Source of the DNA: Stylophora pistillata
Taxonomy: Eukaryota
DNA length: 64,000 nt
Assembly: GCF_002571385.2 (NCBI RefSeq)
Contig: NW_019218142.1
Coordinates: 102,209 to 166,208, forward strand
Direction of reading: 5' to 3'
In this document: piece after piece, positions 1 to 64,000 of the stretch
Position numbering within the stretch: the first letter of the stretch is position 1
Layout: every line of letters begins with the position of its first letter
Program-made: the position numbers and the translations under genes
Notes under the pieces: generated by a model
Told to the model about the DNA's origin: nothing
Seen by the model: only the letters and a program-made list of their open reading frames with translations
The model's database searches: none

Positions 1-283
1 GCAGCAAAGTTCACGCTATTTTACGTGAAACGTGAAAGGGAAAGCTCCATGTTTGCCGTTTCACGTAAACATGGTGCCAAATCTCTCTGCAATATTACAT
101 CTCACAAATATGGTCAATCAACCATGGATTCATGCATTCCTTTCCTACCACAATCTGATTAAAGATTCGACTATTTCTTTGCTAATAACTTAATTTGTAA
201 ACCAGTGAACAAAGTTGGTGTATTTGCTGATAAGCAATTTTTATTCTCAGTACAGGTTGACTGAATACATGTAATTACCTAAC

Positions 284-3200
284 CTGTAAGAAGGTTTCTT
301 GAGATGACTTTCCATGATTTATGGGGAACAATTTCCTCCCATCTAAAAGCAACACGAACATGATTTCAATTACCAGAGTGTGACTATTCAATCAAAGTTA
401 TATAACATCACAGGCAATCAACGACAACTCATCGTGTTAGAAATTAGTTTCTGTTCAGTTTTGCCGCATATTCCAGCCCCACACTTTGATCATTATACAT
501 ACAGTTCTTTGCAAAAACATCAGATTACCTTTGGGACTATGACTTTGTTTGAGAATAGTTTGGGGTTATACAGAAATCTTTTCTGCGCCCGTCCCAAAAC
601 TTGGAAGCCCAGTTCAATAAAGCTGGTATTAATGAAAATTTGCAAAGTCACTTACCTAGCTCATATAAACAACCATCCTTGTGAACAAGGGAGATGAAAT
701 GAAGATCAACACGCTGGTCTATAGATGGGGTCTGCAAACACAATGCCAAAATCAAAACTGTCTTGGAATTTGTAATAACGTGATTTTGATTATAATTTGG
801 TGTTAAAAAGCACAAGTAAATTTTTCAAATTGCACAAGCCTATAGAGTGGGTGCAATTCATAGTCTTAAAAGATTTGTAAGCATTTATTTACACCAAACT
901 GCATGAGAATCATGTTCTTACTCGTTAATAATTTATATGAAAAAGCAAGATGAAGTCAAGACAGACTAAACTCTGACAGCATACGTGTGCCAGTTGTAAT
1001 TTGCACTCTGTCTTACAACTTTGCTGTTGCATTGCAACTTTGCACTCCTATTACATGAAATATGCACTTGTTTTCAGCCAATCAGATGTGCATAGTTTTT
1101 CATGTATATTATCAATTATTGTGATAATGCATATCACTTTAAATAATAATAATAATAATAATAATAATAATTGAAATTTATACAGCGTAAATTCCATAAA
1201 CATGATCAAATGCACTTTACATGAAAATAAAGAAAATGTAGGAAAAAATATATATATATGTAAAATTACAATTTTCCTAATGAGATAAGAAATTAAAAAG
1301 CACTAACCAAATGAGATAGAAAATTAAAAAGCACTAAGCTAATGAGATGGAAAATTAAAAGCCCGGGTAAAAAGGTGGGTTTTAAGATTACGTTTCAAAC
1401 TAGAGAAGGAGTGAAGGCCAGTGATGTTACTTGGTAAGTCATTCCAGAGACGTGCTGCAGCATAGGAGAATGCTCTCGCTCCCAATGTGGGTAACATCTT
1501 ACCACTTGGGACCTTCAGCAGAAGTTTTTGATTCGACCTTAGCTCATATTTAGAGGGAATTTTAAAGCTAATAAGCTTACAAATATAGCCGGGTACTATA
1601 CCGTGCAATGCCTTAAAACACAATAAAAGAATCTTAAATTCTATACGGTACCACATTGTAATCAACCGTGTCGAAAGCGCCACTTCAGTCAAATAACACG
1701 ACAAGGTCTGTTTGCTGAGAATTCATGTCAAGTAGAATATTTATCATTTGTCACTTTTAGAAGAGCTGTTTCCGTGCTGTGGTTCCTCCTCTAGGCAGAT
1801 TGTAGAGACGGTTCCTCTTGTAGAAACACAGCTCGTTCGATTACTTTTGAGATGAACGAAAGATTACTCACAGGCCGGTAATTTTTGTAAACAAGATCAA
1901 GATTGGCTTTTTTTAGAATTGGCAGAACAAGACCTTCTTTCCATACTGGAGGAATATATATAGCCGCTTTGAAGTGAAAGATTGATTATTTTAGTTATAA
2001 CTGGTAAAAGAACAGCGATAGATTTAACAAATAAAGGTGTCGGAATTGGTCGAGAGCGCATGATTTCTTGGCCATTCCCATGATGATGTTGTAAACCTCG
2101 TTTTGTGTGAGAGGTTCAAAACAATTAAATGACGACGAACATAAATGTGAGTTCTCTGATGGCTGACAGGTCTCACAATCTCGAATGGTACATTCCTTGA
2201 ATTTAGATCTAATACTGCTAATCTTTTGAACAAAGAAGTTTCCCATCTCATTTGCCAACATAGATCTGTTTTTATGAGGAGGGAAGGGCACATCAGACTG
2301 ATGATTTAACAGCTGTTTTGATGCCTCGAATAACTTTCTTGGATTTCCACTATTTTCTTGGATAAAGCCTAGATAAAAATCGAAGCGCGCCTTTCTCGTT
2401 AAGTCAGTAGCGAAATTACGTGCAGATTTATATCGTATCAAGTCGTCCAAAGATTTGGTGCGGCGCCATTTCCTTTAATTTCTGTTTTCCTCCTTATTCG
2501 CTTTGCCGCTAAAATATCATCATTATACCAAGGTACACGCGGTCTTGTGGCAATTATCTTTCTTTGAAGCGGTGCATGTTTATCTAGAATAGCCCCCAAT
2601 GTGTTGTTGTAGCAATTTACAAGTTCATCCAGCACTCTCGGGGTATTTTGGCAAAGTTCAGAAGCCGTTAAATCTTCGCAAAACGAGTCTAAGTCAATTG
2701 AATTAATTTTTCTGTAAACTCTTTCCTTTGATGTAATTTCTGTTTTGACCATTTGGAGGGTTGTTATGACAGAGGAATGATCCGAAAAAAGATGGTCAAT
2801 AACACGTGATCCCCTGATAATAGAATCTGATGCGCGAGTAATCAGTATTAAGTCAAGTGTGCGACCATGCTCATGTGTTGATTCATCAACGTGTTGGCAA
2901 AGGCCCATCAACTCAAAGAGATCCAACAATCTATTTGCATCGGGGTCGTGAGAGTTGTCGAGGTGAATGTTAAAATCACCAGTTATGACCAAAGGTTCAT
3001 TCGAAATGATTTGAGTTTCCAAAAGTTCCGTAAAGTCCATAAAAAAGGAGTTGGTAGTTACCGGATTCCTAGTTGAGTAAGGCGGACGGTAGAGAATAAC
3101 GAGTCGAAATTTGAGTCCACAAGAGGAAACTATCAGCTCTAAATACTCGAATGAACGAAGTTCCCTTGTTGCAATTGTTTGAACATTTAAATGCTCTTTG

Positions 3201-6200
3201 AAGAGAACTGCTGTTTCTCCACCTCGACGATTTTGACGTGAAAGATCAACAAGCTTGAATCCAGTTGGTGTAAACATTTGCTGCTGTTCCTGATTCAATC
3301 AGTTTTTCAAAATTCAAGTACGAGACCTTTCAGTTGACTTCTTTCTTACCTCAGTCTGCCCTTCCTGAGCAGAAGCTTCATGCGCTTCACTGATATTCTA
3401 CAATAAGATAAAAAATATATTTGATGGCTAAAACTGGAAAGAAATGTTGCATCACGACAACAATTTGCTTGAAACGATGAGTGCATAAACATTGTTTTCC
3501 ATGCTTGTGACCATAATGGTTTTCCTTTACCAAAGAAAGAGAAATTAATCTCATACCTCATCATTTTCCAGCCTTTTTCCTTTTTCATCTGGAGACAGTG
3601 ATTTGGTAGAGTCTATAAATTTCTTAAGAAAGCCATCCTCTGTGAAGAAACAATTAAAGTATTATAGTAATAACATACTGCTTTAAAATGCAAAGCCTTA
3701 CATATCCATGACTGTATTCTGGCTCTCAATCTACATTATTTTATTGTAATACATGCTTTTGCCTTATACTCTATTTATTTCTTTATTATACATTGACTTT
3801 AAAGCAGAATTTCATCCCCTTAACATGAGCATAATGCATAATATATAATTTTCCTATAATTTTCATATAAATATGAATAATTTTCATATAATTTTCATAT
3901 AATTTTCGTAGCACATGCTCGCCAGTTTACCCTAGTTTGAGCACTCTGGCATGGCTTAGACGATACCACAAAGGTTGGGTCGTTTGGGGTGACCGTCTCG
4001 GTTCTCCCCCATCCTAGCATCAGCACTGCACTGATGAGGCCCAGAAGGCCGAAACAGTACTGTCTGCGGTTAGTTAATTTTCATATTAGATATTCTCCAC
4101 ACTTTTCTCTTTACATTTCTTGCAGTGCTGACAAGGAGAATTCATTTGACAATCAAGAGCTACTTAAATCAGTCATTATATAATTCCTTTATTCTCACAA
4201 CTTTTATATTTAATTAAAGAAAGATACAGCGAGGAAAAATTAACAATCACTCTTGACCGGGCTAAAAGGTTTTAATAATGTCTGATGATAGATCATTCAT
4301 TTTCACTTTTATTTATAGCTTCAAAATGTTACTCACCAAACTCAAGTACATCTGTGTTGTTAGCAATGGAATGTATTATAGCCACTGTTCCACATGCATT
4401 TCCAACCGTCTGCTTCATGAAGTACAAATTAGGGCTTACCTCCTGCAGTGGAATGTGCCAATTTTTTTCAGGAAAATTATTCGAGTCTAAATTTGCACAT
4501 CATAATAAAAAGATAAATAGCTCTACCTGGCCATGTTCCTTGACCATCTGTTCTTGCTCTGTCTTGTACTCATAATACTAAGAAAACAAGACAGCAGAAA
4601 AAAAGCCTTCACTGTAGATTTCCTGGTTCAATTTTATCATAGGTTTAATTATTTCCACCCAGTTCAATTTTCTTCTTGTTTTTGTTCTTGTTTCAGATAA
4701 TAAGCAATTATCGAATAAGGTTGTGCACAATATCATGTCAAAACCGAATTCAATATTAAATGTTTAAAAAGATGGCACTTTCTCTCTTAGTTTCTGATAA
4801 ATGCAATATCTGCCACACATATTGGGTTATCAAGTCAATTTCACCCTGAACTGTATATTGATTGAATACTCTTGACCAATCACATTTTTCAATAAAAGTC
4901 TAATGCAAGGGTTGACACTAATGGTAGCCCACTAGCCACAGACAAGTAGAAATTCAGTTTTGGCAGAGGTTTTCGATTTCCACCAACCAGTTTGGCCAGT
5001 AAACAAACTGAAATAGTCATAACATCTAAGATATCACTAGCCACTTGGCTACTAAGTTGAAAAGTTTGTGTCAAGCCTTGTAATTTATCATAAAGAAAGT
5101 CAACTAAAATTCAATCTTACATATGGGTAACCTCAGTTTTAAGTTGACAGCTTTTCCACCAAAACATTTTTTGCTTAATCCATAGCTTTTCTATTTTCAG
5201 AAAGGCAATGGTGGTAAATGGATGGGTATAAAGACACATTTAACCATATACACCCTTGAATAAGTATCCATGTTCTCCATACTCTTCCCTACACTTTTCC
5301 TTTTGTGTCGACAAGGAGAATTTGTTCAACAATCAAAGCTTTGGAAGTCATTTCCTTTAGTCTCATGATCCTAAAGAGTGATTCTGCAGCATTGAGATAT
5401 ATATATATCTCATGAGACGTTTTGTTGTGTAGCATCGCTGAGTATTTTTATGAGCCTGTAGGGCGAGTCAAAATACAAATGAGTAAAAATATCCAGCAAT
5501 ACTACACAACAAAACGTTTCAAAAGAGATTCATAATCCAACATGCCAAATTGTTATTTCAGTGTGGGTGAATATTTAACAATTATTTGCCGAAGGCGAGG
5601 TGAATATTGTCGAATAATCCCCGAGACGAAGTAGAGGGGATTATTCGACAATATTCACCGAACCTGAAGCGAATAATTGTTTTAGTATAATTTCAGAGCT
5701 GAACAACAGAGAAATTTCTAAAATCATAACATTTTAGTAACATTTATTAACATTTTAGTTTAACATTTTATATAAACCGCGCGGAGCAGTTTATATAGCG
5801 TCATATAAGGAACCGCTCGACCAATCAGATTGCTGGAAACTCTTTGCTCAGCTCTGAAATTATACTAATGCCAGATATTTGTATTCATCTCACACATTAT
5901 TTGTACTCTATAAAGCACAATTGGTTAATGAGAGGAGATAATAGATGCTAGTCACTCTTAGGATGTAACCCAGCCTGTAACTCTCAGAAGTGATTAACAT
6001 GTAACTTCTCCCAATAATATCCATACAATATCCAGTAAACAGGTAATGAGAATACTCAATCTTATCAGGTAGAAATTTTCCTCTCGATATAACACCAAAT
6101 TCTTGTAAGTAGCTGTAATTTACACAATTTATAATACAAGGTAAAATCAAGTCAATCAAGGGGAGAATTAACAATCAGAGCTTGGGAGTTAATAGGCTAA

Positions 6201-7368
6201 AAGAGTTAGATGTTACCTTGTCACTCGTTGGAAAGAGAAGAAGCAATGCACATGTCGGCTCAGGTAGCATAGCCAATAACTCAGGATCAAGTCCAAAAAC
6301 ATCAACAAAGCTCCACATTGGCTTCATACCAAGGCCTGTGACAAACTGTTTATAAACAACAATTAAGATAATAATTAAGAATTATTCAAAGAAGTAGAGG
6401 TCAGTCATTGCACCTCACTGAAACTGAAAAAAACTAATTTATTTCTGTCAATATACCAAAAATTGGTCGCAAATTAAACTGCTGATGCACAATTTTGTCT
6501 CTTCAGCTGCTTGGAGGCAAATAGTACTTGTTTGTCACTTCCATACCAGCCAATCAGAACTCAAGAAAAGCATGACTCAACTGTGTGGTACATACTAATT
6601 CCAGTTAGTTAAAGCACACAGTGTTCCTACTTGCAATTACAGGTTCTAACACTGGGGAAGAGCCAGGAAAGATTTCTGTGTGACCCAAATTATTCTATAA
6701 CAGAGTGGCAGTCCCAAAGGCAATGTACTGTTTTTGCTATAATTGTTCTCTTTATCTATGAACTGTAAGCATAATACGTTATATGGCAATCTTGTCTCAA
6801 GCCGATTTATGGCGATGAATTTAGTTTTTCACTCTTTTATTTTTCTACTCACTTAAACAACAACATCGTGACAAATACTATGAAACTGAAATTTTTGACA
6901 GGGATGGGTGAAGATATAAACAATTCTTCATCTCACATAAAATTCATAACCAAGGTGCATAAATGTATTTAAAAACGATGACGTTAATTCGCAAGTTATT
7001 AGAATAATATTTGCACACATAGTTACAACTGATTTGTATGTATATTTAGTGTAGGCAACAACCGTGGAATTTTTCCACGATCGATCGACGCAAGATTTTC
7101 TCGCACTAATAAATATTATCCAGTCAAGTTTCCACATCACTTGAGCTACATCACATAAGGAACTAATTTAAAGTGTACTTACCTTGTTCATAACCTTTGA
7201 AGCAATTTGAATGACAGGAAATCAGGAATTTTGCAAAATGAATGAACAATGCAAAATCAAGTTAATCAAGGGGATCTATTTGCATGATTATGGACAAAAC
7301 ACACATTGGCAACAGACAATAGTTAATCTTACATCCGGATTTGATTCTAAAGGTAGCCATCGAACCAT
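284..7368 (-). CDS. UCHL3: Ubiquitin C-terminal hydrolase, UCH-L3/L1 family (9 exons in window; final exon lies left of position 1)
   Basis: Phase-consistent GT-AG exons: 7368-7333 ([12 protein letters not shown]), 7194-7183 (VMNK), 6345-6217 ([23 protein letters not shown]), 4577-4527, 4442-4337 ([18 protein letters not shown], catalytic Cys), 3639-3557, 3397-3350 ([11 protein letters not shown]), 731-656 ([13 protein letters not shown], catalytic His), 342-284 (DGRK..PINHG). All peptidase C12 motifs are present. Confidence 0.95.
1142..3298 (-). mobile_element. Decayed, 5'-truncated L2/CR1-clade LINE in UCHL3 intron 7
   Basis: APE endonuclease motifs (LYRPP, GDFN, TLDL, SDH) in ORF 2438-3298. 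Frameshifted RT start near 1750-1890 ([23 protein letters not shown]). No central RT core seen. L2-type C-terminus ([35 protein letters not shown]) in ORF 1339-1704, followed by a (TAT)n tail at 1142-1170. Confidence 0.9.
4025..4070 (+). ncRNA. Type I hammerhead ribozyme (intact core) at the 3' end of an ~165-bp retrozyme-like insert (~3907-4073)
   Basis: Stem I ACUGCA (4025-4030) pairs with UGCGGU (4065-4070). Core CUGAUGA at 4031-4037. Stem II GGCC-cagaa-GGCC at 4038-4050. GAAA follows, then a palindromic stem III ACAGUACUGU. GUC cleavage triplet, predicted cut after C4064. Confidence 0.88.
4906..5080. mobile_element. Non-autonomous DNA transposon (hAT-like MITE); same family as 61994-62169
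   Basis: CAAGG/CAGGG-type terminal inverted repeats. The internal sequence matches the reverse complement of 61994-62169. Flanks are taatg/taatt. Confidence 0.65.
5571..5867. repeat. Palindromic interspersed element nested in another repeat
   Basis: Long hairpin aacaattatttgc..ggtgaatattgtcgaataatcccc / ggggattattcgacaatattcacc..gcgaataattgtt at 5578-5681. agtataatttcagagctga (5685) is inverted at ~5849-5867. Confidence 0.6.
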
Positions 7369-7520
7369 TTTTTTGGCGCTCAAAAGTATAACGATGGTTC
7401 TCCTTATTTCTACTTCCTTCTTGTCTGGGAATCTGGAAACTGGGGAAATGAGTCCGCAAGTTTTTTTCAGCAGCCTTACTTCGAAAATACGAAGCATTGT
7501 GGGTAATTTTGCTTTCCAAG
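7369..7520. promoter_or_regulatory. Compact bidirectional promoter between UCHL3 and the PAM17-like gene
   Basis: The divergent ATGs (7368 and 7521) are only 152 bp apart. A YY1/Kozak-like CAAGATGGCGGC overlaps the + strand start. Confidence 0.7.
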
Positions 7521-10357
7521 ATGGCGGCTGGTAGTGTGAGAACTTTTCGTAACTTTTTCAACGGAAAAAGAACTCTAGTCGTTCTCCGTACAGGCTTGAA
7601 ATCCAGTATACCATGTATGGCTATATTGAATCGTCCATATTGTGACAGCTCTCCCGAAAGTGATCCTGATGGCTTGAAAGAACGTTCTCCGACTATTGTG
7701 AGTAGTCCGTTATTCAGCGGTCAGAAAATCACGCCGAAAAGATTCCAGCTATCATTTGAAGAGTTCCAGCAGCTGAGGAGAAAGTTGCGCACAAAGCAGA
7801 AGCTGGCCGGTTTGCCGATTGGTGTGACATTTCTGTTAGCATCGAGCACCATCACTGCTTACATGTTCCCAAATATTTTCGATGCTACTCCGGAGCAGAT
7901 TGAACCGATATTGTATGTTAAGTTTCCTTTAACCCTTTGCAGCCTAATATCAGTATGCATATTCTCCATACTGTTCTCTATTCATTTCTAAACTTCAGAA
8001 TACCCGGCCACTCATTTACATGTCATTGAATAAGAATAGCATCTATTGTGTTATGCTTCATTCTTCAAAGCCTCCCGACACATGTAAATGATGTGGACGG
8101 GTACTCTGAAGTTGCTCCATTTCTTTTGGTACTGACAAGGAGAATTAGGTTACAATCAAAGCGTCTAAGCTTTGCGATCGTTTCCTTTATTCACATGTAA
8201 TTATTTTAATCAATGATTCAGCAGTATTACTGTTAGGAGAATTTAGATGCTGGTCACTCATAGTGTTTAAAGGGTTGAAATACCTTTATGTAAGTAAGAA
8301 CTCATTTTCACTCATCACAGCTCTCTTTTTTCAATTTTTTTTTCTCCATTTCCTAAACCCTTACTTTTTGGGTGTATTTTTCACTTTCCACTCTTAAAGT
8401 TATTTTTTCTCTCCCAGCATTTCTGTTTGGTAAATTCAACTGCCCACAGTGGTTTGTATGGGGCTATAAGTTCAGTGTCTAAAACTGTCAGCTCTATGTG
8501 ATAAACTAACTTGACATCTGAGAAAGGTTGGGAAGTCTGAAGTAAAGTGCTTATAATCTCATTTTCACTCCCCTATTTTTTCATCCAATCACTTCTCATT
8601 CCTGTGTGTCGTTTATTGTCTCTTCATGTGTTTACAGAGGAATGACAAAACTTACGTTACATGCAGAAATTTGGGCAGATCAGTGAATAGAAAGTGGGAA
8701 TGGTAGCAAATGAAACTTGGACCCATTCCATGGTCCCTCAAACCATGGACCCTCAAACTTGGACCCATTCCATGATTAAGCAACTTCTATAGCATACATG
8801 AGAGCAGACCTCTTTACTTGCTCAATAACACAACAAGACCACATTACATATGAAATTAAAGTGTATATTGGAGAGTCATGTTGTTTCCTTTCTATTTTCA
8901 GAGGAATGGACCCAATAATTTTCTGTGGTTTGTGTGGCGTGGCCAGTGCTGGTGTTGGGTTTGCTGCTGGAACTGTGGCATTTAAATCAGTTTGGAGGTT
9001 GTTTAACAAGGACTTGGCCCAAAATATGCAAGAGGTATGTTTCTTTGCTGACCTTTAATTGTAAATTTATAGTTTGCAAGTACTGGTGAAAAAAATTTTT
9101 AACAGGGGAGGTGGTGGACAGGCATTATAAAAGAAGGGAAAAATGATATTGTATCTTCCCATATGTCCCTACCCCTGATCTATCTACTCTTGATCTCAAT
9201 CAAACTGAGACTCCTTCACTGCAGGCTGTAAAACTTTTTTCATTGTTCTCTTATTGTTGAAATATACAGTTGTACATGTTTTAAGGGGCACCATATAAAA
9301 TGGTCACTAGTGGTTTCAAAACAAGCTGGCGACTGCTAGAGTTCCAACGGCTACTTGATTGTATGTGGCCGGCTACTCTGGTCATAACAGTCGGCTTGTG
9401 ACAAACAATCTTGATTATCACAGCCACCTACTTTTCCAGAGTCGGCCTCCTACTTCAAGACATTTTGAAACCCGTGGGTCACCCTTTATGAAGGTGTTGG
9501 TTTTTCAAAGTTGTTCAAAGGGTGGGTGACACTGTTCAACAGATTAATTGCTATCTAGTGGAGGAGTGTGAACAAAATTTATTGCGCTAACCAGCAGATA
9601 GAGATTTCTCCAGTTGATGTAATATTTCAAAAACGAGTGCGAGTGCTTCATCGGGGTTTCCAAACACGAGAAAACTGATCAGTGAAAGCATGAGGCCTAT
9701 GGCCTTGTGCTTTTATTGTTTTTGTGTGTTTGAAAACCCAGATGAAACACGAAGCACGGTTTTTGAAATTGCTTCTCAATCGTGCATCATTAGCCAAGAA
9801 CAATGAAAAAATTCTGACTGATTTTGGCATCAGTGGGGTTTGACATTTTATCAAGCTCTAGGGTTTGATATTTCATCAAATTATAGTGGAAAAGCCTCTG
9901 TCCAGTGTTTCATCGGGGTTTCTAAATACACATGTGGCCAAATTGGCATATCGTGATTGGTTTGTAACGTCATGAATTATTAATGAGTTTGAGAAAGTAT
10001 TATCCATCCTTTGAACAACTGGGGCCAGATAGAGATTTATTCAGTAGATAGCTTTATCCATCTTTTCATCAACTGGGGGCTGAACTTTAGTTGCAACAAT
10101 TTATGTTAAGAAAGAAAAAAATGTTGAGACTTCTTTCTTTTTATCATGTTTTGTAGCGTGAAGCTGATTTCTTGGAAAGGGTAGCAGCCAGAAGAGCTTC
10201 ATCAAACAGTAAATTTGAAGATGACTATTATGGGGAAAGTATTAAGAATGTTAGTGACTACAGGCAGTGGCTAAGAGAGCAACAGAAAAAACAAAATATC
10301 ACGGATAAATACGAAAACAAGGAACAATCTAAAGAACTTAAAACAGAAGCTGCTTGA
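7521..10357 (+). CDS. PAM17: Pam17-family presequence translocase-associated motor subunit, 241 aa, 3 exons (7521-7912, 8902-9034, 10157-10357)
   Basis: Phase-consistent GT-AG splicing, 726 nt. The first 41 residues are acid-free and Arg-rich, ending RPYC (presequence-like). Then LSFEEFQQLRRK, TM1, ILGMDPII, a Gly-rich TM2, READFLERV and DYYGESIKNVSDYRQWLREQ, which match the recalled fungal Pam17 signature (GLDP..; DYYGEKI.S..DYRQWLRDQ). Confidence 0.85.
7929..8278. mobile_element. TTAA-flanked (piggyBac-like) MITE with a nested small TIR element (~7991-8113)
   Basis: Termini are ttaaCCCTT...AAGGGttga. The body (atcagtatgcatattctccatactgttctc..gacaaggagaat) recurs at ~4085, ~5270, ~52520 and elsewhere. 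Nested inverted repeat aacttcagaatacccg..catttacatgt / acatgtaaatg..cgggtactctgaagtt. Confidence 0.6.
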
Positions 10358-11033
10358 ATGACAACAAAAGAATCAGGAAAGTTCTCTGAGAACTGTTGAA
10401 TATCCCCAAAATCATTGACAGATGAATATTCCTCCATTGCCTTCTTTAAGGGAATCCACAAGATAGTCAGTGAGGTGTTCTGTGTAGTTCACCTTTAGAG
10501 TAATTTGTATGACAAGATATTTAGGGCTCCATTGCATGTATGTCATCCAAGGACTTTGTTTGTGACAGTATTTTATTGCTTCAAAAATAAAAAGCACATG
10601 TTTATTGAGGAGAATAATGATGAGGACAAAATGGAGGACTGTACATTATTTCTAAGTTTTTTTTTCCGCAATCCGTTGATAACAGTTGAAAATTGATCTG
10701 CATTGTAGGTTATTATGTTCTGGGTACTATGAATCCAAAAATTACCGACACCGCGTTAAAAAATCAATTTATTTTATTAAACTTTTGCCACTGTGAAATG
10801 TTATTGTAATGTTTGAAGTGTCTGCCTCGTATATTACAAAAATTCATGAATTGTAGATGAAATGATTGTGATAAGCTTCTTCTCACGATGCATGACATCC
10901 AAATAGCCACCAAAAAGTAAGAGTTTTTACATTTTCATTCGCTTACGACAAAATTAAGTTTGTTTTTCTCTCTCTTTTTTTTTTTTTTACAATAATGTGT
11001 GGATACAACTAAACGAAAGTGAGATAAATTACT

Positions 11034-14000
11034 TTATCCATTGTGTGCAGTATGTGATCCAGTACTTGTTCCAGGCCCTGCATTACCAGAAGAAGACTGT
11101 TTGGGAACAAAACTTGTGAAAACCTTTCCATTGATTACGAAGGTATCCTCCGTTTTGGGGATATCCCTAGAAAAAAAGAGAACGAAAATAAACACTTATT
11201 TTACAATGAATAATAATAATAATAATAAAAACAACTAAATGTTTTTTATGGTGGAACTCCACCAGCTCGAAATGCTAAAGGATCAACTTCAAAACTGGGC
11301 CTGTGGTTGCACATTTTGCAAAACTGTTAGTTGATTTCGCCCACAAATGCTCTGTCGTCCTTTGGTTTGAGTTGTGATACAGTTTCTGAGCTGATATGCG
11401 ATTTGAAGCTGGGTTAGCTGCAGGAGAAGTATGTTTCAGAAACCATAACTTTTTTAACTCCACCATAAAATTGCATACAATTATGACACAACATGCGTTT
11501 TTAAATTCCCCCCAAGAGTATCCTGAAAGTTCGAATATTGTCTTCATGTGTACTACAAATTAAACCATGCGTGCCGCCATTTTGAATCAGCTTAGCAGCC
11601 TGGCTGCTCCTATTCTTCCCCTGTAATCTAGTTTCACAAATGGAAGCTACACTGAGAGGAATTCTTTACTCTAGTGATAAACTTTGCCATGAAGAAACAG
11701 CACATTTAAAGACAGTTTTTAACAGTTCAATTATTCTTTGGAATCTCAAAACGTGATAAGTAGTAAATTATCATAGTTTCCTTTTGATGACCTTTTCAAT
11801 TGCCTCAAATTTTGCTTCTCTTTAATTATTCTCTCGCCACAACTTTCATAATTCAAGGAGCTAAGGGCCCTAACAACTCCTAACATACAAGAGAAAAACA
11901 TTCGTACCGTGCTATACTGAAGCAGGGTGGTCTCCCTGTTTTACTCCGTTGCTTGACACAGTAGGAGCACAGACACCCCACGTGGGGATTTTCGCCATGA
12001 TCAAGTGCAGACCGACCACAGATCACGTTCCGGACAAACTGTATATCCATTTGAAAAGTGGGCTTCACAATATTCTTTGCAAAGCGTTTGGCATCCAAGC
12101 CAATCAACTGAGTAAAATAAAGATATTTCAGTGAAAATAATGGAGAATCAAAAAACGAATCCTTCGTAGGAAAATGGTTTTGGAAAGGACCACAACAAGA
12201 TATCGTACGAACCCAAGGCAAATTGGAGTTGAGTATCAGACCGTTTAGTAGTAATCATTATCATCATCGTCGTTACCACCATAGTAACAATGATAACGGT
12301 AATAGTGTTGTATTGACCCAGTAAAATAAAAGTTTTGTTCTTGTTGTGGCAGATGGTAACCACGAAATTCAACGGGGCGTTTAGATGTGGACCAAGAAGC
12401 GTAAAAGAAAAAATGCGATATTGCTTGAAAACAACTATTTGTTACGATCAGAAAAATATCATTATGAATTAAAATCGATTCTGAGCGAATATTTTCTCAA
12501 GCTATCTGTTTTGTTTTTCAGAATACTTACATATCTTTTGTAATCAGTTTGTTTTCTCAAATCTCTTGTAATCCTGTCCGAGCGCATAGTGGAGGCCACG
12601 ACCTGGATCGCGTCACTGAATGAGGGGTTGATATATTCCTTTAACAATTCCTTTATAACCTTAGGTCTTTCCTTATCTCTTTTCATTTTCTTTGGATCAA
12701 TAGGTGTTGGTAAAATGACGGCCTGTGCCAAAGCGACTTCCTCTGATAAAGAAGTGTCAGATCGCAGTGAAAGACCCTTACGGATAATACGTAGACGCTT
12801 GTTACGCTCAAAGTCACGTGCTTTGTCCATTGCCTCATCCAATATAATTGACTTGAACGAAACAACAACAACAAAAAAAATGCATGAATAAGAGAAAATA
12901 GAGGAATTTACTGTATAGAAAAGGGTACAATTTCATTTTGAGGACGTGGAAAAAAAAATTCAGTTTGACCTGCCAAAGAGGCGTTTTTTAGACGTTTTTG
13001 AGAAGATTTGAAAACGTGCGGATAGATTAGCGGTCCTTCACCTCCCCTACCCTTCGCGCTAACCACGCCCTTGGCTTAGCTCCCCTTGTAACGCTAAAAA
13101 GATTACACTTGCTCCAAAGTTGACAGATAGTCATTAGAAGTGTTAGTTGTATGTTGTGTTGTTGTTCCCCTTCATCTATCTTTCATTCCTCGTGTCCCCC
13201 TCCTTGGAATAATCTCTAGTGCGATAACCCAACCCCCCCCCCTAAAGAAAAAACGGCTGCTTCACAACATAAAAGTGCAGACTATGGTCTCATATATTAT
13301 TTATTTCATTTATGATCATCATCATCATCTCCAAACAGTTTGTATACATTCCAAAAGTTTCTGTGGTTACCTTTGCCAATAACACACTCTCCTCCAAGGA
13401 TTTCACTGTCATCTTCATTCGTTCCTTAATCACTCTTCTCTTCTCCCTGCTTCTATTAAGAGCCTGTTTATTCCTGACAAGGAATAAAGAGGCTCTTGAT
13501 AGAAGCAGGGAGACGAAGCTTTGGAGAATCTTAATAGAGGCTCTTAATAGAGACTCTTAAACAGGCTCTTAATAGAAGCAGGGACACGAAGCTTTGGAGA
13601 ATCACCAATCCACATGTGTGGATTGGTGATTCTCCAAAGCTTCGTGTCCACCAACCAGAGACTTGCCTGAATGAATTATTCAAAGTCAGACAACTTACCA
13701 CCTTACAATCGGAACTAAATTGTAAAATCTCAGTTGACACATCTGTCCTTATTTGATTACCGTACTTTGTTCTAACCTTTTCCAAATCCGTTGAAGATGA
13801 TGGACGGCTTGTCTGAGCAGGAGGCAGGGATGGTTCGCCTGCAGATCACACCATGCGTGTTATTACCAGAAAGATAATTATAAACTGACATTGTACTGAC
13901 TCATGAAATATAATAGCTACTTACATCAAGCAGTCGGAAGGCTGGTACAACCGTGGTGCTTATGTTGTATAACGAAAGATGTTTTGTCGCGAGCGAAGAA

Positions 14001-17000
14001 CAAAGGAAAAAAATCTTAGTCCCAAACGAGAATTCAAACCTCGGATTTCGAGCTTCAACGCTCTCTCACTCACTTTTCTACTTTTTATGTAGCATTCTCT
14101 TTAAATTGCAATCACCTGATCGCTCTTTAACATCATTCTCATCTCCTTCTGTAGCCTCCGTTGTTAAATGATTCCTACTGACGTAGATCACTTCAGCGGA
14201 CGAGCCCTCATTTTCTGAAGACAACAACGGCTCTTTGCAATCGTCGTCATCGTTGATTGTGATGGTGACGTCATCGCTGACAGCTACTGGTGTCTTGCAC
14301 GACTCAGAGGAGGAGTTGGAGCCACCTGTTTCCGTGGTAACCATGCTGTTCAGTTGACGACAGGCCGCTATATCACAAAAAATAGAAATCAAACAAACGA
14401 GATTGTATCAGTTCTTTTTAAAACCACACGATTGCCTTATTTCGATCCATCATCCAGGAATTTATTTAGCTGTCGATAAACTTATTTTACCTGAACTGTT
14501 TGACGATTGAGGGGGAGCCGCCTGCTTTTTGTCTGGTTCAACTTTAACCTCCACATCACTTGATGAGGAAGATCCAGAGGATTGCGGCATTTGCGGCATC
14601 CAAAAGCGCAGATAAGAATCCTTACGGGAGTCGATGAGGGTTATATAACTCAGAGAAGAACCAATTGTTTGGGTGGACAGTTGCGTACCGAAGGAAGAGC
14701 ACAGTGATGGCGCAGACATGGATGATAACGAGGCGGGCTGCGAAGAATCGGAGGCCTCCATATCTACTCGTACTTCTCGGCCGTGACCACCTGTGGTGAA
14801 AATGCACAATTCTAATCATTTCAATTAATCAATTAATGATTGCTTATGCTTGTTTTAGATCTAGAATTGATTTTATCGAGCTTTGCTTTACTTTTTTTTT
14901 TTCCTTACGTTTAAGTATACCTTTGGCCGGTGGATATTGAGAAACTTCCAAATTCAGTCGTACGTTTTTACCTTGTGGATCTGTGACAAGAATAACGAAC
15001 AGTTTTTTAGTGTTGTAAACCGAACAATGTCTGCGTTAACGCTTTTGGTCTTGCTTCATGTTATATCACTTATGTACACTTTACATCGCTTCATTTCTCG
15101 TCACAACACTTGACTTTAAGACTTCGATTCCAGCTGTTTGAACACCAAGGAAAACAAGTTAATACCCTTACGCTGTTATCAAGAAATTTTAGCTTTTTCT
15201 TCGGAAGTGTCAGTGAAAATATTCTTGAAATGACGAGTGAAATCGCTCCGGTTAGTTACATTCCTTTTCCTTCTAATTTGCGAAAAATCCCATGGTAAAA
15301 AATTAAAATCACTTGTCCACATCTACTGCAAACTGAAGGTTTTTTTTCGTTCGCTGTTTGTTTTACGCTCTCTTTCTCACTTTTCAAACATCTCTATCAT
15401 CCTTAAGTTCCAGGCTTTTTCATTTAAGACTTGCACTAGGTTTACCTTCCTCTTCTTCTTTCTTGTTTTTCATTTTCGATCCTTTCGGTTTTCTTTCAAA
15501 AATGATATCTTCATCAGTATCCTCCGCGATGGCCTGGAGTGAGGCTGATAACCGGACTCGTTCGGGATCGCCTCGATCTCGTCCAATTCTCTTCCTGCAA
15601 TTTTTCCTGTAAAGGTTTCGACCGACAATCACATCCAAACTCACTAGAAAACAAACTGGAATTAAAATTCCAGTCCACTAACAGACTCTCCCTCAACCAA
15701 CCAACCACGAGTCTGGGTTGACTGACTGGATATAATATTTTGAACATGTATGTTAAGTGAGCCTTTTCTCTTATTCAGATAATTTTTAAATGAAATGTGG
15801 TCCAACTGATGACCGATGAAAAAGATTGCTTACCAAATGCGATAAAACACAGCCCCAATCGCCAGAAACAGAAACATTCCTCCTATAAGTCCTCCAACGA
15901 TAATCAGGGAGCCATTGTCTGCTGGATCTTTAGTCTCAGTTTGGGACTCTAGTCTCCCTTTTTTCTTCTTTTTTATTTTTACTTTTCTTTCTTCATAGTG
16001 AGACTTGAGTCCATAATCCATGGCTGAGCCCCATCGGGGTCCAGCAGACGCCATGTTCCCGGGCTGAGTATTTCTCTCTTGTTTTTGTTCCGTAGATGTG
16101 CCACGCGGTTTGGATTCGCTGCCTTTTATCCTGGGGTGATCATCTGGTCGGTATGATTCCTCGTTACCTCGACCGGACGATTTCTGTCCAGTTTTTCCTT
16201 GGATGCCACTTTTGGCTACATCTTATTATTTGAAGAAGAAATTTAAGACTTGTCAGAATTGAACTATGACAACTAATATTTAATATTAGGTTGAGAAGAA
16301 TCTAAACTGATTGCTTAGTCTAATCTGGCTCGATGTCAAGATTAAGGTCATTTCTCTGAAACAAAATCTGTGCCGTGATTGGCCTAGCTCTCTGAATAGA
16401 ACCTGTTCGGTAATTGGCCCGGGTCACCTTCTAGCAGACCACACAAAAAACTGAAGTAAAACAAGTGGTCTCCACTGTTAAACTGAGACCCGAAGTTATT
16501 TCATTGCAGTTGAATGAACCGTTAAGGTACTGGATCATTTCTCAAAGATGATTTAAATTCAGTCTGAAGTTAAGTCTGAAAAAATGAGAGCCTATGGGTG
16601 ACACGTCATGTTTCCTTACACTTTCTAGTTGTTTTCACGAAATTGTAAGAAATAGACAACTTTTTTGAGAGACATGTTTCGGCATGCTTATGCCATCTTC
16701 AATCAATGAGTAACAGAACGTGAGTAGTTATATAACAGACAAGTAGATGAATAAAATATTTACAGTATAATGTAATACAAAAGCGGGTACTAATTACAAC
16801 GTGATAATTATTCATCTACTTGACTGTTATATAATTACTCACGTTCTGTTACTCATTGATTGAAGATGGCATAAGCATGCCGATGAACATATCTCTCAAA
16901 AAAATGTCTATTTCTTACAATATTTATCATACTTGCTACTACTACGACCTTATGGAATTTCACGAAATTCCTTTAACTGTTTCAATAGTCACAGATAATG

Positions 17001-20000
17001 TACTCAAGCCAGCTCTCCACCCAGGCGATAGACACAATGAGCGCTTTGGAAAGATCGATTGACTTTCCCTCTCATTGACAGAAGTTGGCATTCTGGTTTC
17101 TTGATATATAATCATCGACTTTCTCTTACCCGTACCAGGTGCTTTCTGAGAAGCTGCAGTGTCTCGTCCGCGCTTGATGGCTTCCTTTAAAAGGGATTTC
17201 AACTTTAAGTTTGATGGAAATTTTTTATCACTATCAGGATGCTCTAAGATGTCTTCATTGGCAGCTCTTCTCGTTATAATTTCCTCCCAGTTAGCATGGT
17301 TATTATTCGCTGCCGATTCCATAGACTTGATGTCTTCTAAATTTTCTATAATGGCCTGTGCATCGTCTGAAATTGTGCGGGGCGTCTTTCTGGTAGTAGC
17401 TGATGTGAAGACGCGCCCCCCAAGGACGGCAGAGTCAGGGCTGAGGGCCGAGTTATCTTGCCTCGAAGGTCTTGGTGAAGCTGACACTTGAAAGAGAACC
17501 CAAGGGTTTCATAACATGTTTGTTTTACACTTTCTGGTTATTCTCTAAAGTGTAAATATAACCTACGGCGATTTTTTTTTCCGTTTTTGTTTGTACGCTA
17601 TTTTCAATTTTACTGTATCACATCTGAGAGAGCAGACAGAAAACCAAATCAAATGCATTGAATCGACATTGGACTAATAAAGTTGGTTATGTTAAAAAAT
17701 GTTCCTCTGGCTCTCAACCATTCGGACTATGTTGCCGTAATTAAGGAAGAATCAAAATCTGATTGGCTGATAGCCGGAGATAATTGAGCATTGTCAAATT
17801 GTTTGAAAGATCCTAAAACTTAATAGATGATCCGCAATTGTTATCTTATACTTTCCAGACGTTTTATATATGGCATCACATGTAAAAGTATTTATACATT
17901 TTTTTCTTTCCTCTTAATCCAATATTTCGTGCGCAATATAGGATGAATAGAGGCGCCTTAGAATAATTTTAAACTTTTTCCCTCTATCCCTCTCTCCGCT
18001 AAACTAAAAAACGCCATAAGTGTGTTTTAGAAAGATGAGTACACGTACTTTCATTCGCATTAAGGTTTCCCAGTTTCTTACTGACCAATAATCCATAACA
18101 ATTTACCTCATATATAATATCTGGCTTCCTGAGTAAGTTCTTTTTCAAGTTTCAGGTTCACCCACATTAACTAGTAAAGATGTATACGTGGGAGATCCTG
18201 ACACTTAAAATAGAACTGCAAGTTTCCTGATCGACATGTATTCGTACACCTCGGTTGTTTTCAAATTGTATGTAATTTAGCATTCAAATACGCTTGTTCA
18301 AAATTCAATACAAAAATAGAAATTTTGGGTGCGCATAATAAGAAAGAATCGATGGCCCAACTCAGTTTCTTCTGATCCTGTTGTCTCTTCTGACTACCCT
18401 TTTAACACTGTTTCCACTAGAATGAATCGTTTCGAGCCCTGATGATTTTTCCACTAAAATCCACAAACTAATAATAACTTAATATTTATATTGTGCAAAT
18501 TAACATGTGGATATGATCAAATGCGCATCACAACAGTTTTCGGGGGACTTCGGCCGGACTGCATTAGCAGTTTACAGAAAAATCGAGGGAAACTTATTTG
18601 AAGATGCCCCCTCCCCCCAATTCCCAGTAAACAGGCCAGACCACATCACAGTAATCTCGTGAGTGGGTTCTTTAACGTCCCCTGCCTAACCATACTCTTA
18701 AGTTTCATCGAGATCCACGTTCTTTTGTAATGGATCCTATTGGGTTTTTNNNNNNNNNNNNNNNNNNNNNNNNNNNNNNNNNNNNNNNNNNNNNNNNNNN
18801 NNNNNNNNNNNNNNNNNNNNNNNNNNNNNNNNNNNNNNNNNNNNNNNNNNNNNNNNNNNNNNNNNNNNNNNNNNNNNNNNNNNNNNNNNNNNNNNNNNNN
18901 NNNNNNNNNNNNNNNNNNNNNNNNNNNNNNNNNNNNNNNNNNNNNNNNNNNNNNNNNNNNNNNNNNNNNNNNNNNNNNNNNNNNNNNNNNNNNNNNNNNN
19001 NNNNNNNNNNNNNNNNNNNNNNNNNNNNNNTCTTAATCCAATATTTCGTGCGCAATATAGGATGAATAGAGGCGCCTTAGAATAATTTTAAACTTTTTCC
19101 CTCTATCCCTCTCTCCGCTAAACTAAAAAACGCCATAAGTGTGTTTTAGAAAGATGAGTACACGTACTTTCATTCGCATTAAGGTTTCCCAGTTTCTTAC
19201 TGACCAATAATCCATAACAATTTACCTCATATATAATATCTGGCTTCCTGAGTAAGTTCTTTTTCAAGTTTCAGGTTCACCCACATTAACTAGTAAAGAT
19301 GTATACGTGGGAGATCCTGACACTTAAAATAGAACTGCAAGTTTCCTGATCGACATGTATTCGTACACCTCGGTTGTTTTCAAATTGTATGTAATTTAGC
19401 ATTCAAATACGCTTGTTCAAAATTCAATACAAAAATAGAAATTTTGGGTGCGCATAATAAGAAAGAATCGATGGCCCAACTCAGTTTCTTCTGATCCTGT
19501 TGTCTCTTCTGACTACCCTTTTAACACTGTTTCCACTAGAATGAATCGTTTCGAGCCCTGATGATTTTTCCACTAAAATCCACAAACTAATAATAACTTA
19601 ATATTTATATTGTGCAAATTAACATGTGGATATGATCAAATGCGCATCACAACAGTTTTCGGGGGACTTCGGCCGGACTGCATTAGCAGTTTACAGAAAA
19701 ATCGAGGGAAACTTATTTGAAGATGCCCCCTCCCCCCAATTCCCAGTAAACAGGCCAGACCACATCACAGTAATCTCGTGAGTGGGTTCTTTAACGTCCC
19801 CTGCCTAACCATACTCTTAAGTTTCATCGAGATCCACGTTCTTTTGTAATGGATCCTATTATTTTTTTTTTTTTTTTAAATGCCGTAAGAATGAAATAGG
19901 AGTAAAAATGGAAATTCAGCAATGGACTGTCCTCTAAGTGGCTTTTCTTGTCCGCTGTTTCCAGGTTGAATTGGAATTTAAATGTTAGTTTTTTTGTGGT

Positions 20001-20418
20001 GGAAGGAGACAAGAGGAGAGAACAAACAACAAACCCAACTTGTGACGCTAGGTTCGCAGGAATCGAAACACCATGGCTACAGTGCCGGTAGGTGAGCGCT
20101 CTCAGCATTATCCCTGCCCCACAGTGCACTAAAGTTTGATCGAGATCAACGCTCTCTGCAGCTGTTCTTATTGCTTTTCCCTATTGTTTGAAATGCTTTT
20201 TGTTTTTATTTTCTCATCAAATCATAATAGTTTGACTGTCAGTCAAACCTAAAAACCCCGATTGTTCTGACGTAAAGTGAAGCCGTTACACCAGAAAAAA
20301 GGCCGCGAACGAGCAGAACACGCGCAATTTCAAACTAAACACTATCCTTACCTTCTCTGACGCTGAAGCAAATCAGTATAAAAAGCAGAATACTGATACA
20401 AACTTTTTCCTTCTTCAT
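11034..20418 (-). CDS. Uncharacterised type I single-pass membrane protein, ~803 aa, 11 exons
   Basis: Exons 20418-20352, 17486-17130, 16221-15834, 15606-15446, 14790-14491, 14367-14116, 13838-13699, 13463-13371, 12851-12531, 12107-11908 and 11166-11034 all have GT-AG ends and compatible phases, giving one 2412-nt ORF. Signal peptide MKKEKVCISILLFILICFSVREVSA. TM LIIVGGLIGGMFLFLAIGAVFY followed by basic RIWKNCRKR. C-terminal Cys/His cluster. Confidence 0.75.
13444..13649. repeat. Local inverted-repeat complex containing a perfect 33-bp hairpin
   Basis: 13582-13614 is the exact reverse complement of 13617-13649 (2-nt spacer). 13559-13584 is the reverse complement of 13444-13469. Further partial copies lie at 13490-13557. 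Confidence 0.9.
16641..16921. mobile_element. Penelope-like element remnant forming an ~114-bp inverted repeat with minimal hammerhead-like motifs
   Basis: Arms 16641-16754 and 16808-16921 are near-perfect reverse complements. The minus-strand arm reads uUGAAGA-uGGCAU-aagc-AUGCC-GAAACAUGUC. Confidence 0.6.
17912..19860. repeat. 830-bp direct duplication on either side of an N gap (probable assembly artefact); includes a SINE/L2 tail fragment
   Basis: 17912-18741 appears identical to 19031-19860. The gap is at 18750-19030. Confidence 0.85.
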
Positions 20419-20660
20419 AATGGACGCCGAGTTAACCATTCGGTAAACGCAACATTCTCGCAAAGAAGAAATGAGTAACTAAACTTGTTTGACGTCATAG
20501 AGACTAATTACACTCATTAGTGACGTACAGTGTAAGAATGATCTTGCACGTGCACCAGCATGCACCAGGCGTGCGCACACCGCCTGAGCATGCGCTCTCA
20601 CTTGACCTGGTGATCTCAGCTACTAATTAGAACAGAGGGGAAACATCATCATCAACCAAT
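20419..20660 (-). promoter_or_regulatory. Putative promoter/5' region of the orphan membrane-protein gene
   Basis: Perfect CRE TGACGTCA at 20490-20497, a second TGACGT at ~20522, E-box CACGTG at ~20547, NRF1-like GCATGCGC at ~20588 and CCAAT at ~20656. Confidence 0.4.
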
Positions 20661-21882
20661 GAGAACTCAATAAAATATTCAGCCCCTCTAGAAAATGTAT
20701 CATACAGTTTCCTCTATTAACACAAGTTTTCTATTTGCAGAGCTTTCAAGCCTCGCACACTAAGCGTAAGACTCACGCAATCCAATTCAATCTCACGCTT
20801 TCACGTTGAAGCCGTTATTCCTCGCGCATTTAAGGCTTCTGATTTAAATTGTTGTTTTTGATACAGAAAACTGCTTTTGGAATCTGTCCGACTGAATCAT
20901 TTCTAAATAACCACTTTCCAAAATTACCACTACTTTACAGAGAATGATTCGCAATGAAAGACCGGGCAAATTTACGAATGAAATTATCGCATTCCTGTTA
21001 AAGATCTCGTAAGAAAAATTTAATAAATCACAAGGAGGGGGGACATAAAGGTAAAGTTGAGGACAGGTAGAGAAAATAAGAACACGCAAAAAACTTCAAA
21101 AAAAAGAAAAACGTCATTACATTTTTTATCGAAATAGCGTAGGAAAGTAATTTATGGAGTGCCTCACTATCAAGTATCATCAGCAATTGACCAGGCAATT
21201 GCTGAAGCCAATCATAACAAACTAAACGTCACAGGTAACCAATGAGAACTCAAAGTAGCCAAATGTCAACGCTATGAAGCGCGGGAAAACGCTAGTGTCT
21301 AAGTTGGCTTTGAATCTGATTGGTTCAGAAAATGGGACGGGTTTTCTAAACCAATCACAAAGCCAAGAAGAGTAAAACCAGTACGCTTCGGGATTACCTT
21401 CAACACTTGCAAGTAAAAAAGAAACAGGAATGCCGCCTCCCCTTTACAGATACACTAGAAAATTAAATTCGATGAGTTTCAGTGTTAAATCTCGATAATA
21501 ATTTTTCTCATTTTAACACCAATCTTTTTGTACATTTAACTTGCGTTGACAACCATTAATTTTCGTGAAATGGCTTGTTTCAAGGTATATTCTCTATTAT
21601 AACCATTCATCGACGTAAAAAAAATTTTTGTCTCTTTTCCTGAAATTAACATTACTGTTTAAGTTTGTTGCCCATCTTGCAGCCTTTTGCATACTTTCAT
21701 TCAGTCAAGACGCGTGCAGGATAGCATGCAGGTAGCCGTTTCCTTGACAACTGCTCCTACCGTGAGGCCGCTATGTGCAATTTTTCGCGAATCCGTCTCC
21801 ACTGATTGAGCACCTGGAGCAGGCGTCTTTTCTTGTCTTGTCTTAAAAATCTACCATTCGCACATAATCGCGCGCAGAGTTT

Positions 21883-24800
21883 CTATTTGAATTTCTTGAG
21901 GACTTTGTAACATTGCTTGCAAACAGGAACACGATTGTCTGAATAATGTCCAGGAAGCGAACACTGTTTGTCGATGCATCTTTTACAAAAAACTTCTCCA
22001 CAGTTCCAACAATGATACTACGGGGAAAAGATTCAATCATTAGGATTGTAAAAGTCAATTAAACAGAAGATATCAGCAGACTGACGACTCGTGCACCTAA
22101 TACCTCATTCACAGCAAAGCTTAAACACAGTTTAAAGCTGTTTTGTTAAACACGGTTTAACACTGTTTTCCTCAAGAAACCTCTTAAACCGACGTTTGTT
22201 GACTTCAAATGAAGCACATTGAAAATACAATCTAGCGACCACTTGAAACCTGTGGAAAATTCAGTTTTTCAGTTCTCTGTTTCTGCTGTTCATTCAGTTA
22301 AAGCCGTACCAATACACACCGGCAAAGCATGTTTACTTAAACCGAATTCAGGTGAATGAAAATCAGAAACAGACAACTGAAAACCTGAATTTTTCATAGG
22401 GTTCAAATAGTCACTAACTTTTATTTTTTTTTTTTAGTATTGCATCTGATTAGCTGAGAAAATGGTTTGAGTTGTCCAGATCACTCACAGAGCAAAAAAA
22501 CAAACAAACAAACAAAGAAAAAAACAAACAAACAATGCATTGCTTTCGACACTCAACTGGAGTTTCTTTTAAAGCAATGATTACAAGGCAACACCACTTA
22601 CCTTCCGACTAAGAAAATCAATCGGAGCCGAGCAGGTGGAACATTGGTAGACATCTCGAACTGATTTCCACTCCAAAGCAAACGGTGGAGCAGATTGAAG
22701 AAGATCTTTCACCGTTAATCCCTGACGTTTTAAACTTTTCTGCAACTGATCCGATACCAGGTCCCCGGTCCCGCTGTCTTGATTTGCGCTGCTTGCCTGG
22801 CTCGCAGATGAACTAGGCGAGGAAGACGAGTCATTCACGTGACTGTTTAGTAATGAATTGTTCTTCAGTGTTGTCTTGAGGTCCATACTATTCACCGAAT
22901 TCTCAAGCGAAGCTAGGTCATGTGACGAATCCCTTGGCGATTCGCCTTCAGTACGGAGACATTTCATTTCAAGTGAATCCACAAATTGGGCGTTGCTTTC
23001 AGAGTCAGTTGTAGGACTGGACAGTGTTTTCATCATTTCAACCCGCTGTTGAGGCGAAGCCAAACATCTTCATGTACATCAAACTTCACTGCAATAGACT
23101 ACGAACAGTCTCTCGTTTTCGGCGAAGTAGGTCGGATGAGTTAGAAAAATCAGCGAAAAAGAAATAGGAATTGCAGCTAGCGCGCCACGCTGAACTCTGG
23201 GAGTGAGGCGATTGAAAAGTAAGTCTCTCGGACAACCATGATCAATCAGGAGTGTTGACAAGCGTTGAAACGTATCACCGCTTCTTGAGAGATTTCCAGC
23301 CGATAGTCAATCGTATTTGTGCGCGGCGAGCGCCTCACAGGTCAAAGTCTCTAGCTTAGTTTGTACCCTTCTATTGGTGCGCCTCACTCCCAGAGTTTCG
23401 CGCGGTGCACTAACTACAATTTCAAAATTTTTTTTTGGCTGATTTTTCGGAATCGCGCGACGGACTTCACCGAAAAGGAGATGCTACTCGTAGTCTACAC
23501 TGAAGTCGAGCCCACCAATAATCAATAACCTTAACGAAAATAGAAAGTAAATCTCCTCGCGTTTTTTGAAGATTCGCTACATCTTCCTCGAGTATTGTTT
23601 CTTGCACAATTCGAGTGCGAGAGCCACTTTGTTAAATGGTGACAACATCACGAGGGAACAAGGCCCGGGGAGACTCAGAAATAACATGTACCATCCTCCC
23701 TATCCCACAGACAAAAGATGAGTGACATTTCACTTCCACCTAGTTACCAATATGAATGAGTTGGACTTGATGTGTGAAACTCGGCAATAACGTCTACCCT
23801 CCCCTCCCTCCCTGCCTTCCTATCCCACAGACAAAACATGACTGACAATTCACCCACGACTAGTTACCAATTAAACCACCCTCTGGAAAATGCGTGTGAC
23901 CCGATGCCTGATTCGGATCTGTACCTCGATGCTTAAATGTAATAAAAACAGACTCTACTTACAGAGGAGAGAAATTTGATGTGATCTTGTAGTGACTCGT
24001 TATGATCAATGATACTGCTGAGTGCATCCAGAACTGTCTCACGCGGGTGAACGTCGTTCTCAAATCGATTATACATTGATCGCCAAAACCTATCAAAGAT
24101 AAAAAAACAAAATTAATTAAAAGGTAGTGTCACGAAAATTTAGTTTAAGTTGTCACGCATGGTCACGCTTTCTTCAATGCTTCTCTATTTTACCTTTACC
24201 AGATTACAGTTTTGGCCCGCTTGAAAGCTGAAAGCGAAGTAGACAAAGCATGAAAGGGTAAAGTCATGCATATATTGTTCCTCCTGCAAAGCACAGTCAC
24301 GCTATTTTATCGCAAATTTTCTGCGATTCTGACACACTTGAGTGCACGAGGCGAAGTTAAAGGCCATATTAACAAAACATGAAAAAGCCCTTTAGCTCGT
24401 TAGCCCGTTAGCCCTTTCGCTCCGACGAAGGACTAACGCTCTAAACGTCAGCTTTTGTAATCGTTACGGTGGCCAATTTACTATTTGAACTTTGCCGACA
24501 TATCTTAAGGATTATTAAAANNAAAGGTCACGTAAGCTTGGTTCATTCTGTCACGAACACTCAAGCTTCAATTTTACCGTTCTAACTTACTTCAGAGCTT
24601 GAGGCGAGGTAGATGGCCAAAGTAACTCGTTCCTGCCTCCCATATACAATGGATTGGCATAATCACTGATATTTTGCCACATGTAGCCCCATAGTGAATA
24701 CGTCTTCTCGGGCAAACTGCAAAAGAAACACTCAGAGGTCGCTGAAAAATATTGCAAACCCTACGACTTAAGACTACGAAAAGTGGTAGACTTGTGTTGG

Positions 24801-27800
24801 CGTGTTGGTCTTCGGGACCTAGCCCTGGTCTTGGCTAAGCTTTGGAAATATTATCTTTTCTACCATTGCCACGACAGCTTCACAAAAGGAAAATTGTACA
24901 GTGCCTTCTNNNNNNNNNNAGATGATCGTGAATGGTGAGAAGAAATCTTTCGTTAAACTGGAAGGCGAAGGGAAATTGTTCCTGTAACTGCCACACTCCT
25001 TCCAGGAACTGGAGAAACACTGGTGATGTCTCCTTAAGATCTGATTGGAGGAAACCACACCTGAAAGGAGACAGTTGGATGGTACGAATATAGTGCATTC
25101 CGATTGTGTCAGGAAACAAAATTGGAGACATTACAACGGTGAATCAGAAGAACGATAGACAGCGCAAGGAAAAAAAAAAAGAACTCCAAGTAAACACATG
25201 TAAACAGCATAAGTAAGTAACTGACGGAAATCGTTCTTACCTCTCAGTGAACTTGTGTCCAAATGCAAGCCACTCTTTCTCAATCAACACCTATGTTTGT
25301 CAGAAACAATAGCCAATAAACACATTTTAGTGTAGCTTTAGAGTTGTAGGAGAGTGCCACTTCTTTTAATAGTTAATCACGAAGAGTGTCAGGGGTGTAA
25401 TCAGAAATAAAGGGTGATGCAATTTGATGAAAATCAAACCAAAAGAATTGGAAGCAAAATAATAATGATGCTATCTACGACTCTCTGTCACATGTGATCT
25501 AGAGTAGACCACATTGTTGAAGTGGAGGTTCCTAAAAACCTACATTGTGATTGGTTGGTTCCTCTGATATAGTTTGCGAAGGATGATAAGCATAGGAGTC
25601 ACAGGTGGATATGGATGAACACCAATTTCTTTAAAGACAAAACTACTCAGATTTTTGATTTTCACAAACTTGAAATCTCTTGTAAAGAAACAGTTACAAG
25701 TTACAGTCACTCCAACTCCAACTCCAACTAAAACTCCACTGTTGGTGAAAATCAGGTTGTTTCTCTTTGCATCAAGATCACCATCCCTGGATAGTTCCTT
25801 ACAGCAAAATGTTTAACCCTTAAACTTGTAAGATCTGATGGTGAATTCTCCCCTCTAGCTGCTACATATTTCCTTGTAAATAAGTTATGAGAAGTTAGTG
25901 TTACATCAAGATAACATCTTCTACCTGTGATCAGTTTGAGTATTCTCAGTACCTTTTTTCTAGATAATGCATTCATGTTATAGGGAGAAGTTATATGTTG
26001 ATCACTTTTGCGTTCAAAGGTTAATCATGTACCTGAAATCCATGCATTGTCCTGTAGTAAGGATCCAACATCATACTTGCTAAAGACCATGTTTGGGCAG
26101 TCCTGTCCCAACCATCACTGCATTGGACAACAACACTGACCTTCTCCTCTACAACAGCCTGAAATTAAACACTTTTTTCAGTAAATGTAATTTATGACGT
26201 TTGACTGACATAGGAATGAATTAGTCACAAATTAATATTCTGACAGCAGGTTGAAGAGGTTCGCGTGGCATCACGGTAGTTTTGGATTATGTAAGCGTTT
26301 CGCGGGAAATTAAGTCATTCCAGGTCAGTCAGTCTTAAGTTTGACCACTTTCTTTTTTCTTACTTAATGTAATTTTGTTTTACAACTCTCTGTAAAATAT
26401 CACTGCTTTCATTGAATTTTCTGTGCGATTAGTAGTGTATTTAGGTTTATTTTAATTAACCTTTCCTCGGGGTACAGTGCCGCTGCATTAGATGAGGAAT
26501 ACGTTTACACATATTTTTTTGGCCACTTCTAAAGAGTGGTTTTTTTTAGTGGTTTTTCATATCTGGCGTAGCACAGGCTATTTCGTATAGCCCTTTAGTT
26601 TCAGTAAATACTTCCAGTACATTGTAGATTCTAGTAGTAGGATGCGTATAGTACAAGGGTGGCTGACTCAGCCTAAATAAACTTTCACATTGAATATCTC
26701 GTCTGAATATAGTCAGAATCCTGGACAGGAGTTGTACAACAAAAAGGCACAGAACAATTATTATACCTTTGCTATAAACACTGAAGTGTCCAACACAGCT
26801 TTGATGTGTTTCATCCATCCACTGCTGTCCAGTCCACTTGCTAAAGCTTTGGCTGTTAATTCAGGCGTCTCACAGACCACTAGAGATTAGAAATTGTCAA
26901 TGGACATCAACATCAGTGCCAAATTTATTCCAAATGCTACGGGTATCTGTGATTTCTGTCATAAAATGACCATCTATGTGAACTATGTCTACAAGTCCTT
27001 GAGTTCCCATACAAAGTCCAGCCTTCTGCACGAATTGTGCTTTTTATCTGGGTTTTTCTATTCCTTTGTTGAAAAGCCTTTTTTCAGATAATTTCCTCTT
27101 TTTTCTTATGGCATCCAGGCATCAAATTGTTGACAAAAAGAACTATACTGAATTTTCTTTTTAAGATTTCAGATCTGAGGTCAAATTTCACACTAAACCT
27201 GGGTTATCTTAACCCAGCTTTGAACAATCTAGGCCAGCTCCCTCGTGGCCCCTCCAACCCTCACAGGCTATCTACTAACTGACCAAAAATGATTTGAAGC
27301 TCTAGAAGGCTTATCACTTACACTCTATCATTTTCTGCAGACTTTGTCTCATAACGTGGATATTTTCAATTCCAACAAATTGAAACTTGACATTCTCATA
27401 AAAATCAGTACTTTCGTATCCTTTCCCAGCTGCTTTATTTGCCATCGCATTGATCTGCAATGACAGTAACCCCACAACATGAATAAATTATTATTTCAGG
27501 GGTTTCATTAAGGGCCGCGCACCAAGAAAATTGACCGGTCGTGAGGACGGTTTTGCCCACATGGTTCGACTATCTGCAGAAAAATTTTATATTATAAAGA
27601 AGTTCAGTTCAAAAAGTTTTGCCCATCCGTGAAGACCGGTTGCCCTCCTGTTGAAAACGTTGCTGAAACCCCTGTCATTTGTACAAAATTGTTTTTGATG
27701 GCAATGGTGGTGTGTTAATCTTCATTCACAGGTGTGTTTGTGAGATTAGACCAGCATTGATAATGATGATTATTTATATTCTCCATATGAATATGCTCTA

Positions 27801-30800
27801 ATGTGTTTTATGGCACTTCACCAGGGACTTTGGCCAGATTGCAATTGCATTGAGCAGTTTACAATTTTTTTTTTTTGAAAGGGAATTTTAAAACAATGAT
27901 CCTGTACACTCCTGTAATCATTAGGATTCAAACAATTACTAAGAAGTTTATTCCATATGATTGCTAAGCTTTTCCTTAGTGACCCTGCAAAATATAGGGA
28001 AACAAGGACTTAAGAAAAGTTGTCATACCTTTGGTCTTGTGTCAACTATGTACACATATTTGGCATCAGGCGTGGCCTTTGAGATGGCTTGAATGAGACT
28101 TTCATCCTCCTGGCATCTGGAGTTAAACCCTGATAGAGGCTGACTACAGCGACAAATTGCTGCCTGAACGTAAAAAGAGTAAAATTTTGATCCATAGACA
28201 ATACATATGAATTAATTCACGCCTGGAATATTTGACATTTTCTGCTGAAAATGAAATCTTTTACAAAGAGCTTAAAAGACCTTCTTGCCGCAAAGGCTGA
28301 GAACATATATCAGTCTAACCTTTATTAAATAATTTTTACATCATATTTTACCTTTGTATCCTTGTAGAGGTAAGATAAAGCTGGAAGTCTGCCTCGACTG
28401 CGGAACCTTGAGCTACCAATAAGAACAGGGTTGGAGGCAGAGGCAGGCAGATAAAGAACACTTGGATATGTATCACAGACCTGTATTAACAAAAGAATAG
28501 GCCATTTTACAGTAAGTCGTGTACTTAGTTGCTAAGCCTTTGATTCAGAGTGAGGCTGAAGGTGACCTTGTTGTGATAGAGACCTGTATCTACTTAGCAT
28601 GATAACAAAGTGATTTACATTTGAAAGGCAGCAAGGTTTNNNNNNNNNNNNNNNNNNNNNNNNNNNNNNNNNNNNNNNNNNNNNNNNNNNNNNNNNNNNN
28701 NNNNNNNNNNNNNNNNNNNNNNNNNNNNNNCTCAGTTCATGTTTTACTGTCACCAGAGTCTAAAAGCAAATTGCAGCTTCCCAGCCCACTAAGGAATAAA
28801 AGATAGCTCTAAACCCTTTTAAAAACATTTTTCCAATCTTGAGCAAAGAACTATTTTGCCATGTTACACTATTGCTGTCATTCCCTGTTATATCAGGAAT
28901 TAATTGGAGGCAAAGTGGCAGAGTGGTTAGGGTGCTGGTCTTGTAATCAGGTGGTTTGGGTCCAAGCTCTCCTCCCTGTTAACCACTGAATTTGATCGTA
29001 GTTGTCCTGAGTTCAAATTCTTGGCCGTGGTTTGTATATACCCAACTGGTCTGCTTCTCGCCAGTTGGGAGTTTAGAACACTGTTTATTCACAGTGTTCC
29101 ATTATGTTTACACTGGCCTTGAAAGCCGTCTTGGGGAGTGGTCAGTTAAGTATACATATATACATAAACACACACTTATACAGTCACCATGACATATCAA
29201 AGACTGTTCAGGCATACTGTTCAATCCATATTCTCGCATTTGATTTTGAGAGGAATACATCACTTTGAGCAAATCTATAGGGTACGTAGATTTGACCGAT
29301 TTTCGTGAAATTTTGCCACAACATTCTTGGAATGATGACGAACAAAAGCATGTCAGGAAATTTGATATTTGAAATACTTTTTACGTGGTGTCCACTTACG
29401 CAACACGCTTCGCATATTTTTCGCTACTCTAACTTTAGATGTGAATATCTAGACAACCAATCAGAATATCGGAAAAGCCAGACACACTTTTGTTGATTGA
29501 TGCCTTGTGAATGAGATTGTGCAGCCATTTTTCTCGTGCCGCGGGATCCGATACCGGATAAATTTAATAGAAAGACCCTCGGTCATTTCACACCTTATTG
29601 GCTCCTGACACTTCCTAAATGAAAAAATCTCCTAGATTATATTTTCATCATAAACTGCATTTATTACACTTTGCTTTGATGTATAGTTTGTTAGGGTTTT
29701 CTTCAAACTAGCATGCGTATGAATTTTTTCCCGAAGGACACCCACAAAAGTAGGAAGTAACCTTAAAGAGCAATTTTAATTTTTAAGTAAATTTATCCAC
29801 TATTGAATGTTTTTGCTTCCCTCCACCCTGCCCCCAGTTGCATACCACATATAAAATATGCCACTTTCTGAACCAATACCATTTTAAACAAAACCCATTT
29901 CAAACTAAGTCACCAAGAATTTCCACCAACTCAAGTTGTTCAAAGATCTCCACTTCAAGATCTGATTGGCTTCTTTTAGTATATTCCTTCCTTTATATTT
30001 GCCCTTTCTTGATCTACTTACTGTGAGTTTACTTTGGCAACTCTCGCACAAAAACATCTGTATTGTGTTGAATTATTTGGCAAACTTTACCTGGTTTGGA
30101 AAGTTGTAACAATGATGTGTAAATTTCTTGGCTATCTCTATCTCTTGAAATTACAAATGTCACAATCAAGAAAGTCTTGCAGCGAATTTTCAAAGGTGAT
30201 CCTGCTGCCGTGAGGGGGAGCTTCTCCACTGATGCAATGTGGGAATGTAGGATCTATAGAAATACAACACAATTGAGAATATGTGTACATAATCACAAAT
30301 AAATGAAGTAAATTATATTTTAATACTGATGATGTACAAGTAAAGAACTACCACTATCTGCTATGGAGTCACCTAGACAACCAATATAAACAAGAACATG
30401 AAGTTACAGACATTCATACTATTCTTAGGGCAGGCAATTGAAAAAGGAAGGTTACTTAACAGCTTTCTTTTGCTTAGTAGGCTCATCAATACTTAATATA
30501 TAGATGTGGAAATGGCATATGATTGACTGTTTTAACAGTTTTGTTTTTTTTTTTAAAGTAAGTTGTGAGCAGGGAGGAGGGGCTTGCAAAAAAGTGAATT
30601 TTTACAGTCCCTTCTCCAATGTGCCAAGCACAGGGTCACATAACTTACCCATGGGTCACATAACTTACCCATGTTTCTTTGGAGCAGTCAGGATCAACAA
30701 ATAACAGATGAGTAGTTGTCAGGTATAAATTACCCACCGCAGCCTTCTTTTTCCCATTCTTTGTCATTAAGCGGACATTTTCAATCTACATATCAAGAAA

Positions 30801-31510
30801 ACAGTAACAAATAAGAAAAACAGGTTTGGAATCACTTATTGCTGCTTTCATAATATAACAACAAGGCAATCTAATGTTTTTGCCTTTGTTTTTCTTATGA
30901 ATTATCTAAGAACTGTATGCATGAAGCCGTGCTGTGTACAAATCTTACCAAAAACTCTTATGTTTAATTACGTAATCGTCCACTGTTATCTCCTTTTAAT
31001 TTTTGTTCAAAATAATAACAATTAATAATTGTTCCTGCTGGAAAGATGTTATAGGAGATCGATGTCTACATGTAAGGAAACCTTACTTTTGATTTAGTAC
31101 GAAGTACACCCAGGAGTCAAAATAGAGGTACATTGAAGTGTTAACGGTTAAAAAAAAAGCAACTTAAACTTCACCAGAATGTTATCTAATATCAGTGTCA
31201 GGATAATATGCAGACAAAATTAAGACTTATTCTGATATGCATCAAGTTGCGTGAGTAGCAACAAATGACAAAATTAACGAGAACTCGTCAGTCTCCAGCT
31301 TCCTACCAACCAATCTCTCTATCTCGAATCAAGACAAAAATATTTCTCTGGTATTTTCCCAAACTATAAGTTTGAAACACAATTTCCTTCGGATGAATAA
31401 AATGGGAAAAATGCTGCACGAATACCGGTCATATGATCGATGCCGAAATTGGATCTTTTTCTGAGTAGTGATGTCACATAATTTACCTTTGGAGTCTTTA
31501 TCAGATCCAT
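21883..31510 (-). CDS. MTMR6: Myotubularin-related phosphoinositide 3-phosphatase of the MTMR6/7/8 clade with a C-terminal FYVE domain
   Basis: Exons 31510-31487 (MDLIKTPK), 30785-30669, 30253-30091, [one exon not found], 28480-28352 ([13 protein letters not shown]), 28163-28029 (CRCSQPL..VDTRPK), 27454-27322 ([21 protein letters not shown]), 26879-26767, 26158-26033 (CSDGWDRT), 25290-25241 ([12 protein letters not shown]), 25060 to gap at 24919, 24716-24591, 24089-23963, 23045-22602, 22017-21883 (FYVE). Likely co-ortholog of vertebrate MTMR6/7/8. Confidence 0.93.
22232..22416. repeat. Imperfect ~65-bp inverted repeat (MITE-like) in the last MTMR intron
   Basis: tagcgaccacttgaaacctgtggaaaattcagtttttcagtt.. 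pairs with ..aactgaaaacctgaatttttcatagggttcaaatagtcacta. Confidence 0.55.
23095..23497. mobile_element. MITE with TAGACTACGA terminal inverted repeats
   Basis: Termini tagactacga..tcgtagtcta. Subterminal inverted repeat ctctgggagtgaggcg / cgcctcactcccagag. Flanks cactgcaa / cactgaag form an imperfect 8-bp TSD. Confidence 0.7.
24405..24503 (+). mobile_element. Penelope-like terminal fragment with a degenerate minimal hammerhead
   Basis: gctccgacgaaggactaacgctctaaacgtcagcttttgtaatcgttacggtggccaattta; same family as 36119-36350. Confidence 0.55.
28907..29160 (+). mobile_element. tRNA-derived SINE
   Basis: A-box-like tggcagagtggttagggtgctgg head, a caactggtctgcttctcgccagttggg hairpin body and a simple-repeat tail. 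Confidence 0.55.
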
Positions 31511-31707
31511 CCTCGATACGAATAATTCCTCCTTTGAACGTACTCCTCGGATCTTTTAGCAAAAGAATATTTCTTCCTAAACTTCCAGTCGATTTATTAA
31601 ACCTCCGCCGGCCGCCATATTGAAAAGTACAGCCGCAGTCCCGTGATGCACTAAATGAATTTTATAACAAGGGTTTTGATTCGCTGATGTGCCTCAGGGA
31701 AACCATA
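31511..31707. promoter_or_regulatory. Bidirectional promoter between the MTMR6-like gene and NUP58
   Basis: The divergent ATGs (31510 and 31708) are 197 bp apart. YY1-like ATGGCGGC motifs occur on both strands (31611-31621 and 31706-31715). Confidence 0.7.
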
Positions 31708-34700
31708 ATGGCGGCAGCGACAACTGGAGGTCTTTTTGGCAGCGGTTCGAAAAGTTTCTCTTTCGGAAGCGCTAGCAGCACTACTGGAACACCAAGTTTT
31801 GGTGCTAGTACTTCGACCGGTACTTCGGTAGGAGGAACCGGATTTTCTGCCATTAAACCCTTCGGAGCTTCTACCACTACGACCTTGGGCACGCCGTTTG
31901 GTTCATCAGCGGCCTCTTCTGTCGGGGCCACTTCAGGATTCAAATTTGGTGCCTCAGGCCCCACTACACCTGCAACCATTTCTTTATTTAGCGCAGCGAA
32001 AACCACGGCAACAGCTCCCACTTTGGGAGCATTTGGACAAACCAGCCAATTAGGACAAAGTAGTGGTTTTACCATAGGGGCAACACCAGCATCTGGTGCA
32101 ACATCTGGCCTCAATCTAGGAAGTAGTTTGTTCAAAGGAAATACTGCAACCACAACCACAACAACATTGCTTGGGAGTTCTTCAACTGGTGTTGGGTTGG
32201 GACTAAGTACTAGCACGGGTATTGGCACATTTACAGGTTTCAATGCAGTAAAAACTATGGCATCCACAAGTACCTCAGCCTCTACCACTCTTACTGGCCT
32301 GGGTGGGACTGGTACTAGTACGAGTGGTGGAGTCACGGGCACAGCTGGCAACGTCACAGGGAGGGAGGGGTAAGATATCAATATCTAAATTTAACAAAGT
32401 TCTAGATCTAATTTTTCCCAGCACATGTATACAGAACATGTGACATTGCTTGAGGGATTGTCTTTTTTGGAAAATAGACCTTACTGTAATGATTTGATTC
32501 AGTGCCCAGGGGACTGATGGTCATTTGTGACTGTCTGTCACAAATTACACAAAATCCCTGTAAGGTTTGATTCTTTTACTTATGGTAATTAAGTTGAATA
32601 TACTCAATTTTGAAAGAAAGCAATATCTCAGCTACTGATCTGTGATGGGACTTTTCAATGATAAAATCAAACGATATGGTTTTAACTTTTCTTTCAGTGA
32701 CGTAAAAGATACACCTTTGCCTAATCCTTTGAATGAAATTGCAGAGCACATCAAGTAAGTTTTAGGGGCAATTTATTGAATGATGTGATGTCATTGTCTT
32801 GATAAGTTAATGAAGTCTCAAACATAGTTACAGGGTTGATGGTATTAACATCAACAATACAACGATATTGAAAGAATGGCTAAGTTTAGAGTTTGGTTTT
32901 TCATCTTGTAAAAGCCTAGCTCAATTCTTGAAGCTTGAAGTTCCCCGGTGAAGTATTAGTATGTTACTCTATCTGTATGAGATGCTAATGTATTCAAGAT
33001 AGCCCTCAGCAGTCTTGCAGGGTTTCCTTAATACCAAATCTCTCTCTATGATGCCCACACATTATCCAGAAAACAAGGAGTGTATGTACTCAAACTTATC
33101 AGGTAGTAGTTGTTATCTTAACTGCCTCCTGGTTAGCTCAATTGGTAGAGCGCCGGACTGTTGTGGNNNNNNNNNNNNNNNNNNNNNNNCATCTGAAATG
33201 CATACCTCTGCGGCTTTGAAGATTCTGAGTAGTTTGGCTCTTGGAGGGATGACTGTTTCATTCCTCTAAATTGCTGTTGTTTTGTCATAGAAAATATGTC
33301 AAAGAACAAAAAGAATACAAAGATGAGATTTCCAGAGCATCAGGAAGTTTATTAGATAAAGTAAGAGAAGAAACCATTGCCCTTAGACAGGCTTTAGCCC
33401 TGGTATCTAACAGTATTCAGCGAGATGGATGTTCTGTGGAAAACCTCAAAATTGATGTATCCCAGGTAAGTTTCTCTGCTTTTAAGTGGAAGAGGACTTT
33501 TTCTATGCTTGCAGAGCCTTATCTAAACACTTGGGGTCTGCAAGAATTTTTGTTAGTTATTCATCCTAAGAATACTTCCAAGCCCTTTCCCTCTACCTCA
33601 GTGTTTCGAGAAGACTTATTTCCTGCTAACCGCTTCCTGGTTAGCTCAATTGGTTAGAGCGCCTGATTGTGTTGTGTGGGAGGTTGAGGGTTTGAGCCCC
33701 GGCCGGACCAATACTCAGGGTCTTAAAATAAATGAGGAGAATTTGCTACCTTTCTATAATATCGAGAAATGGATAGGTATTCTAGTCTTCTTGGATAAGG
33801 ATGAATAAAACCGTAGGTCCCGTCTCCTGCAGGGTTAGGGGTAGGAGACGTTAATTTCCCAATCACGAGATTACTGTGTGGTGGATGTCCTCCCAGGGTG
33901 GCATGGTGGGTTACTTGCATGCATGTTGTAAAGCGCTTGGGAGCATCTTCCTATGGTCCACGTGCTATATAAAGAATGAATTATTATTATTATAAATTAT
34001 TACTACTACATAAGTAGGGTTCATTACTGTGAGGATTGCTTTCATGCATTTCATTAAACTGCAGTACACATATATGATTTTCGTATAATCAAATTCATTG
34101 AGTTGAGAATTTGTTTCACTAGTTCTTTTTATATAACTGTGAAATAGAAGTTGCACATATCATTAGGTGAATTTGTTTCTGATAGTTTTAACTCCTTGTT
34201 TATGAAAATGAAATTGGAAACATGAAACTTTTTTTTGATCTCCAGGAGCTGAAGAATGCTGAAATTGCACAAAGAACCAATGATATTCCTCAACCCTTAC
34301 AACACGAGAATGTGGCACCTCAGGAGTATTTTCAGCGCTTGGTGGAGTCATTTGAAGAAAGGATGTTGATGTACAGGAAACAAATTGAGATTATGGAGAG
34401 CCATCTTGCTTCCATGTCCCAAGGGCAAACATTGACCCCACAAGGTGTGTGTTGAGCATGTCTACAGAGGATCTCAGAGCTCCAAGCTCAACCTCTTTTA
34501 AATCACAAAATGCTCATCGGGAATTTTATATATCTGAAAAATTTTTCTTGGGGGTTTACACAACATCTCACTGCATAATAATTGAGTAGCTTGAGGCAAT
34601 ATTTTTACAACTTGCAGAAACACAGCATCGTATATAGTGTTGTATGCAGATAGTTGGGACACTTCTGCTGATGATCTTAAACACAAAGTTTTAAAAATTT

Positions 34701-36812
34701 TACATCTTGCTGCAAAGTTAGTTGCCATTGAACAAAGTGGTCATAAGTTATGTCACTGGATTATCCCAAATATTGGTGTCTGTGTTTTTCTGACTAATAA
34801 CACTTACCACTTAAGTGTTTGACTGTTTTGGTCATCAAAACAGTAGCAAGTAGAAAACTTAGTTGTTTTTTCTGGTTTGTTTTGTTTATTCAGATCTTTC
34901 TGAGGTTATGCACAAAGTGCATGAAACATTTATCGCTCTGGCAGCCAAACTACATGAAATCCATGAAGCTGTGAAGGTAAAAATTCCAAGCCAAATGTTA
35001 TTTCATTGTTCTTTCATAGTGGTTGGTAGCTCATGCCGCAACAAGCTCTAGATAAAGACAGATAATGAGGAAAGTTCAGCCAGATTTCATTTGTTCAGTT
35101 TTCAGTGATCTTTCTTATCTGTTTCCTGTTTCTCAGATTGAAAAACAACAAACCAGGTTAACAACACTAATTTTGCTCCTGTTTCTAACATTTGATATTT
35201 TTATAATTACTCACAGTTGCAAAAAGAACATTACCTTAATTACAGAAGGGCTTACTTAAAGGACAGTACAGATATTTTCTCAAGCAGTTCAAAGGATTTA
35301 TCAAAGACCAGTAAGTGTTAAGCATGTTAGGTTCGGGGTTGTAGGCAGTGGAAACCGGTCAACTGTCTGACCATTTTGCTTTGGCTTCTCTGTGAATTGT
35401 GATCCAAGACAGAAAAAGGGAAGTTTTTAACTCATCCTAACATCAATATCTGGCTTAAAAACATTTCTCAAATGTGTCCCAGAATGCTGGAAGTCTACTT
35501 CTCAGAGTGCATTGCTAAAAAAAATACAATAGGCCATGCCTTCAAGGCAAGCATAATTCAATTCAGCCACTTACTCAGTTTGGATTATACACATACTACA
35601 TTTTCTAATGACAACACTGAAGGTTACAATTTTTTCTTTGGCTTTGTTGGTAACTATCTGTTACAAGCAGACCCCTACTGGCATGAAACAGGGTAAGGAG
35701 AAACAAAAAAGTAAGCAGACGAGTTTTCAGTTTTTCTTGTTTGAAATCACTGAACTACAAGTATTTCTACAAGTAAATGAAGTAAAACTTTCCATCCCTG
35801 GTGTTTAAATCATGGACACTTTTGTAAAGTAAATCATATACTTTTATCTAAAAATTATCAGGTACAGAACTTAGCCTTGGCCCCAGTCCTTTCAGGGTAT
35901 CATCCAACAACTCAGCCTTGGGTGTGGTAGCTACGGCAAATATGGCAGGTATGGAGAGGGAGTGTAAGTTTTACATAATGTATGTACAGTGTAGTCAGTG
36001 TGGTACAAACAAAGAACCATGACACAAAGAGCAGATTATCAGGGAGGGCACAAAATGAAGACTGACAAAGCATTGCCCAAGTTTTAGACATATTTTGAAT
36101 ACGAAGTAATTTCATAAGTAATTTGGATATATGAACCAAGTTGAAATGGTAAATTGGCCACTGTAATGATTACAAAAGCTGACGTTTCGAGCGTTAGCCC
36201 TTTGTCAGAGCGAATGACGAAGGGCTAATGCTCAAAACATCAGCTTTTGTAATCGTTACGGTGGCCAATTTACCATTTCAACTTTGTTGATATATCCAAA
36301 TTATTTCGTTACTCCCACCGACGCAGCCCCAAACAGTTTCTTTCGAAACTTTCAGCCCTAATTTCATAAATACTTCCCTTTTGTACTGTGGCTGCATTGA
36401 TATCAAATATTGCTTTTCTTTTGTTTTACAAGCTCCAACATTTGGCCTTAACACTCTTCAGACAAATACAACAGGTCTAGCAGGATCTTTAGGAGCTACA
36501 GGAACACCTTCCCTCAGTAATCCATTTGGGACCACGCCAGGACTTGGTGGTACTAATATAACAGGAGCCAGTACATTTGGGTCATCCCTAGGTGCTGGTA
36601 CTTTAGGAACCACTGGACTTGGTGCCTCTACAGGTCTCTCTGGGGGGTTTGGCACCCCATCTCTAGGGGCTCCATCAGGAGGAGCTTTTGGCTCCACAGG
36701 GACAGGCCTAGGAGGCAGCACATTTGGTGCAGGGACATCAGCATTTAGTGCACAACCTAGGTTTCAGCTTCAAAGGCCGCCAGCTGGGAACAAAAGAGGG
36801 AAAAGGAGATAA
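31708..36812 (+). CDS. NUP58: Nucleoporin p58/p45 (FG-repeat central channel Nup)
   Basis: Exons 31708-32369 (FG/Thr-rich), 32698-32754, 33291-33465 (KYVKEQK), 34246-34444 (ELKNAEIAQRT..LQHENVAPQEYF), 34894-34976 (ETFIALAAKLHEIHEAVK), 35137-35156 and 35246-35310 (less certain), 35862-35948 (GPSPF), 36433-36812. It ends FQLQRPPAGNKRGKRR, the conserved NUP58 C-terminus. Confidence 0.92.
33632..33995 (+). mobile_element. Full-length tRNA-derived SINE with a conserved central domain and an L2-like 3' tail
   Basis: A box TAGCTCAATTGGT and B-like GGTTTGAGCCC. The central gtcttcttggataagg..ccgtaggtcccgtctcc is shared with 61578-61952. The tail is tgtaaagcgcttgg..gctatataaag(att)n. A second head lies at ~33124-33166, next to a gap. 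Confidence 0.75.
36119..36350. mobile_element. Penelope-like inverted terminal remnant with two degenerate minimal hammerheads
   Basis: Arms 36119-36207 and 36215-36303 are reverse complements around a 7-nt spacer. Family consensus is GCT-CTGACGA-A-GGGC-TAAC-GCTC-GAAAC-GTC-AGC. Confidence 0.65.
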
Positions 36813-37766
36813 AAGAATGGCTGTGAATAGTTGGAGTGAGAAAAACTAGAACCAAGCCATATAGCTTGCATTAATTGACCTTTGCTTATTTCTTAGATTG
36901 TTGTAGTCTCTTTTGAGTACTGAAGTTAAAACAAGAGCATATTCTCGCCACATAGTGGTTATTCTCTTCTGCTCATAGATGTGTACAAATATGCGAATGT
37001 ATGTTTAAGATGTCTGTCCATTCCTGGACTTTTGATTCCTTTGGTTGTTTGTAGTGAATACTGCTAATCTCTTTTAGCTAGTTGGCATTAGAACATAGAT
37101 TTGTAATTTTTCGTAGAAATATTTAATTTTCTCTAATCAAAGGTACTCTTTTTTTCTCTACTTCCCTGACTTCATTTACACTTTTCACACTTCCCCAAAA
37201 TAAAAAGAGTTCCTGTTTACTGGTTGGTTGTTGTTTTCATGCAGCCTATATGAAAAAAAAATAGGCTTTCATACAAATGGAGTCTCGTTAGAGGGAGGGA
37301 GTCATGCTCAAGAGCAGAGGCGCGACAAAAGACGGTAGGCGTCACCTTTTGCGTTTTTTAGACCAGCTAAGGTTAGTGTAAGGTGGGCGTGAGTCGAATA
37401 TTAACTCCAGGAAGTGCAATTCTCGTGTGAGATAAAGAGCGCGGCAGAAACGACGGCAAGCGTCATTTTTTTCCGTGCTGGGCGCTCCTTTCGCCATCCC
37501 TTAGCTTGTCTAACAGACGCAACAAAAAAAATGACACCAGTTCGATATACTTGCTTTCGGTTACTTGTTCGTTATCGTTTTTAGACGGCTCGATACCCTC
37601 CCGAATTTTCTTAGCCCCAGTAGAGAAGATGAGATCTGGATACGAGCTTTCCGTAGAACTTCGTAGGGGTAGGGTGGGGGAGTTCCTATCAACTTGGAGT
37701 TGAGGTTCGGCCATGTGGAGAAGCGCCATCTTTTGGTATTGGAAGTACTATTCTGAAGATAAAGCG

Positions 37767-40700
37767 ATGAGGCCGCTGCTCGATTGCCTTTTCGTTATTG
37801 TGTATGCATCAGTCTCTGTCATGGCAAACGAGGAGTCTATAGGCAACACTACAGAGAGACCAGCAAAAGATAAATCATCGGACAAAGACGACGTACAGAT
37901 TTCAGTTTGTATCCTTTGACTACACGTTTTAAATAACGGTAACTTTTAATCAGAATCGAACCCTAAAATTCAAGTCACATTTACGTGTTTCCTTGACTTG
38001 AGTTTTTTCAGATCGTGCAATTTTCAAGCAAAAACGCGGAGAGCAAACTCTCGCTGCAGAGAGTATACTAAAACTCAATGACTACTCCAAACAATATAAA
38101 ATGGTTGAAATTGTTCTTGAAAAATTGTTTACGGTAAGTTCTAGGTCTTACTTGTTACAACCGAGGTTGAATTGAGCTTATCATTCACTAGCACTCTAAG
38201 AGTTTAATAAGTGTTGGTTAGAGACCTTGTTCATTGAAATGCAATTCCATTTGAAATCAGGTGACACTTCAGAATTATAAGTTTATTTTTAAAGTGGCTA
38301 TATTTTATATATTCATCTTGACACGTTTGATTCCCGTGAAAAGAGCACCAAGCCTCCTACGGGTTTGACGTGATCTGTTATGGGACTGTTGGCATACAGC
38401 ATGAATAATTTCTTCAATCCTTTCACTTCTAAGATCTCATTAGTAATTCTCCTTACTGTCTGCCATGCAATTCTTATGAGGTTAGTTCAGAGAAGTTGTT
38501 TTTCAATCAACCAACAATCCCCTAATTAAATTTTTTTTTTCATCACTTGTTTGCTTGATATTGTAAGGAGAAATTGTGCCTTGGTCACTCATGGGAGTTT
38601 AAGGGTGGACACATTGCCTGATTTAAAATTTTAGACCCAAAATTGACGTAATATTATATTTGTAATTATTTACATCTTATTTGTAGAAACTTAAAGCAGA
38701 TTTTATGATCAACTTGTTGTCATTTCTTAAATACATTTTACTTACCAAACATGACTTCTGTTTTTATAATTTATCCTTAAATTTTTTAACACAAGTCATC
38801 TTGCATGTCAGTTATATTAAAACAAGCCTTTTCTCATTTGCAGTTTGTGTATAAATGTAGAAACTTACTGATGTGATATCATTAATGAGTTTATTCTTGT
38901 GTATCAATCAGTAAAATATTTTATTCTCTGTTTGTCACACAGGTATTACAGGATGCAAAGGTGAAAGTAACGGCATCAAGTTATATACCTGGACAAGCAT
39001 TTCCTACAGAAAAATCAGAGTTAGAAGGTATTTAAATTCCTTCATTATCCACCCATGTTAGGTTTCATTGTAGTGCCATTACAAGGAAAATCTATAGACT
39101 GACTGAGGTAAAATGTTGAAAACCTGGGCCCGGTTGTTTGAAAGGGCGTTAAAGCTAATCTAGGATTAACAGTTGATCTTGGCTTAAATTTTCATTGAGA
39201 AGAGTGTGGATAAGAGCTAAAGGTTTTGTTGGGTCTTCTCTCAATACGATTCAGAACTAATGGGAAAAAATACAAAAGAAAAATCCCTTTGCAGACCTAA
39301 AGAACTTAATTTAAAATTTACACTAACCTGGGTTAGCTTAACCATGTTTTGAACAACCTAGACAAGGAAAAGGGGCTTACAAAAATGTGGGTAGGGTCTA
39401 AAGGGCCAGTTGTTAAAAGAAGGTCTAACTGAAACCACAGTTGTACACTCGTAAGCAGTGGCAAGGCTATGCTCTAAGAAAAATTGAAGAGAACCCAATG
39501 CTCTGAAACAGTGAAATCCAATGTGCCCTGCATATGCTTTTTAAGAAAAAACTAATATTCCTGAGTTGCCCAAGAGGAAAAGTAAGCTGTCAGGGCATCA
39601 ATGGACCACAGCCCCGAGTGGACCTTAGGCATGCACTGTAAGAGGGTTGATGTAATTGAATAAATGTCCTTCCGCTGTTAGCTTTTGGCCCTCTTGACTC
39701 TGTTCACAAAAATAAATGTTCAGATAAAAGCTTCAGCAAATTTTTGATTTTTTACAATTGATTTACAACAATTATTGATTTACAACAATTTTGAAGTTAG
39801 TTACAACAAGTGAAGTTTATTTTAAAGTTACCACAAATTCGAAGTTAGTTTCGAAAACAGTTTTGTTAAACCATGGCTAAACTTTGTTTGAACAACTAGC
39901 AATAAGCGCGAAAGTGAAAGAGAACTGAGAGACAAAAGCCTCTTAAAGTACCTTGCTCATTTCTCCCTCTCTTGTTCCATTTTGTTGCCCCCACAATGAT
40001 TTTATATTTATTTAAACCATTTCCAGCATTAGCAAACGTTTTGGAGAATACTGCCTTGTTTGGAGATATTCTTTTGCGATTGCCTGATGTAACATACAAG
40101 GTAAGATTTTACCATCATCATACAATAGAATAGTGTCTTGGCATTCCAAAGAAATCCATTTTTGAGTAATGTAAAAGGCAAAGTGCATTTTGTAGGTGTG
40201 AGTATAATAAACCTGGACTCATGCTTGATAGAAATCATCACATTTTTCAGTGTTTCATTACTTCTCAAGATTTTAGGGCAAAAAGAATTAAGATCTTTGT
40301 AAATTGTTTCATGTTCATTAATTCTTTTATTGTATTTCCTGAAGGTATACACCAAGTCCAAAGACTGGGAACTTTTGGCTAGATGGAGTTTAAGCTTTTG
40401 CAATGAAACTCAAATTTATGATGAAACAGACTCAAAGTTATTGTATTTGGTGAGTAATAGTTTAAAGGTGGGCATTGCTTTCTTCATGTGTGGGTGAACT
40501 GGAGCAAAAAATTTACTGCAGCTGTAAGATAAGTCCAGAAGTCTTCTACACAAGTCAAATTGCCTACATAAGAGCTCATCTCATTTTCCTTCACATAAAG
40601 GGATGGCAGTGGTGGTACCTATCCCCCTGTAATAGTGGACCATTGCAGGTTGGAATCTTTTTAAAAGGGGAGTGGGGTATACCTTGTCTCACCCAGGGTA

Positions 40701-42071
40701 TTTTGTAACTGATTGTCATTTCAACATTCCCACTGTTTCACTAAAAGTGACATTTTGTTGGCTGAGCAGTAAGTGATACATAGCAAGTTTATTCTCTAGT
40801 AAGTTTGATTCCTTTTTTGTTCAGTTGACTTCAAAGAAAACATTCCACAAAGAAAGGGAAGAGGGTCATTGACCCCCTCAGTTAGTCTACTGTGACAGTC
40901 AACCAGTAACCATTTCTACTCCTGGATGGAGAGAGAGGCATTGTGGGAGTAACAGGTCTTGTGCAAATTATAGATTTCTACTCGGAAACTGACCGCTACT
41001 CACTTAGGGCTAAGGATTTTTTAACTTTAAAGAAGAAATATGCTAGAACTAATAACTTAAAGTATAGTTTTTTCCATGGAATTACTGACCAGTGGAATCA
41101 ACTACCAGTAGACATTCGTGTTTGTGATAATGTAAATATTTTTAAGTCTTGAGTTAGGAAATTTTTCAGTGATTCTTAAGTAGCTATTATATTTATATAT
41201 TTTTAGGTGATTTTTTTTTTTATATGGGGTACAAGACTTCTTTGGAGTTCATCCTTTGGTTTTTTCATCCATAGATTGTAATATATAAATAAATGACAAA
41301 GACTGTACAATCTCTTGAGACTTTTCAGTCTGGCTTTGGTTGTTTGCAGGGTGGATATAACTCTATCCACTGGATAAATCGCTATCCAGAGGAAAGCGCA
41401 GTGTATTTTGGAACACTTATCCACCGGACAGCAATTTATCCACTGGATAGTGTTATCCGTTCTTTGAACAACCAGGGCCTGGACTACAGGACACCCATCT
41501 TCAGGGTACTACATTCCCCACTAGTTTTACATGAAGGCCTGAGTTGACCCACCTGACTGAACAATTGTTAGTCAGAATTTATTTGAGTGTCACTTGCAGA
41601 TTTCCTTGTCTTTTAAAATGAATTTTTTGTATTAATTTAATTATTTTCTTCTCGTCAAGTTCAACGAGACAAGGTGCTCAATATTCAAAGAAAGCCACAG
41701 CGGGTCTTTCGCTCTTTTCTACTCAAGATAATTTGTAGATGTGGCATGTTACAAAGTCAAGCATGCTATGCAATGAAATGACTACTGAGTTTGTTTCTTC
41801 CTTTTGTCCGTAGATGGCGCAAGAGTTGAGACTTGTACCAAGAGATCCAAACTACATTAATCCATATAGGAATGTTGGAAACAAAGAGGTTTGAGGAAAA
41901 TGCCCTTTTTTTTTCTTTTTGTTTTATTTTCATTGTTTTTAATATTTCTTACATGTTTTATTTTAACTTTAGAGTTTGAAAGATGCTGAGAGTAAAGAAC
42001 AGACTTTAAAGAAAAAGAAAAAAGAGAAAAAGAAAAAAAGAGGCCCAAGATTAAGCCATGCTGAATTGTAA
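37767..42071 (+). CDS. CCDC134: Coiled-coil domain-containing protein 134 (ER-lumenal), 233 aa, 7 exons
   Basis: Exons 37767-37908 (signal peptide), 38012-38133 (YRAIFKQKRGEQ..KQYKMV), 38943-39027, 40027-40100 (VLENTALFGDILLRLP), 40345-40449 (W..LARWSLSFCNET), 41814-41888 (MAQEL..YINPY), 41973-42071 (KKRGPRLSHAEL). Motifs match recalled human CCDC134. Confidence 0.9.
37909..38011 (+). other. U12-type (minor spliceosome) GT-AG intron, CCDC134 intron 1
   Basis: The 5' splice site is GTATCCTTT. The branch box TTTCCTTGAC at 37988-37997 has its A ~15 nt from the 3' AG. The phase restores the conserved Tyr codon. Confidence 0.85.
40975..41180 (+). mobile_element. 3'-terminal LINE (CR1/L2-like RT C-terminus) remnant
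   Basis: Translates as YSLR..YARTNNLKYSFFHGITDQWNQLP..VNIFKS, typical of non-LTR ORF2 ends. Confidence 0.6.
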
Positions 42072-42149
42072 TCATTTTTATTGTTAGGACTCCTTGTTGA
42101 AATAAAAACTTTTAGTTAGATTGTTGTGTTAAAGAAATAAAGCTTTGGT

Positions 42150-42347
42150 ACTTGTGATCTCACAGTGCCTCTCTTCACCCAGGTGTTTAAATGGGTACCG
42201 GCAATTTAATGCTGGGGGTAACCCTGTGATGGACTGGCATCCCATCCAGGGGGGGAGTAGAAACACTCCCAGTCGCTTCAAGCTACAGAAACCGGAGTTA
42301 AGCACTGGCCTAATGGGCCACTAGGCTCGTAAACAGACTTTACCTTA
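42150..42347 (+). mobile_element. 5'-truncated SINE of the same family as 60974-61268 (Nin/Deu-like domain), just downstream of the CCDC134 polyA signal
   Basis: gtgcctctcttcacccaggtgtttaaatgggtaccggc..gggggtaaccctgtgatggactggcatcccatccagggggg..ctttacc. Confidence 0.7.
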
Positions 42348-42564
42348 CTTGACTAATACCACTGGTTTTGGCATGGCATGGCCTGAGCCCAATTGCCTTT
42401 GTGAATCTGGTTATTAGAGGAAACCTTCCAAGTCAATTACCATTACTGCTTTGATTTTGTACTAGTATGCTACAGAACAGCAAAAATACAGACTTGAAAT
42501 ACAGACAGAAAGCAGAGCCAAAAAATGGCCACACTGAACAATCCAAGTGAATAAAGGCTGATAG

Positions 42565-42747
42565 TTTGTAAAGAAGCTGTTTGGGGCTACGTCGGTGGGG
42601 GTAACGAAATAATTTGGATATATCAACAAAGTTGAAATCATTATGGTAAATTGGCCACCGTAATGATTACAAAAGCTGATGTTTCGAGCGTTAGCCCTTT
42701 ATCGGAGCCAATTTACCATTTCAACTTTGTTGATATATCTAAATTAT
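42565..42747. mobile_element. Penelope-like inverted terminal remnant (family of 36119-36350)
   Basis: Reverse-complement copy of 36215-36350, followed by a short inverted arm (ccaatttaccatttcaactttgttgatatatc). Confidence 0.6.
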
Positions 42748-43510
42748 GAACAATCCAAGCTTTGAGTTGTTTTTTTATCCTTTAAGCAAAACTTTTTGCC
42801 CGACCACATTGTAACCGTTTTTATTCAACATGAAGGACACTTTTATAGTATGTGTCCATGACAAAAAAATGGTTTGGTTTGCATTTTATTCTTCTTTCGC
42901 ATGCACTTTATGCGACCAATATCACTCTCAGGTAACGTCGTATCAAAACGATGCAGTTTAAAAACTAGAAAATAAAGAGGAATAATGAATCCCTTATTGA
43001 GTAGTTTGACATTTAATAGGAACGGACATTTTGCTCATCTCGGCACCTACTTTTTCAATCCCTGAATGCACCTCCTGCCCGTATTATATGTTGAACCATC
43101 AACTAAGGTGTATGTAACAAGAAATACACAAATAATCAAATGTAAACCTGAAAAGATGAATGTAAAGAAACTCACAGAGATAGAAGCTTTGGGAGTTTCT
43201 GGCAGATACTTGCAACATGTCAGCCCCTTGCTAGATAAATGTTTGCTAGAATTGTATTTTTAGACCAATCTAAGTGAGTTTATGATTTGTAAAAAGTCAA
43301 GTTTTTCTGCAAAGCATGTCTTAAATCATTTTGCCACATTTATCAGGGCCACTTTTCTCTGTAACAATATTTATTTCAAGCAATGAATTCCTGGCAAGTT
43401 ATTTTCAGAATACCTATTTACATTTACTTATCAACAATAACATTTGACAAAAGGAAGGCATTCACTCATAACCATTTCTCTTTACCAAGCACATCTACAA
43501 ACACTGCAGC

Positions 43511-44264
43511 TCAACTCTGAATCTTGTGTGGATTGAAGAAGAAGTGAAGTTTGTTTGGAAGAGGTGTTATTGTTATTGCTTTCGCTTCAAATGGCTCCCC
43601 ATCAATTGAAAACCATGACAGCTACAAAGAATGAAGGAAACATTAGATACCCTATGTCTGCCAAAAGAGCTGCCGGGTCGAATGAATATTTTACCTACAA
43701 ATGTTCACACCACCTGAAAATAAAACTTCCATATACCTTTTCATCTTTTGGTTCCAATTTTAGCTGTTTTACCCTCAAAGATTTGCATCCTGAAATAGTA
43801 CATTTTAGTTATCAGAAGTAAATATGTAAATTACAGTGTCTTACAAAGATTTCCAAGCCTGGGAAAGTCCATAACAGTACAAAAGAGTCAACATGTAAAA
43901 TTACAATCAGAGATATAGTTTTCTTATGTGTGTTTGATGCAGCCAATCAGCTGCTGACACGTCCCTCACCTTTCCTGCCACTCATGAGATATCAAGTTAA
44001 TATACACTCAAAGAGAAATTCCATGTCTACAAGCACCCATTTATTTTATCCTCTATCTACAGTGGAACCTTAATTTAATGAAGTGCCAAGGGTCTGGAGA
44101 AATTGGTTCATTAAATGGAGGGTTTGTTACATCTAGGTTCTGCGGCATACATTTTGCTGTTCAGTAACCTTAGCCAGACTGTAACTGAGGTATTATTTGT
44201 TATACTGAGGACTATGATAAATCGAGGTTCCACTGTATCATTTAACAATTATTCCACGAGCGCA

Positions 44265-44297
<33 letters not shown>

Positions 44298-44449
44298 TGT
44301 GTAGTGCCGAGTTGGCTATAATCATCTCATATCCAACAAGCACGAGTGAAATAATCGCTTTATTAAAAAAAAAATGCCCCTAAGATATTAGACAAATCTT
44401 CTCAGCTTTATTTTATAAGAAGAAACCCGATGTTACAATGTACAAATAT

Positions 44450-44538
<89 letters not shown>

Positions 44539-47500
44539 TACTTCATAGTGAATGTATCAGTTAGTGATAACTACTACACATAGACCATTACTCTGTGACT
44601 CATCCGTCTGGAATTTATGTTGCTTTTCCTCTTTTTCCATCTTCCACCTGTCAGTTTGGAAGAAAAAAAAAATTTTTCTCAGTCAAGAAGCAACCTCTAG
44701 AATAACTCAATTTAATATTTTTACAACTAATGCATGATTTTCATACCTAGTGACTAATTAACCCTTGAACTCCCAAGATCTGATCATTAATTCTCCCCTC
44801 TAACTGCTACACATTTCCTTATAAATTGGTTATAAGAATTTGGTGTTCAATCAAGAGAACAACTTCCACCTGACAACTTTGAGTATTCTCAGTACTTGTT
44901 TGCTGGATGATATATGAATGTTATAGGGAGAAGTTACAGGTTAATCACTTCTAGTGATTCTAATTCTAAAAAGTTACTCCACTCTCTCAACCAAGTGAGT
45001 TGTAGAACTTTTTTCTGAGCCATCTGCTCATAAAATTGAACTTTTTACCTTGAAACTGACCTCCATATAAAAAGATAAAACATGGTTATTCAGCCAGAAA
45101 GACTTGACAATTAGGCAACATTCAGATTCCTAACCCCCCCTGGGCACAGACAACATTCAAATGTCTGTGGGTTGCTCAAGGGGGTAGATTTTGAAGCTTT
45201 GAATTGATCAGTGCATTACAGTTCAAACTAAAACCAACTGAGACTTGGTTACTCATAGACAATGAGCAGTTGCTGTGAACCCTTCCAAGATCTGAAGATT
45301 AATTCTCCCCTCTATCTGCTACACACTTCCTTCTAAATTGGTTAAGAGAGTTTGGTATTAGATCAAGATAACTGTTTGTCAGATAATGTATGGATATTAT
45401 GGGGAGAAGATACACGTCAATCACTTCTGGAAGTTACAGGGTTCAAAACATCAAAACTTTTAATTAATATGTAACCTACCCACTCTGAATGAACTCAGTC
45501 TTAGTGAGCTCTGATGGCCAGACATCTACTCTAAGGAAACCATCAGAAGTCTGCAAAATCCACCCGCAAATGAAAATATTACACTTACTATTATTTTGGC
45601 TCACACAAGAAACTAACAAACAGACTTAAGGTAACTGTTAGCATTTTCCTCTAAGTATAACATCGTGAAAACATTCCAAGAATGTCTCATACCAGGTAAT
45701 CTTCAATCCTATATGGCTCCACAGACAAGCCAAATGTTTGGATAGAACTGGTAATCCATCCATTACTGATGGTGCCGCAACTTCCTTCATTGTCAAGACA
45801 CCTGACTGGTGACTGGTTGAGGCTGTCACAGTTAGCAGTTGCAAAACTGTGGGACGTAGCTCCTTGCTGTGAACTTGATGGAATGTCTATTGACATGTCT
45901 TGTACTGACTGACTTGTTGGGTATGATAGTATTGTATCAATGAAAGGAGGCCAGTCCTACACAAGAAAAGCATAAAATGAAGTTTTTACCCTTTTTACAT
46001 GAAAACACTGTGCACACCTGATTGGCTGAAAACAAGTGCATTTTTCATGTAACACAAGTGCAAAGTTGTATTATTACTGCAAATTACCTTTAGAGCATGT
46101 GCTATCAAAATTTTGTCTGTCTTGACTTAGTGTGATGTTCTTTTTATGTAAATTATATAATAAGTAACGACAAGATTTCTTGTGCATTTTGGTGGAAATA
46201 AGCACAATGTAAAATTTTTCAAAGACTAGCCATTGCACTTGCCCTAAACAGGCTTGTGCAATTTTGTTGTCTTACAGAAATTTACTCCAGCCTGCTTATC
46301 ACCAAATTGCACTCGAAATCATGTTATTACCCACACAAACTCCTAAGTTTGGGNGGGGGGGGGCAGTGATGGTGCTAGCCATCAGATCTCAGGAGTGGAA
46401 GGGTTAAAGAGAATTTGATGCTACATCATGAAAACACCCCCCTTTTTTTGGAAATAAATTGCACAAGATTTTCACCACATGTGCACTGAAGAATTTAATT
46501 TTGAAATTTGCAGAAGTTATGTTCAGAATGTTTTGTTTGCATTGCGTGACGGCTCATGACGAGTGTGACTTGGCGGCCTTGCCTTATTCAGATTAGTTTA
46601 CCACGTGCAGAACGTTTTGGTGACGTTCTTTGTTTTTTTTGTAGTTGTCACAAGAAGCGAGTGGAGTTGTTAGTATTAAAACCAGAATTTCAGAGACCTT
46701 GTGTGAGTTAATTTGGTGTCACAGAAAACGTTTTCCACAGAACTTTTAGAAGTGAATGGCCCCTGGAAGTTACATGGTTTATAGCAAAAAAAAAATTAAC
46801 TCTCACTGTTACAAGCAAGTGCTACAAAAATGGGGAGAACATACGTTGAACATACCTTCATAGCTGCCACAAGATAGGAAAGTTTTCTTCTGAATGGGCC
46901 CACAATCCAAAATCTTCCTCAAATAATCAAAAAAGAGACTGATCAGAAATAAAAAAAAAACAGCATTGTAAACCTTGCAATTGGACATTTTCCTTTTTTC
47001 TCAGGGAGCACTACTGCTCTTTCCTGACTCCCTTGCCATAAGAACAAATTATTACAGGTTCAGCTTCATTTTGTACTCACAGTAATTGCCAGATTTGCAC
47101 ATACTTATCAAATAAGGGATCAAGGCAATAATACAGTTATTTGTAAATACCGTCATTGCAAATGTGGAACGACCTTCAGCACCCTTAATAGAAGCATAAA
47201 CAAAAACAACAACAACAACAACAATTTATTGATTTACAACAATTTTGATTATTGATTTACAGTTTACGATTTTACAATTACAATTTGAGAAGTGCCTGTA
47301 CCCACAATTAGTTGAAAATTAGTTGAGGCGGGTAGGTAAACACAACAGCATCTGTAAATTCAATGGGTAACAGAGCTAACATATTGTTTGTGAACAAAAA
47401 TGTTGTAATTCCTAAATATATTGATGTACAAAAGAATGTAGTAAGAAATTTCTATGCATCATAACTAAACCTTAATTTCCATAACATCCACTGGTTTAAT

Positions 47501-60000: not shown

Positions 60001-63000
60001 GGAAGCTGGAAAGGAGAATTAGATTTCATATCAGGGGTGAAATGTTAAAACTAAACCTTGAACCACTAAAGGAGCTTTTATTTCATAAATGTATTACAGT
60101 ACTTTACACTTTATCTACAGTATATCTTTTGTGAGAGTTTTTTTTTTCTCTCTCTCTTTGATGAAAGAACAAATTTTGTTTAGTTATGAAAATATTTTTA
60201 CTTTCCTGCCACCAATCTCTGATGTAGCTCATTTAACTCCCGAGATTTGAATTTTAATTCTCCTCCCTAGCTGCAACACTTTTCCTTGTAATTCAGTTGT
60301 AAGAATTTGGTGTTAGTTCAAGATAACTTCTATCGGATAAGCTTGTGGATATTTGGGGGAAGTTACATGTTAATCACTTCTGGCAGCATCAAATGGGTAA
60401 GTCAAGGGTTGGGGTAGTTGAAAAATAAAATGGTAGATTAATAATAACAGTTGTGTTTTTGTTTTTGTTTGTTTGTTTGTTTTTTTTTTGTAGTTCTGCT
60501 AATTGTCTCTCTCAACCTCATGTCATCCAGGTAAGGCATGTGCATCCTTTTTTGCATGAGTCAGTTGACAGTTGTAGTAACATGTAGTGTGTAGAAATCT
60601 CCTTGAAAGTGGACTGAACGTTTTTTCTTTTTTGAGTTTGAGACATAGGACATTTTAAATATAACTCAATTTCTTGCTAAATCCTGACATAGTTACATGT
60701 CATTGCTCACATTTATATCTTTTGAATACTAAATTTGTGTTGATTGCCAGAAAATCTCAATTTTTGTTTCTCTTTCAACAGCTTGACCCAGAAGGACACA
60801 TTGAACGAACAACAGTTATTCGAGTTGTTACTACAGATGATGATGAGTACAAGGTAAGTGAGAACTGACTTTTCTCTTGGATTTAAAGCTCTGAACTTGA
60901 GGAAGAGTTCCACTGTCACCTCTCTCCCAGTGACCACTCTGTAAATTTTGGCTTGGGGTTACCCTTTCCCTTAGTGGAGGTGCAGTAGCCTCGTGGTTGG
61001 TGCACTCGACTCCAGATCGAGTGGTCCGGGTTCAAGCCCCGGCCAGGGACATCGTGTTACGTTCTTAGGCAAGATACTTTACTCTCGCAGTGCTTCTCTC
61101 AACCCAGGTGTATTAAATGGGCACCGGCGAATTTAATACAGGGGGTAACCCTGCGATGGACTAGCATCCCACAGGGGGGGGTAGAATACTCCTAGTTGCT
61201 TCATGCTATGGAAACCGAAGTTAAGTGCCGGCCCGACAAGCCGCATGGCTCTTGAGTAGGCTTTACCTTTACCCTTTCCCTTAAACAACCACTTTGTTCA
61301 TCACTCTTCATCCTTTACTCCCTGTACATCATGATCAGTATCCATTCTCTTGATACTCTTTGTTATTACAAGGAAAATTTGTTAAACAATCAACGCTTCT
61401 TAGGTTGGTTATGATTTCCTTAATTCTCATGATCATAATGAAAGATTTAGCAACAGTTCTGGAGGGAGAAATTAGATACTGGTCACTCTTAGAAGCCAAA
61501 GGGTTAGGGAGTTAAAGGCTGGGTTAATTGGTGTCTACCTTTATATGGGGATCTAGAAGTGAAAGAGAAGAGTGCATATTTACATTTTACATTTTTTTAC
61601 ATTTATGTAACGCAGACTTCTATATGGATATATTCAGTCGCGCTTAACAGTATCGTAAGGTTGAGATCAGATGTCAGCATTTTTATCAGGCGCCTCTGGC
61701 AGCCGCTTCAGTCCATCCCACCCTGGGGAGGAGATCCACCACACAGTAATCTCGTGCATGGGAAATTTACGTCTCTTACCCCTAACCCTGCAGGAGACGG
61801 GACCTACGGCTTTCCGTCTTATCCGAGAAGACGAAGCAATGTGAGTGAAGTGTCTTGCTTAAGGACACAACGTCATGCCCCAGCCAGGACTTGAACCCGG
61901 GCCAACCGACTCAGAGTCCAGCACACTGACCACTGGACTACTCACACCTCCTATGTTACCTCTTAAAGCTAAGAGGACTGCCTTCATTGATTACAGGGTT
62001 CGACACTAACTTTTCAACTTACTAGCCAAGTGGCTGGTGACATCGTAGATACTACAACAATGTCAGTTTGTTTACTAGCCAAACTGGTCAGTGGAAACTG
62101 AAAACCACTAGCCAAAACTGAATTTCTACTAGTCTGTGGCTAGCAGGCTACCGTTAGTGTTGAGCCCTGGATTATAAGTTAAAGGATTTCCTCAATTACA
62201 AGGAGTTGCAACTATATTATAGCCATGTGTCAGATTCTTAAGTGGATTCATTGCAGCGTGCTCTTTGTAATAAGGTTACAGAAGCTTCTCCAGGAAGATA
62301 TGGAGGAAGATGTAATGGCACTGATAACGCGCCAACAGTCATTGTGTCTCCAGGGGATCATCTAAAAGAATATATGATAGCAGATGAATATGATGACAGA
62401 ACACACTCTCCTCCTCCAGTTCTTTTTGATGAGTGAGTCTGCATTTTCTTGTGTTGCTGACATTGTTACCTTTGGTGATAACTGTATTGTAGGGAAATAA
62501 AATCCTACCTAGCTCCAGTCGAAGAGCACCAGACTGCTGTGCTAGAGTTCAAGGGATCAAGCTCTAGACTGAACCAACGGATCTTAAAAAAACTGAAGAG
62601 ATTGTGCTGCCTTTGCTTTCAATTGATATCTGCAAATAGTTGGAGATTCTAGTCTTCTGAGATAAGGACAATAAGCCCTAGGCCCACGGCTGTGGTCTAG
62701 CAGCGCCCGGTGGCCCCTTGCGCCTTACTTTTGCTCTTGGGCAACTCAGGAATCTTAGTTTTTTCATATAAAGCATATGCAGGGCACCCTGGATTTCACA
62801 GTTTCAGTGCACTGGGCTCCCTTTAATTTTTCTTAGAGCACAGCCTTGCCTAGGCCCCCCCTCCCCCTGCTTAGTGTTTTAAACTGCATTAGAGCATATT
62901 AAAATGGAGTAGGCACATGCACTGTACAAAATATTGAATGCATCATTATTATGAACAGTTTCAAATTCTTTTCATCCAGGACTGAACCAAACGTAAGCAG

Positions 63001-63405
63001 TGCAAGGGAGACTCGCAAAGCTGAGTAAGTACAAAACAAATAATCGTTTATTTTTCTTTCACCTGTTTGCCTCTTGTGTTTAAATTGACCTTAAAGTTGA
63101 CCATCACTTTATCGTTTTGTAGTAAAACAGATCATATGAAAAGGAGAAGAATCCACAAATGTGATTATGAAGGATGCTCCAAAGTTTACACCAAAAGCTC
63201 ACATCTCAAGGCTCATAGGCGCACCCACACCGGAGAGAAACCTTACAAATGTTCCTGGGAAGGTTGCGCATGGCGCTTTGCTCGCTCAGATGAACTTACA
63301 AGACACTACAGAAAACATACTGGTGCAAAGCCATTTAAATGTGCGCACTGTGACAGGTGCTTTTCAAGATCAGATCACTTGTCACTTCACATGAAGCGCC
63401 ACTAA
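57013..63405 (+). CDS. Kruppel-like factor (three C2H2 zinc fingers), ~251 aa, 7 exons
   Basis: Exons 57013-57115, 57242-57281, 60494-60530, 60782-60853, 62257-62432, 62980-63024 and 63123-63405 are phase-consistent (756 nt). Canonical KLF fingers [23 protein letters not shown] and [10 protein letters not shown]. The subfamily is ambiguous (KLF3/8/12-like finger 1, KLF6/7-like finger 3), so no symbol is given. The N-terminal exons are less certain than the finger exon. Confidence 0.9.
60974..61268 (+). mobile_element. Full-length tRNA-derived SINE (Nin/Deu-like central domain) with a 15-bp TSD
   Basis: A box tagcctcgtggttgg and B box GGTTCAAGCCC. Body cccaggtgtattaaatgggcaccggcgaa..gggggtaaccctgcgatggactagcatccc. 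TSD ttaccctttccctta at 60959-60973 and 61269-61283. Confidence 0.85.
61578..61952 (-). mobile_element. Full-length tRNA-derived SINE sharing its central domain with 33632-33995
   Basis: Minus-strand head tagtccagtggtcagtgtgctggac..GGTTCAAGTCC, the shared core, and an L2-like tail ending in (aatgta)n. Confidence 0.75.
61994..62169. mobile_element. hAT-like MITE with a 5-bp TSD
   Basis: CAGGGTTCGACACTAAC...GTTAGTGTTGAGCCCTG, flanked by gatta on both sides. Confidence 0.7.
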
Positions 63406-64000
63406 ATTAGTGTGCAAAAAGGCTCTGCAGGGAATGACATTTTACCAGTGAACACTGCCAAGAAAGCCAGCCTATTTTGTAGAATGGAGCCTTTTCTTCC
63501 TGGAGCCACAAGGAAGAAGGATGCTGTTGATACATCCAGTTTTTAGTTGTTCTTTTGTCACTGTGTACAGCTGGAGCAACACATGTCAAATTTGTAAATA
63601 TAGAATTCTATCCTCTGTGATACTAAGTGCTTCCTGTAGATGTGGAACCCTGTGGCATCAAGAGAATGGTTACAAAGCTGAAGCAGTGGTGGATTCCTAC
63701 TTCAGTTGTGTAAACCTGCAATTCATGCTAGTATGGCTGTGTTATTATTGCCATAAATTTGCCATGATGATAGCAAGCTGAAGGTTATCCTGCAACTGAG
63801 TTATCTCGTGACATGTTGTATCACTTCATTTGGCTATATATTGGAGCATTTGGAAAGTCCTCTACACCTATCCAGAATTCAAGCTAAATGTCATCTTTAA
63901 AATGGATGGATGGAGTGGCACATTGTTACTACACTTCAGTATGTTTTTATTGTGGATTGAAGCTCTTCAAAAGCCCTCTGCACTTTTCAAGTTTTCTCTA

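What the first reader, a model, noticed from the sequence alone, without database searches (positions are those of the whole stretch)
7521..10357. An intron-containing animal homolog of the mitochondrial import-motor subunit Pam17
Seen: a clean 3-exon, 241-aa ORF with a presequence-like N-terminus, two hydrophobic segments and the C-terminal DYYGE.I..V.DYRQWLR.Q motif. It lies 152 bp head-to-head with UCHL3, and its introns carry the same repeat families as neighbouring genes, so it is not a fungal contaminant contig. Known: Pam17 is a yeast PAM/TIM23 motor modulator, and vertebrates are described as lacking it. Inference: this lineage keeps a fungal-type PAM architecture, either ancestral in opisthokonts and lost in bilaterians or acquired long ago. 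The fungal SxSxxNPVP linker before DYYGE is replaced here by SSNSKFED.
Basis: partly seen in the sequence, partly recalled or inferred. Interest (0 to 1): 0.8.

Follow-up and report, generated by a model that had tools for sequence, protein, structure and literature searches.

The report
Coral Pam17 gene, real but annotated
This stony-coral gene is a genuine, expressed, intron-containing homolog of the yeast mitochondrial import-motor subunit Pam17, inherited from the common ancestor of animals and fungi, but public databases already name it PAM17, so only its evolutionary context is of modest interest.

Summary
Exons 7521-7912, 8902-9034 and 10157-10357 (+) encode 241 aa. Each exon hits Pfam Pam17 (PF08566) in collinear order. 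The identical database protein scores 131 bits against a cut-off of 25.4.

- **Expression:** RNA reads and four transcript contigs confirm both GT..AG junctions on the + strand.
- **Host origin:** The gene sits 152 bp head-to-head with a UCH (Peptidase_C12) gene. Its introns hold coral-specific dispersed repeats, so it is not a contaminant.
- **Selection:** dN/dS against Pocillopora is 0.11.
- **Vertical descent:** Fungi and Holozoa separate at 100/99 support, and the coral gene nests among hexacorals.
  - Both intron positions are shared with Nematostella, Trichoplax and the ichthyosporean Sphaeroforma. One is shared with a blastoclad fungus.
  - The UCH-Pam17 pair is kept in five cnidarian and placozoan genomes.

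Novelty fails. This exact protein is already on record as PAM17 (PFX19458.1, XP_022800347.1, Stylophora pistillata). Orthologs in Nematostella, Hydra, Trichoplax and Orbicella carry the same name. Reviews still call Pam17 "yeast-specific", so the literature lags the databases. No named bilaterian homolog appeared, but absence was not proven. Mitochondrial localisation and TIM23 association are inferred, not shown. The scan's earlier notes hold nothing on Pam17.

The parts
7369..7520 (.). 152-bp interval between the two divergent start codons; shared bidirectional promoter region
   Evidence: Sequence read. RNA of opposite strands on either side: UCH 5' contig ends at 7418-7423, Pam17 transcript contigs begin at 7519-7521.
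7517..7528 (+). [quoted passage not shown]
   Evidence: One match in the window against 0.01 expected. Consensus as printed in PMC3177215. The core AAGATGGCGGC is kept in Pocillopora and Orbicella. Its function in corals is inferred.
7521..7912 (+). Exon 1 (CDS residues 1-130 plus two bases of codon 131): presequence-like N-terminus, low-complexity linker, basic amphipathic stretch, first hydrophobic segment
   Evidence: Pfam Pam17 profile positions 12-55, 16.9 bits. RNA junction.
7913..8901 (+). Intron 1 (989 bp, phase 2, GT..AG), just before the conserved GMDP motif
   Evidence: Same position and phase in Nematostella, Trichoplax and Sphaeroforma.
7988..8119 (.). About 131-bp MITE-like dispersed element inside intron 1
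   Evidence: At least 40 scored copies (644 first-look candidates) at 94-99% identity on other contigs, with terminal inverted repeats. Very deep in RNA on both strands, with many loose ends.
8902..9034 (+). Exon 2 (residues 131-175): G-x-DP motif and second hydrophobic segment
   Evidence: Pfam Pam17 positions 67-109, 34.8 bits, over the cut-off on its own. Also.
9035..10156 (+). Intron 2 (1122 bp, phase 0, GT..AG), before R-E-A-D-F
   Evidence: Same position in Nematostella, Trichoplax, Sphaeroforma and the fungus Paraphysoderma.
9615..9990 (.). About 375-bp dispersed repeat with an internal inverted repeat inside intron 2
   Evidence: At least 40 copies at 81-96% identity on other contigs of the assembly.
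10157..10357 (+). Exon 3 coding part (residues 176-241 plus TGA): matrix-side helices and the DDYYGE...DYRQWLR motif
   Evidence: Pfam Pam17 positions 111-160, 52.8 bits. Also.
10358..11185 (+). 3' UTR with likely proximal (about 10600) and distal (about 11190) poly(A) sites
   Evidence: Transcript contigs end at 10756-11185. Depth falls after about 10575 and reaches zero after 11178. AATAAA at about 10584 and 11187.
7331..7423 (-). First exon (5' UTR plus start codon at 7368) of the divergent UCH-L (Peptidase_C12) gene
   Evidence: The orthologous neighbours in other species are 227-229-aa Peptidase_C12 products.

Best explanation
This is the nuclear gene for the coral (Stylophora pistillata) ortholog of Pam17, the small two-pass inner-membrane accessory subunit of the TIM23 presequence translocase and its import motor (PAM). 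The gene is transcribed from a compact bidirectional promoter shared with a UCH-L deubiquitinase gene. It is spliced at two ancient introns and translated from the first AUG, which sits in a TISU-type context behind a very short leader. The product most likely enters mitochondria through its basic N-terminal presequence. It would insert as a helical hairpin with both ends in the matrix. The net +5 segment before the first hydrophobic stretch and the acidic -4 loop after it fit that topology. As in yeast, it would then help the translocase hand matrix-bound precursors to the Hsp70 motor. The gene was inherited vertically from the opisthokont ancestor and is kept in sponges, placozoans and cnidarians. 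Shown here: gene structure, expression, family membership, purifying selection and vertical descent. Inferred: mitochondrial localisation, topology, TIM23 association and role in import.
For: - **Family membership:** Pfam Pam17 matches exon by exon in collinear order (16.9, 34.8 and 52.8 bits). The identical database protein scores 131.4 bits, E 3.9e-38.
- **Same protein as the public record:** It is letter-identical to XP_022800347.1.
- **Expression:** Splice junctions and + strand are shown by raw RNA reads and by four transcript contigs from separate runs.
- **Selection:** dN/dS is 0.11 over 240 codons against Pocillopora, computed exon by exon.
- **Conserved residues:** Invariant from yeasts to corals are G132, D134, F180, R188, D198, Y200, G201, Y210, R211 and W213.
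- **Structure:** Two hydrophobic segments and charge distribution. The AlphaFold2 model has mean pLDDT 81.7, with helices 79-115, 135-165, 167-187 and 207-240 and a disordered N-terminal 70 residues.
- **Phylogeny:** Fungi and Holozoa split at 100/99. The window gene pairs with Pocillopora at 100/99 and sits inside a scleractinian group at 99/97 and an anthozoan group at 93/94 (quick 73-row tree).
- **Introns:** Identical positions and phases in Nematostella, Trichoplax and Sphaeroforma. The second intron is shared with Paraphysoderma.
- **Synteny:** Head-to-head UCH neighbour in Nematostella, Trichoplax, Pocillopora and Orbicella.
- **Host repeats:** Coral-specific repeats lie in both introns.
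- **Partners:** Tim44, Pam16 and Romo1/Mgr2 exons are detected in the same assembly.
- **Yeast function and topology:** As described in PMC8346121, PMC5773037 and PMC12998175.
Against: There is no experimental evidence for localisation, cleavage of the presequence, topology or TIM23 binding in any animal. No solved structure of any Pam17 exists to compare with. Bilaterians run the same translocase without Pam17, so its role in cnidarians could be minor or altered. Assembled transcripts begin only 0-2 nt before the AUG. If that is the true 5' end, some ribosomes might start at Met33, which would give the 209-aa form used in the original GenBank model. TIM21 was not found by the exon-level search, though that result is inconclusive.
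Confidence: 0.88

Rival explanations
1. The gene is fungal in origin, either from a contaminant contig or from a recent horizontal transfer into the coral.
For: Pam17 is described as fungal or 'yeast-specific' in reviews. The nearest large clusters in the ESM Atlas are fungal.
Against: The gene lies on a 338-kb coral contig, 152 bp from an animal UCH gene. Both introns hold dispersed repeats found on dozens of other coral contigs. Intron positions and the UCH neighbour are shared with Nematostella and Trichoplax. The tree separates fungi from Holozoa at 100/99 and nests the gene in hexacorals. The Atlas holds only clusters of 50 or more members, so small animal clusters cannot appear there.
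Confidence: 0.01
2. It is a true Pam17-family protein, but in animals it has drifted to another inner-membrane role and no longer serves the TIM23 motor. That would explain why bilaterians could lose it without harm.
For: Pam17 is non-essential even in yeast. Bilaterians lack a recognisable homolog among named hits. The linker before the DYYGE motif differs between animals and Dikarya.
Against: The residues invariant across fungi and Holozoa are all kept. Purifying selection is strong. The predicted architecture is the same two-pass hairpin with a matrix-side C-terminal helix. Nothing points to a new domain or partner.
Confidence: 0.1
3. The locus is a decaying or untranslated remnant that is transcribed but not functional.
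For: A second, partial copy (exon 2 with intron flanks) lies on contig C508. The 5' leader is extremely short.
Against: The 241-codon frame is intact. dN/dS is 0.11. Spliced poly(A) RNA appears in many runs from 10 studies. The start context is conserved in three corals. The C508 piece is 95% identical, ends in an assembly gap and looks like a haplotig.
Confidence: 0.01

Closest known systems
Saccharomyces-type Pam17 (Fmp18), accessory subunit of the TIM23 translocase / PAM motor; Pfam PF08566
   Same: Profile match over positions 12-160 of 165. Presequence-like N-terminus, two hydrophobic segments joined by a loop with the invariant G-x-DP, and a C-terminal DYYGE...YRQWLR motif. Overall size is 190-250 aa. 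One intron position is shared with an early-branching fungus.
   Different: Only 19-27% identity to ascomycete and basidiomycete members. The linker before DYYGE is about 10 residues shorter and lacks the Dikarya SNPVP motif. There is a longer unstructured stretch between the presequence and the first helix. The gene has two introns and a bidirectional promoter shared with a UCH gene.
Already annotated cnidarian and placozoan PAM17 records: Stylophora PFX19458.1 / XP_022800347.1, Orbicella XP_020619846.1, and the Nematostella, Hydra and Trichoplax UniRef entries
   Same: The Stylophora RefSeq record is the same protein letter for letter. The others are 45-75% identical orthologs with the same introns and, except Hydra, the same UCH neighbour.
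   Different: The GenBank model PFX19458.1 starts at Met33 (209 aa). RNA evidence and the conserved start context favour the 241-aa form. The Hydra gene is intronless and has other neighbours.
Trypanosome TbTim20, a functional analogue discussed in PMC12998175
   Same: A non-essential translocase subunit that helps import of substrates sensitive to low membrane potential, the role ascribed to yeast Pam17.
   Different: Unrelated in sequence and located in the intermembrane space. It is mentioned only to show that the function recurs without homology.

Membership tests
Pam17 (Pfam PF08566) | Significant match to the family profile above the curated gathering score | tested here: met
   Exons score 16.9, 34.8 and 52.8 bits in collinear order. 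The identical full-length database protein scores 131.4 bits against a cut-off of 25.4, E 3.9e-38.
Pam17 (Pfam PF08566) | Two transmembrane segments separated by a short loop with the conserved G-x-DP | tested here: met
   Hydropathy peaks at 95-116 and 136-158. AlphaFold2 helices at 79-115 and 135-165 with pLDDT above 90. G132 and D134 are invariant across 16 fungal and holozoan sequences.
Pam17 (Pfam PF08566) | Conserved C-terminal matrix motif D-Y-Y-G-E ... Y-R-x-W-L-R | tested here: met
   D198, Y200, G201, Y210, R211 and W213 are invariant in alignment A3.
Pam17 (Pfam PF08566) | Cleavable N-terminal mitochondrial presequence | tested here: inconclusive
   The first 32 residues have 6 K/R, no D/E, 6 S/T and a helical hydrophobic moment of 0.71, which fits a presequence. 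No dedicated predictor or cleavage assay was available.
Pam17 (Pfam PF08566) | Orthology: groups with Pam17 of related organisms in a tree that follows the species tree | tested here: met
   Fungi and Holozoa split at 100/99. The window gene lies within Scleractinia and Anthozoa. Shared introns and shared synteny agree.
Pam17 (Pfam PF08566) | Inner-membrane localisation with both termini in the matrix; association with Tim17, Tim23 and Tim50; support of motor assembly | not testable with these tools
   Known for yeast only (PMC8346121, PMC5773037). The charge distribution (+5 before the first segment, -4 in the loop) fits the topology.

The most novel reading that the evidence does not exclude
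Pam17 is not a fungal invention. It is an ancestral opisthokont subunit of the presequence translocase, kept with its two original introns in ichthyosporeans, choanoflagellates, sponges, placozoans and cnidarians, and lost on the bilaterian stem. In early animals it became locked into a bidirectional gene pair with a UCH-L deubiquitinase. That pair has survived since the placozoan-cnidarian ancestor. Non-bilaterian animals would then be the only animals in which the Pam17-dependent, membrane-potential-sensitive import step can be studied.
Probability: 0.55. Interest if true: 0.4.

Novelty: already known. Interest (0 to 1): 0.3.

Why it matters
Reviews of mitochondrial import still list Pam17 as yeast- or fungus-specific and absent from humans and plants (PMC8346121, PMC3095331, PMC7050145). 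The databases, and the analyses here, show it across Holozoa, including three non-bilaterian animal phyla. That corrects a textbook simplification and places its loss after the cnidarian-bilaterian split. It also offers tractable animals (Nematostella, Hydra) for asking what the translocase gains from Pam17 and how bilaterians compensate for its loss. The gain is modest. The gene is non-essential in yeast, and its presence in cnidarians can be read off existing annotation.

Tried and rejected
- **Solved structures:** A profile search found only a chance hit (E 0.14). Foldseek of the model against the PDB gave nothing with E below 0.9. No Pam17 structure is on record.
- **ESM Atlas:** It returned only fungal Pam17 clusters, because it holds only large clusters. 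This says nothing about taxonomic range.
- **Literature:** Searches for Pam17 with bilateria, choanoflagellate or coral found no relevant paper. Two broad multi-term searches returned unrelated papers. Fukasawa et al. 2017 does not mention Pam17.
- **TIM21:** The exon-level search in the assembly found nothing, and its control rang nowhere, so it is inconclusive.
- **Rfam:** The only hit over the gene is a far sub-threshold MIR821 match (28.8 against 249 bits) inside the intron-2 repeat. I treat it as noise.
- **Upstream 5' exon or trans-spliced leader:** I considered this because an AG precedes the ATG. No joint or well-supported loose end was listed there, and the transcript contigs carry no extra letters. 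136 weaker loose ends were not shown, so it is not fully excluded.
- **Hypsizygus introns:** Mapping failed because the exons are too short for tblastn.
- **tblastn omission:** One search did not list exon 1 of the window. Searches cover it.
- **Spliced model:** Searches went exon by exon by reference. The full-length protein used later is the database record a tool returned (P0022). Junction checks and dN/dS were done exon by exon.
- **Complex prediction:** None was sent, since no partner sequence was available by reference.

Full report
**Observation**

The stretch 7521-10357 holds a three-exon gene on the + strand.
- Exon 1 is 7521-7912, exon 2 is 8902-9034, and exon 3 is 10157-10357 with TGA at 10355-10357.
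- Both introns are GT..AG. The first is phase 2 and the second phase 0.
The three exon translations were searched by reference.
- Each exon matches Pfam Pam17 (PF08566) in collinear order: profile positions 12-55 (16.9 bits), 67-109 (34.8 bits) and 111-160 (52.8 bits), against a cut-off of 25.4.

**Identity with the public record**

A protein search seeded with the open frame that contains exon 1 returned a cluster with the following members.
- XP_022800347.1, [quoted passage not shown], 241 aa.
- PFX19458.1, same name, 209 aa, starting at Met33.

The 241-aa record equals exon 1 + Leu + exon 2 + exon 3 letter for letter. It scores 131.4 bits (E 3.9e-38) on the Pam17 profile.

**Expression**

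- Four Logan contigs of 1.1-1.6 kb from four runs encode the exact protein. They map as 7519/7521-7912, 8902-9034 and 10157 onwards, reaching up to 11185.
- In raw RNA reads, junction 7912>8902 is carried by 38 reads (25 start points) in X24 and 9 in X21. Junction 9034>10157 is carried by 41 and 11 reads.
- All these reads have the first mate on the minus strand, so the RNA is on the + strand in the usual stranded libraries. The neighbouring UCH exon shows the opposite orientation.
- Twenty runs from ten studies hold the stretch, and ten of those runs are recorded as RNA.
- Depth suggests a proximal poly(A) site near 10600 and a distal one near 11190, each behind an AATAAA.

**5' end**

- All four transcript contigs begin 0-2 nt before the ATG. 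No upstream splice joint was listed.
- The start context CAAGATGGCGGC (7517-7528) is an exact match to the TISU consensus SAASATGGCGGC. It occurs once in the window against 0.01 expected.
- TISU is the element that directs accurate initiation on very short leaders and doubles as a YY1-dependent promoter element. It is enriched in genes of respiration and basic metabolism (PMC3177215).
- The core AAGATGGCGGC is kept at the orthologous start in Pocillopora and Orbicella, and Nematostella differs by one base. Most cnidarian orthologs begin Met-Ala.
- This favours Met1 over Met33. TISU function in a coral remains an inference.

**Protein anatomy**

- The first 32 residues have six K/R, no acidic residue and an amphipathic stretch.
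- Residues about 33-70 are low-complexity and modelled as disordered.
- The AlphaFold2 model (mean pLDDT 81.7; residues 70-241 mostly above 90) has helices 79-115, 135-165, 167-187 and 207-240.
- Hydropathy peaks lie at 95-116 and 136-158. The segment before the first peak has net charge +5, and the loop between them has net -4. This fits the matrix-in topology reported for yeast Pam17 (PMC8346121).
- Across 16 sequences from yeasts to corals the invariant residues are G132, D134, F180, R188, D198, Y200, G201, Y210, R211 and W213.
Dikarya have QSFSNPVP before DYYGE, while animals have a shorter S-SKFED.

**Not a contaminant or a pseudogene**

- Intron 1 holds a roughly 131-bp MITE-like element (7988-8119) with at least 40 scored copies at 94-99% identity on other contigs.
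- Intron 2 holds a roughly 375-bp repeat (9615-9990) with at least 40 copies at 81-96%.
- The start codon of a Peptidase_C12 (UCH-L) gene lies 152 bp away on the other strand.
- dN/dS against Pocillopora verrucosa, computed exon by exon, is 0.11 over 240 codons (dS 0.28, dN 0.031).

**Evolution**

- An exhaustive profile search of 1.84 billion representatives found 519 family members at E ≤ 0.001.
- Named members include the following.
  - Cnidaria: Stylophora, Pocillopora, Orbicella, Nematostella, Actinostola, Paramuricea, Aurelia and Hydra.
  - Placozoa and Porifera: Trichoplax and the sponge Oscarella pearsei.
  - Unicellular Holozoa: the choanoflagellates Salpingoeca macrocollata and Microstomoeca, Pigoraptor, and the ichthyosporeans Sphaeroforma and Creolimax.
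  - Many fungi, from Blastocladiomycota to yeasts.
- No named bilaterian or ctenophore appeared. The very conserved C-terminal words make a miss in annotated proteomes unlikely, but this is not proof of absence.
- A careful ML tree of 41 rows separates Fungi from Holozoa at 100/99. It places the window gene with Pocillopora (100/99), inside scleractinians (99/97) and anthozoans (93/94). Named Metazoa form one side of a branch, with weak support of 70/36. The quick 73-row tree agrees.
- Both introns sit at the same codon and phase in Stylophora, Nematostella, Trichoplax and Sphaeroforma arctica.
- The second intron is also shared with the blastoclad fungus Paraphysoderma. At least one intron therefore predates the fungus-holozoan split.
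- Hydra and two unnamed relatives have intronless genes.
- The head-to-head UCH neighbour is kept in Pocillopora, Orbicella, Nematostella and Trichoplax. It is not seen in Hydra or Sphaeroforma.
- All of this points to vertical descent from the opisthokont ancestor.

**Comparison with what is known**

- Reviews describe Pam17 as a non-essential two-pass inner-membrane protein. It is recruited by the activated TIM23 complex (via Tim50 and Tim17 loop 1) and acts before the ATP-driven step for precursors sensitive to membrane potential.
[quoted passage not shown] One survey says only that it was "found in opisthokonts".
- No paper in the library links Pam17 with bilaterians, choanoflagellates or corals.
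- The sequence databases, by contrast, already name this gene and its cnidarian and placozoan orthologs PAM17.
- The finding is therefore correct but already on record.

**Context in the assembly**

Exons matching Tim44, Pam16 and Romo1/Mgr2 are present. TIM21 was not detected by the exon-level search, which is inconclusive.

**Verdict**

This is a real, expressed, selectively maintained Pam17 ortholog of ancient vertical origin. Its function in the import motor is inferred from homology. Novelty is "already known", and interest is modest at 0.3.

Noticed in passing
G000 contig C508, about 80250-81636 (L003:775-2161): A 95.4%-identical copy of window 8374-9804 (Pam17 exon 2 with parts of both introns). 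It ends in an assembly gap on one side and inside the intron-2 repeat on the other, so it is probably an uncollapsed haplotig or a partial duplicate. Its synonymous variant at window 9019 (C>A) is also seen in RNA reads. In run X24 those reads show A (17/56) and G (39/56) but never the assembly's C.
   Followed up: partly
window 7988-8119 (intron 1): A young MITE-like element of about 131 bp with terminal inverted repeats. It has hundreds of candidate copies at 94-99% identity across the assembly and is extremely abundant in poly(A) RNA contigs on both strands.
   Followed up: partly
window 9615-9990 (intron 2): A dispersed repeat of about 375 bp with an internal inverted repeat and at least 40 copies at 81-96% identity. 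A far sub-threshold Rfam MIR821 match falls inside it and is taken as noise.
   Followed up: partly
window 7369-7520; L008, L009, L016, L017: The divergent UCH-L (Peptidase_C12) / Pam17 gene pair is conserved in Stylophora, Pocillopora, Orbicella, Nematostella and Trichoplax. This is a bidirectional pair that predates the cnidarian-placozoan split. It is absent around the intronless Hydra gene.
   Followed up: partly
window 7517-7528: An exact TISU / YY1-type element (CAAGATGGCGGC) spans the start codon of an mRNA whose assembled 5' end lies 0-2 nt upstream. The core is conserved in three scleractinians. TISU has been described in mammals, and its use in cnidarians is untested.
   Followed up: partly
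L010 (Hydra), L012, L013 (unnamed relatives): Pam17 genes without introns in Hydra and two unnamed relatives, against two ancient introns in anthozoans, Trichoplax and Sphaeroforma. This suggests intron loss or retrogene replacement in those lineages.
   Followed up: no
G000 contig C2964:1337-1747: A strong Tim44-domain match (131.9 bits) in a single 213-aa open frame on a very small contig. It may be a bacterial-type Tim44-like gene from an associated microbe rather than the coral's own Tim44, whose exon-level hit is on C333.
   Followed up: no
window 11034-11190: The distal part of the Pam17 3' UTR (+ strand RNA up to about 11185) overlaps the start of the region that another first-stage note (s1-783892) assigns to an orphan receptor-like gene. 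Any model of that gene should allow for this.
   Followed up: no
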